Source: Candidatus Binataceae bacterium (lineage in GTDB: Bacteria; Desulfobacterota; Binatia; Binatales; Binataceae). From it: 64,000 nt of DNA. The notes beneath the pieces are model-generated. The model was given only the letters and a program-made list of their open reading frames with translations. It was not told where the DNA came from and searched no databases. Made by a program: the position numbers and the translations under genes. Shown in pieces: positions 1 to 64,000 of this stretch; the first letter of the stretch is position 1, and each line of letters opens with the position of its first letter. The stretch is from positions 64,210 through 128,209 of the forward strand of contig DASXFX010000054.1 of NCBI GenBank assembly GCA_036489375.1, in the 5' to 3' direction.

Positions 1-1040
1 GCCGTAACTTCCGAGGCCGGCAACGGCACCTTGCCGGTCGGATACTTTGCTTCGTCGGCCGGCTCGCGCCACGCCTCGGTGAAACCGAAATGATGGAACA
101 GCTCCTTGAAGCCCAGCACGCACATCCCGGTCTCTGCCAGCTTGCGCGCATGTTCGACGTTGTCCGCCAGGTAGATGCCGCGCAGCACTCCAATATTTTG
201 TCCCAGCTTTAACGCGCGCCCCGCCTTCTGCGCCTCCTCCACGTACGCCTGTCCGAGTTCCCGCACAACCTCCGGCTTCGGCAGGATGATCGTCGGACGG
301 ATTCCCTCGCGCGCGCACCATCGCACGGTCTCTTCGCTGAGCGAAAAGGCCTGGAACAGCGGCGGATGCGGCCGTTGATACGGCTTCGGGACGACATTGA
401 TCATCTGGATCCGCCCCTGGTCGTCAACTTCGCCCGGAAACCCGTACTCCCGCGTCCATTCGTGCGCCGGCCATGGCGTTCCTTCCTGCGGATGCGGATA
501 TTCGTAATACTTGCCCTTGAAGCGGAACGGCTCGTCGCCCCACGCCAGCTTCAGGAACTGATAGACCTCTTCGAAGACCTCGCGATTGACCTTATCGGCC
601 TCGCTCTTGTCGCTCATGGTGGCGCCGACGTGAACCTTCTGCGCCATCTGGTTCAGCCAGCGTGCTTGATAGCCGCGCGCGAATCCGACGATCGTGCGCC
701 CTTTCGTCAGTTGATCCAGCCACGCGATTTCGAGCGCCAGCCGTAGCGGATTCCATCCCGGCAGCACGTATCCGATCGGGCCCGCCTTAATCCGCTTGGT
801 GTTATAGAGAATGTGTTGCGTGAGCAGCGGCAGGCTGCCCATCTCCATCCCCTCGCTATGCAAATGATGCTCGGGGTAGGAAACCGCTTCGAAGCCGACA
901 TCCTCCGCCAGTTGGGTGATCTCGACCACATCGTTGATCATCTGCTGCCAACGCTCCGGATGCATCGCGATCGGACGCAGCCGCTTTCGCTCTTCGAGCG
1001 TGGCCGGGAGGGTGGGCAGGAAAAAATATACGAATTTCAT
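1..1040 (-). CDS. LLM-class (luciferase-like) flavin-dependent oxidoreductase, C-terminus cut by window edge; absent from supplied ORF track because open-ended
   Basis: Manual reverse translation from ATG at 1040 stays open to position 1: MKFVYFFLPTLPATLEERKRLRPIAMHPERWQQMINDVVEITQLAEDVGFEAVSYPEHHLHSEG... AAGGAG Shine-Dalgarno 7 nt upstream (1048-1053). The N-terminal MKF..F and EHH motifs are typical of the LLM family. Confidence 0.75.
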   Translation of the reverse strand, partial: MKFVYFFLPTLPATLEERKRLRPIAMHPERWQQMINDVVEITQLAEDVGFEAVSYPEHHLHSEGMEMGSLPLLTQHILYNTKRIKAGPIGYVLPGWNPLRLALEIAWLDQLTKGRTIVGFARGYQARWLNQMAQKVHVGATMSDKSEADKVNREVFEEVYQFLKLAWGDEPFRFKGKYYEYPHPQEGTPWPAHEWTREYGFPGEVDDQGRIQMINVVPKPYQRPHPPLFQAFSLSEETVRWCAREGIRPTIILPKPEVVRELGQAYVEEAQKAGRALKLGQNIGVLRGIYLADNVEHARKLAETGMCVLGFKELFHHFGFTEAWREPADEAKYPTGKVPLPASEVT

Positions 1041-1154
1041 TCATCTTCTCCTTTTCGAGCCGGATTTTCTTTTTCTTCGAGCCGGATCTTCCTTCGGGTC
1101 ATGCCAGATTTTCTTTTCTTCGATCCGAATTTTCTTTCGATCGTCCAGATTTAT

Positions 1155-1610
1155 TTAGCCAAGGTTTTTAGCTTCACCTTTCGCGCTACCGCCTTTCGTC
1201 TCACCGCTTCCGCGAACGCTTTTAGCCGCGCCCTTCACCCGAACGCTTTTGGCCGCGCCATTTACATGAACGCTCCCGGACTGACCATTCGCACCAAAAC
1301 CCCTTTGGCGCGCCGTTCACTCGACATTCTTTGGCTGGCCATTCGGGCGAATCCCATTCAGAGTGCCATGAACCTGAACCTTCTTGGATTCGCCGTTCGC
1401 GCGAACTTTTCTGGACGAGGCGTTTGCGTGAACGTTCTTTGACTCACCATTCACCCGGACGCCCCCGAGATCGCCATTCACGCGGTTGTTTTTTGCGGCG
1501 CCATTTCCGCGCACGCCGTTGGTCTCGCCATTCGCGCGGGCACCCTTGGATTCGGCATTCACGCTCGCTCCTTTTGTAATACCGGTCACACCCGTGCCCT
1601 TGAGTTTACG
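1155..1610 (-). repeat. Degenerate ~27-30 bp tandem repeats encoding an Asn/Gly/Lys-rich (V/A)NGESKxVR-like tail of the MarR gene, continuing past its stop
   Basis: Peptide periodicity: VNAESKGARA NGETNGVRG NGAAKNNR VNGDLGGVR VNGESKNVHA NASSRKVRA NGESKKVQVH ... The same period continues in frame after TGA (1317-1319) to TAA (1155-1157). Confidence 0.7.
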
Positions 1611-2165
1611 GCCAGCGCGATCCTCAAGCTGATTCAGCCGCACACGGCTGCGCCCCTGCGAACTCTGAAACGCCCCCGTCAGGTAGCGGAAATAGGTGAT
1701 CGCGTTATCGATTACATCTAGTGGAGCGTCTTCGATTAGTTCCGCCAGGACCGTCCCGGCCTTCGTCGCTGCCACCTCGAGGAAGGCTTTTCCCCGCGGT
1801 GTGAGCGCCACCAGCTTCTCGCGTCCGGATCGCGGGTCTTCGGTAATCTCGATCAGCTCGAGCGGCGCATGCATCATCGCGCGCAACGACTTCGAGAGCG
1901 CCGCGCTGGTCACCTCGAACCACCGTCGCACGTTCGATTCGATATCCTTGCGGCGCATCCGCACACCGCCGTCGCCTTGCGATCGAATCAGCCACAAAAT
2001 CGCGGCTTGCTGGCGCGAAAGCACGTCGGCCCGCACCACGTCCTCCAACGCGGTGCCGATCTCGTAATGCACCGAATAGAAGAACTCCATCAATTCGGTC
2101 GCCGCTGACCGCCGATACGACCCCGCACTTGCAACTTTCTTTGGACTGAGATTCTTCGCAGGCAT
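1317..2165 (-). CDS. MarR-family transcriptional regulator with ~100-aa repetitive C-terminal extension
   Basis: Winged-helix MarR core (LSRQQAAILWLIRSQGDGG...ALSKSLRAMMHAPLELIEITEDPRSGREKLVALTPRGKAFL), followed by a low-complexity repeat tail. Confidence 0.8.
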   Translation of the reverse strand: MPAKNLSPKKVASAGSYRRSAATELMEFFYSVHYEIGTALEDVVRADVLSRQQAAILWLIRSQGDGGVRMRRKDIESNVRRWFEVTSAALSKSLRAMMHAPLELIEITEDPRSGREKLVALTPRGKAFLEVAATKAGTVLAELIEDAPLDVIDNAITYFRYLTGAFQSSQGRSRVRLNQLEDRAGRKLKGTGVTGITKGASVNAESKGARANGETNGVRGNGAAKNNRVNGDLGGVRVNGESKNVHANASSRKVRANGESKKVQVHGTLNGIRPNGQPKNVE

Positions 2166-2190
2166 CGGCGCGTCGCCACTTAAAAAAATG

Positions 2191-2220
2191 TAACCTAGGT
2201 TAACTATTATTTGAAGTCAA
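2191..2220 (-). promoter_or_regulatory. Candidate MarR promoter/operator: TTGACT-N17-TAGGTT overlapping the perfect 12-bp palindrome TAACCTAGGTTA (2191-2202)
   Basis: The palindrome reads identically on both strands. It lies 26-37 nt upstream of the MarR ATG (2165) in an AT-rich patch. MarR proteins typically autoregulate through such palindromes. Confidence 0.45.
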
Positions 2221-2429
2221 GCGTTGGCGCACGGTCGCTTTTCCCGCGCAATCTTTGCCGCCTTGGCGCCTGATTTCGGGTGCAATCCTCGCCGCCTGGT
2301 GCAAGATGCTCCTCGTTAGAGGCGGCCTCGCGCTGGCCAAGATGTTTGTCAGAAGACGGTCTGAAAACCGTTCGGAGTTTTCGGGCTTCGGCGACCGACT
2401 GAATTCCTGTGGATAACTCAGATGGTCTC

Positions 2430-2546
2430 AGGAACTCGACTCGCAGTTATGCTATGCTGCTGTCTGTAGGGTGCCTTTGGAAAGAGGGCCCCAGCTGACG
2501 GAAAGAAATCTGAAGCAAGAGAAAATTTGGCGCAAACGAACCCAAT
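2430..2546 (+). repeat. Recurrent intergenic element, copy 1 (candidate small transcription unit / sRNA or MITE-like repeat)
   Basis: 5' box TTATGCTATGCTGCTGTCTGTAG (mini-ORF 2449-2469, MLCCCL*) and 3' box GAAAATTTGGCGCAAACGAACCC (2521-2543). Shared with copies at 15715, 34485 and 50758. Confidence 0.6.
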
Positions 2547-2604
2547 CGAAACTCCTCGCCGATCCACGCCAACCCGCTACCTTCACCGCGCAGTGCGGTT
2601 CTCT

Positions 2605-3843
2605 TCAAAGCGCATCCAGCGCACGCGAAAACTCATCGAGCAGATCGCGCCAATGCTCAGTACCAACCGAAATGCGAACCAGGGACTCGGTAATGCCGGC
2701 GGCCGCAAACTCCTGCGCGGAAAGCTCGCTGTGCGTCGTCGTCATCGGATGACAGACCAGGGTCTCGACCGCACCCAGGCTCACCGCGTTCTTCGCGATC
2801 TTGAGCCTGCGCAGGAATTCGAAGGCGCCAGTCTTGCCATTCTTGACCTCCAGCGTCACCAGCGAGCCCGGGTAGTCGGTTTGAGCGTCGCGAATTCTGA
2901 CCTGCTCGGCATCGGTGAACAACGACGGATAAATTACGCGGTTGACCTGCGGATGCTTCGCCAGCTGCTCCGCAATTCTCTGCGCGTTCTTGCTCTGGCG
3001 GTTCATGCGCAAGGCCACGGTCGAGAGCCGCGAATCCAGGATCCAGCACTCGTCGGCCTGCAAAATGTTGCCGAGCAGCGCGCGCATTCCAGTCAGCGCC
3101 TGGATCAATTCCGGATCGGCCGCCAGCACGGCTCCTGCGAGCAAGTCGCTGAACCCGCCGAGAAACTTGGTCGCGGAGTAGATGACGAGGTCGGCGCCCC
3201 GGTTCAAAGGATGCTGGAAGGTCGGCCCCAGCAGCGTGTTATCGACTGCGAGCAGCGGCCGCTTCGGATGTCGTCGCGCCGCCGCCGCGGCTTGCGCGAT
3301 ATCGCTCATCATCAGGGTGGGATTGGCCGGAGTCTCGATCAGCACCAGCCTCGGATTTTCGCTCTGCTCGATCGCCTCGGTCATCGCTTTCGCGTCGCCA
3401 GCCGGCACCGCCTTCGTGCCGAACCCCAGCGGTTCGATAATCTGATGAATCAGGTGCTGAGTGCCGCCGTACAGTGGCTGCGTGTAGATCAACGAGCCCC
3501 CACGCTCCAGGAACGAGAGCATTACGGTGAAGATCGCGGCCATCCCGGAGTTGAATACCGCCGCGAAATTCGCACCTCGCTCCAGCGGCACCAGCTGTTC
3601 TTCCAGGATTTCGGCGTTGGGATGGTTCAACCGCGCGTAGATCAGATCCGGTCGGTCCTCCCCAATCGGCGAGATCTTGCCCAGGACGATTCCAAACGCC
3701 CGCTCCGCAGCCTCCGGACTTGGAAAGACGAAGGTCGAGCTGCGGTACACCGGTGGCCGCGCAGACCCGACCGACAATTTTGGATCGAAGCCTTTGTTGA
3801 GCACCGCGGTCTCTGGCCGCACGCGATAGGAAATCTTGGCCAT
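2605..3843 (-). CDS. Cys/Met-metabolism PLP-dependent enzyme (cystathionine gamma-synthase / methionine gamma-lyase family)
   Basis: Family-typical length and PLP-lysine motif SATKFLGG. GGAG lies 8 nt upstream of ATG 3843; the longest ORF would start at 3876. Confidence 0.8.
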   Translation of the reverse strand: MAKISYRVRPETAVLNKGFDPKLSVGSARPPVYRSSTFVFPSPEAAERAFGIVLGKISPIGEDRPDLIYARLNHPNAEILEEQLVPLERGANFAAVFNSGMAAIFTVMLSFLERGGSLIYTQPLYGGTQHLIHQIIEPLGFGTKAVPAGDAKAMTEAIEQSENPRLVLIETPANPTLMMSDIAQAAAAARRHPKRPLLAVDNTLLGPTFQHPLNRGADLVIYSATKFLGGFSDLLAGAVLAADPELIQALTGMRALLGNILQADECWILDSRLSTVALRMNRQSKNAQRIAEQLAKHPQVNRVIYPSLFTDAEQVRIRDAQTDYPGSLVTLEVKNGKTGAFEFLRRLKIAKNAVSLGAVETLVCHPMTTTHSELSAQEFAAAGITESLVRISVGTEHWRDLLDEFSRALDAL

Positions 3844-4046
3844 ATTTTTGCTCCAGTCGTCGGACGCCCGAGGCATTGCTGATGAACTTCATTCAAGCAC
3901 GCCTCCCGCGCGTCCGCACCATGCGAAATCCGCGGTCACCTCGCGACGTTTGGAGTTCACGTCCGACCTTGAGGGCCACCCGCCAACCTTCATTCTCGTC
4001 GTTCACTATCTCCTATAAGCCTGCTTCGTACCCCGTGAACGCAGCA

Positions 4047-4073
4047 GCGCCGAGCGAAGTTAGCGCTCGGCGC
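4047..4073 (-). terminator. Strong 10-bp GC hairpin downstream of the His-Pro repeat protein gene (no U-tract)
   Basis: GCGCCGAGCG-aagttag-CGCTCGGCGC, a perfect stem, about 80 nt past the stop at 4155. Confidence 0.35.
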
Positions 4074-4154
4074 CGCATCCCGGCGATGGGAGAGCACGAA
4101 TTTCGCGCTGTCCCATCGCCTCAAATTGGAGCTGTATCTGTCAGCGCGTTTGCT

Positions 4155-4910
4155 CTAGTGCTTTCGATCGTAATGGCGCTCTGCCGCCATGTAAGCGAAC
4201 GGATGGGACTTCCAATCACTGCGCGCCGTCGGATGACCCTGCAGGTACTCATGCAAGCCCGGATGTTCGTCAACGTACCGACGATTATCGACCAGCGCTG
4301 GGTCGCGGTTGAGCTGCTGCGCGACCTCGGGATGCCCATCGAGGTAGCGATCGGTGGTCGCCAGCGGATGCGCACCGACTGGCTCGCCATGATGCTCATA
4401 GTAGCGTTCACGCGCCATGAAGCGATCGGGATGATGCTGCAGCTCCGCGCGGACTTCCGGGTGATTCTTGAAGTACTCGTCGAGGCCCGGATGAGTCGCA
4501 AGGTACTGAGGGTTATCGACCAATCGCGGATCGTGCGCCAACTGCTCGGCCACCTCGGGATGCTCATCGAGGTAGCCGTTGTCGAAACGCCCGACTTCGC
4601 CCCGACTGATACCGTAACCGCCGCGGCCGTTATGATCTTGACGCCATTCGTCGCTCATGAAGCGATAGGGATGCTGCTGCAAGTCCTGTCGCACTTCGGG
4701 ATGATCGGAGAGGTACTGATCGAGGCCGGGATGAGTGGCCAGGAATTGCGGGTTGTCAGCCAACGAAGGATTCGCCCCCAACTGATGGGCCACTTCGGGA
4801 TGCTCGTCGAGATAGCCGTTGTCAAACCTGGTGACCGGGCCAGCGAACGCCGCCGTTCCCATCGCACCGACGAAAACCATCGCCGCCAAAGTTGTAACGC
4901 ACTTTTTCAT
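4155..4910 (-). CDS. Secreted protein of unknown function with three ~60-aa tandem repeats rich in His-Pro dipeptides
   Basis: Signal peptide MKKCVTTLAAMVFVGAMGTAAFA. AGAGGAGA SD upstream of ATG 4910. Repeats: RFDNGYLDEHPEVA.QL...P.L.DNPQ.LATHPGLD.Y...HPEVR..LQ.HP.RFM, three times. Confidence 0.8.
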   Translation of the reverse strand: MKKCVTTLAAMVFVGAMGTAAFAGPVTRFDNGYLDEHPEVAHQLGANPSLADNPQFLATHPGLDQYLSDHPEVRQDLQQHPYRFMSDEWRQDHNGRGGYGISRGEVGRFDNGYLDEHPEVAEQLAHDPRLVDNPQYLATHPGLDEYFKNHPEVRAELQHHPDRFMARERYYEHHGEPVGAHPLATTDRYLDGHPEVAQQLNRDPALVDNRRYVDEHPGLHEYLQGHPTARSDWKSHPFAYMAAERHYDRKH

Positions 4911-4990
4911 AGCTCGTCTCCTCTTGTGTATGATCGGCCCTTGTTGCCGCAATTTTTTCAACTCGACTTCCTTGCGCGTTTCGAAAGTAG

Positions 4991-5018
4991 GACGCATTGC
5001 CGGCCGGTTCCGTTTACA
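4991..5018 (-). promoter_or_regulatory. ECF-type promoter TGTAAAC-N17-CGTC driving the His-Pro repeat protein gene
   Basis: The minus strand reads TGTAAAC ggaaccggccggcaatg CGTC. The -10 lies about 80 nt upstream of ATG 4910. Identical boxes and spacing to the plus-strand site at 5062-5089. Confidence 0.5.
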
Positions 5019-5061
5019 GTGCGAGGCCATTTCGATCTGCTCAAAATTTTTTAGGATGGTA

Positions 5062-5089
5062 TGTAAACGAATCACTCGGAGGTTTCGTC
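5062..5089 (+). promoter_or_regulatory. ECF-type (autoregulatory) promoter TGTAAAC-N17-CGTC upstream of the ECF sigma gene
   Basis: TGTAAAC gaatcactcggaggttt CGTC. The -10 lies about 80 nt upstream of the ORF start 5169. Resembles SigX/SigW-class -35 (tGtAAC/TGAAAC) and CGTC/CGTA -10 elements. Confidence 0.5.
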
Positions 5090-5168
5090 AAACAGGTCGG
5101 GAAAATGTAACATCGGCACGATGGCTGATTAGGATTGCCAGCCGCAGCAACGTAATTGAGCCTGGTCC

Positions 5169-5771
5169 GTGGCTGCCCCACGGCGTAGGGGCGGACTGAT
5201 TCAGGTGGAGTTTTCCGATGACGAACTGTGCCGGAGGATCGCGGAGCGCGACGCCAATGCGTTCGAGCTCATGGTTGACCGCCATCAGGCGCGTGCCTAC
5301 CGGCTCGCGTTTTCCATCCTTGGCAACGAGGCCGACGCGCGCGACGTCTCGCAGGAAGCCTTCGTCCGCCTTTACGAAGCAGCCGGACGCTTCGACGGCA
5401 GGGCGCGGTTCTCGACCTGGTTCTACCGAATCCTGGTCAACTTGTGCATCGACCAGCAGCGGCGAAATCGATGGTGGAAGCGGCTGTTGCCGCTCGCCGG
5501 TCCGGGCGACAATCCAGACGAGCCTGCCTTTGATCCACCGTCGGACGAGGCTGGTCCGGAGAGCGATGCGATGCTGAACCAATCGGTCAGAAGGTTGCGT
5601 CCCGCGCTCGCTCAACTCTCTCCGCAACAGCGCGCGGCGGTCCTGCTGCAGACGCAGGAAGGATTCACCAGCCGCGAAATCGCAGCCGTGCTCAAATGTT
5701 CCGAGAACACCGCGCGCGTGCATGTCCATCGCGGCATCGCGCAGTTGAGGAAGTTACTCCGAAATGACTAG
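5169..5771 (+). CDS. RNA polymerase ECF (sigma-70 family group 4) sigma factor
   Basis: Region 2 (DARDVSQEAFVRLYEAAGRFDGRARFSTWFYRILVNLCIDQQRR) and region 4 HTH (REIAAVLKCSENTARVHVHRGIAQLRKLL). The true start may be downstream (GTG at 5205). Confidence 0.85.
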   Translation: MAAPRRRGGLIQVEFSDDELCRRIAERDANAFELMVDRHQARAYRLAFSILGNEADARDVSQEAFVRLYEAAGRFDGRARFSTWFYRILVNLCIDQQRRNRWWKRLLPLAGPGDNPDEPAFDPPSDEAGPESDAMLNQSVRRLRPALAQLSPQQRAAVLLQTQEGFTSREIAAVLKCSENTARVHVHRGIAQLRKLLRND

Positions 5772-5841
5772 TCCAGCTTGCGACCTTGATTGAGTGTCCG
5801 AGTGACTTAGCGATGACGGAACGGAAAGGTACTTGATTTAG

Positions 5842-6390
5842 ATGGCCGCCAAACATCCAGCAACCGAACTGGTGCCCTACCTGCGCGGAGAGTTAGGCGT
5901 GGACCGGCGCGCCCTGGTCGAGCAGCATCTGGATCAATGCGCGCAATGCCGCGAGTCGGCTGAGTCGGCGACTGCGATCCTGTCACAGCTTTCGGTAGCG
6001 GTTGAAGCTGTGCCCGCACCCGACTGGGTGGCGTACCGCGCCGATCTGCGACGCAAACTACTTACCGCCCGTCCCGAACCTGTTGACGCGCGAGGACGAC
6101 TGCGACCGTCCATGTTCCGAATGCCAGCTTTCGGTTGGCCCTCTATAGCGATAGGTGCTGCGGCGGCTGCAATGCTCGCGATCGTCCTGGTGACGCATCG
6201 CGGCAGCGGTGTTCAAACTCCTGGAGTCGATCAGCTCGAGCTGCAAACCGACATAGGTAGCGCCGATGTCGGCTTGTTAGCCAACTACCGGGTCGTCGAA
6301 CATCTCGACCTGCTCGAGAACTATGATGTAATCGAGCACCTGGACGAACTGGCGCCTGGGGATCGCCAGAACCATGAAGCTTCGTCCTAG
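5842..6390 (+). CDS. Anti-sigma factor, zf-HC2 type, single-pass membrane
   Basis: N-terminal H-x3-C-x2-C (HLDQCAQC), one TM segment (WPSIAIGAAAAAMLAIVLV), immediately downstream of the ECF sigma gene. Confidence 0.75.
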   Translation: MAAKHPATELVPYLRGELGVDRRALVEQHLDQCAQCRESAESATAILSQLSVAVEAVPAPDWVAYRADLRRKLLTARPEPVDARGRLRPSMFRMPAFGWPSIAIGAAAAAMLAIVLVTHRGSGVQTPGVDQLELQTDIGSADVGLLANYRVVEHLDLLENYDVIEHLDELAPGDRQNHEASS

Positions 6391-6733
6391 AATGGTTGCC
6401 ATCATGCTGTCAGCAAGCATGGTTGTCTGGACCGGAGCGCGGCAGGTATTTGCTCAGGACGCTCCTCCGAACCTGAGAATGTTGCTGAACCTGGACTTGT
6501 TCGAGTCGCGCACTGGTAACACGGAAGGTACGCCGGCGCCCGGCGCCCCCGTGCCGGATGACTCGATGCTCGACCAGATACGGACGCTCAATGCGATGGG
6601 TTACCTGGGAAAACCTGTGACCGCGCAAGGCAGCGACGCCGCTGGATCGTTAGTCGGCAACGCCCGGACGCCAGCCGCCGCACCCGAACCATCGAACAAC
6701 CCAACCTTTGACGTAGAGGGACCACAGCCATGA
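6374..6733 (+). CDS. Small secreted protein, unknown function
   Basis: Signal peptide (MVAIMLSASMVVWTGARQVFA). Overlaps both neighbours, suggesting translational coupling in the ECF operon. Confidence 0.55.
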   Translation: MKLRPRMVAIMLSASMVVWTGARQVFAQDAPPNLRMLLNLDLFESRTGNTEGTPAPGAPVPDDSMLDQIRTLNAMGYLGKPVTAQGSDAAGSLVGNARTPAAAPEPSNNPTFDVEGPQP

Positions 6734-7302
6734 CGCCTCGAATGCGCAAACTAAGTGCATTCATGCTCGCGATATTCCTGCTGTGCGGAATGGGAACGGC
6801 GATCCCGGCTTACGCGCAATCGATGTCTGACGTGGAACCATCGACCGACGCCGAGCGTGCGCTGGTCGCGCAACATCCGAACGAATGGGCGAAGCTGACG
6901 CCGGAAGAGCGTCAACGAGTGCTCGACAACTATCGGCGATGGCAGGAGATGCGACCCGAAGAGCGGCAGAAAGCGCAGCGGAATTTTCAGCAATTCCGTG
7001 ATCTGCCACCGGAAGAACGCCGGCGCGTAATCGACGCGTACCACCAATGGCGTCAGCTTCCGGAAGCGCGTCGCGATGAATTACAACAGTCCTACAATCG
7101 CTACCGAGGTCTGCCGCCGGATCAACGCGACAAGGTTATGCAGCGCTATCAGCAATTTCAGCAGCTCCCGCCCGAGCAGCGCGAACGCATGCTGGCGAAC
7201 TATCATCGATGGAAGCAAATGACGCCGGATCAGCGCAGAGAAATGCGGCGGCGTTGGGGCCTCATGCGGCAACATCCACGATCGTACCAACCAGCGCCTT
7301 AG
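6730..7302 (+). CDS. DUF3106-like periplasmic repeat protein
   Basis: Signal peptide followed by iterated L(T/P)PEERQ..L.NY.RW..(M/L)-type helical repeats, characteristic of DUF3106 proteins found in ECF operons. Confidence 0.7.
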   Translation: MTPRMRKLSAFMLAIFLLCGMGTAIPAYAQSMSDVEPSTDAERALVAQHPNEWAKLTPEERQRVLDNYRRWQEMRPEERQKAQRNFQQFRDLPPEERRRVIDAYHQWRQLPEARRDELQQSYNRYRGLPPDQRDKVMQRYQQFQQLPPEQRERMLANYHRWKQMTPDQRREMRRRWGLMRQHPRSYQPAP

Positions 7303-7774
7303 GGCTACAGCCAATCATCAGATTAAGCCTACCCCGCTCATTACTCGCGTAGGTGGTATATCGCAGGTTCTAAGAGATAACTAATCAGTGAGCCACTACA
7401 CCCGTCGCACCCACTCTATAAGTCAATAGTGAAAAAGCTTGTCCACAACTGGTAGTCGTTATGACTCGCTGGTAAACGACTTGACGTTCTTCCGCCTCTA
7501 ACTCCCGAATCGGAAATTTCAACCTAACCTTCGGTTGCGTGAGCAATCGATGAAGAACCTTCGGGAGGATTCCGCGATGAAGACCCGTGTGTCCTTTCGA
7601 TCTCGACTGAGATTGGAGGCCGCAAAATGCCCAACACTCGCGAACTATTCAGCGATCCAGGATCCATCGAATGAGGCATTGCGGCGACCAGCGATCAGGG
7701 CGATGTACCTATCACGATTACCGACAGTGCGACGATACCTAGTGACGTCGCGCTGCCTCTCATTTCGATCATTG

Positions 7775-9712
7775 CTAATCGCAGCACTTGTGCTTAGGCC
7801 GCGAAGGAGCCACGTCCATCGCGGGATTCTGATCGAAGAACCCGGAGGGTCTCAGCATAAAGCCGGCATACGAGACCGGCATCACCGGCCAATCCTCGGG
7901 CCGTGGAATATGGTGCACCCCGAATGAGTACCACGTTACGAGATCTGCATTCTCGAGCGGGCGATCGTGTTTGATCCATTGATCGAGCCCGTCAGGCGCA
8001 GGGTTTTGATTGATGTAATCGCCCGAAGCGTAGCGTTGCACCGGATCGTAAGTGGTTACCCAAAGGTTATGCCGAATGAATCCGGCACGCCTTAGGACGC
8101 TCGCTCCATCCTGTGCGAATGGCCGGACTACGTCCGCGCCCGGCGTGATCTTGTAGCCGGTCGGTTGACCTACTGAATTGCGCCGCGACGGATTAACCAC
8201 GAGCCAGGCGCGCCCGATAGCAGGATCCGCATCGCGCCCTGCTTCCAACTGATTACTGATAAGTGTGTATCGCGGTCGATAGGATCCGTTGTGCGGGTTG
8301 CCGGGCCCGACAGGATCCGCGACGGTATCGACCTCATAGACCGAATTGCCCGGTCCATCGACATCCATATCGAGGCGGTAGTTGAAGTAATGCTGATGAA
8401 TCGGCGCGTAAAGCTGCGGCGCTACGAGGGCCCCGTGAGTCGGTTGCTCACCCGGAGGATAAGCGCCTACAGATAGACATCCAGTCAGCTTTACTTCGAG
8501 CTGGATTTCACCGCTTTGGTACAAGTACCAGAAAAACCCGTAATCGTAATTCCCGACGGTGGCAAAAAAGGAGATCACCAAGCGACGCGACCGGCGAACC
8601 TCGCTGCGATTGGTGCGCCAGTCAGTGTGCTTCCATAGCGTGCCGTAGTCCTCTTCATGCAGACACACGGCGTTCTCGATCGTTTCGGTCTCGCCCGCCA
8701 TGTTAACCATATGCGCATCGAAGTAGTGGATCGTACCAACACAATCGCATCCTAGCTTCAGGCTGTTAGCCATGCGCCCGATGCCATATTCTCCCACGTC
8801 GAACGCATTCTTCTTGAAGTGCGTCGGAGTGGGATCGCCGTACGGCACCTGCATTTCGGATAGGGACGCCCGATACAGGATCGGACGTATGCGATCTTGA
8901 TCCTCATAGGCGACCTGATGAAGCACCAAACCCTCGCGTGAAGTGAAACCAACGCGGAAGCGCCATTTTTGCCAGCGCACCTCGTAGCCGTCGACGGTAA
9001 AGCTGGGACCTTCGGGCTGGGTTATCTCCAGCGGCTTCAAGTCTTGCCGCAGAGGCCCAAGGCTTTCCGCCGCATAGGTGCCCGTCAAAGGTGGCAGCGG
9101 TACCGCGACATCATCGATTACCTCGACCACCTCCATCTTTTCCAGATCGACGAAGGTAATTAATCCTTCGACCGGACGGCCATATCCTACGTCGGCATCG
9201 CTACCGCGAATCCATGTGAGACCTTGTGCCAGCCGACGGTCGGGAAACCGTTCATCGCCATAGGCGCCAGCCGACCATGGATCGACGATCGCCTTGTCGA
9301 ACTCCGTGATACCTCTGCGCGCGAGCGCCGCTCGCCATCGCGGATCGGCCTTAACCGCATTCTCGCATTGGATGAATTCTTCGATGATGATACCAGGCTG
9401 CACTCCGCGGCGTTCTTCACACGAGATCAGGCTTTCATCGCGCAGGCTTACAAGTGCCTCCAGTACGCGATGAGCACCTAGATCCAGAACAATTATCAAT
9501 GCCCGCCGGTCCGGGATGTTGCCCGCGCCAATGCCTTCGATTTCGGCCTTGACTGGTTCCTGCAGGTTGACCGAGACGAAGCGCCAATGGTTGCTAGCCG
9601 GGCCATGGGTGCGCAGAGCACGGACGGCCGCGCTTACTTCTTCCGCGCTTAATGGATCCAGCGGATGACGTTGAGCGGTCTCTTTCGCGGTATCTGACTT
9701 CTCCATCGTCAA
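7775..9712 (-). CDS. Copper-containing primary-amine oxidase (topaquinone enzyme)
   Basis: TPQ precursor motif TVGNYDYGFFW and copper-ligand region HQHYFNYRLDMDVDG. 645 aa, with no obvious signal peptide. Confidence 0.9.
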   Translation of the reverse strand: MTMEKSDTAKETAQRHPLDPLSAEEVSAAVRALRTHGPASNHWRFVSVNLQEPVKAEIEGIGAGNIPDRRALIIVLDLGAHRVLEALVSLRDESLISCEERRGVQPGIIIEEFIQCENAVKADPRWRAALARRGITEFDKAIVDPWSAGAYGDERFPDRRLAQGLTWIRGSDADVGYGRPVEGLITFVDLEKMEVVEVIDDVAVPLPPLTGTYAAESLGPLRQDLKPLEITQPEGPSFTVDGYEVRWQKWRFRVGFTSREGLVLHQVAYEDQDRIRPILYRASLSEMQVPYGDPTPTHFKKNAFDVGEYGIGRMANSLKLGCDCVGTIHYFDAHMVNMAGETETIENAVCLHEEDYGTLWKHTDWRTNRSEVRRSRRLVISFFATVGNYDYGFFWYLYQSGEIQLEVKLTGCLSVGAYPPGEQPTHGALVAPQLYAPIHQHYFNYRLDMDVDGPGNSVYEVDTVADPVGPGNPHNGSYRPRYTLISNQLEAGRDADPAIGRAWLVVNPSRRNSVGQPTGYKITPGADVVRPFAQDGASVLRRAGFIRHNLWVTTYDPVQRYASGDYINQNPAPDGLDQWIKHDRPLENADLVTWYSFGVHHIPRPEDWPVMPVSYAGFMLRPSGFFDQNPAMDVAPSRPKHKCCD

Positions 9713-9872
9713 TCTCCTGTTGCCACTCCGGACCTTAACGCCTTGTAGTTGCGAACCTTGTGGTTCTACTTCGCTGCTAATGCAGTGACTCTAGATCGTG
9801 AGCCGATGCCACGCAAACCTCATATCGTATAACCAGGTAGATGGCTCCTGGCTCGCGGATAATGGCGACCCA

Positions 9873-11096
9873 TCAATGCGGTGCGCTATGCAGGATGCCC
9901 GCGGTTTCCAGCTCGGTCACGCGGTCGGCGGAAAGTCCCAGGTATTTTTCGAGTACCGCGGCATTGTGCTGGCCCAGCATCGGCGCGTCAAACTCGATCT
10001 CTTCGGGAAACCCCGAAAAACGCAATGGAAAGCCTGGAATCTTGAATTCGCCGAGAATCGGATCGGTGATCGTCCGCACCGTCCCGCGTGCCACCAGATG
10101 TGGATGCTCCATCGCCTCCCGGATCGAAAGTACCGGCGCGACCGGCACCCGATTGCTTCGCAGCGCCTCGATCGACGCTTCGTCGTTGGGCATCGCCGCC
10201 AGCCAATCTTCGATTACGCGGACCAGTTCCTCACGATGCTGAGCGCGATCGCGAGCGCGTGCGTAGCGCGCATCTTTGGCCAGTTCCGGCTTCCCGATAG
10301 CGTCGCACACGCTGACCCATTGTTTGTCGGTCATCGCTAGAATGATGATCCACCACTTATGACCTTTGAAGACACCGGCCGGACAAGCTAGCGAGTGATG
10401 CAGTCCTGAGGCTTTCATTTCGCGAGCACCTTTACTCGCGCTGTAGAGCTGCACCCCGATCGTCTGACAATGGAAGTAGGTATCCAGCAGTGAGACGTCG
10501 ATGTACTGACCTTCCCCTGTCCTTTCGCGATAAAGTAGCGCGCACGCGATCGCGCCCATCGCATGAGCGCCGGCGCTCACGTCGCCGATCGCCACCATCG
10601 GCATGTAAGGAGGACCCGCTTCTTCTCCTATCAGTGCTGTTATCCCGGCATAGGCCTGTCCGATGAAATCGAAACCGACGTCGTGCGCGAGCGGTCCGCT
10701 TTGCCCCAGTGCGGAAATCGAGCACATTACGATTCCCGGCTTGAGTGCTTTGAGCACCTCATAGCCCAAACCCATGTTGCCGATTACGCCGGGCGCGAAG
10801 TTCTCCACCACCACGTCCACCTTAGGCACTAACTGCTTTACGATCTCGATACCTTCAGGTTTCCGCAGGTCAACGCAGAGGCTTTCCTTTCCGCGATTCT
10901 GCTGGATGAAGAAAGCGCTGCGCTGGTTGCGAATATAATCGAAGGCCCGCGCATGGTCGCCGTGAGGCGCCATCTCGACCTTGATAATCTCGGCGCCCAT
11001 CCCGGCCATCAGTCGGGTAGTAGTAGGTCCCGCGACGAAGTGAGTGAAGTCGAGAACCTTGTATCCGTCCAGCAGATGTCGCGGCTTGTCGCCCAT
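9873..11096 (-). CDS. CaiB/BaiF family (class III) CoA-transferase
   Basis: N-terminal LDGYKVLDFTHFVAGPTTTRLMAGMGAEIIKVE and the family-typical GDxSxG region. Alignable along its full length to the paralog at 30617-31837. Confidence 0.85.
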   Translation of the reverse strand: MGDKPRHLLDGYKVLDFTHFVAGPTTTRLMAGMGAEIIKVEMAPHGDHARAFDYIRNQRSAFFIQQNRGKESLCVDLRKPEGIEIVKQLVPKVDVVVENFAPGVIGNMGLGYEVLKALKPGIVMCSISALGQSGPLAHDVGFDFIGQAYAGITALIGEEAGPPYMPMVAIGDVSAGAHAMGAIACALLYRERTGEGQYIDVSLLDTYFHCQTIGVQLYSASKGAREMKASGLHHSLACPAGVFKGHKWWIIILAMTDKQWVSVCDAIGKPELAKDARYARARDRAQHREELVRVIEDWLAAMPNDEASIEALRSNRVPVAPVLSIREAMEHPHLVARGTVRTITDPILGEFKIPGFPLRFSGFPEEIEFDAPMLGQHNAAVLEKYLGLSADRVTELETAGILHSAPH

Positions 11097-11126
11097 TGAT
11101 GAAACTCTCCCGTCCGCCCGCTACTT

Positions 11127-12137
11127 TTAGATCGCGATGCAGACCTTACCGAAGTGAGCGCCACTTTCGAGATAGCGATAAGCCTCGCGCGCCTCACTGA
11201 ATGGAAATACGCGATCGACGACCGGCCGCAACTGGTTTACCTCGATTGCGCGGTTCATCTCGTCGAACATCTGACGCGAACCGACCAGGATGCCCTGCAT
11301 GCGCGCGTTCTTGAACAGGATCGGCATCGGGTTAATCTCTCCCGCCGCCCCGGTCAGAATTCCGATAAGGCTCACAGTTCCTCCCGTCTTGACCGCATTG
11401 ATCGATCGCGGAAGCGTCCCGGGACCGCCTACCTCGATCACGTGATCGACGCCCGCTCCCTCGGTGAGCTCGATCACACGCGCGTCCCACTTCTCGTTCG
11501 TCTTGTAATTGATTACGTCTGAGGCGCCCATCTCGCGCAGCCGTTCGAGCTTGGCGTCGCTGCCCGAGGTCGCGATGACGCGCGCGCCAATCATCCTGGC
11601 GAATTGCAGCGCGAAAATTGAGACGCCGCCTGTGCCCATCACCAGCACCGAATCGCCCGATTGAAGCTTGCCTTCCGTCACCAACGCGTTCCACGAGGTC
11701 ACCGCCGCGCATGGCAGCGTCGCCGCTTCTTCATACGTCAGAAACGCCGGGATATGCACCACTCCGTCTTCGGCGAGCACCACGTATTCGCTGAGCATCC
11801 CATCGATGCCGCCGCCCAAAGAGGTCGCGTACATATTTTGAATTGGCGGACCGGCCAGCCAGCATTGCGTGAAGATTCCAGCGACGCGATCGCCCTTCTT
11901 GAAGCGCGTGACACCCGCCCCGACCTCGACGATTTCGCCCGCCCCGTCCGAGACCGGAATCAGCGGAGCCTTCATCATGCCCGCGAGGCCGCCGCGCACG
12001 ATCGCGAGGTCGCGATAGTTGAGCGACGTCGCCCGCACTCGAATCAGCACCTCGCCGTGACCTGGTTTCGGGTTGGGCCGATCGACCAGGGTCAGGCTGT
12101 CGATGCCTTTGGCTTCGCGAATTTCGTACGCCTTCAT
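11127..12137 (-). CDS. NADPH:quinone oxidoreductase / zinc-type alcohol dehydrogenase superfamily (MDR)
   Basis: MKAYEI...GEVLIRVRATSLNYRD and the Rossmann motif VLVMGTGGVSIFALQFA. Confidence 0.8.
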   Translation of the reverse strand: MKAYEIREAKGIDSLTLVDRPNPKPGHGEVLIRVRATSLNYRDLAIVRGGLAGMMKAPLIPVSDGAGEIVEVGAGVTRFKKGDRVAGIFTQCWLAGPPIQNMYATSLGGGIDGMLSEYVVLAEDGVVHIPAFLTYEEAATLPCAAVTSWNALVTEGKLQSGDSVLVMGTGGVSIFALQFARMIGARVIATSGSDAKLERLREMGASDVINYKTNEKWDARVIELTEGAGVDHVIEVGGPGTLPRSINAVKTGGTVSLIGILTGAAGEINPMPILFKNARMQGILVGSRQMFDEMNRAIEVNQLRPVVDRVFPFSEAREAYRYLESGAHFGKVCIAI

Positions 12138-12411
12138 GCTTTACCTCGATTTTCTTCGACGATGCGCCGCGCATCCCCAGCACGAAGATATGACCCGCGC
12201 CGAGTCGAAAGACAATGGTTTCGCGCTTCGCGTCGCGCGTTCGCCGCCGTCCCGGATTCTCCTCCCCACGCCGATCGCGCGTCTTCATGCTCAATCCTTT
12301 GCAGCCGGCGCGAAGCGCGTACTATAAATATTCTGGCGGGCCGAACGCGGCCGCCCGAGGCGCTCCGGGCACGTAAGGGGAGCCCTCTCGATCGGTACAG
12401 TCTGCCGCAGG

Positions 12412-13860
12412 ATGAACGCCGCACGTCTTTCGCCTTCCGCCGCCAACATCGTCGTCCCTACCATCGTCGGGTGCGCCCTCTTCATGCAGACCCTCGACTC
12501 CACCGTCATCGCGACGGCGCTGCCGGTCATCGCCCGCTCGATGAACGAGCTCCCCATCCGCCTCAACCTCGCCATCACTTCCTATCTGCTGAGCCTTGCC
12601 GTCTTTATCCCGATCAGCGGATGGGTCGCCGACCGCTTCGGCGCGCGCTCCGTATTCCGCGCCGCCATCGCCTTCTTCACCCTCGGATCGATCCTCTGCG
12701 GCCTCTCCTCGACGCTCGGTGAACTGGTTCTCGCCCGCGTCCTGCAAGGCTTCGGTGGTGCGATGATGGTGCCGGTCGGCCGCCTCGTGGTGCTCCGCCT
12801 CGTGCCCAAATCCGGCCTCGTTGACGCGATGTCGTACCTCACCATTCCGGCCGTGCTCGGACCGGTGGTTGGCCCGCCCCTCGGCGGCTTCATCGTCACC
12901 TATAGTTCGTGGCGCTGGATTTTCTTCATGAATGTCCCGATCGCCATCCTCGGTATGGTCCTGGCCACCCTCTACATTCCCGACATCAAGCAAGAACTCA
13001 CCATCCCGCTCGATCTTCGCGGCTTCTTCCTGACCGGTCTCGGTCTCGCCGGCCTGGTCTTCGGCTTCGAAACCATTGGGCGCGATATGATCCCGGTCAG
13101 CCTCGTGATGTCTGTGTTAGCCATCGGCGGTCTCGCCGTCGGACTCTATTATCTCCACGCCAAGCGCATCGACTATCCCATCGTCGATCTCACCTTGATG
13201 CGCATTCCCACCTTCGCCGCCTCGGTGCTCGGCGGCGGACTCTCGCGGATGGGCATCGGCGCACTCCCGTTTCTGCTCGCGATGCTCCTCCAGTTGGTCT
13301 TCGGCCTTAATCCCTTCGCCTCCGGCCTGATTACTTTCACTAGCGCCATCGGTGCGCTGACGATGAAGTTCACCGTCGGGCCGATCGTGCGCCGCTTCGG
13401 CTTTCGTACGGTGCTCATCGGTAACGGCATCCTCAGCGGACTAGTTCTTCTCAGCTATGCGATGTTCCGGCCGGGCATCGCCAAGAGCCTGATGATCGGG
13501 ACGTTGCTCGCCGGCGGCTTCTTCCGCTCGCTGCAGTTCACCAGCCTCAACACCGTCGCGTATGCGGATATTTCGCCCCCGATGATGAGCGGGGCCACCA
13601 CCCTTTCGAGCATGGCGCAGCAATTCTTCCTGAGCCTCGGCGTCACCGTCGCCGCCCTCGTGCTCCATATCAGCTTGTCGCTGCGCGGCAGCACGACCCT
13701 CGACGCCAACGACTTCGCCGCCGCCTTCGTCGTCATCGGCGTCCTGACGCTGGCCTCGACACTGTTCTTCATCCCGCTCGAATATCACGCCGGCGCCGAG
13801 GTCAGCGGCCACCAGCCGGCCCCCGACCTCGCCCGCGAACCCGTCCCCCAACCCGACTAA
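12412..13860 (+). CDS. MFS transporter, DHA2 (EmrB/QacA-like, 14-TMS) family
   Basis: Hydrophobic periodicity throughout. MFS motif A-like GWVADRFGARSVF and motif C-like segments. Confidence 0.8.
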   Translation: MNAARLSPSAANIVVPTIVGCALFMQTLDSTVIATALPVIARSMNELPIRLNLAITSYLLSLAVFIPISGWVADRFGARSVFRAAIAFFTLGSILCGLSSTLGELVLARVLQGFGGAMMVPVGRLVVLRLVPKSGLVDAMSYLTIPAVLGPVVGPPLGGFIVTYSSWRWIFFMNVPIAILGMVLATLYIPDIKQELTIPLDLRGFFLTGLGLAGLVFGFETIGRDMIPVSLVMSVLAIGGLAVGLYYLHAKRIDYPIVDLTLMRIPTFAASVLGGGLSRMGIGALPFLLAMLLQLVFGLNPFASGLITFTSAIGALTMKFTVGPIVRRFGFRTVLIGNGILSGLVLLSYAMFRPGIAKSLMIGTLLAGGFFRSLQFTSLNTVAYADISPPMMSGATTLSSMAQQFFLSLGVTVAALVLHISLSLRGSTTLDANDFAAAFVVIGVLTLASTLFFIPLEYHAGAEVSGHQPAPDLAREPVPQPD

Positions 13861-14274
13861 CCCCTCCACGATGTATTCTTTGTAGTCGCTCTCCCCGCCA
13901 TCTCGGCCCCTAACCGGTCGCCCCCGCGGTAAGCGCTCCCAGACTGACGAGCTCTGCTCCGCGCGCCGCCCGCGGAGATATGCTGAGCGGTCGTGGTGAG
14001 TACGATAACCCGCAAGGAATCTGCTCAACAGTGCATTTCTGCGCACGGATTCGTGCCCAAATCAGGCGCAATCGACACCGAAACCGCGGCTTAGCCTTAA
14101 TTTCTTTAGAAAACGCTACCGCCATCGCGGTATCGTGGGTGGGAGCAAGCGAATGCAAACAATATTTGATGGACCCCGGTTGGGCCCGCTAGCATAACTT
14201 CGCCTCCGCGAATCATGATCCTTCGAATATCGTGTTACCAATCTTCGAATGAAGTGAAGGATCTGAGGTCGAAG

Positions 14275-15081
14275 ATGTCTATTACAGTTGCAGAAATCAC
14301 TTCGGAGCAGGCGGATCGAATTAGGCTGCTCGATGAGGGGCAGTACACTGACCTCAAGAGCCGAGATATCGCGCCCAAAAAGCTGACCACCCATATTTCC
14401 GCTCTCGCCAATGCCGATGGCGGCGATTTATACATTGGAATCACGGACAAAGAACGAAAATGGGAAGGCTTTGAAAACGTTGAGGCTTCGAACGGACATC
14501 TTCAAATCTTCGAACTTCTGTTCCCGCTCGGAAATGATTTTCAATACGATTTCCTAAAATGTCCCTCTTATCCCGGGCTCGTCCTGCACATTCAGATAAC
14601 AAAGACGAAAGGCATCGTGAAAGCGTCGGATGGATTTCCATACATCCGCCGAGGCGCTCAGAGCATGATCGTCAATACCCCGGAAAAGAATCGACGCCTC
14701 GAACTGACCAAAGGAATTACATCCTTCGAGGACGACACGACCAATGCACCGAAAGAAATGATCGTTGATTCAGCCGTTACTAGAGATTTTATTCGTCAAG
14801 TGGTTCCCACGGCGGAACCTGAGCCTTGGCTGAGAAAGCAGTTTTTGCTTCGAAACGAACGCCCGACGGTGGCTGGGGGGCTTCTGTTTGCAGATGAGCC
14901 GCAGGCAGCTCTGCCTAAGCATTGTGGTATCAAGATTTATCGATATAAGACCCGTGAAGTCGCAGGCTTTCGCGAAGTTCTGGCCGATCACCCTTTGACG
15001 GTAGAGGGATGTCTGTACCAACAGATTCGCGATGCTGTGCAACGCACACAGGAAATAACCGAAAGCATCTCGGCTTTTTGA
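14275..15081 (+). CDS. AlbA_2 / Schlafen-like putative DNA-binding domain protein (short, lacks the usual C-terminal modules)
   Basis: EGQYTDLKSRDI...ISALANADGGDLYIGITD matches the AlbA_2 signature (E..E.K....i.A.aN..GG.l.iGi.D). GAGG lies 6 nt upstream of ATG 14275. Visibly lower GC than the flanks. Confidence 0.6.
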   Translation: MSITVAEITSEQADRIRLLDEGQYTDLKSRDIAPKKLTTHISALANADGGDLYIGITDKERKWEGFENVEASNGHLQIFELLFPLGNDFQYDFLKCPSYPGLVLHIQITKTKGIVKASDGFPYIRRGAQSMIVNTPEKNRRLELTKGITSFEDDTTNAPKEMIVDSAVTRDFIRQVVPTAEPEPWLRKQFLLRNERPTVAGGLLFADEPQAALPKHCGIKIYRYKTREVAGFREVLADHPLTVEGCLYQQIRDAVQRTQEITESISAF

Positions 15082-15100
15082 AAGGCACATTTACCTTTGT

Positions 15101-15340
15101 ATGCCGCGATCAACCATTACCAGTAAGGGTCAGACCACCATACCCGGCGAGATCAGGCGACATCTCAAGCTCAAGGCTGGCGACCGCATCGAGTTCATCG
15201 TCGAACCCGACGGACGGGTAGTCTTGATCCCGGCGACCGTGGACGCGAACGAGTTGAAAGGATTGCTAGCGCCGGCGCCGCGACGAGTAATGTTGGAACA
15301 AATGGAGACTACCGTCCGGAAACGAGCAGCACGCTGGTGA
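15101..15340 (+). CDS. AbrB/MazE/SpoVT-family type II antitoxin (VapB/PrlF-like)
   Basis: MPRSTITSKGQTTIPGEIRRHLKLKAGDRIEFIV is a canonical SpoVT-AbrB swapped-hairpin motif. Confidence 0.75.
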   Translation: MPRSTITSKGQTTIPGEIRRHLKLKAGDRIEFIVEPDGRVVLIPATVDANELKGLLAPAPRRVMLEQMETTVRKRAARW

Positions 15341-15591
15341 CCGGAATCGACCCAAACTCGTGGCCCCTTCACCCTGCTCTGAGGCTTCGTCCTGATAAGA
15401 ACGGCGCCGTAGCGCCACCGGAGCAACTCTACCGGCGCCCCCTCCGACCGCTGCCCGCAAACTCATTGACCTCCTTGTGATCATTCGATGATCGCGCACT
15501 CGCTAAGCCCCTCAACCCTTCGCTTACTCAACAGCAAAAGGTCTCAACAGAATCTCCCGCGACACTTTACCCTGCTTACCCAACGGGAAGT

Positions 15592-15618
15592 CTGAAACCT
15601 CGATGAGGTTTCAGTTTT
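15592..15618 (+). terminator. Rho-independent terminator
   Basis: CTGAAACCTC-gat-GAGGTTTCAG, a perfect 10-bp stem, followed by TTTT. Confidence 0.6.
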
Positions 15619-15714
15619 CCTGAAAAACCACCAGTTCCGCGCTCCTCAACCATCATCTGCCATTAACCCAAGGCTCTGGCATCCCACAGCCTTTCCCCTC
15701 GCCGAAAACTTTTT

Positions 15715-15857
15715 TTGGAAACACTGCGTCACTCTGCTATACTCTTTGTAGCATCGCGCTCCCCGCGCGAGTCCGGCTTCTCCACCGACTCATCTGCTGC
15801 GAAAGTCGGAAACCAGCCTCGAAGAGAGCACCTCTTTTGTGCGAAACGAACCCATTT
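15715..15857 (+). repeat. Recurrent intergenic element, copy 2, with a sigma-70-like promoter
   Basis: TTGGAA(15715-20)-N17-TATACT(15738-43). 5' box CTGCTATACTCTTTGTAG (15734-15751). Hairpin CCGACT...AGTCGG. 3' box TTTTGTGCGAAACGAACCC (15835-15853). Confidence 0.6.
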
Positions 15858-15931
15858 TCACCGCGCAAACCTACTCCAGACAGCTACTGCGGAGACGCAA
15901 GCGGTCGATCGCCAATCTGGGAAATAGTGGA

Positions 15932-17392
15932 TCACTCGGTCGGGAGCGGGACGGAGCCAGCGTTGTGAGCCTTCGCAAAAGCAGCGTAATCGCGGTCGTT
16001 CTGGTCGCCGTATGCCTCGGCAAAGTCGGCAAGAGCTTCATCGAGCGTCGTCGAATTGCCGCAATAGCCCGCGATTGCCGCCGCCGCACCCCATCGCGAA
16101 TGCGCCCGTCCGAGCAGAAGGCCGCAGGCCGCCGCGTACGAATCGAGCAGATCGCCCGACAGTTTGGCCTCGACCATCGATCCTTTCAGGTTCCTCATCT
16201 GCCGCACGTAAAAGGGCCGGCCGTCGATCGTGGTCCAGCCGATCAGAATATCGCTGGAGGCCTGCAGCGTCCGTTGTCCGAGTACCACTCGGCGTCCGTC
16301 GTGACTCAGCGATGCGGGCAGCGGCAGAACGTAGGGCGCAAGCGCTGGAACCGTCGCCTCCTTCACCTGCAGGAACAGCGGATCCTCGTCGCCGTTGCCG
16401 AACAGCAAGGCCAGATAGGCACGCGTGCCGACGCTGCCGACGCCCACGACCCGATGAGCGACGTCCACCACTCGATAGCAGCGCAGCAGAGCGCGACGCT
16501 CCGGAGCGATCGTATTGACGTACGCGTTCAAGCCGTCGATCACCTTGTCGGCGGTCGCGCGATCGAGCCGCTTCAGCACTGGCGGATCGTCGCGAAACTC
16601 CCAAGTGCCGTCGGCTCGGCGCTGCGCCATCCGTTCGAGCAAGTGCTGATTGGTCTGCAAGGCTGCATGCTCGAGGGCCTTGCGCGCCGCCGCCACCGAC
16701 TTGTCGCTCGGATGGAGCATTGGATGACGCAAACCTGGATACGCGTGCAGATGCCACAGGTCGAGATGACCCATGCTCTGAAATCGAATCGTGTTCTCGC
16801 GGTATGCGCCGGCGCATCGCAGCACCGCCTGGCGCCGAGCCTTGTAATTCGCTCCGTTATGACGGGCTACCACGTTGACGCTGATCACCAGGCGCTTCAG
16901 ATCGAACTCCCACGGTCCAAAGGTGGTCTCGTCGAAGTCGTTGAGGTCGAAGACCACGCTGCGTTGCGCGGTTCCGTAGAAGCCGAAGTTGGACAGATGC
17001 GCGTCGCCATCGATCACCACGTTGATTCCACTGACCGGCGTGCGAGCCAGGTCCCACGCCATCACGGCCGCCGCTCCACGCAGAAACGCGAACGGCGACT
17101 CGGCCATGCGCGACATCCTCAGAGGCACGAATTCGGATTGACGGTCGCGGTTGCTCGCGATGACGGTCGCGACCGGGTCCGGCCGATCCAGCGGGGCTAT
17201 CCAGATGGCGTGATCCTCGCGCGGTGTGCGCTTGCGCAGCGCCTTCCCCGCCGCATGGCGACTCTCCCAACCTTCCTTCTCGTCGCGCAAATCGACGGTG
17301 GAAACGTAGCCTTCGACGGCCTCCCACGAAGAGGACACCCCGGGAATCTGGAGGGTGGCGTCTGGAGAACCTGTGTTGCCGGATGAACCCAT
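15932..17392 (-). CDS. DUF2252 domain-containing protein
   Basis: SPFAFLRGAAAVMAWDLA...GDAHLSNFG...VFDLNDFDETTFGPWEFDLKRL matches the conserved DUF2252 core. Confidence 0.75.
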   Translation of the reverse strand: MGSSGNTGSPDATLQIPGVSSSWEAVEGYVSTVDLRDEKEGWESRHAAGKALRKRTPREDHAIWIAPLDRPDPVATVIASNRDRQSEFVPLRMSRMAESPFAFLRGAAAVMAWDLARTPVSGINVVIDGDAHLSNFGFYGTAQRSVVFDLNDFDETTFGPWEFDLKRLVISVNVVARHNGANYKARRQAVLRCAGAYRENTIRFQSMGHLDLWHLHAYPGLRHPMLHPSDKSVAAARKALEHAALQTNQHLLERMAQRRADGTWEFRDDPPVLKRLDRATADKVIDGLNAYVNTIAPERRALLRCYRVVDVAHRVVGVGSVGTRAYLALLFGNGDEDPLFLQVKEATVPALAPYVLPLPASLSHDGRRVVLGQRTLQASSDILIGWTTIDGRPFYVRQMRNLKGSMVEAKLSGDLLDSYAAACGLLLGRAHSRWGAAAAIAGYCGNSTTLDEALADFAEAYGDQNDRDYAAFAKAHNAGSVPLPTE

Positions 17393-17492
17393 AAGGACGC
17401 CGCTTTTCAGTGCGAACGTACTTATGACTCATGCCCTTAGGACAGGCAATGGCCGACGATCGAGCGCTGTGCGCCTAGGATGCCACTCGATA

Positions 17493-18641
17493 TCAGGCGC
17501 CCGGAATTTGCACCGGCTGGACCAATTCGTTGTCGCGCGCCGCCTGACTCAGGTTCATCGCAACGAGGTCGCCCGGCTGTACATCACCGGTCACTTCGAC
17601 CTGGTAGCCGTCGTCGCGGCCCAGCGCCACTTCGGCCAGATGCACCCGCTCGCCGCGAACCAGCGGAAGGTAGATTTTGTTGTTGCGGAATACCAACGCA
17701 TCGTCGGGCACCAGAATGCCGCCCGCCGCCGCGCGCGTACTGATGTTTACGTCGGCATACATCCCGGGCAGCAGACTTCGGTCTGGATTTGGCAGGTCAA
17801 CTTCAACCAGCATCGTGCGCGTGTTCTGGTCGAGGGCTTCGGGATGGCGCGTGACGGTGCCGGCAAATTTGCGCCCGGGAAATTCGGTTACCGTCACAGT
17901 TGCCGTATCACCATCGTTGACGTAGGGCGCGACACTTTGAGGTACGTAGGCGTAAATCCGCACCGGCGCCAGCGTCGCCATCGCCACGATCGGCAGGCCG
18001 GTTGTAGGCGTGGTGGATTGAGGAATGAGAGCGCCAGGATCGACGAAGCGCGCGCTGATGATGCCATCGAACGGCGCCGTGACGACCTCGTAACGCTGCA
18101 ATGCCAACTCCTGTTCGTAGGTGGCCTTCGCCTGGAGCATCGCCGCAGTCTGAGTATCCGCCGCTTGCTGCGGGATAACTTCGTTCACGAGCAGATACCG
18201 ATCGCGCCGATCGGTCACCAGTTGCAGGCGGTAGTTTGCCAGCGCATCGGCGACTTGCTGATCAGTCTCTGGCGATTCGATGATCGCGATTATCTGGCCT
18301 TTGCGCACGTGGTCGCCCTTGTCGATCAGGATGGTTTTCAGGTAGCCGGCGACCTTGGCGTAAACCGAGGTCTCGATGTAACCGTGCACGCTGGCCGGCA
18401 GCTGAATAGTGCGCGCCGTGCTGGCACCCGAGATCGGCACTACCAACACCCGCGGACCCTTGCCGGAGGCTGCTACCAGGTCGCCCGTCTGATGCGCGAG
18501 TCGTGCCTGGCGGGCGAACACGAACCCGGCCGAAGCGCAAAAGATAACGACGATCGCGATAATCCATCCGAACCAAAAGAGGCGGCTCGGCTTAGGGTTC
18601 TGTTGGTCTTGCGAATCCACGATCGAAACTCCTTGAATCAC
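17493..18641 (-). CDS. Efflux RND transporter periplasmic adaptor subunit (MFP/HlyD family)
   Basis: N-terminal TM anchor, lipoyl/beta-barrel motifs (VYAKVAGYLKTILIDKGDHVRKGQIIAIIESPE ... VTAPFDGIISARFVDPGALI). 4-bp overlap with the RND gene. Confidence 0.85.
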   Translation of the reverse strand: MIQGVSIVDSQDQQNPKPSRLFWFGWIIAIVVIFCASAGFVFARQARLAHQTGDLVAASGKGPRVLVVPISGASTARTIQLPASVHGYIETSVYAKVAGYLKTILIDKGDHVRKGQIIAIIESPETDQQVADALANYRLQLVTDRRDRYLLVNEVIPQQAADTQTAAMLQAKATYEQELALQRYEVVTAPFDGIISARFVDPGALIPQSTTPTTGLPIVAMATLAPVRIYAYVPQSVAPYVNDGDTATVTVTEFPGRKFAGTVTRHPEALDQNTRTMLVEVDLPNPDRSLLPGMYADVNISTRAAAGGILVPDDALVFRNNKIYLPLVRGERVHLAEVALGRDDGYQVEVTGDVQPGDLVAMNLSQAARDNELVQPVQIPGA

Positions 18642-21600
18642 GCACCCGGCATGGAGATGGCGTTGATGCGTTCGTCGCGCTGATGCTTGCCAATGAGCTT
18701 GCGGCTGAAAATCGAATATACCGCCGGCACGGTGAACAGCGTCATCAGGGTCGCCGCGATCAGTCCACCGATAACCGCGCGGCCGAGCGGCGCGTTTTGT
18801 TCCGAGCCGGAGCCAATCGCGAGAGCCATCGGCAGCATACCCAGAATCATCGCCAGCGCAGTCATAATGATGGGACGAAAGCGGATCGAGCCGGCCTCGA
18901 TCGCGGCCTCCGATGGACCCATGCCTTCTTCGCGCATTTCGTTGGCAAAAGTGATGAGTAAATTGCCGTTAGCGACGCCGACGCCGACCGCCATGATCGC
19001 GCCCATCAAAGACTCGACGTTGATGGTTGTGCCGGTCAACACCAATATCCAGAGCACGCCGGCCAGTGCGCCCGGGATCGCCATCATGATGATGAAGGGC
19101 TCGAGCCACGATTGAAAATTCGCGACCATCAGCAGGTACACCAGCACTATGGCGAGGACGAGGCCCAATCCCATGGTGACAAACGATTCACGCATCGCAG
19201 CGCTCTGTCCGCGGATGATGACCTTGGTCCCGGGCGGCAACTTACCGAGCTTATTGACCGCTGCTTGCACCGCAGTCGTAGTGCCGCCGAGGTCGCGTCC
19301 TTCCACACCACAGTCAACGTCCATCACACGCTGCACCGTGTAGTGGGCGATGACGGCAGGATCGTTGGCATGCTTTATAGTTGCAACATTGCCAAGAAAC
19401 TGGGCCGACTGCGGCGTAGAACCATTCGAGGCGGCCACGCCAGGCGATGCCGTAGTGCCGTTGGTGAGGGAGATATTCGCGATCTGGGCGACCGACTGAG
19501 TGGTCGCGATGGGGGCCTGCGTGACCACGTTGTAGTTGACGCCGTTGACCGGGTCGAGCCAGTAATTCGGCGAGATCAGACTGTTGCCACTCAACGACGA
19601 GAGCAGGCCGGAAGCGACTTGTTGCATCGTGATGCCGAGTTCAAGCGCCTTGTTGCGATCGACGCCGATCTTGAAGGCCGGATAGTCGAGCGGCTCGGCA
19701 ATACGCGAATCAACGACGCCCGGGATGTTCAACATCATCGCTTGCAGACGCGACGCAATGCGGTAGTCGGAGTTCAGATCATTGCCCGAGATCTGCACAT
19801 CAATCGCTGCGGGCAGTCCGAAGTTGAGCACCTGGTTGACGATGTCGGCCGCCTGAAAATAACCGGTGATGTTCGGATAGTCAGTCAGCATCATCTGGCG
19901 GATACGACGCTCGTACAGGTCCGTAGGCCGATGGCCCGGCTTGAGCTGAATTAGGATTTCGGCGTCCTGCGGCCCGATATTGTCGGTTGGATAAAACGCG
20001 AGGTCATAGGAGATGGGCACGTCGATGTTGTCGCTCATCCCCTCCAGTTCATCGGGCGGGATAATCTTTCGGATGGAGTGTTCGACGTCATCAACCAGCA
20101 ACTCTGTATGTTCGATGCGGGTCCCGGTCGGTGCACGCACGTGCAACTTCATCAAGCCCGCGTCAACGGTGGGAAAGAAATCCTCGCCCACGATCAGGAG
20201 CAGCGGCAGCGTTCCAACGATCAGCAACGACACCGCGACCAGCGAGATCGTCCGGTGCTCGATGAAACTTGCGAGTGCCGTCGCGTAGCCGTGGCGCACG
20301 CGTTCGAAGCCGGCCTCGAAGCGGCGCAAAAATCGTCCCCAAAGGCCATTACCCGGATCTTCAACGTGATCCTCGGGGAGCAGATACGAAGCCATCGTCG
20401 GCACCAGCGTACGCGAGAGCAAGTACGACGTGAGCATCGCAAACACCACCGCCAATGCGAGCGGCGTGAACAGGAAGCGAGCAACGCCGGTCAGCAGCAC
20501 CACGGGAAAGAACACGATGCAAATCGACAACGTGCCAACCAGGGTTGGCGTCGCGATCTGAGCGGCGCCGTCGAGGATCGCAGCCAGCAGCGGCTTATGC
20601 ATCGCGTGGTTGCGGTGGATGTTCTCGATTTCGACGGTGGCGTCGTCCACCAGCATGCCGACGGCGAGCGCGATCCCGCCCAGCGTCATCGTATTGATAG
20701 TTTGGCCCGACAGCTTGAGCGCGACAATCGCAGTCAGAATTGACAGCGGGATCGACGTGATCACGATGAACATGCTGCGCGGCGAGCCGACAAAGACCAG
20801 CACCATTAGCGCGACCAAAGCCGCGGCCGTCACCGCTTCGCGCACAACTTCCCACAGCGCGGAGCGAACGAACGCCGACTGATCGAAGGTCAGCGATATC
20901 TTCATTCCGTGCGGGGCGACCGCCATGATATCCGGCAGACGCGCGCGGACGGCGTCGACCACGGCCAGAGTCGAGGCAGCCGCGTGCTTGATCACTAGCA
21001 GAAAGGTGCCGGGGCGCCCGTCAACGCGCACCACGTTGGTTTGCGGCTGATGCGTGTCGCTAACCGGCGCGACATCGCCCAGAAAGATTGGTACTCCGTT
21101 GACGAACCGAATCGGCAACCGGTTGAACTCGGAGACCTTCGACGGACTCATGTTGAGATCGACGTTGTACTCGTAATTGCCCATCCGCGCGGTGCCTGAC
21201 GGGATCACGACGTTGGTAGTTGCGAGCGCGTTGCCGATATCGACCGGCGAAAGATTGTCGGCGTACATCGCCTTGGGATCGAGATTAACGACTACCGCGC
21301 GCTGCACGCCGCCGAGCGGGGCGGGCGAGGAAAAACCGGGAATCGTAAAGAGCTGCAGGCGCACGAAATTCAGGCCGTAATCGAAGAGCTGCTGGCCGGA
21401 CAACGTATCGCTGAAGATGTTCAATTGCGCGACCGGAACATTGGCCGCGTTATAGGAGATAATTTGGGGTGGAGTCGTTCCCTGCGGCGCCTGGCGCAGG
21501 ATCGTTTCGGACACCGCATTAATCTGCGCGATTGCGCTGCCAATATCTGAGCCGGGCTGGAAATAGATCTTAAGCAGCCCAATGCCCGTGATCGATTCCG

Positions 21601-21850
21601 ACTCGATGTGTTCGATCCCGTCAACCGTGGTCGAGTAGGCCCGCTCGCTGATGATCACCATGCGGCGTTCCATGTCGATGGCGGAAAGACCCGGGTAGTT
21701 CCAAACCACCATCACGACCGGAATGTTGATTGCAGGAAAGATGTCGACGTTCATCAAGGCAAAAGAAAGTACGCCAAGTACCAGCATCAACAGGGCCATC
21801 ACGGCCACCGAGAGCGGGCGGCGGAGCGCCAGACGAACCAGCCACATCAT
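18638..21850 (-). CDS. Efflux RND transporter permease subunit (AcrB/AcrD/AcrF family)
   Basis: 1070 aa with a 12-TMS architecture and two large periplasmic loops. N-terminus MMWLVRLALRRPLSVAVMALLMLVLGVLSF. Confidence 0.9.
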   Translation of the reverse strand: MMWLVRLALRRPLSVAVMALLMLVLGVLSFALMNVDIFPAINIPVVMVVWNYPGLSAIDMERRMVIISERAYSTTVDGIEHIESESITGIGLLKIYFQPGSDIGSAIAQINAVSETILRQAPQGTTPPQIISYNAANVPVAQLNIFSDTLSGQQLFDYGLNFVRLQLFTIPGFSSPAPLGGVQRAVVVNLDPKAMYADNLSPVDIGNALATTNVVIPSGTARMGNYEYNVDLNMSPSKVSEFNRLPIRFVNGVPIFLGDVAPVSDTHQPQTNVVRVDGRPGTFLLVIKHAAASTLAVVDAVRARLPDIMAVAPHGMKISLTFDQSAFVRSALWEVVREAVTAAALVALMVLVFVGSPRSMFIVITSIPLSILTAIVALKLSGQTINTMTLGGIALAVGMLVDDATVEIENIHRNHAMHKPLLAAILDGAAQIATPTLVGTLSICIVFFPVVLLTGVARFLFTPLALAVVFAMLTSYLLSRTLVPTMASYLLPEDHVEDPGNGLWGRFLRRFEAGFERVRHGYATALASFIEHRTISLVAVSLLIVGTLPLLLIVGEDFFPTVDAGLMKLHVRAPTGTRIEHTELLVDDVEHSIRKIIPPDELEGMSDNIDVPISYDLAFYPTDNIGPQDAEILIQLKPGHRPTDLYERRIRQMMLTDYPNITGYFQAADIVNQVLNFGLPAAIDVQISGNDLNSDYRIASRLQAMMLNIPGVVDSRIAEPLDYPAFKIGVDRNKALELGITMQQVASGLLSSLSGNSLISPNYWLDPVNGVNYNVVTQAPIATTQSVAQIANISLTNGTTASPGVAASNGSTPQSAQFLGNVATIKHANDPAVIAHYTVQRVMDVDCGVEGRDLGGTTTAVQAAVNKLGKLPPGTKVIIRGQSAAMRESFVTMGLGLVLAIVLVYLLMVANFQSWLEPFIIMMAIPGALAGVLWILVLTGTTINVESLMGAIMAVGVGVANGNLLITFANEMREEGMGPSEAAIEAGSIRFRPIIMTALAMILGMLPMALAIGSGSEQNAPLGRAVIGGLIAATLMTLFTVPAVYSIFSRKLIGKHQRDERINAISMPGA

Positions 21851-22026
21851 AATCGATTACTCCACGAACTCAGTCAAAACGGGCTAACGAGGTCATTTTT
21901 GGCAGCGGGCATGCATCTTTGGATGCATCATTTGTGCCGGCAATCCGACTGAGCATCGCTGAGATCGGTGGCCCGAAAAATTACTCATTTGGCCAAATGC
22001 GACGATTATCGATAGTTTGACAGAAC

Positions 22027-22048
22027 AATCGATTATCGATAATCGATT
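22027..22048. promoter_or_regulatory. Perfect 22-bp palindrome AATCGATTATCGATAATCGATT, candidate GntR operator
   Basis: Reads identically on both strands. Related ATCGAT-type sites at 21850-21859 (TAATCGATTA, touching the RND start codon) and 22003-22014 (CGATTATCGATA). Confidence 0.5.
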
Positions 22049-22064
22049 CTATGGAGTCAATATA

Positions 22065-22793
22065 GTGAAATTCAAGCCGGCCGATATCGTCCGCGAGTCG
22101 CTCGCCGACCGCGTCCGCCAGGTACTGATGGAGCGGATTATCGATGGTACTTATCCGCCGGGTACGCGCCTGGTTGAGATGCAGATCGCGCGCGAACTCA
22201 AAATCAGCCAGGCCCCGGTGCGTGAAGCCTTCCGCGTGCTGGAAGCCGCGCGCCTGGTCGAAACTGAACCGTATCGCGGCACGCGCGTGCGCCAGGTGAG
22301 CGATCGGGAGTGCCGCGAGGCTTACCAAGTGCGAGCGGTGCTCGAGGAACTCGCCGCGCAACTGGGTGGCGCCCAGTTACGCGAGCAATCGCGCGAGTTG
22401 CGTACCGAAGCCGACGCGACGCTGGCTGCGGCGAAGCGCGGCGAAGTGGTGCGCTATCTCCATCACAACGTCCGCTTCCATCAAGCAATCGTGGAGGCCG
22501 CCGACAATACCGTATTGCGAAACACATGGGAGTCGCTGAGTTTCACAGTGGGGGCTCGGGTAAAGGCCTCGCGCGCTTCCGGCGACATGGTTGCGGTCGC
22601 CAGGGAACATCGGCAAATCGTTGACGCGATCGTGCACGGCGACGCCAAAACTGCGGGACGCCTGCTGCGCCGCCACGCCGAAGTGCTGATCGAAGACTCC
22701 ACCTGCGGCGGCAAAGAGAGACCTTCGAGCGCAGCCGTATTTTCGGCCTCAAGGCCGCTCGAGAAGAAGACCTGGCGAAGCGCGAATTTGTAG
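22065..22793 (+). CDS. GntR-family transcriptional regulator, FadR subfamily (FCD effector domain)
   Basis: wHTH LVEMQIARELKISQAPVREAFRVLEAARLVETEPYRGTRV. GTG 22065 is preceded by GGAG (22053-56). The longest ORF (22017) would swallow the palindrome. Confidence 0.8.
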   Translation: MKFKPADIVRESLADRVRQVLMERIIDGTYPPGTRLVEMQIARELKISQAPVREAFRVLEAARLVETEPYRGTRVRQVSDRECREAYQVRAVLEELAAQLGGAQLREQSRELRTEADATLAAAKRGEVVRYLHHNVRFHQAIVEAADNTVLRNTWESLSFTVGARVKASRASGDMVAVAREHRQIVDAIVHGDAKTAGRLLRRHAEVLIEDSTCGGKERPSSAAVFSASRPLEKKTWRSANL

Positions 22794-22924
22794 CCGAAAG
22801 CGCGAGAGTTCCGAGTTGGATCGAAGCCCGCTAAGACGGAAATCCTCAAAGTACAGCCGGCGGCGCCGCACCGCCATCTGAAAAATCAAATAGTCAGTTC
22901 GTTTATTTCAGGTTGTCGTCAGGA

Positions 22925-23512
22925 TCACGATACCACCGCCTTGGCCTGAACGCGCCAGTCGTTGTTGGTACCGCGATCGCCGGCGAGCCACTTGCGCAAA
23001 TCCTCGTGCGCGCTGGCAGAGCGCGTGGCGGTAATCTTGTCGGCGTCGGGATGATCGACCGTGAACTCTAGATTCAGGCCATTGGGATCGGTGACGTATA
23101 GAGAGACGCAGTAGCCATGGTCGATTACCGCCGTCTCGAAGCCAGCCGCTTCGAGCTTGCGCCGGATCTCATCCTGACCTGGCGCATCGGCTACCTTCAA
23201 CGCCAGGTGAACGAACGGTGAATGCGGTCCGTAGTGAGCAAACTTCTCGTGCTGTCGAGGATTGGCGAAGTGAAAAAAAGCCAGCGCGCCGCCATCGGCA
23301 ATTTGAAAAAACAGGTGACAATAGTACAACTCATCTTCGCCGAACACCTTGTCGCATTCTCGCCAGGCCGCCACCATCGGCCAACCTAGCAGATCCTCGT
23401 AGAACTTCCGTGTTTGCTCGAGGTCGCGGCATACGTAGGCCGCATGATGCAGCCTGACGGGAACGGTATTCGGGTTGCCGCTGTTGTGACCATTGCTCTG
23501 CGTGGCGCCCAT
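22925..23512 (-). CDS. VOC (glyoxalase/bleomycin-resistance/extradiol dioxygenase) family protein
   Basis: RLHHAAYVCRDLEQTRKFYEDLLGWP ... HLALKV paired beta-alpha-beta-beta-beta modules. Confidence 0.7.
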   Translation of the reverse strand: MGATQSNGHNSGNPNTVPVRLHHAAYVCRDLEQTRKFYEDLLGWPMVAAWRECDKVFGEDELYYCHLFFQIADGGALAFFHFANPRQHEKFAHYGPHSPFVHLALKVADAPGQDEIRRKLEAAGFETAVIDHGYCVSLYVTDPNGLNLEFTVDHPDADKITATRSASAHEDLRKWLAGDRGTNNDWRVQAKAVVS

Positions 23513-23674
23513 AGCGATTGCCCTCGTGATCAGGTTGTAGTCCGTGTCGCGGACTTAGCTCAGTTGATTGCTAATACTATCAGCGCAACCTCTACTGCTT
23601 ACACACTTGCTCGCAGGCGGTTAGGACTACTCGCATCAACAGCCATGATGCAGCCCGGCGCCTATGACGTCTAG

Positions 23675-24181
23675 CTACTCCTTGGCATCGATCAGTACGG
23701 CAGCGAGAAGCGCCGGCTCCTTACCCTTGTTAACCCAGGCGTGATTCGTTCCGCGCTGGACCACGACATCGAATGGCTTGAGATCAACCTCTCCTTTATC
23801 GAGGAGCAAGGTGACTTCGCCGGAGAGCAGCACGATGTAATCGATGGTGCGGGTCTTGTGCATGCCGGGATGACGAGTAGTGTCCGCACGACAATGAGCG
23901 GCGTCCATCTGGGCGAACATCTTTGCCGTCTGACGTTCGCGCTCCTCGCGCGACACGCTGGGATCTTCAGGCGGAATAGCCGCGAAGCGAAAGATACTGC
24001 CGCCCGGCGGAGGCTCGAGCTTGCGCACCTGCAGACCCGCGTCGGCCGAACCGCTGTTGTCCACGGGAGTGGAATCGGTCATCCAGTAGGCGCCAAACGG
24101 TGTGGGCGGTGCGTCGATTACAACGACAGATTTTCCCTCGGCATCATGGCCAGTAATAATTCGACGTGGTTCGCGTGCCAT
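23675..24181 (-). CDS. Cupin domain-containing protein
   Basis: HPGMHKTRTIDYIVLLSGEVTLLLD...VVVQRGTNHAWVN cupin motifs. Confidence 0.7.
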   Translation of the reverse strand: MAREPRRIITGHDAEGKSVVVIDAPPTPFGAYWMTDSTPVDNSGSADAGLQVRKLEPPPGGSIFRFAAIPPEDPSVSREERERQTAKMFAQMDAAHCRADTTRHPGMHKTRTIDYIVLLSGEVTLLLDKGEVDLKPFDVVVQRGTNHAWVNKGKEPALLAAVLIDAKE

Positions 24182-24331
24182 CGGTAGACCTCCAACTAAC
24201 TAACTATCGAATGAACAGATACTTACGCTTTCCGATCGAAATGGGAAATGGAATAGCAGTGTTGCGCGCTACCGCCCGTTGGCCATTATGTGTTAACCGA
24301 TCTCAATCGTTCGATCGGGAGGATTTGGATA

Positions 24332-25963
24332 ATGGCCAAGGTCAGCGGCAACGATCTCGTCGCGAAGGCACTGCAAGATGAGGGAGTTGACACCGTCTTC
24401 TATCTGACCGGTGGTCCGATGGTTGACGTTGCTTCGCGTTGTATCGAGCGCTTTCACTCGGTTGACGTCCGCCACGAGCAAGCCGCGGCGATGGCGGCGC
24501 ACGCCTACAGCCGCGTGATCGGCAAGCCCGGCGTATGCTTCGCCGCTTCCGGTCCCGGTGTGACCAACCTTATCACCGGCGTTGGCAACGCCTTTCTTGA
24601 CGCGGTTCCAGTTGTTGCGCTCGGCGGTGCGAGCGCAGTCTCGCAAACCGGTATGGGTGCCTTTCAGGAAATGGATCAGGTCGGAATGTTCAAACCGATC
24701 ACCAAGTATGCCGAACGAGTTATCGATGTTCGCCGCATCCCCGAGATCATCAACAAGGCCTTCCGTGTGGCGACCAGCGGACAGCCCGGCCCTGTTTACG
24801 TCGATTTGCCCGGAGACGTGCTCTACAACCGGGTCGAGGAGGGCGAAGTGATGTTTCCCGGCAAACCGCACTCGGTGCCGCGAGTCGCCGGCGACCCCGC
24901 CTTGATCCGGCAGGCCGTCGCGATTCTCAAGCAGGCGCAACGCCCCATCATCCTCACCGGGACCGGCGTTTTCTGGTCCGGCGCGACGGATGAACTGAAG
25001 CAGTTCGTCGATCTCACGCAGATCCCCTTCTACACCACACCGCAGGGACGCGGCGTGATCCCGGAAGATCATTCGCTGAGCTTTCTCGGCGCGCGCAACC
25101 AGGCTTGGAAGGAAGCCGATGCGGTGCTGATTGTCGGTACGCGCCTCAACTTTATAGTTGGCTTTGGCCTGCCGCCGCGCTGGGCACCGAGCGTCAAGAT
25201 CGTGCAGGTGGATATCTCGGATGAGGAAATCGGCCGCAACCGTCCGGTCGATATCGGCATCGTGGGCGACGCCAAAACTGTTCTGCGTCAGCTTATCGAC
25301 GAAGCGGCCGATAGCTTTCACAAGCGCGGCGAATCGGCCTGGGTAGAGACCCTGCGCGGCTACGATCGGCGATCGCAGGAAAAATCCCAGGCGCTGCTCG
25401 ATTCCGACGCTACGCCGATTCATCCGCTGCGCCTGTGCAAGGAAGTCCGCGATTTTATGGACCGCGACGCGATCATCGTCGTTGACGGCCATGAGATTTT
25501 GAATTTCGCGCGTCAGTCGATTCCGCTCTTCGCGCCGGGCCACTCGGTTAATGCCGGACCCAACGGATGCATGGGCGTCGCGGTGCCATTCGGCCTGGGT
25601 GCAAAGGTCGCCAAACCTGACAAGCAGGTAATCGTGCTCAGCGGCGACGGTTCCTTCGGCATGAACGGAATGGAGATCGATACGATGGTGCGCCACAACA
25701 TCCCGGCGCTGATTGTTATCAGTAACAATGGCGGATGGGCGGGCAAGGGTACGATGGACGCAGGCCGTGACCTGGGCTTCAGCCGCTATGACAAAATGGC
25801 GGAAGTTTTCGGAGCCTATGGCGAACTGGTGGAGCGCCCCGAGGATATCCGGCCGGCGATGAAGCGCGCGGTCGCATCCGGCAAACCGGCGGTAGTCAAC
25901 GTGATCACTGATCCGCATGCGCGATCCTCGACCGTTTCGTTTGCGAACTATCGCGCGATCTAG
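24332..25963 (+). CDS. Thiamine-diphosphate-dependent enzyme (acetolactate synthase large subunit / oxalyl-CoA decarboxylase-like)
   Basis: TPP-binding motif GDGSFGMNGMEIDTMVRHNIP. N-terminal pyrimidine-binding domain (LVAKALQDEGVDTVFYLTGGP). GGGAGGA SD upstream of ATG 24332. Confidence 0.85.
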   Translation: MAKVSGNDLVAKALQDEGVDTVFYLTGGPMVDVASRCIERFHSVDVRHEQAAAMAAHAYSRVIGKPGVCFAASGPGVTNLITGVGNAFLDAVPVVALGGASAVSQTGMGAFQEMDQVGMFKPITKYAERVIDVRRIPEIINKAFRVATSGQPGPVYVDLPGDVLYNRVEEGEVMFPGKPHSVPRVAGDPALIRQAVAILKQAQRPIILTGTGVFWSGATDELKQFVDLTQIPFYTTPQGRGVIPEDHSLSFLGARNQAWKEADAVLIVGTRLNFIVGFGLPPRWAPSVKIVQVDISDEEIGRNRPVDIGIVGDAKTVLRQLIDEAADSFHKRGESAWVETLRGYDRRSQEKSQALLDSDATPIHPLRLCKEVRDFMDRDAIIVVDGHEILNFARQSIPLFAPGHSVNAGPNGCMGVAVPFGLGAKVAKPDKQVIVLSGDGSFGMNGMEIDTMVRHNIPALIVISNNGGWAGKGTMDAGRDLGFSRYDKMAEVFGAYGELVERPEDIRPAMKRAVASGKPAVVNVITDPHARSSTVSFANYRAI

Positions 25964-26021
25964 TGTTGGCTACACAGTTGATCACGCGAGGATGTTTTCT
26001 TCACAACCTAAAGAGGCACAT

Positions 26022-27815
26022 ATGATCGTTCAGGCGCGTAAGACCTATAAAGTTACTACCGAAAAAAGTGTTCCTATGAAGACGCGGGACGGAATCACGC
26101 TTTACGCAGACGTGGTACGTCCCGATGCGCCTGGACGTTTTCCGGTACTGCTCAGTCGCACACCCTATAGTAAGAAGGGAACAGACGACCCGAATGGTCC
26201 TAGTTACCTTTTCGCCCGTTACGGCTATATTTCAGTCACGCAGGACTGTCGCGGCCGGTTCGAATCGGAAGGTGAGTACGACACGATCTTTCAAGAGATC
26301 CCGGATGGTTACGACGCGGTCGAGTGGGCTGCACGATTACCTTGGTCCAATGGCCGGGTTGGTACCACTGGTCAGTCTTATCTCGGACTGACGCAGTATA
26401 TGATCGCCTGCAATGATCCCATGCCGCCCTCTTTACAAGCGATGGCTCCTGTCTCGGCGTCGTCGGACTATCATGCGAGCTGGATCTATCATACCGGTGG
26501 CGTCTCACTGTGGGGCTGGATCATTCCCTACGCAATCTTCAAAGGGCTCAACACTCTCAAGCGAGCGAAACGCAACGATTTGTTTGAAAAAATGAAGGAG
26601 TACGTCGAAGGCGGTGAGTTTCCCATCATCCGGCAAACGCGCTTCGGCCTGAATGCCTTCACACCGCTAACCGACAAATGGTATCGCCACCTCCCCATCA
26701 AAGACTGGGTCGAGCTGCTGAAGGAGACCGCGCCGTATCTAGCCGATCATATCGCACATGCCGACGACGGTGAGTACTGGTATCGCGCCAACGTAAACCG
26801 GCATGCCGCGAGCGTCAGCGTGCCGATGCTACATGTCACTTCCTGGTACGACATTTTTGGCGAAGGCGGCCAGAACGCCTATAGCAGCATCAAACATCAC
26901 AGCAAATTTGAAAAGGCGCGAAATGGGCAACGACTTATCATAGGACCTTGGGGGCATCTCCTCCCTTATAGTGTGCCGAGTTCGCGTGGAACCGGCGACA
27001 TCGACTTCGGACCCGCAGCGCTGATCGACCTTAACGAAACTCTGTTGCGGTGGTTTGACTACTGGCTTAAGGACGTTAACAACGGAATCGTCGATGAGCC
27101 TGCCGTCTCCATCTACACCCTGGGGGAGAACCGTTGGCAAAATCTCTCCGATTGGCCGCCGCCGAATATGCGGCAGGTCCGCTATTTTCTTCATAGCCGT
27201 GAGAGTGCCAATACTCTAGCCGGTGACGGCTCACTCTCGACGGCGCCGCCAGATGCCGAGCACGCCGACACCTATGTTTATGATCCTGATGATCCCGCGC
27301 CGTCGCTAGGTGGCAACAACCTCGCGATTGATATGGGCGTTCAGGATCAACGATCGGTCGAAGAGCGAAAGGACGTACTGGTCTATACATCTGATCCGCT
27401 GGATCAGGCGCTTGAAGTTACGGGACCTGTGACCGTCAGCTTATGGGCGGCCTCATCTGCAGTGGATACCGACTTCACCGCGAAGCTGGTGGATGTGCAC
27501 CCGAGCGGCTATGCCCAGAATCTTGTCGATGGCATCCTTCGCGCGCGCTATCGTGAGTCCGCGAGCGCACCAAAGTTAATGGAGGCTGGTAAGCCATATC
27601 TGTTCACAATTGATCTTTGGGCAACCAGCAATGTCTTCCTGCCGGGTCATCGCATCAGGCTTGAAATCAGCTCGAGTAACTTCCCGCGCTTCGATCGTAA
27701 TCTCAACACCGGAGAGCCATTCGGCGAAGGAACCAAGGGAATCGCTGCACGTCAGACGGTATTTCATCAAAGCGATATGGCGTCCTACCTGTCGCTCCCG
27801 GTGATACCGCGATAG
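26022..27815 (+). CDS. CocE/NonD family hydrolase (S15 X-Pro dipeptidyl-peptidase fold)
   Basis: PVLLSRTPYSK, GTTGQSYLG nucleophile-elbow context, C-terminal beta-sandwich. AAGAGG SD upstream of ATG 26022. Confidence 0.8.
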   Translation: MIVQARKTYKVTTEKSVPMKTRDGITLYADVVRPDAPGRFPVLLSRTPYSKKGTDDPNGPSYLFARYGYISVTQDCRGRFESEGEYDTIFQEIPDGYDAVEWAARLPWSNGRVGTTGQSYLGLTQYMIACNDPMPPSLQAMAPVSASSDYHASWIYHTGGVSLWGWIIPYAIFKGLNTLKRAKRNDLFEKMKEYVEGGEFPIIRQTRFGLNAFTPLTDKWYRHLPIKDWVELLKETAPYLADHIAHADDGEYWYRANVNRHAASVSVPMLHVTSWYDIFGEGGQNAYSSIKHHSKFEKARNGQRLIIGPWGHLLPYSVPSSRGTGDIDFGPAALIDLNETLLRWFDYWLKDVNNGIVDEPAVSIYTLGENRWQNLSDWPPPNMRQVRYFLHSRESANTLAGDGSLSTAPPDAEHADTYVYDPDDPAPSLGGNNLAIDMGVQDQRSVEERKDVLVYTSDPLDQALEVTGPVTVSLWAASSAVDTDFTAKLVDVHPSGYAQNLVDGILRARYRESASAPKLMEAGKPYLFTIDLWATSNVFLPGHRIRLEISSSNFPRFDRNLNTGEPFGEGTKGIAARQTVFHQSDMASYLSLPVIPR

Positions 27816-27824
27816 CGACGAGTA

Positions 27825-28637
27825 TCAGTTGTTCAAGACCTCGTCGGTCCACACCTTGAAGCTCACCAGCGTGTTGGGACCGAACGTGGTAGCGATTGCG
27901 ACGTCGATCGCGTCGCGGCCTCGCGCCATCAATACCCGCCCGATTCGCGGCACATTGTTGCGCGCATCGAAAGTATGCCACCGCCCGCCTAGATACACCT
28001 CGAACCATGCGGCAAAATCCATCGGACCGTAAGGCGGCGGAATTCCGATGTCGCCGAGATACCCAGTGCAGTAGCGCGCCGGTATATTCATGCAGCGACA
28101 AAACGCAACAGCCAGATGTGCGTAATCCCGGCAGACGCCCCTCCTCTCATTGAATGCCTCCGATGCGGTTCTGGTAGCCCGGGCATGTTCATAGCCAAAT
28201 GAGATATGGTTGTGCACGAAATCGCAGATTGCCTGTACTCTGTTCCAACCCATCGCCGTCTGGCCAAACAGGTTCCAGGCCACGTCAGTGAGCTTCTCCG
28301 TATCGCAGTATCGGCTACCCAGTAGAAAGACCAACGCCTCCTCCGGTAGTTCTTCGATTGGATGCTGTCGCGCTGAAGTTGCTATTGCGTCGGGCTCGCC
28401 AGTGTCCTTGACCAGCGCCGAACTGGCTATTCTGAGTTCACCCGCGGGAGCGACGAGACGCGTACACCAGTTACCGAACCAATCACGATAGGCCGCAACC
28501 GGTATCGAAGGATTCGTCGTTAAGTGATCGGGTATGACGATGTCGGATGCCCGCGAATAGTGAATGTTTAGTACCAGCATCATCGGCGTCGGCTGCGGGC
28601 AGTTATAAATTAATTCGTAGCCAACTTTGATTTCCAA
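27825..28637 (-). CDS. Transglutaminase-like cysteine peptidase family protein
   Basis: Catalytic core GVCRDYAHLAVAFCRCMNIPARYCTGYL ... WFEVYLGGRWHTFD (Cys-His-Asp). Confidence 0.8.
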   Translation of the reverse strand: MEIKVGYELIYNCPQPTPMMLVLNIHYSRASDIVIPDHLTTNPSIPVAAYRDWFGNWCTRLVAPAGELRIASSALVKDTGEPDAIATSARQHPIEELPEEALVFLLGSRYCDTEKLTDVAWNLFGQTAMGWNRVQAICDFVHNHISFGYEHARATRTASEAFNERRGVCRDYAHLAVAFCRCMNIPARYCTGYLGDIGIPPPYGPMDFAAWFEVYLGGRWHTFDARNNVPRIGRVLMARGRDAIDVAIATTFGPNTLVSFKVWTDEVLNN

Positions 28638-28742
28638 CTGAGATCTCCTTCGACGTCAACGCCAATGCTGCAATCCGGATGCCGTTTGCGGAATCATCTC
28701 CGCCTTTCATCCCGGTGCTGTATCGATGCTTGCCCTTCCTCT

Positions 28743-29618
28743 TTAGGCTGCTGAGCTGACCGCGACTTCAACCTTCATTCCCAGGTAGTCGGTCGCGAGC
28801 CCCATCCAGGTGCCATGAAGTGGTATCGCATCGCGTGGATCAGGCACCGCTGCCACCCGCACGAGATCGCGGTTGCCGATAATTCCATTTGAAGGATCGA
28901 AATCGACCCAGCCAGGTCCGGGCAAATGCACTTGAGCCCACGCATGCGTATTGCCGCCGCCTGCATAGCTTTCGTCGTCCCCGCTCGGAATGTGCAGATA
29001 TCCCGAGACAAACCGCGCGGCTATCCCGAGACTCCGCACTACGTCGATCATCAGCATCGCAAGATCGCGACAACTGCCGCTTCTTAGTTCGAGCGTCCGC
29101 CCTGGCGTCTGGATGCCTTTCTCATCCCGCCGTACGTGCTTGAAGCCTCCATTGATCCTGTGCGTAAGGTTAATCAGCAGCTCGCGCGTATCGGTCGCGG
29201 ATTCCTTGCTCACCACTGTTCGCGCCCATTCGTCAACTTGACGATCCACATCCATCGGATTTCGTTGCATGTAGCGCGCCAGAGCCAACAACTCCTGCGC
29301 CCGGTAGTTGAAGGGATATGTCCGAGCGAATTCTTCGATTTGAAAGTCGCGAATATCCGCTTGCGTATGCTTGACGCGGACGGCGCTCTCGAATCGAAGC
29401 TCCTTGGCGCGGCCGGCGAATCGCGCAATATTTACATGGTTGCCGAACGCATCCTGGATTTCGCGAATGCTTGTCGGGGTCGGAGTAATCTTAAGCTCGG
29501 CCGCTATCACACTCTGATCGTCGCTGCTAAGCGGGCGCAGCATCATCCGATGCTCTCCGAATGCCACCGGATTCTTATACCTGTAAGTCGTGATATGCTT
29601 GATGGTGAGCGTGGACAT
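28743..29618 (-). CDS. Transglutaminase family protein with Bact_transglu_N-type N-terminal domain
   Basis: MSTLTIKHITTYRYKNPV... N-domain. Core SGSCRDLAMLMIDVVRSLGIAARFVSGYL ... HAWAQVHLPGPGWVDFDPSNG. Confidence 0.85.
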   Translation of the reverse strand: MSTLTIKHITTYRYKNPVAFGEHRMMLRPLSSDDQSVIAAELKITPTPTSIREIQDAFGNHVNIARFAGRAKELRFESAVRVKHTQADIRDFQIEEFARTYPFNYRAQELLALARYMQRNPMDVDRQVDEWARTVVSKESATDTRELLINLTHRINGGFKHVRRDEKGIQTPGRTLELRSGSCRDLAMLMIDVVRSLGIAARFVSGYLHIPSGDDESYAGGGNTHAWAQVHLPGPGWVDFDPSNGIIGNRDLVRVAAVPDPRDAIPLHGTWMGLATDYLGMKVEVAVSSAA

Positions 29619-29727
29619 CGCTGCCTCTAACCGATCTTTAACCACACGCCAATGACGATATAACCTTTGCATCAGCGACCGAAATGCCCCTGCTCAAATC
29701 CAGGGCACCCGTAAGTTTACTAACCTT

Positions 29728-30495
29728 ATGGATGAAGCACCCACCACCCTTATCGCACCCGATGAGCCGCAACCCGTCACCGTCACCAACTACGACGGGC
29801 GTTCGCCGTTCGTGATCGTCTCTGATCACGCCGGGAAATATCTGCCGCGGGGTTTACAGATGCTCGGCCTCAATCAAGCCGAATGCGATCGTCATATTGC
29901 CTGGGATATCGGCGCCGGTGCGGTCTCTACGATGCTCGGGGACGCCCTCGATGCGATCGTTATACGACAGAATTATTCGCGCCTCGTCATCGATTGCAAT
30001 CGCACGCCCGGATCGGAAACCTCGATCGTCGAATTGAGTGAACTCACCACAGTTCCCGGAAATATCGGACTCCGCGACGACGTAATCGGCGCTCGCGTTC
30101 GAGAGATTTTCCGCCCCTACCATGATCGGATTGCGCGCGAATTGGATCAGCGGTCACAGGTCGGCCGCCCCACCGCGCTGATTGCCGTGCATAGCTTCAC
30201 GCCCGTCTTCAAGGATGCCGCACGGCCATGGCATGTGGGCGTACTCTATAACCGCGATTCGCGTCTCGCCGCTAAATTGATCGGCCTTCTACGACGCGAA
30301 CCAGGTCTCGTCGTCGGCGATAATGAACCCTACAAAGTAACCGATGAGTCCGACTACACGATTCCGGTTCACGGCGAGCAGCGCGATCTGCCTCATGTCG
30401 CAATCGAAATCCGCCAGGACCTGATCGCCCACGAAGCGGGTCAGCAAAAATGGGCCGCGCTGCTGGCGCGCTTATTGCCCCTCACCTATCAATGA
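29728..30495 (+). CDS. N-formylglutamate amidohydrolase (FGase) family protein
   Basis: SPFVIVSDHAGKYLP ... AVHSFTPVF ... PHVAIEIRQDL, typical FGase blocks. Confidence 0.75.
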   Translation: MDEAPTTLIAPDEPQPVTVTNYDGRSPFVIVSDHAGKYLPRGLQMLGLNQAECDRHIAWDIGAGAVSTMLGDALDAIVIRQNYSRLVIDCNRTPGSETSIVELSELTTVPGNIGLRDDVIGARVREIFRPYHDRIARELDQRSQVGRPTALIAVHSFTPVFKDAARPWHVGVLYNRDSRLAAKLIGLLRREPGLVVGDNEPYKVTDESDYTIPVHGEQRDLPHVAIEIRQDLIAHEAGQQKWAALLARLLPLTYQ

Positions 30496-30616
30496 GTATT
30501 CGATCGACTCCGCTTCGACTATCGCCTTCGGTTATGTAGAGAACTGAAAGCTCCTAAGTTCGATGTCCTTTGCCGTCCCGCCTCCGGCAATCCCGCGTTT
30601 ACCTGCGAATGGCGAT

Positions 30617-31837
30617 TCACTCCTTGCGCACGATTCCTCTGCGTTCGAGCTCTTTTACCTGCCCAACATCGCAGCCGAGATACCGCGTAAAAATTTCCTC
30701 GTTATGCTCGCCCAGAAACGGCGCTTCCAACTCGAGCGGCCGCGGGAAATCCGAAAACCGCAGCGCGAAGCCCGGCAGTTCGAAATCGCCCAACGCCCGA
30801 TCATGAACCTTCCGGATGGTCCCGCGCTGGCGCAAATGCGGATGCTTCATCGCTTCGGCCACAGTTAGTACCGGCGCCATCGGGATGCGCCGGGCGCGCA
30901 TCGCGTCCATCGCCGCTTCATCGCTTGGCATCGATCGCAGCCAACCCTCGATCGCCTCGACTAGCGCCGGCAGATTCCGGATCCGATCTTCCCGCGTTGC
31001 GAAGCGCTGATCCTTGACCAGCTCCGGTTGGCCCATCACCTCGCACAGCGCCACCCACTGATGGTCCACTGCGCACATGATCACGATGTACTTCTCCTTG
31101 CCGCGGAAGATTCCGACCGGCGCCAGGTAGAACGAATGCCGGCCCGATCGGAACGGCTTGATTTCGCCCCCGCTCAGGCTATGCATCTGCACGCTGACCT
31201 CGTGGTAATGAAAATAGGTGTCCAGCAGCGAAACGTCCAGGAACTGGCCGCGCCCGGTGCGTCCGCGATAAAGCAACGCCGCACAAATCGCCAACGCCGC
31301 GTGCGCCCCCGTGCTGACATCTCCGATCGCCGCCTGCGGCACGTAGGGCGATCCCTCGGCCTCGCCGCCCATCGAGGTTATCCCCGCATATGCCGCCCCG
31401 AGCGTGTCGAACCCCGGCTCATTCGCAAGCGGGCCCGTCTGCCCAAAAGCCGACAGCGAACACATTACTATTCGCGGATTCAAGGCCTTTACCGTCGCGT
31501 AATCGAGCCCCAGCCGGCCGATCACGCCGGGCGCGAAATTCTCCATCAGCACATCCATCTGCGGAATCAGCCCCTTGATTAACGCCAGACCCTCGGGGTT
31601 CTTCACATCGACGCAGATGCTCTTCTTGCCGCGATTGTGCTGCACGAAGTAACCGCTTCGCCCCTGCTTGATTAGCGGGATCGCGCGAGTCAGGTCGCCG
31701 TTGGGCATCAACTCGACCTTGATTACCTCTGCTCCCATCTCGGCGAGCATCAAGGTGGCGGTCGGACCTGCAACCGCTTGGGTAAAGTCGATTACCTTGT
31801 AACCATCCAGCATCTGTATCGGCGCGCTGGCTTCCAT
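30617..31837 (-). CDS. CaiB/BaiF family (class III) CoA-transferase, paralog of 9873-11096
   Basis: LDGYKVIDFTQAVAGPTATLMLAEMGAEVIKVE. Alignable along its full length with the other copy. Confidence 0.85.
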   Translation of the reverse strand: MEASAPIQMLDGYKVIDFTQAVAGPTATLMLAEMGAEVIKVELMPNGDLTRAIPLIKQGRSGYFVQHNRGKKSICVDVKNPEGLALIKGLIPQMDVLMENFAPGVIGRLGLDYATVKALNPRIVMCSLSAFGQTGPLANEPGFDTLGAAYAGITSMGGEAEGSPYVPQAAIGDVSTGAHAALAICAALLYRGRTGRGQFLDVSLLDTYFHYHEVSVQMHSLSGGEIKPFRSGRHSFYLAPVGIFRGKEKYIVIMCAVDHQWVALCEVMGQPELVKDQRFATREDRIRNLPALVEAIEGWLRSMPSDEAAMDAMRARRIPMAPVLTVAEAMKHPHLRQRGTIRKVHDRALGDFELPGFALRFSDFPRPLELEAPFLGEHNEEIFTRYLGCDVGQVKELERRGIVRKE

Positions 31838-31882
31838 CTGGTTCGCACCTCCCTCTCAGACTGGTTCCCATCTCACTCTCAC

Positions 31883-31990
31883 ATCCGGCTGACATCGAAA
31901 ATCCGGCTAACATCGTAAATCCGGCTATCATCGTGAATCCGACTGGCATCGTGCAGCGGCCTGCCATCCGTGCAGGCCGGCATCGTCAAT
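31883..31990. repeat. Six tandem 18-bp repeats (ATCCGGCTNACATCGNAA, progressively degenerate)
   Basis: Units at 31883, 31901, 31919, 31937, 31955 and 31973, lying 46-153 bp upstream of the CoA-transferase ATG (31837). Confidence 0.8.
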
Positions 31991-32617
31991 GTCCACTCAC
32001 GCGGCCCCTGCTCCGGCTACGCATCTGACGCTGACTTGACGGCTTCGTAGTGAGAGCTGCATTCCCCCTTCTACGCTCGCCCGCCGCAACTATTCAACCG
32101 AGTTTCCATACACGTGAAATACACGCTGGTCTGCTGCGACAATCTTTCGCCGAGAAAAAAGATGGGGTTGGGTTTGGACCGGAGAGCATGAAGAGATGCG
32201 ATTGCGTTCTGTATCCGGCGTTTGGGCAAGCAAGGAGCGAAAAGGCGAATAAGAATGGGTCGGGCCCGTAGCTCAAATCAACTGAAGACTTCCGAAGTGC
32301 TTGATGCCTTCAAGCCGGCCCTCGATTAAGCGATTCATATATTGGTTCACGATGTCTCGCCCTCAATTTTTGCGCAACCTCGCGATTTACACGGCAAGAC
32401 CCACTTATGATGCGAAGTCCGATACGGGAGCGCAGCCACCGCGCGTCGCGGCGCGACCTGGACCATCACTATTCACTATGGAAGCGTTAAACCTTCACAC
32501 CAGGCGAGCTCGCGAGCCGAGCTAACGAGTCTGCGAGGTGCGCTGAAAAACAAAAATTCTGAGGTTTCACAACTCTCTCCCCCCTCCGCGGCCTTCACGG
32601 TTCTTCTCCCTCCGTGG

Positions 32618-33436
32618 CTAGTCCTTAGTCGCGACGATCGTGATCTGCGGCACGCAGAATCCGATTCGGTCGCTCGCAATCTCAAGTTTGATCGCCGCCG
32701 CCAATTCCGGCGATGCGTTGCGCAGCAATCTTCGCAGCTCGACGACAGCATCAGGCGGCGTCTTTATTCGGCTCGTCCACTTATCGAAATCCATCGGCCC
32801 GCCGTTCTCGGTATAGTAGTCCAGCTCTTCCGCAACGATTCGCAGCCCTGCCGCTCTCATCATCACTCGCCATTCGCTCGGCCGATAGGAACGGACGTGC
32901 GAAGAATCGCGCAGCTTCTCGATGTGGTTAAGCGCGTCGGCGAGCGCGTCCTCTTCCGGCACGTGGCTGTCCACCACCAATACGCGTCCTCGTGGCTTTA
33001 CCACCCGCGCCATCTCGCGGATCGCGGCCTGGACATCGGCAAAATGATGCGGCGCCTGGCGGACGGTTACGATTTCAAAGCTCGCGTCGGCGAAGGGCAG
33101 CGCCTCTGCGATACCCTGCCTGGCGCGGACGTTATCCAGTCCGCGCGCCGCGGCGTTGCGCGCGGTCTCGTCGAGCATCTGCTGGGTAATGTCGTAGGCG
33201 ATTACCTCCGCGACGTGGGGTGCCAAGGCCAACGCCGTATGGCCGGCGCCGGTCGCAACATCGAGTACGTGGTCGCCGCGCTCGGGACGCGCCAGATCGA
33301 CCACGTGTTGCAGCATAGTTTGGTCGCCATGGCCGACGCTGGTGGTGTACGCCGGCGCGGCCGCGCCGAACTGCGCTTGAACCCGATCGTGAACCTTGGT
33401 CGATTGATTCCCGCCGTCGTCTTCAATTTCTTTCAT
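32618..33436 (-). CDS. Class I SAM-dependent methyltransferase
   Basis: Motif I VLDVATGAGHTALALA, followed by the post-I acidic residue. Confidence 0.8.
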   Translation of the reverse strand: MKEIEDDGGNQSTKVHDRVQAQFGAAAPAYTTSVGHGDQTMLQHVVDLARPERGDHVLDVATGAGHTALALAPHVAEVIAYDITQQMLDETARNAAARGLDNVRARQGIAEALPFADASFEIVTVRQAPHHFADVQAAIREMARVVKPRGRVLVVDSHVPEEDALADALNHIEKLRDSSHVRSYRPSEWRVMMRAAGLRIVAEELDYYTENGGPMDFDKWTSRIKTPPDAVVELRRLLRNASPELAAAIKLEIASDRIGFCVPQITIVATKD

Positions 33437-33543
33437 CGCCTGCTGCCTCCTTTGATCGTGCGCGAAGCTTCCGACTCTTTCTCTGTCCAGGCGCTAGCCT
33501 AGGTCGGCAATCCATATCTGTCCAATATTAAAAAAGAATCGAT

Positions 33544-33559
33544 TAAGCTAAATTGCTTA
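33544..33559. promoter_or_regulatory. LysR-type T-N11-A-like inverted repeat TAAGC-N6-GCTTA
   Basis: Lies in the divergent methyltransferase/LysR intergenic region, 4 nt upstream of the LysR ATG. Confidence 0.3.
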
Positions 33560-33562
33560 TAT

Positions 33563-34453
33563 ATGGAGCTTCGTCATCTGCGCTATTTCGTGGCCGTCGC
33601 GGAGGAATTGCATTTCAGCCGTGCGGCGGCGCACCTGCACGTCGCACAACCGGCGCTCAGCCAACAGATTCGGCAACTCGAAAACGAACTAGGCGTTGAA
33701 TTGTTTCGGCGCACCAAGCGCCGCGTCGAAATCACCGACGCCGGCCGCGTGGTGCTCGAAGAAGCGCGACGCACCCTCGCCCAATCCAACCGCGTCATCA
33801 GCGCGGCGCATCGCGCCGCCGAGGGCACCGCTGGCTACCTCGGCGTGGGCTTCTCCAGTTCAGCCCCCTACACCTCGCTGCCCGCTATCTTGCGTGGCTT
33901 TCGTGCGCAGTTTCCGCACATCGTTCTTAACCTGCACGAGCGCAGTACCGAAGAGCAGATCGATCTCCTCGCGGCCGGCGCTATCGATATCGGCTTCGTC
34001 CGCCGTCCGGTGGAAAACGCGCCCCACGCCCTCGTCATCAAGACTATTCTGCGCGAACCTCTGATGGTCGCGTTGCCGCACGATCACCGCTTGCGCTTCA
34101 CCCCGGCCGTCGCCGTGCGCTCCCTCGCCAGCGAACCGTTCATTCTTTTCCCGCGCCACGCGGCCCCGGGTCTCTATGATCAAATAAATGCGCTCTGCCG
34201 CCGCGCCGGATTCGAACCGAGCGTCGCCCAGGAAGCCGTGCAGATGCAGACCATCGTCAGCCTGGTCTCAGCCGGACTCGGCGTCGCGATCGTCCCCGAG
34301 TCGATTCGTAACCTTCACCGTGAACACGTGCTCTACCGCGCACTCTCGCCCGGCAGCGCACGGACCGAGATGGCGATCGCCTACGACCGGCGCAACGAAT
34401 CCAAAGGCCTCGAGTCCTTTGTGCGCATCGTCATCGCTATGTCTTCGCCCTGA
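33563..34453 (+). CDS. LysR-family transcriptional regulator
   Basis: MELRHLRYFVAVAEELHFSRAAAHLHVAQPALSQQIRQLENELGVELF, a canonical LTTR HTH. Confidence 0.9.
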   Translation: MELRHLRYFVAVAEELHFSRAAAHLHVAQPALSQQIRQLENELGVELFRRTKRRVEITDAGRVVLEEARRTLAQSNRVISAAHRAAEGTAGYLGVGFSSSAPYTSLPAILRGFRAQFPHIVLNLHERSTEEQIDLLAAGAIDIGFVRRPVENAPHALVIKTILREPLMVALPHDHRLRFTPAVAVRSLASEPFILFPRHAAPGLYDQINALCRRAGFEPSVAQEAVQMQTIVSLVSAGLGVAIVPESIRNLHREHVLYRALSPGSARTEMAIAYDRRNESKGLESFVRIVIAMSSP

Positions 34454-34484
34454 ACCACGATTGTTGTGGATAAGTCCTACCCAT

Positions 34485-34663
34485 AGGAACCATTAGATAT
34501 GTTATACTGCTTCTGGTAGTTGCTTCGGTTTTGACCCACAGAATGTAAACCGCGGTAATGGTCGGGTCCACGGGCGTCAGATACCAACTTCGGCTCAGGT
34601 GCGTGTCGTTTCGGGATTCGCATTCCCAGCAACAGAGAAATTTGCACAAACGAACCCAATTTC
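34485..34663 (+). repeat. Recurrent intergenic element, copy 3
   Basis: 5' box ATGTTATACTGCTTCTGGTAG (mini-ORF 34499-34519, MLYCFW*), about 117-nt core, 3' box GAAATTTGCACAAACGAACCC (34637-34657). Confidence 0.6.
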
Positions 34664-34687
34664 CCGACCCTCTGCCCTCTTCGCCCC

Positions 34688-35830
34688 TCACTCCAGTCCT
34701 TGCTCGTCCGATTTTCGAGTTACCAGGTGACAGGAATAGGTCTTGATTACCAGCCACACCTCCTCTCCCGCCTCAAGCATGAGTTCCTGGCACGCGCCCG
34801 GCGTCATATGGACTTCGAAACTCACCCCCGCCTGCACCGTGACGATGACGGTAACGCCTTCGCGCCGCAGCGACATCACGCGCCCCTTAAGCGTGTTGCG
34901 GGCGCTCAGACCCACTGGCTTGCTGTTCGCGATCATGATGTCTCCAGCTCTTATCGCCACCCGCACCCCTTCGCCCGGCTGCACCGCCGCCAGTGGAACC
35001 TCCAGGATGACCTCGCTGCCGCCCACACCGCAATTCATCGTGCCTTGCGACTCACTCACGGATTGGACCGTCGCTTCGAAGACGTTCTCGAATCCCACCA
35101 GGCTCGCGACGATCTCATGCCGCGGCGCATTGAGAACCTCCTGCGGAGTGCCCTGCGCCAGGATCCGGCCGCCGTCCAGGACCACCACGCGTTCGCCCAG
35201 CGCAAAGGCTTCACTCACCGCATGGGTAACGTAGACGATCGGAATTTCGTGACTCGCGTTCCACCCGCGCAAGTCCTCGATGATCTCGGACTTGGTCAAC
35301 GCGTCCAATGCGGTCAGCGGTTCGTCCAGCAGCAGCACCATCGGGTCGGTGACCAGCGATCGCGCGAGGGCGACGCGTTGGCGTTCTCCGCCCGAAAGCT
35401 CGTTGGGCTTGCGTCCCCGCAGTTGAGCGATTCGAAAGGACTCCAGTATGGTGGCAGTCCTTTCCTCACGCATCGTCGTCGGCATCTTTGCCAGCCCGTA
35501 TTTCACGTTTTGTTCGACCGTAAGATGCGGAAACAGCGCGAGATTCTGGAAAAGATATCCTACCGACCGCAATCGCGCCGGAACGTTGACTCCGGCCGCC
35601 ATATCGAACAGTACGCGCGCGCCCAATGCGATATGGCCAGACTCCGGCGCGATCAGCCCCGCAATACAGTTCAGCAGCGTGCTTTTCCCAGACCCGGACG
35701 GTCCAAACAGTATTGTAATGCCGGCGCCCGCCTCGAATTCGGCCGCGAGCGAAAAATCCTTCCCCAGGGTCTTGCCGATGCGAACTGACAGACCGATCGC
35801 GCCAGCCAACGGACGCCCCCCGTCTCTCAT
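34688..35830 (-). CDS. modC: Molybdate ABC transporter ATP-binding protein with C-terminal TOBE domains
   Basis: Walker A GPSGSGKST, signature LSGGERQRVALARSL, TOBE-like C-terminus. Sits in the modA-modB-modC order. Confidence 0.85.
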   Translation of the reverse strand: MRDGGRPLAGAIGLSVRIGKTLGKDFSLAAEFEAGAGITILFGPSGSGKSTLLNCIAGLIAPESGHIALGARVLFDMAAGVNVPARLRSVGYLFQNLALFPHLTVEQNVKYGLAKMPTTMREERTATILESFRIAQLRGRKPNELSGGERQRVALARSLVTDPMVLLLDEPLTALDALTKSEIIEDLRGWNASHEIPIVYVTHAVSEAFALGERVVVLDGGRILAQGTPQEVLNAPRHEIVASLVGFENVFEATVQSVSESQGTMNCGVGGSEVILEVPLAAVQPGEGVRVAIRAGDIMIANSKPVGLSARNTLKGRVMSLRREGVTVIVTVQAGVSFEVHMTPGACQELMLEAGEEVWLVIKTYSCHLVTRKSDEQGLE

Positions 35831-35866
35831 GTCACACGCTGGCGGCTCGCCCTCGAAGATGCTTCG

Positions 35867-36544
35867 TCAACGATGGAGAGGCCATACCGCCCAGATTCTG
35901 CGATTAAGCGAATATAGAATCGAGAGCACCGCGAATGAAAACAGCAGCAACAGCAGCGCCATATGATTCGCGGTGGTGTAATCGAGCGCCTGCACATTGT
36001 CGTAGATCGCGATCGAAATCGTCTGCGAAATCCCCGGGATGTTTCCGCCAACCATCAGGACCACGCCAAATTCTCCCAAGGTATGGGCGAAGCTTAGGAC
36101 GATGCCGGTGATTACTCCACCGATCGAGAGCGGCAGAATTATTCGAAAGAAGGTCCGCACCCGCGACGCACCGAGAATCGCCGAAGCGTTGATCAGCGTG
36201 GGATCCACCAGCGCAAAGGCCGCGGCCATCGGTTGGACCGTAAACGGCAGACTGTAAATGACCGAACCTGCAACCAGTCCTTCAAACGTAAATGGTAGTC
36301 CGTGCCCCATCCACGACTGGTACAAGCGCCCCACCGGACTCTGCGGTCCCATGGCCACCAGCACGTAAAAGCCCAGCACTGTCGGTGGCAAGACCAACGG
36401 CAATGCGACGACGGATTCGGCCAGGAACTTCCATCGCCACCGCGTGAAAGTCAGCCAATAGGCTAAAGGCATTCCGGCCGCTAACAGAATCGTGCAAACC
36501 ACCAGGGCAAGGCGCAAGGTGAGTGCAATCGCGGACCAGTTCAT
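35867..36544 (-). CDS. modB: Molybdate ABC transporter permease
   Basis: CysTW-type permease with 5-6 TMS, between modA and modC. Confidence 0.85.
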   Translation of the reverse strand: MNWSAIALTLRLALVVCTILLAAGMPLAYWLTFTRWRWKFLAESVVALPLVLPPTVLGFYVLVAMGPQSPVGRLYQSWMGHGLPFTFEGLVAGSVIYSLPFTVQPMAAAFALVDPTLINASAILGASRVRTFFRIILPLSIGGVITGIVLSFAHTLGEFGVVLMVGGNIPGISQTISIAIYDNVQALDYTTANHMALLLLLFSFAVLSILYSLNRRIWAVWPLHR

Positions 36545-36559
36545 CCCGGTCTGGCGGAT

Positions 36560-37387
36560 TCAATTCGCAGTTGCAGAACTGTCCGGAACCGTAAATCCAT
36601 AGGAGCGCATGAGAGTGACAATCGCGGGAGTCTTCAGGAAATCCATGAAATGCTGCGCCGCTTCCTTCTTTTGCGATGACTTTAGAATAATCGCAGCCTG
36701 CTCGATCGGCGGATAGTCGGAGGTCGCGATCACCACGTACCGGCCCTTGTCTTTGAGATTCGGCGCGACCGCCAGCGACAGCGCGAGTATTCCTATGTCC
36801 GCATTGCCCGACTGAACAAACTGAGCAGTTTGAGCAATATTCTCTCCCATCACGAGCTTGCTACTCACCTTGTTGTACACGCCCTCATGCTTCATCGCTG
36901 CCACTGCGGCCTTTCCGTAGGGTGCGTGCTGGGGATTTGCGATGGCTATCTTGTTTATATGTGGATCGGTCAGAACCTCCAATCCCGATTTCAGATCGAG
37001 CGTGGACGCATTCGGAACCCAGATTACGATCTTCCCGACCGCATACTCGTAGAGCGTACCGGGTTCGGTCAGGCCGGCTGCTTCGAGCATCTTTGGGTAA
37101 GCGATATCGGCCGAAAAGTACATGTCGAACGGCGCGCCGTTTTTGATCTGAGAGAAAAAATTTCCCGACGAACCATAGGAGAATTTCACGGAATTGCCGG
37201 TATCTTTCTGATATTTCGCGGCAACGTCCTGGAACGCGAATGTGAGATCGGCGGCAGCAGCGACAGTTATCTCTTCGGCGGCGACGCGGCCAGCCGAACC
37301 CAGGACCAACAGCGCGAGGAGCACCGCTATCAGCCTGGACCAGGTGGAGATGTTTGTGGATTTTCGGAACTGCCGACAGTCTGACAT
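36560..37387 (-). CDS. modA: Molybdate ABC transporter periplasmic substrate-binding protein
   Basis: Signal peptide, ITVAAAADLTFAFQDVAAKY...SYGSSGNFFSQIKNGAPFDMYFSAD. GGAAGGAG SD upstream of ATG 37387. Confidence 0.85.
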   Translation of the reverse strand: MSDCRQFRKSTNISTWSRLIAVLLALLVLGSAGRVAAEEITVAAAADLTFAFQDVAAKYQKDTGNSVKFSYGSSGNFFSQIKNGAPFDMYFSADIAYPKMLEAAGLTEPGTLYEYAVGKIVIWVPNASTLDLKSGLEVLTDPHINKIAIANPQHAPYGKAAVAAMKHEGVYNKVSSKLVMGENIAQTAQFVQSGNADIGILALSLAVAPNLKDKGRYVVIATSDYPPIEQAAIILKSSQKKEAAQHFMDFLKTPAIVTLMRSYGFTVPDSSATAN

Positions 37388-37450
37388 GATCAACTCCTTC
37401 CCAACCAGAGCCTGGGATGCTTGACTTCTCATCATGGTAGCCGAGGGCCA

Positions 37451-37481
37451 ATTCGCGAGCCCTAGGTCGGATGTCGCGAAT
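37451..37481. promoter_or_regulatory. Inverted repeat ATTCGCGA-N15-TCGCGAAT in the modA / regulator divergent region
   Basis: Perfect 8-bp arms, 64-94 nt upstream of the modA ATG. Confidence 0.3.
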
Positions 37482-37646
37482 AGATCCTTTGGTCGGGGCC
37501 CTGGATGCCCGGCCTGCGGCGGCCGCCAGCCGTTGAATTAGCCTGCCGGCGCGTGGATAACCGCAACAAGCCGCTAATCGGCCTCGACAATGGCGGTTTT
37601 CACTGCGGCGAGGTTATGACATTATGGGAAACAATTGACAAGGACC

Positions 37647-38774
37647 ATGGCAACGAACACCAAAACCCTGCGCAGTGCCCGTGACGCCCGCGGCTTTACG
37701 CAGCTAGAGCTTGCCCGCCGCGCCGGCATTTCCCGGCAAGCGCTCGGCGCTATCGAATCCGGACTCTATATGCCGAGCGTCTCCGTGGCGCTCAGCCTGT
37801 CGCGGGAGCTTGGTCAAAGCGTGGAAACGCTGTTCGGCGATGGGGGTCAGGCAACCTCGAACCGAATCGAGGTGGATTGGACCGGTGATGAAGCCGGCGG
37901 CCGCACCGCTTTCCCGTGTCGCGTCGCGCTGGCGCGCGTCGGCGGTCAAATGGTCGCGGTTCGCCAACCAACCGCGCAACTAATGTTGCCGGCTGCGGCC
38001 GGAATGCTCGAGCGCACTCAACGTAGCCGCGCGGAGGTTGAGACCTTCCGCTCACCGGAAGAGATCGATTCGACTCTGCTCATCGCCGGATGCGATCCCG
38101 CCGTCACCATCCTTACCGATTGGCTCGCGCGCCATCGAGCGCCAGTCTCGGCGATCGCGCTTCCTTGTTCGAGCAACCGCGCGCTTTCGATGTTGCTGGC
38201 GGGCCGCACCCATGCCGCCGGTGTTCATCTGAAAGATCGCGACAGCGACGAATACAACCTTGCGCCCGCACGAACTGCCCTCGGCCGCCATCCCGCGACG
38301 GTCATCGGCTTTGCCCGCTGGGAGCTCGGACTGGCGACGGCTACCGGCAATCGATTAGGAATCCGCCGCGTGGCCGATCTGACGCGCGGTGGCGTTCGCC
38401 TGGTTAATCGTGAGGTAGGCGCCGGAGCTCGCGCCTTCCTCGACGAGGCGCTCGCGGAATCGGGGATCGATGCCAAGCGCATCGACGGCTACGACTTCGA
38501 TGTCGGCGGTCACCTGGAGGTCGCCGCCGCGATCGCTTCCGGCCACGCCAATGTCGGCGTCACGATCCGCCTCGCGGCCGACACTTACCGGCTGCCTTTC
38601 GTGCCGATTCGCGAGGAGCGCTACGACCTGGTGATACTCGATCGCGATCTCGATTCGACTCCGGTCAAAGCGATGCTCGAGGCGCTTAACTCGCGGCGTT
38701 TTGCGCGCGAGGTCAGTCAGTTCTGCGCTTACGATACTTCACAGATGGGCGCCACGATTGCTCGAGTCGCGTGA
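37647..38774 (+). CDS. XRE-type HTH regulator fused to a PBP-like (molybdate-binding-protein-like) sensor domain
   Basis: HTH GFTQLELARRAGISRQALGAIESGLYMPSVSVALSLSRELG. The C-terminal ~270 aa resemble the PBP_like domain family fused to HTH/MoeA proteins. Divergent from modABC. Confidence 0.65.
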   Translation: MATNTKTLRSARDARGFTQLELARRAGISRQALGAIESGLYMPSVSVALSLSRELGQSVETLFGDGGQATSNRIEVDWTGDEAGGRTAFPCRVALARVGGQMVAVRQPTAQLMLPAAAGMLERTQRSRAEVETFRSPEEIDSTLLIAGCDPAVTILTDWLARHRAPVSAIALPCSSNRALSMLLAGRTHAAGVHLKDRDSDEYNLAPARTALGRHPATVIGFARWELGLATATGNRLGIRRVADLTRGGVRLVNREVGAGARAFLDEALAESGIDAKRIDGYDFDVGGHLEVAAAIASGHANVGVTIRLAADTYRLPFVPIREERYDLVILDRDLDSTPVKAMLEALNSRRFAREVSQFCAYDTSQMGATIARVA

Positions 38775-39041
38775 GGTTGCGGAGGTCCTCGGCAAAACGG
38801 GCGACGCTGAGACCATAGAAGGACGGGGTGTTTTTCGCCTTAATACTTGTCAATTAGCCTTTATGATGGCATAAACCGCATACGCCGTTGAAAACGTCAG
38901 ACCGCCTCATCGGAGCATCGCATTAGTTGCGAATCTGACCGAGGAATTCATCAACGGACTCGGCCAAACGTCATCCACCGCAGGTCCGGCGCAGGGATAA
39001 AGTCTCGCGGATCGATGGGCGCGCGTCCAACAGAGGGCACA

Positions 39042-41348
39042 ATGTCAGAAACGAACGGTCATAACGGGGCAACTCCGAAATTCCGGGTGATTGGAACGCG
39101 GCCGATTCGCCATGATGGCGCAGACAAGGTTACCGGCCGCGCCAAGTACGGAGCAGACTACTCGCTGCCCGGAATGCTGCATGGCAAAATCCTGCGCAGC
39201 CCGCACGCGCACGCCCGGATTAAGAAAATCGATTTTTCCGCGGCGCTCAAGCTGCCGGGCGTATTTGCGATAGTCACCGGCGCGGATTTTCCCGAAGTCG
39301 CCAGCAAGAACGAGATGGTCGGCGAAGGGGCAGTCAATCCGCGCTACCTCTCGATGAACATCCTGGCGCGCGACAAGGCGCTGTATGATGGTCACGCCAT
39401 CGCCGCAGTCGCCGCGAGCGACCGCCATACCGCGGAGGAAGCGCTTCGCCTGATCGAGGTCGAATACGAAGTGCTGCCGCCGGTGATGAAGGTCGAAGAG
39501 GCGATGCGCGACGATGCGCCGATCATTCTCGAGGACCTGCGCAGCAAGGAAAGCGGACCGGATCAGCAAACCAACGTCGCCAATCATCTTCAATTCAAGC
39601 GCGGCGATCTCGACGAGGGCTTCAAGGCGGCCGACTACATAGTTGAGCGTGAGTTCGACACCGCGATGGTCCATCAGGGCTACATCGAACCGCACAACGC
39701 CCTGGGTGTTTACAGCAGTGACGGCCATGCGACCATCTACTGCTCCAGCCAGGGGCCCTTTGCGATCAGATCGCTCACCGCGCAAGTGCTCAAAATGCCT
39801 GAGGGCAATATCAAGGTCGTCCCGGCCGAGATCGGCGGCGGCTTCGGCGGCAAGCTGACCGCATACCTGGAGCCGCTCGCGATCATGCTGTCTAAGAAAA
39901 GCGGACGCCCAGTAAAAATGGTCATGACCCGGGCCGAAGTCCTGCGCGCGACGGGGCCAACTTCCGGCTCGAAGATTCGCTGCAAGCTTGGCGCAACCAA
40001 GGATGGCAAAATCGTCGCCGCCGAAGTCTGGATGGCCTATGAAGCCGGCGCCTTTCCGGGTTCGCCGGTCGCCGCAGGCGCGATGACGATCATCGCCTCG
40101 TACAACATCCCGCACCTTCGTATCGACGCGTACGACGTAATCGTCAATCGGCCCAAGACCGCAGCCTATCGCGCGCCGGGCGCCAGCAATGCCGCGTTCG
40201 CATCGGAAACGCTTATTGACGAACTGGCCGAGCGATGCGGCATCGATCCGATCGATTTCCGAATTATGAACGGGGTAAGCGAAGGCAGCGCGCAAACCGC
40301 AGGGCCTCCGTTCAAACGCATCGGCTTTATCGAAACCTGTCAGGCCATCAAGGACAGCCCGCACTACCAGTCGAAACTCGAAGGGCCTAATCGTGGCCGC
40401 GGCGTCGCCGCGGGATTCTGGTTCAACGCGGGACTTCAGTCCTCCGCCGTCGTCAACATCCACAACGATGGCACCGCGAGCGTGGTCACCGGTTCAGTCG
40501 ATATCGGCGGCTCGCGCGCCTCGATGGCGATGATCACAGCCGAGGTCCTCGGCCTCGAAATCAACGAGGTCCGGCCGCTGGTCGCCGACACTGATTCGAT
40601 CGGGCACACCGATGTCACCGGCGGCAGCAGAACGACTCTGGCTACTGGTCAGGCGGTTTACGAGGCCGCCCAGGACGTTGTCCGCCAGCTAAAAGAACGC
40701 GCCGCCAAGCTGTGGGAGAAAAAGCCCGAAGAGATCACCTTCGATGGGCGGGCCTTCAGCGCGGTTGGCGAGGGCATTTCGCCCATGACGGTGAAGCAAC
40801 TCGCACCCCGGCTGGCCCGCACCGGGGGGCCTGTGGTCGGACGCGCAACCATCAATCAGCGTGGAGTCGGGCCGGGCTTTGCGGTTACGCTGGTCGATAT
40901 CGAAGTCGATCCGGATACCGGCAAAAGCCAGGTTTTGCGTTGCACCATTGCGCAGGACGCCGGCAAGGCGATTCATCCGAGTTACGTCGAAGGCCAGATG
41001 CAGGGCGGCACCGCGCAAGGTCTGGGTTGGGCGCTGAACGAGGAATACGTTTACGATTCGAAGGGCAACTTGCGCAATTTTGGCCTGCTGGATTATCGGA
41101 TGCCGACTTGCCTCGATTTGCCTATGATAGAGACCGCTATCGTCGAGGTACCGAATCCCGGCCATCCGTTGGGAATCCGCGGGGTCGGCGAGGTCTCGAT
41201 CGTGCCACCACCGGCCGCGGCAGCAAATGCGATTTATCGCGCCGTCGGAGTGCGGATGACGACGCTTCCGATATCGCCGCCGCGATTGCTGAAAGCGATG
41301 ATCGACAAACACCAAACCGTCGAAGCGCAGGCGGCCGCTGCGGACTGA
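39042..41348 (+). CDS. Xanthine dehydrogenase / aldehyde oxidase family molybdopterin-binding (large) subunit
   Basis: N-terminal IRHDGADKVTGRAKYGADYSLPGMLHGKILRSPHAHARI. a/b-hammerhead plus Mo-binding domains, including the GGGFGGK motif. Confidence 0.85.
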   Translation: MSETNGHNGATPKFRVIGTRPIRHDGADKVTGRAKYGADYSLPGMLHGKILRSPHAHARIKKIDFSAALKLPGVFAIVTGADFPEVASKNEMVGEGAVNPRYLSMNILARDKALYDGHAIAAVAASDRHTAEEALRLIEVEYEVLPPVMKVEEAMRDDAPIILEDLRSKESGPDQQTNVANHLQFKRGDLDEGFKAADYIVEREFDTAMVHQGYIEPHNALGVYSSDGHATIYCSSQGPFAIRSLTAQVLKMPEGNIKVVPAEIGGGFGGKLTAYLEPLAIMLSKKSGRPVKMVMTRAEVLRATGPTSGSKIRCKLGATKDGKIVAAEVWMAYEAGAFPGSPVAAGAMTIIASYNIPHLRIDAYDVIVNRPKTAAYRAPGASNAAFASETLIDELAERCGIDPIDFRIMNGVSEGSAQTAGPPFKRIGFIETCQAIKDSPHYQSKLEGPNRGRGVAAGFWFNAGLQSSAVVNIHNDGTASVVTGSVDIGGSRASMAMITAEVLGLEINEVRPLVADTDSIGHTDVTGGSRTTLATGQAVYEAAQDVVRQLKERAAKLWEKKPEEITFDGRAFSAVGEGISPMTVKQLAPRLARTGGPVVGRATINQRGVGPGFAVTLVDIEVDPDTGKSQVLRCTIAQDAGKAIHPSYVEGQMQGGTAQGLGWALNEEYVYDSKGNLRNFGLLDYRMPTCLDLPMIETAIVEVPNPGHPLGIRGVGEVSIVPPPAAAANAIYRAVGVRMTTLPISPPRLLKAMIDKHQTVEAQAAAAD

Positions 41349-41455
41349 GAACTGCAGCGCTCACAGGCGCGGTCCAGGCGATCCGTCGGCGACATTCGGT
41401 TAGGCTCGTGACGGAACAGACCTGCGGTAGTAGATTTTTCTTCAGGTGATCATTT

Positions 41456-42448
41456 ATGAGCGAATCGAAAATGCAACAGCGTAAGCTCGGCACCCAGGGC
41501 CTGGTCGTTTCCGAACTGGGCCTCGGATGCATGGGCATGTCGGAGTTCTACGGACCGCGCGACGATACCGAATCGGTTGCGACGCTCCATCGCGCGCTCG
41601 AACTCGGAATCGATTTTTTCGACACCTCGGACATGTATGGGCCGTATCACAACGAGGAACTGGTCGGGCGCAAGTTCGGGCCCGTGCGTAAGAGTGTGAT
41701 CATCGCGACCAAATTCGGCATCGTCCGCCATCCCGATGGTACTCGTCAGATCAACGGACGCCCGGAATACGTGCGGTCTGCTTGCGACGCCTCGCTCAAG
41801 CGCCTCGGTATCGAACAGATCGATCTCTATTACCAGCATCGGGTGGATCGGACCGTGCCGATCGAGGAGACCGTCGGCGCCATGGCGGACCTTATCAAGG
41901 CCGGCAAGGTTCGCTATCTCGGTCTTTCGGAGGCGTCGGCGAAAACCATCCGGCGCGCGCATGCGACCCATCCGATCAGCGCGGTCCAATCGGAATATTC
42001 GCTGTGGAGCCGCGATATCGAGAACGAAGTGCTCCCGACGCTGCGCGAGTTGGGCATCGGCCTGGTCGCATACAGTCCGCTCGGACGCGGGTTTCTGAGC
42101 GGCGAGTACAAGTCGCTCGACGATTTCCCGCAAGGCGACTTCCGCCGCCTCAACCCGAGATTCCAGGGCGAGAATTTCAACCGCAATCTCGCGGTGGTCG
42201 AGCGCGTAAATCGAATCGCCGCGGAGAAAGGCGTCACCCCGAGCCAGCTCGCGCTCGCCTGGGTGTTTGCGCGCGGAGAGGATATCGTGCCGATTCCCGG
42301 AACCAAGCGGCGCAAATATCTCGAGGAAAACGCAGCCGCCGTCAACATCAAATTGAGTGCGAGCGATCTAAGCCGCATCGAAGAGGTAGCGCCCAAGGGC
42401 TTCGCCGCCGGCGATCGCTATCCCGACATGAGCGCCGTTGACGTCTGA
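41456..42448 (+). CDS. Aldo/keto reductase (Tas/YghZ-like)
   Basis: [23 protein letters not shown]...FFDTSDMYG...[10 protein letters not shown] motifs. Confidence 0.85.
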
Positions 42449-42591
42449 TCGACCTGGCCCGTCTGACCGACAAGGCTTCGACTCTGGGGTGCTTCTGGAT
42501 TCGTCATCCATTGTTCGAGGGCTTGGAAAGCGTGGAACTCCGACGCCACAACCTCCGTTTATATGACAAGCTCATTGCGGAGGACCTTCCA

Positions 42592-43170
42592 ATGCCTAGC
42601 ACCAGACCAATGCGGAACATTACGGCGATAGCGTGCGCCCTGATTTGTTGCGCGACCGTCGCGATGGTCGCGCCCGGCGACGCCCTTGCCGAATTGCTCA
42701 AGGCCGGAGACCCCGCGCCCCAATTCTCGACCCAGGCCATCTATGGCGATCAGACCACGCCGGTAAAGTTGAGTGACTATCGCGGCCAGGTCGTCGCGCT
42801 CTACTTCTACCCCAAGGACTTCACTCCGGGATGCACTACCGAGGCGTGCACCTTTCGCGACAGCTACGCGAAGATCAAGAAATCCGGCATCGTGCTGCTC
42901 GGATGTAGCGTCGATACGGCGGACGCCCATCGTGCGTTCATCAAGAAGTACGGCCTGCCATTCCCGCTGTTGCTCGACCCCGACAAGAAGATCGCAACGG
43001 AATATGGCGTCGCCAATGGCATCGCCAAATACGGTCTCGATGGGCGCGTTACCTACGTGATCGGCGGTGATGGAAAAATCCTCAAGGTTTATCCAAAGGT
43101 CGATCCCGCCACGAACGCGTCCGAAATCATCAGTGAGTTCGGCGCTAAATCTACGGCCGCGGCGAATTAA
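42592..43170 (+). CDS. bcp: Bcp-type peroxiredoxin (thioredoxin fold) with N-terminal export signal
   Basis: Active site FYPKDFTPGCTTEAC, preceded by MPSTRPMRNITAIACALICCATVAMVAPGDALA. GGAGGA SD upstream of ATG 42592. Confidence 0.8.
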   Translation: MPSTRPMRNITAIACALICCATVAMVAPGDALAELLKAGDPAPQFSTQAIYGDQTTPVKLSDYRGQVVALYFYPKDFTPGCTTEACTFRDSYAKIKKSGIVLLGCSVDTADAHRAFIKKYGLPFPLLLDPDKKIATEYGVANGIAKYGLDGRVTYVIGGDGKILKVYPKVDPATNASEIISEFGAKSTAAAN

Positions 43171-43338
43171 GGACCTCGACGCCGAAGCCACGGTTCGTCA
43201 GCTCGACGGGCGCGGCACGCTCGCTCAAAGGAGCGGCTCTCGCCTCGCTGCTCACATCGTTCATATCGATCTCTTGTGACCGCCCGGTGTCTCTTACGAG
43301 ATCACGGCTTCAAGCCGGTTCAATTTTGAAAGACCGTG

Positions 43339-43350
43339 TAGCAATTGCTA
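43339..43350. promoter_or_regulatory. Perfect 12-bp palindrome TAGCAATTGCTA upstream of the flavin amine oxidase gene
   Basis: Self-complementary, about 118 nt upstream of ATG 43468. Confidence 0.25.
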
Positions 43351-43467
43351 ATCCCCGATCAATCGGAAGACGAGGTTCGCTGAAGTGCATGACGAAAAGA
43401 TCTCCCGGCGAGGTCGCATCGTTTAGTGAAACGAGAATATGATGCCCTCGAAGTACCGGGATAGAAG

Positions 43468-45051
43468 ATGGCTCTTAGTCGTCGCCAGTTCCTCACCAAG
43501 GTCGCTGCCATAGGCGGAATCGGAGCAGCTTTTTCTTCGATGCAGGCGTTGGGGCTGGCCTCGACGGCCTTTGCCACACCTGCGCCGGTATTGCCTCCCA
43601 AAATTGGCCACGGCACCCGCATCGTCATCCTCGGCGCGGGCATAGCTGGACTTGTCATGACCTATCGCATGGAGCGAGCCGGATTTTCGGTGACCCTGTT
43701 AGAAGCGCGACGGCGCACCGGAGGCAGAAACTGGACGCTCCGTCGCGGCGACAAGGTCGAGATGATAGATGAAGATCAGCAGACGGTGGGCTTTTCCAAG
43801 GGTAAGTATTTCAACGCCGGGCCGGCGCGAATTCCCAGCCTCCACCAAGGCATCCTCGGTTACTGCAAGCTGCTCGAAGTACCCCTTGAAATTGAAGTCA
43901 ACTTCAGTGACAGCGCCTTGTTGCAATCGGACGGCTCCTTTAACGGTAGGCCGATTCAGGAACGGCAGGCGATCAACGATTTCCGCGGTCGAGTAGCGGA
44001 ATTGTTGACCAAGGCCACAAATCGCGGCGCGCTCGATCGGGAATTGACCGCCGAAGACAAAGAGCGCCTCGTCGCCTTCCTGCGAACCTACGGAGATCTG
44101 TCGAAAGATGGCCTCTACGAGGGCACCGACCGCGCAGGTTACAAAGTCTTGCCCGGAGCGTACGACCAGATTGGTGTTAACCGCGATCCGTTGAGCTTGC
44201 ACGATTTACTTAAGGATGACGCACTGGACGGCATGATGTTCGATGAGATCATCGTCATGCAGGCGCCAATGTTCGAGCCAGTAGGAGGAATGGATCGGAT
44301 TCCAGCCGCATTTCACAAATCGATAAGAAGCCCAATTCTGCTTGGTGCAGAAGTTAGAGGTATCTATCAAAATGAGGAAAGGACTGAGATCGCCTACCTC
44401 GAACGAAGCAGCGGCAAATCCGGTAAGCTCACTGCGGACTACGTCGTCTGCACAATTCCGTTACCCGTCCTTGCGAACATAGAGGCGGACTTCAGTCCTC
44501 AAGTTAAGCAAGCCATCGCTGGTGCGAAGTACGATCATTCTGCGAAGGTCGCGTTCGAATCGCCCCGCTTCTGGGAAGCTGAACAGATATACGGCGGACT
44601 ATCTTTCGGAGGCGCCGACACCGGCGCGGTCTGGTATCCCAGCACCGGCTACCAATCGGCTCGCGGCATTATTCTTGGCGCCTATGTCTCGGGTAAGCCA
44701 GCGGTAGCATTCGAGGCATTGCCGGTCTCCAGGCAGATCGATATGGCGCGTAATGCGATCGACAAACTGCATCCGGGTCACGGAGCCGAATTGACTGCGG
44801 GCGTAGCCGTGGATTGGAACAGAATTCCATATAATCTCGGCCCCTGGATTCACTGGACGAACTCTGCCTCCGACACCGACGCTTATCGACTGCTGAATCA
44901 ACCTGACGGACGTATCTATTTCAGCGGCGCGCATCTAAGCCAATTACCAAGCTGGCAGGAAGGCGCCGTGCTTGCGGCACATCGCACCATAGAAATGATC
45001 GCGACCCGCGTCGGTGCGACGTCAACTGCCCAACGTGATCGAAGATCATAA
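43468..45051 (+). CDS. Flavin-containing amine oxidase family protein (L-amino-acid/monoamine oxidase-like) with Tat signal
   Basis: Twin-arginine motif SRRQFL plus h-region. Dinucleotide-binding motif RIVILGAGIAGLVMTYRMERAGFSVTLLEARRRTGGR. Confidence 0.85.
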   Translation: MALSRRQFLTKVAAIGGIGAAFSSMQALGLASTAFATPAPVLPPKIGHGTRIVILGAGIAGLVMTYRMERAGFSVTLLEARRRTGGRNWTLRRGDKVEMIDEDQQTVGFSKGKYFNAGPARIPSLHQGILGYCKLLEVPLEIEVNFSDSALLQSDGSFNGRPIQERQAINDFRGRVAELLTKATNRGALDRELTAEDKERLVAFLRTYGDLSKDGLYEGTDRAGYKVLPGAYDQIGVNRDPLSLHDLLKDDALDGMMFDEIIVMQAPMFEPVGGMDRIPAAFHKSIRSPILLGAEVRGIYQNEERTEIAYLERSSGKSGKLTADYVVCTIPLPVLANIEADFSPQVKQAIAGAKYDHSAKVAFESPRFWEAEQIYGGLSFGGADTGAVWYPSTGYQSARGIILGAYVSGKPAVAFEALPVSRQIDMARNAIDKLHPGHGAELTAGVAVDWNRIPYNLGPWIHWTNSASDTDAYRLLNQPDGRIYFSGAHLSQLPSWQEGAVLAAHRTIEMIATRVGATSTAQRDRRS

Positions 45052-45425
45052 CAGTGCTGCGACGTTGGGATGGTCTCCGCCGGGCAACTTTCTGTCCTCA
45101 AGGGTTTTCTTTCAAAAACCGTGTGACTAAACTGGCTGGATTGATAAACGGCCAATGCTGATGGGATTGGATGCCGCACGGCAGCTGCGGAGCTAGGATG
45201 AAAAATGCGGTTCGCTCGATCTGATCCCGCGTTGGAGCAAGTGGCAGATCGGAAGGAAGTTCAAGAAGCGGAAACTTCGCTAACAATAACTTTCGCGGCC
45301 CAACGATAGGCCTCCGCAACAAAGAACCACGTTTGCCTCACGACGTGTTAAGAATGTGCGGCTCTGTGAATCGATGAACCCCCGATCGACAGGAAAAGTT
45401 GAGTCAGTAATCTCGAAAGGTTGTA

Positions 45426-46817
45426 ATGAGATCATTTATTCGTTCGTTTTTCGTATCGTTTGTTCTGATTGTCTTCGGAGTCCTTATCGGACAGTCGGCC
45501 TTCGCCGCTGAAAGCACCGAACCTGCGGCTCCGGCCAGCCCGGCGACTACCACGGGCGCTGCATCAACCGACGCGAACCCACCGCAGGCGGCAGCAACGG
45601 CTCCAGCGATCCCGCTCGGAACGGTGATAACTCCCGCGAATTGGCAGCAGTATCAGCAATTCATGCCGGACGGGATGGTCAGTCTCTTCGAAGGCCGATC
45701 GGCGTGGAAGATGCCGAGCGATCTATCGATGACCGTCGGTCCCACCGTCATCCATCCACTGCCGGCGGGCTACATGGCCGCCACAGAAAAATACAGCCCG
45801 AACACCCAGCTGGTGGAGTTGCCCGGAGGTGGACTCACGATAAGTGGGTATCAAGGTGGCATACCGTTTCCGAATCCCACGGAACCCCATCGCGGATGGA
45901 AACTCCTTGCTGACTTCTGGTATCGCTACATACCTCATATCGTCGTCAACGCGCCTGAAAACCCGGGCTTTAACTGCACCCTCGATGGTTTCGGCAATGT
46001 CAGTTGCGTCAAGGGGTTGTGGGTCGCGCGCCAGCTCTCCTACAACACCGATCCGGGGACGCCGTCCTCGTTTCCGGGCGCCGAAGGCAAGTACTACACA
46101 ACATGGTTTATGGTCGAGGAACCCGAACAACTGCGTTACTCCACGACACTCACTATGGAGTACACGGATCTGACCAAGCCCGAGGACGTTTTTGTCTTTG
46201 TGCCATCGATGCGTCGGACGCAACGCCTGTCCGCGGCCGCGCGCTGCTCGAGCTCGGGCACCGAGATGACACCTGACGACGGCCGCTTCGGTTTCGACGG
46301 CACCATTCCCGACTTCAGCGCCGACTTGGTTGGCACGCGCAAGATTCTGACCGAGATGGACATCAAATCCGCCGGCGCGAATTTTCCCGACAATTACGAC
46401 ATGCCGTTGGGTTGGCCCACACCGTCATGGGGTCAATGGGAGCTGCGAGATTCGTATATTCTGGACATCCGTAAGCTGCCTGCGAAGGCGTCCGGCTATT
46501 GTTACGGCAAACGGATTCTCTACGTCGATCAGCAGTTTTTCGGCCCTCTGTGGCTCGATCTGTACGACCCCAAGATGCAGTTATGGAAAGTTGCATTGCT
46601 ACAGCCGATCGTCACCGACATCCCACGCATCGGGCTGCAGAACTCGAGTGGCGCGTGGTATTCCCATTGGTGGGATCTGCAAAGTCATCATGCCACCTTC
46701 CAGGGACCCCGAGATGGCCACGGTTATAACGTCCTGCTGAATGACAACGTGCCGGCGTCCTATCTCGACGTCGAGCGCTACACGACGCCCGGTGGCCTTG
46801 GTGACGTTATGCGCTAG
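45426..46817 (+). CDS. DUF1329 domain-containing exported protein (LolA-like fold family)
   Basis: Signal peptide. Blocks ITPANWQQYQQFMPDGM...GGIPFPNP...GWKLLADFWYRY match my recollection of DUF1329 conserved blocks. Confidence 0.55.
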   Translation: MRSFIRSFFVSFVLIVFGVLIGQSAFAAESTEPAAPASPATTTGAASTDANPPQAAATAPAIPLGTVITPANWQQYQQFMPDGMVSLFEGRSAWKMPSDLSMTVGPTVIHPLPAGYMAATEKYSPNTQLVELPGGGLTISGYQGGIPFPNPTEPHRGWKLLADFWYRYIPHIVVNAPENPGFNCTLDGFGNVSCVKGLWVARQLSYNTDPGTPSSFPGAEGKYYTTWFMVEEPEQLRYSTTLTMEYTDLTKPEDVFVFVPSMRRTQRLSAAARCSSSGTEMTPDDGRFGFDGTIPDFSADLVGTRKILTEMDIKSAGANFPDNYDMPLGWPTPSWGQWELRDSYILDIRKLPAKASGYCYGKRILYVDQQFFGPLWLDLYDPKMQLWKVALLQPIVTDIPRIGLQNSSGAWYSHWWDLQSHHATFQGPRDGHGYNVLLNDNVPASYLDVERYTTPGGLGDVMR

Positions 46818-46949
46818 GACCTGCTGCGTTGGCAGGATTAGGCGAAACGCTTCGGGCCGGTCTCCAGGTCGAGGCCCGGTTCTGTCATCACGATCGGGAT
46901 ACACCCCAGATGGGGCCCTGGTGGGAAGGGCGAACCCGTTGGCACTGAG

Positions 46950-48134
46950 TCATCCTCTGGGCAATCCCAGAATTCGCTCTCCGATTATATTCCTCTGAAT
47001 TTCGCTGGTGCCCGCCGCGATCGTCAGTCCTCGCGCCGCCAGCATCCGGTACGCCCATCTGCCGTCGTCCATTGCATGCGGTGCCTGATATTCGATCTGC
47101 CCATAGGCGCCTAGCAGTTCCATCGCGAAGCTGTTTAATCGCACGTTCAGTTCGGTGGACGCCAGCTTGAGAATTGATCCCTCCGGGCCGGGCGGACGAC
47201 CCTTTAGTCGTTGGGTCAACTGCCGCAGTGCCGCGAGCCGGATCGCCTCCGCCTCGGATCGGAACTTCACCAGCTTCTGCCGCACGCTCGAATCATCCCA
47301 TGCGCTTTTGTCCCCGGCGTTCGTTTGTGCCGCGGTGCGCACCAGTTGATCGACCACGCTTGTCATATCCGGCGCGCGCCGCTCATACATCAACGAAGTC
47401 AGCGCGACCAGCCACCCGTTGTTCCGCTCTCCAACGATATTCTTCTTTGGTACTCGGACGTCCTCGAAGAATACTTCGTTGAAGCCGGTATCGCCGGTCA
47501 TCTGCGTCAGCGGCCGCACACCGATTCCCGGAGAATGCATATCGACCAGTAAGTAGGTGATCCCCTTGTGCTTGGGCGCGTCCGGATCGGTTCGCACGAG
47601 CAGAAAGCACAGGTCTGCCTGATGGGCGTTCGAGGTCCAGAGCTTTTGTCCATTGACGACGAAGTAATCACCGTCATCCACCGCCCGCGTCTGCAACGAG
47701 GCAAGGTCGGATCCCGAAGCCGGTTCCGAATAGCCCTGGCACCAGATCTCCTGCGCACTCATCATTGGTTGCAAGTAACGCCGGCGCTGATCCTCGGTTC
47801 CCCAATGCATCAACGTCGGCCCCACCAGACCGAGTCCCTGCCCGTTGACGATGCGCGGCGCACCCGCGCGCGCCAGTTCCTCTTCGTAGATGATCTGCTG
47901 CGTCAGGCTCGCACCGCGCCCGCCATACTCTTCAGGCCATTGGATCGCGATCCATCCGCCCTTATATAAGAGCTTATGCCACTCGCGGCGGCGCTCGAAT
48001 TCCTCGCTGTCCTCACCAGCGAAGAACTCCACCGAGAAATCCGCGCGACGTGTGTCCGGCTGCAGATTCACTTTCAGCCATTTCCTGAAATCGACGCGAA
48101 ACGCCTCGTCCTCCTGGCTGAATCGAAAGTCCAT
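46950..48134 (-). CDS. Acyl-CoA dehydrogenase family protein
   Basis: GWIAIQWPEEYGGRG, QGYSEPASGSDLASL and C-terminal IAAGTSEIQRNIIGERILGLP. Confidence 0.85.
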   Translation of the reverse strand: MDFRFSQEDEAFRVDFRKWLKVNLQPDTRRADFSVEFFAGEDSEEFERRREWHKLLYKGGWIAIQWPEEYGGRGASLTQQIIYEEELARAGAPRIVNGQGLGLVGPTLMHWGTEDQRRRYLQPMMSAQEIWCQGYSEPASGSDLASLQTRAVDDGDYFVVNGQKLWTSNAHQADLCFLLVRTDPDAPKHKGITYLLVDMHSPGIGVRPLTQMTGDTGFNEVFFEDVRVPKKNIVGERNNGWLVALTSLMYERRAPDMTSVVDQLVRTAAQTNAGDKSAWDDSSVRQKLVKFRSEAEAIRLAALRQLTQRLKGRPPGPEGSILKLASTELNVRLNSFAMELLGAYGQIEYQAPHAMDDGRWAYRMLAARGLTIAAGTSEIQRNIIGERILGLPRG

Positions 48135-48247
48135 AGGTTCATGCTCCTCGCAACATCAGTCGCCGCATACTCACTCTCGCATCGGGCAAAGCTGACTTCC
48201 TACCTCGATAAAGATATGAATGCGATTGCAGCAGACTCCTATCAGCA

Positions 48248-49630
48248 TCAGTTGTGATTGTAGCCACCGGCCTCGGTCTCGGTGAGCGGCTGCGAGACCG
48301 GATGCTTTTCGAAAAGTACCAGCGAACGCCGAATGTCGTCCAGTAGAAGGTCGCCGAGGTCACGGCTTACTCCATGGCGAACCAGTATTCGCTGGATCAC
48401 GAGATCCTTTCGATTCGGCGGCATCGAGTAGGCCGGAACCTGCCATCCGCGCGCACGTAAGCGATCTGAAAGATCGTAGAGTGTGAAACGCGGATCGATC
48501 CCTTCCTGCAGCACCCAACAGACTGCGGGAAGCCCACCGTGTCCGTCATGGACGATGCGGAACGGCCCCATCTTGCCAATCTCGGCCGCCAGGTATTGGG
48601 CGGTGTGGTAACACGAGTCCTGGATCTTGCGGTAGCCTTCGAAGCCGAGTCGAAGGAAGTTGTAGTACTGGCAGACGATCTGACCGGCGGGACGCGAAAA
48701 GTTGAGCGCGAAGGTCGGCATATCTCCGCCCAGATAGTTGACGTGGAAGATCAGATCTTCCGGTAGGTCCGCGTGGTCGCGCCAGACAATCCAACCCACA
48801 CCCAATGGGGCTAAGCCGAATTTGTGGCCGGACGTGTTGATTGACTTGACTCTCGGTAAGCGAAAATCCCAGGTGAGGCCGGGATCGCAAAATGGCGCGA
48901 GGAAACCTCCGCTCGCAGCGTCGACGTGGATTGGGATGTCGAGACCCGTATTCTTCTCGAGCTCGTCCAACGCCGCGGCGATTGCTTGGACCGGCTCATA
49001 CAGACAGCAGGTCGTCACGCCGAGCGTGGGGACCACCATGATGGTATTTTCGTCGCAAAGAGCGAGGGCCTGTTCGGGCCCCATCAAAAATCGGTCGCGT
49101 TCGACGGGGACTTCCCTGACCTCAACGTCGAAATAGCGGCCGAATTTGTGCCAGCAGACCTGGACTGCTCCGCACACCAGATTTGGCCGGTCGGTGGACT
49201 TACCCTGCGCGCGCCTGCGCGCGCGCCAGCGCCATTTCGCCGCCAGACCGCCCAGCATCGCGGCCTCGCTGGAGCCGGTCGTCGAACATCCGATGGTGTT
49301 GGCGGCGGCGGGAGAATTCCACAGATCGGCGAGAATATGCACGCAGCGACTCTCTATTTCGGCGGTCTGCGGATACTCATCCTTGTCGCACATATTCTTG
49401 TCGCTGCATTCCGTCATGAGGGCCTGCGTCTCGGGGTCCATCAAGGTGGTGCAGAAGGTCGCGAGATTCTGGCGTGCGTTGCCATCGAGCAACAGCTCGT
49501 CGTGCACAAGCGCGTAAGCATCTCGCGGCGAACGCTCCTCGCGCGGAATCTTGTACTTCGGAACATCGCTGGCCGGATCCATAATATCCAACGCCTTCCG
49601 GCCGAGGTCATTCTTCTTGTGTAGTGACAT
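48248..49630 (-). CDS. Glutamate decarboxylase (PLP-dependent, group II)
   Basis: PLP-lysine motif [21 protein letters not shown]. Overall GadA/GadB-like layout. GGAGGA SD upstream of ATG 49630. Confidence 0.85.
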
Positions 49631-49719
49631 CTGATTCCTCCGACGATACTCCAAAGCTGACCGCGGCTAGCGAACGAAGCAATGCTCGCATCGAGAGAAA
49701 GCCGCGACGAGTGGTGCAA

Positions 49720-50376
49720 TTAGCCAACAACACGCTCGAGAGTGCAGTAGCCATACCACAGGATTTCGATACCGATGCAGAGCAGGATGAAGGCCGACAG
49801 CCGTACCATTACATTAGTGCCATTCTCTCCAAGGACGCTGGCGCTTCTCTCGGCGAACCGGTAGCAAACGAAGATGGTTGCAGCGATCGCAACGAGGCCA
49901 GCGACGGCCGCGGCGGCGAGCAAGGGAATCTCGGCCAAGGTACCGCGCGGGCGTTGGCTGCCGAGCGTTATCGCGACCGCCATCGTGCCTGGGCCGACCG
50001 TTATGGGCATCGTGAGCGGATAGAACGCATCAGTCGGTGGCGGCGGGCGATGGGCAGCGCGCTCTTCGTCTGCCTGATCTCCCGCCTGAAGCAGGTTCCA
50101 TCCGGTTGCAGTAACGACGAGTCCGCCGGCGATGCGCACGATGGGCAAGGTGATGCCGAAGAACTCGAGCACATAAGAGCCAACGAACATCGAGCCAATC
50201 AGCAGGAAGAAGCTATTCAGCGCAACTCGCAGCGCCAATCCGGAGCGTTCGTCCTCGGTGCAGTGGCGGGTCAGGCCGAGAAAGATTGGTGCGCCGCCGA
50301 TCGGGTTGATGATCGGGAATAGGCCGGCGTAAACCAGCAGAAAGGCGTTGGTAATGCCGTTGAGGGATGCGTTCAT
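49720..50376 (-). CDS. MarC / UPF0056 (NAAT) family integral membrane protein
   Basis: FLLVYAGLFPIINPIGGAPIF N-terminal signature and about six TMS. The start is set at M28 of the longest ORF. Confidence 0.75.
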   Translation of the reverse strand: MNASLNGITNAFLLVYAGLFPIINPIGGAPIFLGLTRHCTEDERSGLALRVALNSFFLLIGSMFVGSYVLEFFGITLPIVRIAGGLVVTATGWNLLQAGDQADEERAAHRPPPPTDAFYPLTMPITVGPGTMAVAITLGSQRPRGTLAEIPLLAAAAVAGLVAIAATIFVCYRFAERSASVLGENGTNVMVRLSAFILLCIGIEILWYGYCTLERVVG

Positions 50377-50757
50377 GCCGCACCCGAGGTGGTCTCGAGT
50401 GCGGTAATCCGTACCGAATGGACTGAAACGAGCACCTTTAACACCATCATTGAACAACTATCGGCTCTGTTTTCGGCGTGATTTGCAGGTTAGCGGCCTC
50501 CAAGTGGTGAGTAATGCGTGCAATTTCCGTCATTGGTCGTGCAACCGTCGATAATGAGTCGGCAAGTAGAAGCCTCGTGCGTGCTGACCGCCCGATGGAG
50601 GATTCCGGCGGAATCGGTGGTGAGATTAGCACTCATGCAGCTTAGCGCGGTGCAATTCCTGAGCGTAGGCCATTGGAGTGGGCTGCGGCCGTCTGGTCGA
50701 TAGCCGGGGCGGGTAGCGCGAGATCAGTTTGCGCTATTTGCCGGCTGGAGGCTTTCT

Positions 50758-50855
50758 AGGCGGGTTCGTTTCGCATTTTCCGCGCCAACCTGATGCGTAA
50801 TCTCGGCGCGGATACTACAGAAAGCATGATAGCATAACTCGTGGTACCAGAACAA
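50758..50855 (-). repeat. Recurrent intergenic element, copy 4 (inverted orientation)
   Basis: The minus strand reads TTATGCTATCATGCTTTCTGTAG (mini-ORF 50835-50815, MLSCFL*). Then hairpin TCCGCGCC...GGCGCGGA, then GAAAATGCGAAACGAACCC (50780-50762). Confidence 0.6.
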
Positions 50856-50869
50856 CCACGTGCACGACA

Positions 50870-51313
50870 ACCGCGTCGACGAGCCGCGCTTTGGAGTGAT
50901 GCGATGGGCGGTCACGATCGGGAGGCGCAGGCTCCCGATCGATCAACGAGCCGCGCTTTGAAGTGACGCGAGTGGCGATCCGATTTGCGCCGAGGGCACG
51001 CCACCGGTTCGGGTGACGCGCGGCCGATCGCGGCGACTTGTGGTCACGATCGGGAGCTTCTTTTTGGGTCGGGGTGACGCGCGACCTATCGGGAGGTTCG
51101 AGTCAGCATCGATCAGTTTCACTGACTGGTGCGACCTGTAATCACGACCAAGGCGATTCAAGCAAGGGATCGATCGTCTTCGACCATTGGTGGTCACGAC
51201 CAGGCGGTTCGAGCAAGGGATCGACCGGCTGAGCTGCCCGCAGTTGCGATTGGCAGCCTCGAGCAAGGGATCGATCGCCTTCGACCATGGTGGTCACGAT
51301 CGGGCGGTTCGAG
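50870..51313. repeat. Degenerate tandem repeat array (units about 50-130 bp) reiterating the last ~25 bp plus ~30 bp downstream of the adjacent LLM gene
   Basis: GGTCACGA(T/C)C(G/A)GG anchors at 50910, 51042, 51141 (variant), 51192 and 51292. TTCGAGCAAGGGATCGATCG(T/C)CTTCGACCAT(T)GGT units align to the gene tail TTCGAGCTAACGATCGATCAGCTTCGCCCATTGATC. Confidence 0.7.
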
Positions 51314-52168
51314 CTAACGATCGATCAGCTTCGCCCATTGATCGACGTTCGCCATCACTTTGTCGCGGGTCTCCGGCGGAACCCAGCTTGAAACATAATC
51401 GACGCCGGCTTCGACAAAACGTGCGAGTGCCCGGCGATCCTGATCGAGCTTACCGGTTGGCTCATAGTAGGCGCCGATCGTGAGAGTGCGAGGTTCGCGG
51501 GCGGACTGTGAGAGTACTTCGCGGAATTCGGCGAGTTTGGCGAAAAAGGCGTCGCCGCGCACCGTCGGCATCCAGCCGTCGCAATAGGCGATGGCGGCAC
51601 GCATCGCGGCGGGCGCCTGACCACCCATGATGATTGGCGGATAGGGTTTCTGCACGGGCTTGGGATAGGACCAGATTGAATCGAAGTTGACGAAATGGCC
51701 GTGATAGGCGGGCTCTTCCTGAGTCCAAATCGCCTTCATCGCCTCGATGCGCTCGCGCATCAGGCGGCGGCGGCTTTTGAATTCGGTGCCGTGATTCGCC
51801 ATCTCTTCCACGTTCCAGCCGGCGCCGACTCCGAAGACGAAGCGCCCATTCGAGAGCAGGTCGAGGCTGGCGACTTCCTTAGCCGTGACGATCGGGTCGC
51901 GCTCGATCACGAGACAGACGCCGGTTCCGAGCTTGAGGGTTTTGGTGACGGCCGCAGCGGTGGCCAGCGCGACGAAAGGATCGAGCGTGTGCGAGTACTG
52001 GGGCGGCAGATCGCGCATGCCGGTCGCGGGCACGGTCAGCCGTGAAGTGGGAATGTGCGTGTGTTCGGCGACGAGCAAGGAATCGAAGCCGTTAGCTTCG
52101 GCGGCCCGCGCCAGATCGTCCAACCGGACGGTGAAGTCGGTGGGAAAGAACGATAGTCCGTATTTCAT
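51314..52168 (-). CDS. LLM-class F420-dependent oxidoreductase
   Basis: MKYGLSFFPTD...GFDSLLVAEHTHIP...DPFVALATAAAVTKTLKLGTGVCLVIERDPIVTAKEVASLDLLSNGRF, typical of the F420-dependent LLM subfamily. Confidence 0.8.
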   Translation of the reverse strand: MKYGLSFFPTDFTVRLDDLARAAEANGFDSLLVAEHTHIPTSRLTVPATGMRDLPPQYSHTLDPFVALATAAAVTKTLKLGTGVCLVIERDPIVTAKEVASLDLLSNGRFVFGVGAGWNVEEMANHGTEFKSRRRLMRERIEAMKAIWTQEEPAYHGHFVNFDSIWSYPKPVQKPYPPIIMGGQAPAAMRAAIAYCDGWMPTVRGDAFFAKLAEFREVLSQSAREPRTLTIGAYYEPTGKLDQDRRALARFVEAGVDYVSSWVPPETRDKVMANVDQWAKLIDR

Positions 52169-52354
52169 CGGGAACCTCTAAGGCGTTAGCGGGGTCAATT
52201 CTTGATCGTGAAATAGCGTGCGCGACGGCTTATGTCGAACGGTGCCGTCGTACACGGCTAGTCCGGATCGGGCGAGAAAGCGATCGCGGTACAGTGTAAA
52301 CACCTGTGACGATTCTAAATTTGCCAGGATTAAGCCAGACGACCGGTCGCACGA

Positions 52355-53407
52355 TCAAAGAACAATGAAGCTGAAAATCAGGATCAAAGTGATCGCGAAA
52401 AATGAGAGCGGCAGTATGCGGCGAGTCATATGGCGAATTCTGACAGCGCCGGCGTGACCGAATTTGCGATGGCTGGTGTGCACGACGAGAGCTTCGCCGA
52501 CGGTTGACAGAATAAAAAAGAAACAGACCAGAAAGAACGCATCGTAGAAGGTGAGATAAGCCACCGGCGGCAGGAGGTTTGAAAGTGCGACGGAGAAGGC
52601 GACCAGAGTCAGAACGGTAGTCACTGCAATCAAGAGCTGGCTATTGAGATCATCCGGAGGAATCCACAGGACGGCCCACGAAACTGCGACCATCAGGGCG
52701 AGCGGCACAAAAATCCGGAAAGTATAATACTCCGAATTTCTGACCACCTTGATCGCGAAAACCACGTGAGAGCTGGCCTCGGGCCCGTTGCGATCGATCG
52801 CTGCCGACGCAGGGACCGAGCGGCTGGTGACAGGGCCCGTGCTCCAGAGCGGCAAAGGGGTGTAGGGCGCAGTGGAGATGCCGGTACTATCGGGATCGAC
52901 CGTCAAGACGATTCGTTTCACCTGACCGGTGAAAGGGTGGACGTAGATTCCGAGCTGTTGGGAGTCGAAAGGAAAGGAGCGCAGCTTCAAGTCGGCCGAG
53001 AGGCGGTCTGCGAACTTCTCGATATAACGAACGGTGCCGTCGGCTCGTCCGACCATCTGATAGGAGCTCAAGGTGCGCGGAAGCGCGGAGTTATCGAACT
53101 GAAGGAGCGGGAACCAGATGTCCTGTTTGCGATAATGACGCGAGAGTGGCTGACCCACGCCGGGAACGAACGCCAGGCGAGGATCTTGCCAGGTTTCAGT
53201 CAGATAGCCAGTGCAGGTGAAGGTCTGCGAAGCCTCGTCGAGCGCCACCAGGTTCAAGATATAAACCCCCACCTTGACGACGATCGGGCGACCGTTATCC
53301 GGGGGCGGCTCGATGATCGGGTCCGCTGCGCCGAACGAAGTTGACGGCGAGGCCACCGTCGCACAAACCATCAGGAGGAGGGAGCAGAAGAAGACAGATC
53401 GATGCAT
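52355..53407 (-). CDS. Prokaryotic pentameric ligand-gated ion channel (Cys-loop receptor superfamily, GLIC/ELIC-like)
   Basis: Signal peptide. ECD signature IVVKVGVYILNLVALDEASQTFTCTGYLTETWQDPRLAF. Cys-less loop FPFDSQQL. Four TM helices (M2 LLIAVTTVLTLVAFSVALSNLLP) with a very short M3-M4 loop. Confidence 0.85.
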   Translation of the reverse strand: MHRSVFFCSLLLMVCATVASPSTSFGAADPIIEPPPDNGRPIVVKVGVYILNLVALDEASQTFTCTGYLTETWQDPRLAFVPGVGQPLSRHYRKQDIWFPLLQFDNSALPRTLSSYQMVGRADGTVRYIEKFADRLSADLKLRSFPFDSQQLGIYVHPFTGQVKRIVLTVDPDSTGISTAPYTPLPLWSTGPVTSRSVPASAAIDRNGPEASSHVVFAIKVVRNSEYYTFRIFVPLALMVAVSWAVLWIPPDDLNSQLLIAVTTVLTLVAFSVALSNLLPPVAYLTFYDAFFLVCFFFILSTVGEALVVHTSHRKFGHAGAVRIRHMTRRILPLSFFAITLILIFSFIVL

Positions 53408-53426
53408 CGTCCGGGCGCGGCAGACT

Positions 53427-53687
53427 TTACTGAGTCTTCTTTCTACGCTCCGCCCAACGCTTTTTCATCGCGAGCGACAGGCGTTTTCTGCCCTCGGGAG
53501 TCATTCCGCCGCGCTTCTTGCCCTTGGCTGCAGCCGTTGCTGGAGCAGCGGCGGCGACTGCCTTCCTGGCAACAACCTTACGCGGGACCGACACCCGCCG
53601 CGTGGGCGACTCATCAAGGGCCGCGATTGCGCGATCCAATCGCGCCCTTTGCTGCTTCAATTCTTCCAGAATACTATTTGCGTCCAA
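53427..53687 (-). CDS. Small basic protein (N-terminal coiled-coil-like, Lys/Arg-rich C-terminus), unknown function
   Basis: MDANSILEELKQQRARLDRAIAAL...GMTPEGRKRLSLAMKKRWAERRKK. Ends 19 nt before the channel gene on the same strand. Confidence 0.5.
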   Translation of the reverse strand: MDANSILEELKQQRARLDRAIAALDESPTRRVSVPRKVVARKAVAAAAPATAAAKGKKRGGMTPEGRKRLSLAMKKRWAERRKKTQ

Positions 53688-53976
53688 GGTTCACTCCTTT
53701 GATGCGGCGGTTTGGCGCCGCCAACAATCCTATAAGAATGCGGAAGTCAGCCGCTCAAAACAATAGCACTGCGAAATAGGCTGCTAGCCGCGCTGGCTCA
53801 TAGATGGAACAGCGACTCAGCACGCGCCGGTTCATCTCGCGGCGTAATCCTTCAGATTTCCATACAATAGGTGGGTTGGCGCCGGCTATGGTAGTAGATG
53901 TGATTCGAGCCGGAGCAGATAAGCCGAGGACTCTAGTTGGGATCTGAAAGGCGCAGCGCTGGGCGAAGGAGGATTC

Positions 53977-54597
53977 GTGTTCACATTTTATTATGAGGTC
54001 AATACGTGCTCGCTGGCGTCACATATTGCGCTGCAGGAAGCGGGCGCCGAGTACAAGGCGGTAAGAATCAGCTTCGAGGGCGAGCAGCAGCGCAAACCTG
54101 ATTACCTGGCGGTAAATCCAAAGGGGCGCGTGCCCGCATTAGTTACAGATAGAGGCATCCTGACCGAGACGCCAGCTATCCTGGCGTTTATCGCACAGAG
54201 TTTCCCGCAGGCGAAGCTCGCGCCGCTGTCCGATCCGTTCGCGTTTGCCCAGGTGCAGTCCTTCAACAGCTACATGTGCGCCACGGTCCATGTCGCACAC
54301 GCGCACAAGACGCGTGGGCCGAGATGGGCGGATGATCCGGCGGCAATCGCCGAGATGCGGCGCAAGGTACCGCAATCCGTCGGCGCGTGTTTCGAGCTGA
54401 TCGAGAATGAAATGCTGAAAGGGCCGTGGGTGATGGGCGAGACTTACACGATCTGCGATCCGTATCTGTTTACGTTTGCGCAGATGTTAGAAGGCGATAG
54501 CGTCGATCCCGCGCGGTTTCCGAAAGTGAAGGATCATCGGCGGCGGATGTCGGAGCGGCCGAGCGTGAGGAAAGCGATCGCAGAAGAATTTGCGTGA
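53977..54597 (+). CDS. Glutathione S-transferase family protein
   Basis: N-terminal thioredoxin-like domain (NPKGRVPALV...LTETPAILAFI) and C-terminal helical domain. GTG start. Confidence 0.8.
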   Translation: MFTFYYEVNTCSLASHIALQEAGAEYKAVRISFEGEQQRKPDYLAVNPKGRVPALVTDRGILTETPAILAFIAQSFPQAKLAPLSDPFAFAQVQSFNSYMCATVHVAHAHKTRGPRWADDPAAIAEMRRKVPQSVGACFELIENEMLKGPWVMGETYTICDPYLFTFAQMLEGDSVDPARFPKVKDHRRRMSERPSVRKAIAEEFA

Positions 54598-54802
54598 GGC
54601 AGAACGAAATCGGCGCGCCGTGCAAGGTGAGGCGGTTTGGTGTATATGGCGGATTGAAGCTGAGACAGTTCTGGAAGGTCGCGCCGGCCGGAACTGCCAA
54701 GCACCGACGCGGCGCTGATAGTTACTCGACGGCGGGACCAGAGTTCGATTTCAGGCTTGCAGTTCTCACGGCCGGAAGTTGTGAACTTGGAGGGATCGAT
54801 TT

Positions 54803-56467
54803 ATGTCGTACGACATCGTGATCAAAAACGGGACGATTGTTGACGGTACCGGCCGTGCTGGTTATCGGGCCGACCTCGCAATAAGCCAGGGAAAAATCGT
54901 CGAGATCGGCAAGGTCAAAGACGGTGCGGCGAAAACGATAGATGCCTCCGATCTGATTGTCAGTCCCGGCTTTATCGACCCGCATACTCATTACGACGGG
55001 CAAATCTGTTGGGACCCGCTGGTGACGGCATCTTCGTGGCATGGTGTGACCTCGGTAGTGATGGGTAACTGCGGAGTAGGACTGGCGCCCTGCAGGCCTG
55101 AATTCAGAGAAATCGCCACGTGGGATCTGGTTAATGTCGAGGCGATCCCATTCGAAGTGCTCAACCAGGGATTGACCTGGGATTGGGAGAGCTTTCCGCA
55201 ATTCATGGACGCGGCGGCGCGGCGCGGATCGGGAATCAATCTTGGCTTTCTCGCACCGCTGACCCCGTTCCGACATTACGTGATGGGCGAGGAATCGATG
55301 GAGCGGGCGGCGACCGCGGAGGAGACCGGCCAGATCAGAGCCTTGATCAAAGAGGCGGTCGCGGCGGGCGCGCTGGGCTTCAGCACGACGAATGCGCCGC
55401 AGCATATCGGCTATAAGAGCCGGCCACTGGCCTGCCGGCTAGCCGACCAAGCCGAGCTCAAGGCTTATGCCAGTACGCTGAAGGAGCTAGGCAAGGGCAC
55501 GATCGAGATCATCATCAATCGGCGCGTCGATGCGATCACGCCGGAGGAATGCGACCTGCTCGATATGCTGCTGACCGCGAGCGGACGGCAGATAACGTGG
55601 CTGGTGCTGCGGAAGTTTGTGCACGCGCCGCAGGCCTACCAGGAGATGCTGCGAGTGGCGGATCAGGTGATCAAGCGCGGGGCGCATCCGCAACTCGCGA
55701 CGATGGAACTGATCGGCGAATTCAGCTTCCGCCAACCATCGCTGGCGCTGGCGCTGTATCCGTCGTGGAAGCCCGCTTTCAATGCGACGCTGGAGGAACA
55801 GACGGCGCTCTACAGCGATCCGGCATTTCGCGCGGCGTTCCGCGAGGAGGCGACCAGGCGACCGGGCCTGTTCACGAACATCTGGAATCGGGTGACGGTT
55901 AATTTCGCGAAGAATCCGGCAATCCGGGCGCTCGAAGGCAAGACCGTGGAGCAAGTCGCACGCGAGCGCGGTCGGGATCCGCTCGACACATTTTTCGATT
56001 TGCCATTAGAGGACAATCTCGAGACGCGGTACTGCAGCGCGATGACCGAAGTTCCGACTGAGTTGCTCACCGACTCGAGAGTGCTGATCGGAGAATCCGA
56101 TGGCGGCGCGCATGTCGCGGATTTCTGCACGGCGGGATACACCAGCGACCTGATCGGCAAGTGGGTGCGCGAGCGGCAAGTTCTGTCCCTGGAGCAGGCA
56201 ATCAAGCGGACGACCTCGGAGCCGGCGGACTTTTTCGGGATTCGCGATCGCGGACGGTTGACGCCAGGCTTCGCGGCCGACATCGCGATTTTCGACTACA
56301 ACCGGATTGCGTGCAGCCCGCGCGAATCGGTTGACGATCTGCCCGGCGGCGGACGCAGATTCGTGGTGCGTTCGCAAGGAATCGAGTACACCATCGTCAA
56401 CGGCCAGGTGCTGTACGAGGGTGGCGCGCATAGTGGAGCGCTGCCCGGGCACGTTCTGCGATCCTGA
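54803..56467 (+). CDS. N-acyl-D-amino-acid deacylase (D-aminoacylase) family amidohydrolase
   Basis: MSYDIVIKNGTIVDGTG...IVSPGFIDPHTHYDGQ metal-binding HxH context. GGAGGG SD. Confidence 0.85.
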   Translation: MSYDIVIKNGTIVDGTGRAGYRADLAISQGKIVEIGKVKDGAAKTIDASDLIVSPGFIDPHTHYDGQICWDPLVTASSWHGVTSVVMGNCGVGLAPCRPEFREIATWDLVNVEAIPFEVLNQGLTWDWESFPQFMDAAARRGSGINLGFLAPLTPFRHYVMGEESMERAATAEETGQIRALIKEAVAAGALGFSTTNAPQHIGYKSRPLACRLADQAELKAYASTLKELGKGTIEIIINRRVDAITPEECDLLDMLLTASGRQITWLVLRKFVHAPQAYQEMLRVADQVIKRGAHPQLATMELIGEFSFRQPSLALALYPSWKPAFNATLEEQTALYSDPAFRAAFREEATRRPGLFTNIWNRVTVNFAKNPAIRALEGKTVEQVARERGRDPLDTFFDLPLEDNLETRYCSAMTEVPTELLTDSRVLIGESDGGAHVADFCTAGYTSDLIGKWVRERQVLSLEQAIKRTTSEPADFFGIRDRGRLTPGFAADIAIFDYNRIACSPRESVDDLPGGGRRFVVRSQGIEYTIVNGQVLYEGGAHSGALPGHVLRS

Positions 56468-56541
56468 AGCGGTAGCGTTGCGACGATAATGGCATCACAC
56501 GATCATTCCCAGAGCTTGCGGCGGAGCACGATTCAAGAGCG

Positions 56542-57723
56542 ATGAGCGCATCAGACGAAGCGAAAATAAAGCCGGCCCACCGCATCCAGTTCGCGTTCAC
56601 GGACGAGCAGGAGCAGTTCCGATCGGCGATACGGCGGTTTCTGAGCGATAAATCGCCGACGACCGAGGTTCGGCGCCTGATGGCTTCGGATGACGGTTAC
56701 GATCCGAAGGTGTGGCGTCAGCTCAGCGAGGAGCTGGCGCTGCCCGGCGTGCATATACCGGAGCAATATGGCGGCGCGGGTTTCGGCATGGTGGAGCTTG
56801 GCATCGTTGCAGAGGAACTCGGGCGTGCATTGTTGTGCGCGCCCTACTTCTCAACTGCGGTGCTGGCGGCCAATGCGATATTGAACGCGGGCACCGAGGA
56901 ACAGAAGGCGAGCTTGTTGCCCGACCTGGCGAGCGGAGCGCGACTTGCGACGCTCGCAGTGACGGAACTTAACGGTCTGTGGGACCCACGGGATCCGCAA
57001 GCGATCGGACTCGTCGCTACCCCGGCAGCGGACGGCTATCTCCTCAATGGGACGAAAAGCTACGTCGTTGACGGTCATGTCGCGGAGTTGATTGTGGTAG
57101 CGGCGCGCTTACCCGCGACGACCGGTGCTGAGGGCCTCGCGCTATTCACGCTGCGCGCAGATTCGGGCGGCGTCGAGCGACGGCGGCTGGAATCGATGGA
57201 TGCGACGCGCAAGCTGGCGCGCATCGATTTTCGCGGCGCGCATGCGGACTTACTCGGCACCTTGGAAGACGGTGCAAAGCCGCTCTTGCGCACATTGGAC
57301 CAGGCCGCGATCGCGCTCGCCAATGAGATGGTGGGCGGGGCGCAGGCGTTGTTCGACTCGGCGGTGGATTACGCGAAGCTGCGAGTTCAATTTGGGCGAA
57401 CGATCGGCTCGTTTCAGGCGATCAAACACAAGTGTGCTGACATGCTACTCGATTTGGAACTGGCCAAGTCAGCGGCTTACTATGCGGCTCAAGCAGCGGC
57501 GGTGGAGGATCCTGAATGGCCCGCGATGGCATGTCTCGCCAAAGCCGCGGCGTCGGAGACTTACATGCGGATGGCGGCCGAATGTATTCAGCTTCACGGC
57601 GGCATCGGCTTCACCTGGGATAACGACACGCATCTATGGTTCAAGCGGGCCAAAAGTTCCGAGGTATTTCTCGGGCAGCCTAACTACCATCGCGAACTCT
57701 TGATGCAGCGTTGGGGAGTTTGA
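56542..57723 (+). CDS. Acyl-CoA dehydrogenase family protein (GGIGFTW-type C-terminus)
   Basis: ACAD N/M/C domains. C-terminal QLHGGIGFTWDNDTHLWFKRAK. Confidence 0.8.
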   Translation: MSASDEAKIKPAHRIQFAFTDEQEQFRSAIRRFLSDKSPTTEVRRLMASDDGYDPKVWRQLSEELALPGVHIPEQYGGAGFGMVELGIVAEELGRALLCAPYFSTAVLAANAILNAGTEEQKASLLPDLASGARLATLAVTELNGLWDPRDPQAIGLVATPAADGYLLNGTKSYVVDGHVAELIVVAARLPATTGAEGLALFTLRADSGGVERRRLESMDATRKLARIDFRGAHADLLGTLEDGAKPLLRTLDQAAIALANEMVGGAQALFDSAVDYAKLRVQFGRTIGSFQAIKHKCADMLLDLELAKSAAYYAAQAAAVEDPEWPAMACLAKAAASETYMRMAAECIQLHGGIGFTWDNDTHLWFKRAKSSEVFLGQPNYHRELLMQRWGV

Positions 57724-58971
57724 GTGATGAGCAAGGTTAGTGAAAGCCAGGTGAGAGCCGAGGTACGAACTTGGCTCGCAGAACATTGGGATCCGGAATT
57801 GTCACTGGTGGCGTGGCGCAACATGCTCGCGGATTCGGGTTGGGGCATGCCGCAATGGCCTGAGGAATGGTATGGGCGCGGGTTGCCGGTGGGATTGGCG
57901 CGCGTGGTCGAGGAGGAATTCGCCAATGTGGGAGCAGTAGGTGTCGCGAAGTCGGGAGTACGGCTGCTGGCGGCGGCTACACTGCTCGAGCACGGAACGG
58001 ATCTGCATAAGAAGAAGTTCCTGCGCCGGATTCTCACCGGGGAAGATACCTGGTGCCAGCTATTCAGCGAGCCGGGCAGCGGCTCGGACCTAGCCGGTGC
58101 AACAACGCGGGCGGATCTGAATGGAGACTACTGGATCATCAACGGGCAGAAGGTGTGGACGACCAGTGCGCATCACGCCAACTACGGCATGTTGCTCGCG
58201 CGCACCGACTGGGACGCGCCCAAGCATGAGGGGCTTTCGTATTTTGTGATCGAGGTCAAGCAGCCGGGAGTTGACGTGCAGCCGCTCAAGCAGATGAACG
58301 GCCACGCGTCATTCAACCAGGTGTTCTTCACCGACGCGAAGGTTCCGCAGGAGAACCTGGTATCCGCGGTCGGCGATGGCTGGAAGGTCGCGATGACGAC
58401 GCTAGCGCACGAGCGACGCGGCGCCGATGGAACGACTGCACCATCGAAGCGCGGATCGCGCACGGGACGCATCTACCTTGAAGAGCGGGCGGAGGTCGAG
58501 ACGGCATTGCAGCCTTATCGATGGTATCCGCAGCGCGCAGGCCGCGTCGACCTCGTCATCGAACGCGCGAAGGAGACCGGGACGGACAAAGATCCTCACG
58601 TGCGCCAGGAAATCGCGAAGCTGATGATCATGGCGAAGTCGGCCGAGTGGACCGCGCGGCGTGCGCGCGCCGCTCAACGACAAGGACGGCCTCAGGGTCC
58701 GGAAGGCTCGCTTGGAAAGCTGGCAGCGAGCAACGTCGCTCGTGCAGCCGCTCACGCGCACACGTTGATTACAGGCGCGGAAGCGATGTTAACGGGAGGC
58801 GGGAGCCCGCGTGACGGAATCATCGCAGAGATACTCGTGTCGGTGCCCGCGACGTCGATTGCGGGCGGCACGGATGAGATTCAGCGCAATATCATCGCCG
58901 AGCGCGTACTCGAGTTGCCGAAGGAGCCACGCTTCGACACCGGTCCATTCCGAAAGGTTCGCAGGAACTAG
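57724..58971 (+). CDS. Acyl-CoA dehydrogenase family protein
   Basis: WCQLFSEPGSGSDLAG, IAGGTDEIQRNIIAERVLELP. Start GTG 57724 or ATG 57727, directly abutting the upstream TGA. Confidence 0.8.
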   Translation: MMSKVSESQVRAEVRTWLAEHWDPELSLVAWRNMLADSGWGMPQWPEEWYGRGLPVGLARVVEEEFANVGAVGVAKSGVRLLAAATLLEHGTDLHKKKFLRRILTGEDTWCQLFSEPGSGSDLAGATTRADLNGDYWIINGQKVWTTSAHHANYGMLLARTDWDAPKHEGLSYFVIEVKQPGVDVQPLKQMNGHASFNQVFFTDAKVPQENLVSAVGDGWKVAMTTLAHERRGADGTTAPSKRGSRTGRIYLEERAEVETALQPYRWYPQRAGRVDLVIERAKETGTDKDPHVRQEIAKLMIMAKSAEWTARRARAAQRQGRPQGPEGSLGKLAASNVARAAAHAHTLITGAEAMLTGGGSPRDGIIAEILVSVPATSIAGGTDEIQRNIIAERVLELPKEPRFDTGPFRKVRRN

Positions 58972-59090
58972 CCGAGATTGCGCCGGCAGCATCGATCGAA
59001 CCTGTTGGCTGCACCGGGCGCGCTCAAGGTGCCGGCGCTGAGCCCGCGCATCACGCTCAAATGCGGCCCGTGGGCACTTACAAAGCCGCC

Positions 59091-60353
59091 TCAAGTGCGC
59101 GGACTTAGACGACCCTCCGCCGCGGCCATCGGATCGTAGCCGGGGGTGCGAAAGAGATTGTGCAATTGACGCCGCCGCACACCCATATTGCCGCCGTCGT
59201 ATAGTGGAAAGCACAGGGCATCCTGCATCAGACCGGCGAGCGGCGTCATATCCGTATAACTATCGACTCCAACCAATCGCATCGCGTCGTACACCACCTG
59301 CACCGCCAGCTCGGAGCAATAGACCTTGGCGATGACCGCCATTTCCAGACCCTCGCCACTGGTTGTGTCTAGATAGTGGCATGCCTTCCACGCTAGATAA
59401 CGCGACGCTTCGATTCTCATCTTGAGGTCGGCGAGCATATAGCCTGCATTCTGATATTCGATCACGGGCACCGGCCCCGATCGATAATCGTTCTTGGCGA
59501 AATCGAACGCGCAATCGAAGGCCGCGCGCATCACTCCGGTGCAGGCCGCTCCGATCAACGCCGCCGTCCAGGCGAAGACCTTCGCGGTCATCGCTACTCC
59601 ATCTCCCGGCCGCCCGAGTAGATTCGCAGCCGGCACGCGCACCTCATTGAAATGGATTCTCGGCGAGACCACCGCTCGATGCCCGACCGTATCGATTATT
59701 CCCGCAATCTCGATTCCTGGGCTGTCACCGGGCACCACGATAATTGCCAGCGACTCCTGGGGCGGCTTGTCCGGGTCCGTGCGGCAAACCACCGTGAACA
59801 GGTCCGCTCCCTTGCCATCCCATCCCGTGCCATTGGTGGTGTAGTGCTTTTGCCCACTTATCACCCAATGGTCGCCGTCCCGGCGCGCGAATGTTCGCAC
59901 TCCGAAGCGCGGATCGGGTGTGTCGAAATTGGCGCCACCGGTAACCTCGGTGAAAGCCAGCGCTGCCAGACGCGCTCCATTCGTGGCCAGGTAAGGAGTG
60001 AGGAACTCGCGTTTTTGCTCGGCGCTGCCATAACGGATTATCGGTTCGAGCCCGAGACCAGTGGCCAGCAGGGCACTGGGGGCGTTGATGTCAACCGTCG
60101 CGAATTCCTCGGCGGCGATCGCAAAATCGATTGCCGACAGGCCTGTGCCGCCGAACTCTTCCGGTATCAAAGCCCTGGTAAAGCCGGCCTCGACCATTTT
60201 TTCGTAGAACGGTCGAATCGCGTAAAAGCGATCTTCCGGCCGCGCTATGTTTGCAATTGCGGCCTTGACGCCAGTTAGTACGCGCTGCGCAAAGTCGCGC
60301 GTATCGGCTTGCAACCTTACCTGCGATTCACTCAAGCTAAAGTCAATTGCCAT
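59091..60353 (-). CDS. Acyl-CoA dehydrogenase family protein
   Basis: ACAD fold blocks (FTEVTGGANFD...ISGQKHYTTNG...). C-terminal LYDGGNMGVRRRQL. Confidence 0.75.
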   Translation of the reverse strand: MAIDFSLSESQVRLQADTRDFAQRVLTGVKAAIANIARPEDRFYAIRPFYEKMVEAGFTRALIPEEFGGTGLSAIDFAIAAEEFATVDINAPSALLATGLGLEPIIRYGSAEQKREFLTPYLATNGARLAALAFTEVTGGANFDTPDPRFGVRTFARRDGDHWVISGQKHYTTNGTGWDGKGADLFTVVCRTDPDKPPQESLAIIVVPGDSPGIEIAGIIDTVGHRAVVSPRIHFNEVRVPAANLLGRPGDGVAMTAKVFAWTAALIGAACTGVMRAAFDCAFDFAKNDYRSGPVPVIEYQNAGYMLADLKMRIEASRYLAWKACHYLDTTSGEGLEMAVIAKVYCSELAVQVVYDAMRLVGVDSYTDMTPLAGLMQDALCFPLYDGGNMGVRRRQLHNLFRTPGYDPMAAAEGRLSPRT

Positions 60354-60494
60354 GTCGCTCTTACCTTTGATTGATTTTCGCGGCGAGCCGTACTTCTGGT
60401 CACGACGCTTACCGGACGCGTACGATCATCGAGATCCAAGCTACACGATCTGCAGTCAAATGATTTCGCTTGCGGCACCGAGAACCAATTTCCC

Positions 60495-60962
60495 TCACGG
60501 AGAGAAGGATCGCGTACGATGCCACTGCTCGCTCGCGACGTCGCCCGGGTTAGTATTGCTGAGCACTATCAGGTCGCCTCCGTCCGCCACCGCGAGACTT
60601 TGACTGTACGACCCCGCGGCACATCCGGGGCCGCCGTCGAAGAAATTGATCGCATTGGTACCAGAGCCATCTGCGGCGAGAGTGTAGGTGCCATTTAACT
60701 TGAAGCTACAGACTGACCCATTCAAATTGATGGTCTCATGACCGCTCAGTTTGCCATGACCATCTGAAACGAAAATGCCGGTTCCCGCAAATGGCACAGG
60801 TGATCCACCAGTCGTCGTGCCGGAAAAGAGGCTGGCGTAGCTTCCGCTGAGCAGCCACAGCGCCGGCACTGGACCGGCCGCAGCAACATTTCCGCTTTGC
60901 TGCAGCACCGCGAAAACCAAAGCAGTGGCGAACAGGAAATAAGTAGGCCGCAAGCGCTTCAT
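60495..60962 (-). CDS. Small secreted Gly/Ser/Thr-rich beta-type protein, unknown function
   Basis: Signal peptide MKRLRPTYFLFATALVFAVLQQSGNVAAA. GGAGGA SD immediately upstream of ATG 60962. Confidence 0.6.
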   Translation of the reverse strand: MKRLRPTYFLFATALVFAVLQQSGNVAAAGPVPALWLLSGSYASLFSGTTTGGSPVPFAGTGIFVSDGHGKLSGHETINLNGSVCSFKLNGTYTLAADGSGTNAINFFDGGPGCAAGSYSQSLAVADGGDLIVLSNTNPGDVASEQWHRTRSFSP

Positions 60963-61150
60963 GATTCCTCCTAAAGCCTCATCCGATAGAACCATTGGGC
61001 CGAAGTCGACGCAAATATAGATTGGCCGCAAGACCGCGATTCAGATTAGCCGTACACAATGATATAAACCGCATTCTCGTCGAACCGTCCCACAGCACGT
61101 TATACTCTGAAAATCAGGGAGGGTGAACGTGGGTTTAGCGAGGTAATCAA

Positions 61151-61927
61151 TTGAAGATAGCAACCTTCAACGTCAACGGCGTCAATGGTCGCCTGCCGGG
61201 CCTTCTGCGCTGGCTTGCCGAATTTAAGCCGGATGTCGCATGTCTTCAGGAGTTGAAGGCTCCCCAGGAGAACTTTCCGGAAGCCGCGATTCGCGAGGCC
61301 GGTTACGGCGTGATCTGGCACGGCCAGAAGAGTTGGAACGGCGTCGCGATTCTCGCGCGCGGCCGGGAACCGATCGAGAGTCGTCGAGGGTTGCCCGGCG
61401 ATCCCGACGATACGCATAGCCGCTACATCGAAGCTTCGATCGATGACGTGCTGGTGGGTTGCCTTTATCTTCCCAATGGCAACCCAGCGCCCGGCCCCAA
61501 GTATGAATACAAACTGCGCTGGCTGGAGCGCCTGGTGAAACATGCCGAGTCGCTACTCGCCACCGCGGCGCCGGTCGTTCTCGCAGGCGACTACAATGTC
61601 ATACCCACAGAGCTTGACGTCTATAAGCCGGAACGGTGGGTCAAAGATGCACTATTTCGGCCCGAAGTACGCGAGGCCTTTGCTAATCTCGTTGCGAGCG
61701 GCTGGACCGACGCCGTACGTGAACTGCATCCGGGCGAGCGCATCAACACCTTTTGGGATTACTTCCGAAACGCCTACGAACGCGATGCGGGACTGCGAAT
61801 CGACCACCTGCTACTCAGCCCGCCGGTCGCCAAACGCCTTGTAAGTGCGGGAGTGGATCGTGTAGTCCGCGGATGGGAAAAGGCCAGCGATCACGCACCT
61901 ACATGGGTAGAACTCACTAACCACTGA
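61151..61927 (+). CDS. xthA: Exodeoxyribonuclease III
   Basis: (M)KIATFNVNGVNGRL...PDVACLQELK...SDHAPTWVEL, canonical EEP/ExoIII motifs. TTG start. TATACT -10-like hexamer at 61101-61106. Confidence 0.9.
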   Translation: MKIATFNVNGVNGRLPGLLRWLAEFKPDVACLQELKAPQENFPEAAIREAGYGVIWHGQKSWNGVAILARGREPIESRRGLPGDPDDTHSRYIEASIDDVLVGCLYLPNGNPAPGPKYEYKLRWLERLVKHAESLLATAAPVVLAGDYNVIPTELDVYKPERWVKDALFRPEVREAFANLVASGWTDAVRELHPGERINTFWDYFRNAYERDAGLRIDHLLLSPPVAKRLVSAGVDRVVRGWEKASDHAPTWVELTNH

Positions 61928-62059
61928 TGCTATTGAGCAATGGCCGGCTGCAAGCTCGTTCGAAGGACTAAGCCAGCCGCACCTTGGTGTCGCAGAAAGC
62001 AGGTAGCTTGCCTCTTACTTAAAACTGTTAGAGGACTGGTCGATTCGATCTGTTACTGT

Positions 62060-62617
62060 TCAAGCCCGGCGAGGAGTACCGGTGTCTCCGGAGCGCAGGA
62101 TTTCCAAAAGGCGCTTCATCGCGATTCGCACTTCGATCGCGAAGGGTATGGTCGCGAGAAGATAGATGAATAAGCTCATCACGAGCAGTAGCATTCGGGC
62201 GCCAAACGGCCCGGCCAGGCTCGAATCGACGGCCACGGAACCCCATGCCAGGAAGAGTATTACGCTTAGCCAGAAGGGTACTACCGGCCACACCAACCGC
62301 ATCTTGAGACTCACCTGGCTACCCGGGCCATCGCCCCGGAAGTTCCCCTCTATAACCGGCAAAAAGGAATTCTGATAGCGGACGATTCGAAGAATTTTGA
62401 AGCGGCCGCCTGCAACCCGGCCCTCAAAATATCCGCGCTTGGCGGAAGTGCGCCATCCCCATTTTCGCGGCGGCTCAACGATCTCCTGTAGCACGCGAGA
62501 GGCATGCGCGATGCTCATGGGCGTCGAGAATTCGAATTTACGAAATGGCGGCCGCAGACACTCGATCAGTCGATCAGGATTGAAATCAGGCCCGGTGATC
62601 CGTTCGGCTTCAAACAT
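62060..62617 (-). CDS. Hypothetical membrane protein (soluble N-domain plus 2 C-terminal TMS)
   Basis: Coding-like composition. TM segments VWPVVPFWLSVILFLAWGSVAV and LLLVMSLFIYLLATIPFAI. No family recognised. Confidence 0.5.
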   Translation of the reverse strand: MFEAERITGPDFNPDRLIECLRPPFRKFEFSTPMSIAHASRVLQEIVEPPRKWGWRTSAKRGYFEGRVAGGRFKILRIVRYQNSFLPVIEGNFRGDGPGSQVSLKMRLVWPVVPFWLSVILFLAWGSVAVDSSLAGPFGARMLLLVMSLFIYLLATIPFAIEVRIAMKRLLEILRSGDTGTPRRA

Positions 62618-62822
62618 TGGTCAGGCACGACCGTCCGATCGTAACGCAATCGCACAGTCGAATCACCAAGACCCGAACACTTCGCAGGCTGTCGGAACTA
62701 GAGTCTTCTCCTGTAGATATGACCCCCGCAATGTCTAACCAGTGGCCACTCGCGGTCTCTCCATGCGCATCAACCGGCGCCTCCGATCGGTTCGCATCAG
62801 CCTAGGTATGCTGACAATCGGT

Positions 62823-63236
62823 TCACCCGGGCATCTTTGGAAATTTCGGTATATTCTCCGCTATCAACGCCCACGAGGGCGCACTCGAAGTATAAACGCT
62901 GATACTCGGAGTGAATCGGCTCGGATCGTCCAGGCTGGACGGCTTTATACCCATAACGTCGGGCATGGCCGCAAGCAAAGAAAACAGGGGCGAGCCGCAG
63001 CCCGGGCAGAAACCACGGCTAATCTTTTCGCCGCTGTCTGCAGTCACCTCAAAGTATCGGGCTTCGCCTTTGAGAATCTTGACGCTCGCCTTCGGCATTC
63101 CCAGAATCGAGGCCATCGCCGTGCCGCTCGAACGCTGGCAGTCGCGGCAGTAGCAGTTTCCCCTGAAGACAGGTTCCCCCGAACATTCGTAGCGAATTGC
63201 GCCACAAGCGCATCCGCCTGTCAGTAACTCGGCCAT
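62823..63236 (-). CDS. GFA (glutathione-dependent formaldehyde-activating / CENP-V) family protein
   Basis: Zinc-cysteine pattern GGCACGAIRY...CYCRDCQR...GFCPGCGSPL. GGGAGGG SD upstream of ATG 63236. Confidence 0.8.
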   Translation of the reverse strand: MAELLTGGCACGAIRYECSGEPVFRGNCYCRDCQRSSGTAMASILGMPKASVKILKGEARYFEVTADSGEKISRGFCPGCGSPLFSLLAAMPDVMGIKPSSLDDPSRFTPSISVYTSSAPSWALIAENIPKFPKMPG

Positions 63237-63507
63237 AAATGTGCCCTCCCACGAAATACCCGGAGCATAGCACGGCCAGATGTAATGTCGCTGCCGAACC
63301 ACAGTTGCCATCTCGCGCATCCAAACGAAAGATATAACTGCCTAGCGCGGACTCCCTGTTGCGCTCCCCATGAATTGCTCTTTGCCTTGGCATTCTCTAC
63401 CCGGCCTTCGAGAAACTCTGCCCGCTGCATAATGGTCATGAAGGAGGTCGTGTGCGCGCAACCACGACGGCTTCCTGAATACGGCCGACGACGACGGAAT
63501 CAAGGTA

Positions 63508-64000
63508 ATGATTCCGATTTCCAATTACACGGCCTCGCTGACCGACGCCTCCTGCTGCGGGATCTCGCCAAATAAGGCAGGTTTCAATCCGGCTTTTAAC
63601 AACGTCAAGGCCATCTTCAATGAAATCTATCCCAACGGCGGCACGACTCCGCATCGCGGCGCCAAGGTCTGGGACATAATGAACGAGTTCGATTTCGAGC
63701 AGGCCGGACCGGAGAAAGTCGCGTTCATTATTCAGTCGGTCTTGAGCCTGGAGCAGCAGCGCGGGGTGAGCGCGGCCAACCAACTGCCGTTCGCGGTGCC
63801 GGTTTCATTCGCGGTCCGCGATGCACAGAATTACCGGGCGGATAACGCCCCCCAGCCGGCGATCTACGCGCAGGCTGAGGCAATTTATAAACAGCTCCAT
63901 CCGGGGCAGCGCCCGCCCGGAGGCGTGCTCGCGATCATGGCGTTGTCGATAGCCTTTGAGAACGCGCAGACCTCTTATAAGCGCGGGAACGAGCAAGCGG
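63508..64000 (+). CDS. Hypothetical protein, open-ended at window edge (possibly TIM-barrel hydrolase-like); 5' end uncertain; absent from ORF track
   Basis: The frame is open from 63442 to 64000: ...NTADDDGIKVMIPISNYTASLTDASCCGISPNKAGFNPAFNNVKAIFNEIYPNGGTTPHRGAKVWDIMNEFDFEQ... GC3-rich codon usage. The first in-frame ATG is at 63508. Confidence 0.45.
   Translation, partial: MIPISNYTASLTDASCCGISPNKAGFNPAFNNVKAIFNEIYPNGGTTPHRGAKVWDIMNEFDFEQAGPEKVAFIIQSVLSLEQQRGVSAANQLPFAVPVSFAVRDAQNYRADNAPQPAIYAQAEAIYKQLHPGQRPPGGVLAIMALSIAFENAQTSYKRGNEQA

Follow-up and report, generated by a model that had tools for sequence, protein, structure and literature searches.

The question raised by this locus is whether four gene-free spacers of the window (the whole stretch of DNA analysed, 64,000 nucleotides) carry members of one family of elements and, if they do, whether that family works as RNA, as a peptide or as DNA. 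A sequence-only reading had proposed a four-copy family of two boxes with mutually unrelated cores between them. Searching both strands, we found exactly four exact matches to the 10-mer of the 3′ box, AAACGAACCC, at 2534 (+), 15844 (+), 34648 (+) and 50771 (−), and exactly four matches to the 5′ box pattern TGYTAT-N6/9-KGTAG, at 2450 (+), 15735 (+), 34500 (+) and 50834 (−). Every 5′ box lies on the same strand as one 3′ box and upstream of it, 43–128 nt away; we name the four pairs c1 to c4 and denote loci of relatives or metagenomes by L-numbers. The distance from GTAG to AAACG is 64, 92, 128 and 43 nt in c1 to c4, which corrects the core lengths of 51, 83, 117 and 34 nt given before. Alignment of one core with another proved impossible, confirming that the cores are unrelated in sequence. 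The 5′ box reaches about 5 nt farther upstream than first described (RGTTA), and the 3′ box has the core AAACGAACCCAWT, preceded by a U-rich stretch.

Could such likeness arise by chance among AT-richer intergenic spacers? With one mismatch allowed, the enrichment of the AAACGAACCC 10-mer alone was not significant, a point in favour of chance, and the signal therefore resides in the exact matches and in their pairing. The joint two-box pattern with a narrower gap was observed twice and had no match in 100 shuffles, the shuffle expectation for paired exact boxes was 0, and no lone 5′ or 3′ box was found in about 1.6 Mb of Binataceae DNA, the boxes being paired in every copy. Independent copies in other contigs and orthologous boxes conserved well above the neutral rate, both described below, likewise argue against chance, which the comparison with random expectation refutes and to which we assign practically no probability. 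It also holds that no credible coding sequence covers any copy: no Pfam-supported one overlaps, although ORFs of 63–70 aa do span c2 and c4. A protein-coding reading was rejected, with box-to-box frames (mod 3) that differ between copies and orthologues that carry 1-nt indels; since the relative frames of the boxes differ, the ORFs spanning c2 and c4 could not encode a common peptide.

The first two copies are laid out as follows. At c1, an upstream module consisting of the perfect DnaA box TGTGGATAA (2408–2416, +) and then AGGAAC (2430–2435) precedes the 5′ box AGTTATGCTATGCTGCTGTCTGTAG (2445–2469, +), in which TGn and TATGCT form an extended −10-like sequence followed by GCTGTCTGTAG. The variable core (2470–2525, +) has predicted hairpins, with a z-score of −2.6 for the 68-nt stretch from GTAG to AAACG (2466–2533), and is followed by the 3′ box TTTGGCGCAAACGAACCCAAT (2526–2546, +) and by a C-rich, G-poor tract (2547–2603, +; C–G skew +0.41 over 2544–2603). 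Two minus-strand genes flank c1, encoding an HTH_27 regulator and a Cys/Met PLP enzyme. The 3′ box points toward the 3′ end of the PLP-enzyme gene (2605–3876, minus strand), and the tract ends in a hairpin plus TTCTCTT beside the stop of this convergent gene. At c2, a promoter-like region (15715–15751, +) runs from TTGGAA through a 17-nt spacer to TG-n-TATACT and then CTTTGTAG, the 5′ box itself (15735–15751) being 3 nt shorter than in the other copies. The variable core (15752–15831, +) leads to the 3′ box block CTCTTTTGTGCGAAACGAACCCATTTTCACCGC (15832–15864, +), and the whole unit lies after an AbrB-type antitoxin gene, with the 3′ end of a DUF2252 gene ahead of it.

The third copy sits between lysR and modC, two convergent genes whose spacer it fills. 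Its upstream module (34465–34490, +), with the DnaA box TGTGGATAA at 34465–34473 and AGGAAC at 34485–34490, is followed by the 5′ box AGATATGTTATACTGCTTCTGGTAG (34495–34519, +), the variable core (34520–34637, +), the 3′ box AAATTTGCACAAACGAACCCAATTT (34638–34662, +) and the C-rich, G-poor tract (34663–34717, +; C–G skew +0.54 over 34658–34717), which runs into the 3′ end of modC (34688–35830, minus strand). As a separate observation, four C-runs (CCC, CCC, CCC, CCCC) at 34663–34687 make up a G-quadruplex-type motif on the sense strand of modC (minus), just past its stop; this motif is not conserved in L083. The fourth copy is on the minus strand, with the 5′ box AGTTATGCTATCATGCTTTCTGTAG at 50815–50839, a core at 50772–50814 that contains the strong hairpin CCGCGCC...GGCGCGG (z = −3.5), the 3′ box AAAATGCGAAACGAACCCGCC at 50759–50779 and the C-rich tract at 50702–50758 (C–G skew +0.26 over 50702–50761). 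The same-strand gene marC lies about 385 nt farther on, and the kilobase upstream of c4 is rich in repeats. Read on the minus strand, 50860–51340 holds about eight degenerate tandem copies of a unit of about 50 nt (GCTCGAACCGCC-YGRTCGTGACCACCA-WGGTCGAAGRCGATCGATCCCTT), which in the relative L100 is single-copy and directly follows the stop of a luciferase-like gene. The cumulative GC skew of the window has its minimum near 44–48 kb, and c1–c3 (+) to its left and c4 (−) to its right all point there; with four copies in 64 kb this orientation is not significant, and neither a dnaA gene nor a cluster of DnaA boxes was found there.

Orthologous copies revealed which parts of the unit are constrained. 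The c3 element sits at the same site in the relatives L083/L084, L094 and L095 (91% ModC identity), where 23 of 24 positions of the 5′ box and 21 of 22 of the 3′ box are identical to the window sequence. The c3 core, by comparison, is 71–78% identical and carries 1-nt indels, and the fourfold-degenerate sites of the flanking modC and lysR are 75–79% identical. Consistently, c2 is found at the same site in L098 (92% DUF2252 identity), where the 3′ box lies in a perfect block of 33/33 identical nucleotides; fourfold sites are 75% identical in this comparison. Across the c2 and c3 orthologues the boxes are 95–100% conserved. Since box identity is high and c3 core identity is at the level of fourfold sites, purifying selection acts on the two boxes only; the c3 core evolves at the neutral rate and, as the 1-nt indels between orthologues indicate, is non-coding. 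In the ancestral arrangement, c2 and c3 each take up the gap between a pair of convergent genes.

The sites themselves come and go. In more distant relatives (75–77% ModC identity) both lysR and the c3 element are absent. Next to MetY, c1 is absent in L003, L068 and others among the 80 species, in which the downstream gene differs and homology stops at the stop codon. L100 (95% MarC identity) has no counterpart of the 713-nt segment 50562–51274, which comprises the repeats, c4 and about 196 nt, and it demonstrably underwent a deletion at this site. Some lineages have thus kept their copies while others have lost or gained them, even among close relatives.

A scan guided by proteins assigned the window to Candidatus Binatus/Binataceae. 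The search for more copies that had been suggested earlier had a mixed outcome. Neither box was detected by exact match, regular expression or profile HMM in 80 other Binataceae loci, one per species (1.44 Mb), while a joint-pattern scan of metagenome contigs yielded two further independent copies, L090 and L091/L093, the latter being one locus in two strains; the gene contexts of both differ from those of the window copies. A fourth joint-pattern match, L092 3362–3450, was judged to be chance: its GC content is 45% against about 59% for the window, and it has no similarity to any Binataceae locus. The plasmid and phage collections searched by BLAST gave only chance 33-nt matches inside dihydrofolate reductase genes, a scan of viral contigs gave no copies, and the approximately 1.6 kb beyond the window edges contained no new copy. 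As to named RNA families, the absence of a recognizable one was borne out, with no Rfam match at gathering score over the window and none at E ≤ 5 overlapping the elements in four loci. No tRNA or tmRNA is present in the window. A literature search for the box sequences and for the NusA BoxC RNA (GAACUCAAUAG) returned only primers and unrelated papers; a possible likeness to this RNA and to boxA was given no weight. With copies in metagenomes and none in the other collections, the family is real and extends beyond the genome of the window, though not outside a narrow clade of Candidatus Binatus. It is a previously undescribed family of short non-coding units of this lineage, each composed of a promoter-like box, a free spacer, a conserved box and a C-rich tract.

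What the 5′ box might do is suggested by the way it varies. Six independent copies and three orthologues were compared; in these nine sequences the variable positions are the n of TGn and positions 4–5 of the hexamer, with hexamer T1, A2, T3 and T6 kept in 8–9 of the nine. TGn plus TATNNT is present in all six independent copies and in two of the three orthologues, the exception being L098 with TGG TCTACT. The 5′ box is thus degenerate at those positions at which an extended −10 promoter (TGnTAnnnT) is, and we treat it as a putative one. A −35 hexamer is recognizable only in c2, where TTGGAA stands 17 nt from the TATACT with its upstream TG, and none was found for c1, c3 or c4; extended −10 promoters can do without one. 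Although L098 has lost the critical A of the −10 sequence, its 3′ box block is perfectly conserved, suggesting that the 3′ box may work without this promoter. The conserved tail of the 5′ box, GCTnTnTGTAG, spans the expected start site, and the contiguous 24-nt conservation exceeds what a promoter alone needs; being more conserved than a promoter requires, the tail may double as an operator.

The same stretch contains the ATG...TAG mini-ORFs described earlier, which hold up in five of the six independent copies, in frame and always ending in TAG, and fail in c2, which has no ATG and no start codon. They underlie a reading in which a leader-peptide unit, with a six-codon Cys/Phe-rich mini-ORF (MLCCCL and the like), couples ribosome stalling to Rho termination at the C-rich tract. 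In keeping with it, the frame varies in length by 3 nt only, synonymous differences occur (CTA/TTA, TTC/TTT, CTG/TTG) and a rut-like tract lies downstream. However, the start codon is missing in L098 as well as in c2, no Shine–Dalgarno sequence occurs at a consistent spacing, and the changes at codons 3, 5 and 6 are non-conservative. Every copy stops with TAG, and the G before it is conserved too, suggesting constraint at the level of nucleotides. No promoter is evident upstream of the ATG, which would itself fall outside the transcript if the −10 sequence is used. Furthermore, the next downstream gene is convergent in c1, c2, c3 and L090, that is, in at least four of the six loci, leaving nothing co-directional to regulate, and only c4 has a co-directional gene downstream. 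A leader peptide is therefore very improbable, and this explanation by the sequence-only reading is abandoned.

Upstream of the 5′ box, two copies may receive an additional input. The sequence TGTGGATAA represents the only two perfect DnaA boxes in the 64 kb, both located 26–34 nt upstream of a 5′ box, that of c1 and that of c3, and on the same strand; each is then followed by AGGAAC and neither is in register with the 5′ box. The whole c3 module is kept in all four orthologues. No such box is present at c2, c4, L090 or L091. The consensus box expected near a DnaA-controlled promoter, TTATCCACA, is perfectly matched upstream of c1 and c3 only, and the TGTGGATAA 9-mer also occurs upstream of dnaA in L055 (6568–6576).

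Besides the −10 pattern, the region behind the 3′ box gave a further, independent indication that it is the sense strand that counts. In each of the six independent copies, C is abundant and G scarce over the 60 nt that follow the box, with C–G skews of +0.20 to +0.54 and a mean of +0.33 (P < 1e-5 by resampling); control regions after gene stops have a skew of 0.02 ± 0.15, and the cores do not exceed +0.09. No intrinsic terminator was found in any copy or sense-strand tail, c1 alone having, by reading, its weak hairpin with TTCTCTT. Because no intrinsic terminator follows, we infer that this strand-specific tract, which matches a rut-type site in RNA of sense orientation, may serve as a Rho loading site.

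Folding, in contrast to sequence composition, gave little that is common to the copies. Core folding z-scores range from −3.5 (c4) to +1.1 (c3), with c1 and c4 alone folding better than their shuffles. A proposed covariance check was carried out on four c3 orthologues only, and in these few sequences neither net covariation nor a shared fold was seen: RNAalifold returned a covariation term of +0.56, with two of 35 pairs compensatory and several broken. A long-range c3 helix found by eye (AGUCGAG/CUCGACU) was rejected, as its changes are one-sided only and two of its pairs are broken in the window sequence. The 3′ box, though mostly unpaired (0.42–0.99), is so to no greater degree than in shuffles, and no complementary target sites for it were found in the window.

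The convergent neighbours raise the possibility that the element serves the opposite strand, as a 3′-UTR, terminator or insulator of the convergent gene, with the 3′ box read as AUUGGGUUCGUUU. In c1, c2, c3 and L090 there is indeed a Pfam-supported convergent gene whose stop is followed, 31–100 nt on, by the 3′ box, and the convergent setting of the ancestral c2 and c3 agrees with this. We nevertheless consider it quite unlikely: c4 has no convergent gene, no hairpin plus U-tract is found in that direction, the conserved TGnTAnnnT would be meaningless there, and the core is neutral, whereas the stems of a terminator would be conserved or covary.

A role at the level of DNA has more to commend it. 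On this view the boxes would mark points of accessory-DNA exchange, either as sites of recombination or attachment or as the asymmetric ends of a mobile element now defunct, and their likeness to a promoter would be secondary. Here the earlier proposal of decayed relics is instructive. The one at 13871–13885 is real: a partial duplicate of the c2 5′ box plus the first approximately 25 nt of the core extends over 13871–13912 (+), 8 nt past the stop of an MFS gene, and aligns to the first approximately 40 nt of c2 and of the c2 orthologue, the sequence TCTTTGTAG occurring only here and in c2. The two others, 7449–7529 and 60392–60493, have only short strings in common with the boxes (CTGGTAGT; GAACCAATTTCCC) and are detected by none of the profile searches. 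Between the relic as left border and c2 as right border lies an accessory insert of about 1.85 kb (13886–15731) that is absent from L098. It contains an SLFN/AlbA_2-domain gene (14215–15081), an AbrB/MazE-type antitoxin gene (15101–15340) and an apparently truncated, decayed toxin partner (15337–15480). In its content the insert resembles a small defence or toxin–antitoxin islet.

This duplicate flanking an insert is the main evidence for a DNA-level role, and an island that took a small gene as its target and regenerated it, as happens with tRNA genes, would explain it just as well. The position of c1 and c3 exactly where synteny with other Binataceae ends, the location of c4 inside the 713-nt segment missing from L100 and the confinement of the family to a narrow clade point in the same direction. 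Against these stand the demonstrable deletion in L100, the lack of any inverted or direct repetition between the two boxes, the unrelated cores, and the absence of target-site duplications around whole copies and of a recombinase or transposase gene nearby. Moreover, c2 and c3 have stayed at the same site, with their boxes constrained, over about 25% neutral divergence, and neither a strand-specific C-rich tract nor −10-type degeneracy is expected of a recombination site. Taken together, we regard the DNA-level reading as rather unlikely. On the same evidence, namely no inverted ends, no target-site duplications in the flanks that had been singled out for inspection, cores that do not align and two copies stable in position, the suggested MITE- or REP-like mobile repeat is not sustained. 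Xer/dif-like, Tn3-IR-like and attC-like readings of the boxes were dropped by eye, the partner arm or inverted copy being missing. An integron attC site was rejected: RYYYAAC and GTTRRRY are absent at the box ends, and the copies are scattered over both strands with no integrase nearby.

Among the explanations put forward earlier, a family of small promoter-bearing RNA genes with a common 3′ motif is the best supported, by the −10 degeneracy, the constrained boxes, the neutral core and the strand-specific C-rich tract. We tentatively propose, at somewhat less than even confidence and from sequence features, that each copy is an orphan non-coding transcription unit whose product, a candidate sRNA or antisense RNA, is terminated by Rho. 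The 5′ box would act as an extended −10 promoter (TGnTAnnnT), the conserved GCTnTnTGTAG would cover the start site and probably act as a shared operator, and DnaA could provide an optional input where a DnaA box lies upstream. From a start at or close to GTAG, transcription would cross a spacer of indifferent sequence, and the transcript would then expose its sole constrained RNA segment, a U-rich stretch followed by GCGMAAACGAACCCAAU. The C-rich, G-poor tract of at least 60 nt might load Rho and end the RNA; in at least four of the six loci this would happen short of the convergent gene's 3′ end or only slightly within it. The working part of such an RNA would be the conserved 3′ box, a motif of 13–20 nt that may be a single-stranded seed pairing with some target or a motif bound by a protein. 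Several results weigh against this proposal: intrinsic terminators and a common fold are lacking, the 3′ box is no more open than in shuffles and has no complementary sites in the window, a −35 hexamer is seen in c2 only, the 24-nt conservation is longer than a promoter calls for, copies come and go among close relatives, and L098 combines a −10 sequence without its key A with an intact 3′ box block.

A related reading, which we hold to be unlikely, places the function in the act of transcription or in factor loading and not in the RNA sequence: a regulated, partly DnaA-linked promoter would fire toward the 3′ end of the neighbouring gene and be stopped by a sequence-specific box plus a Rho-loading tract, forming a self-limiting module of a new kind, other than a conventional sRNA gene. 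If this were true, the module could insulate or tune convergent genes, or mark integration sites of accessory DNA.

Binatota is, to our knowledge, a widespread soil phylum without a cultured member, and we know of no non-coding RNA or regulatory element described for it. The family offers a sequence-defined handle in this phylum, with two boxes under purifying selection, a putative consensus form of the promoter in this lineage and a candidate signal for a Rho-dependent stop. Should the 3′ box of the proposed sRNAs be a seed or protein-binding motif, the family would represent a first regulon-level RNA system in Binatota; should the DNA-level reading be true, the boxes would mark hot spots of gene exchange.

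The family compares with known systems as follows. Genomic islands integrate into tRNA, tmRNA or small RNA genes and leave a partial duplicate, and the c2 insert similarly lies between an intact unit and a partial duplicate of about 40 nt; here, however, the duplicate is the 5′ part and not the 3′ part, the insert has no integrase, and the case is single. The Correia/NEMIS elements of Neisseria are promoter-bearing MITEs with terminal inverted repeats, target-site duplications and a common internal sequence. Like them, the present units are short dispersed intergenic repeats with −10-like boxes, but none of these three features was found in the copies. REP/BIME elements have GTAG followed by an imperfect palindrome and often lie between convergent genes, resembling the invariant GTAG, the hairpin after GTAG in some copies and the location in spacers downstream of genes; in contrast to them, the palindromes are not common to the copies, only c1 and c4 folding better than shuffles, the conserved sequence lies upstream of GTAG, and there is no arrangement in inverted pairs. 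The family is thus not a member of any Rfam family, nor of the MITEs, REPs or attC sites, each comparison failing at a defining feature.

Two other systems come closer. Rho-dependent terminators and attenuators with rut sites, such as lambda tR1 and the tna leader, share with the units a C-rich, G-poor, weakly structured tract of at least 60 nt downstream of a promoter and the absence of a hairpin/U-tract terminator; unlike rut sites, which have no conserved box, the tract here opens with a box of 13–20 nt. OmrA and OmrB of enterobacteria are sibling sRNAs with conserved ends and a divergent middle, and they too are dispersed or paralogous units in which a common promoter region and a short conserved segment enclose a divergent stretch. 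The differences are that the conserved 5′ part here would be mostly promoter and not a 5′ seed of the RNA, that no intrinsic terminator or Hfq-type 3′ hairpin is present, and that the core, which differs threefold in length between copies, is fully neutral. In overall layout, judged by analogy, the family would resemble sibling sRNAs of the OmrA/OmrB type combined with a Rho-dependent stop.
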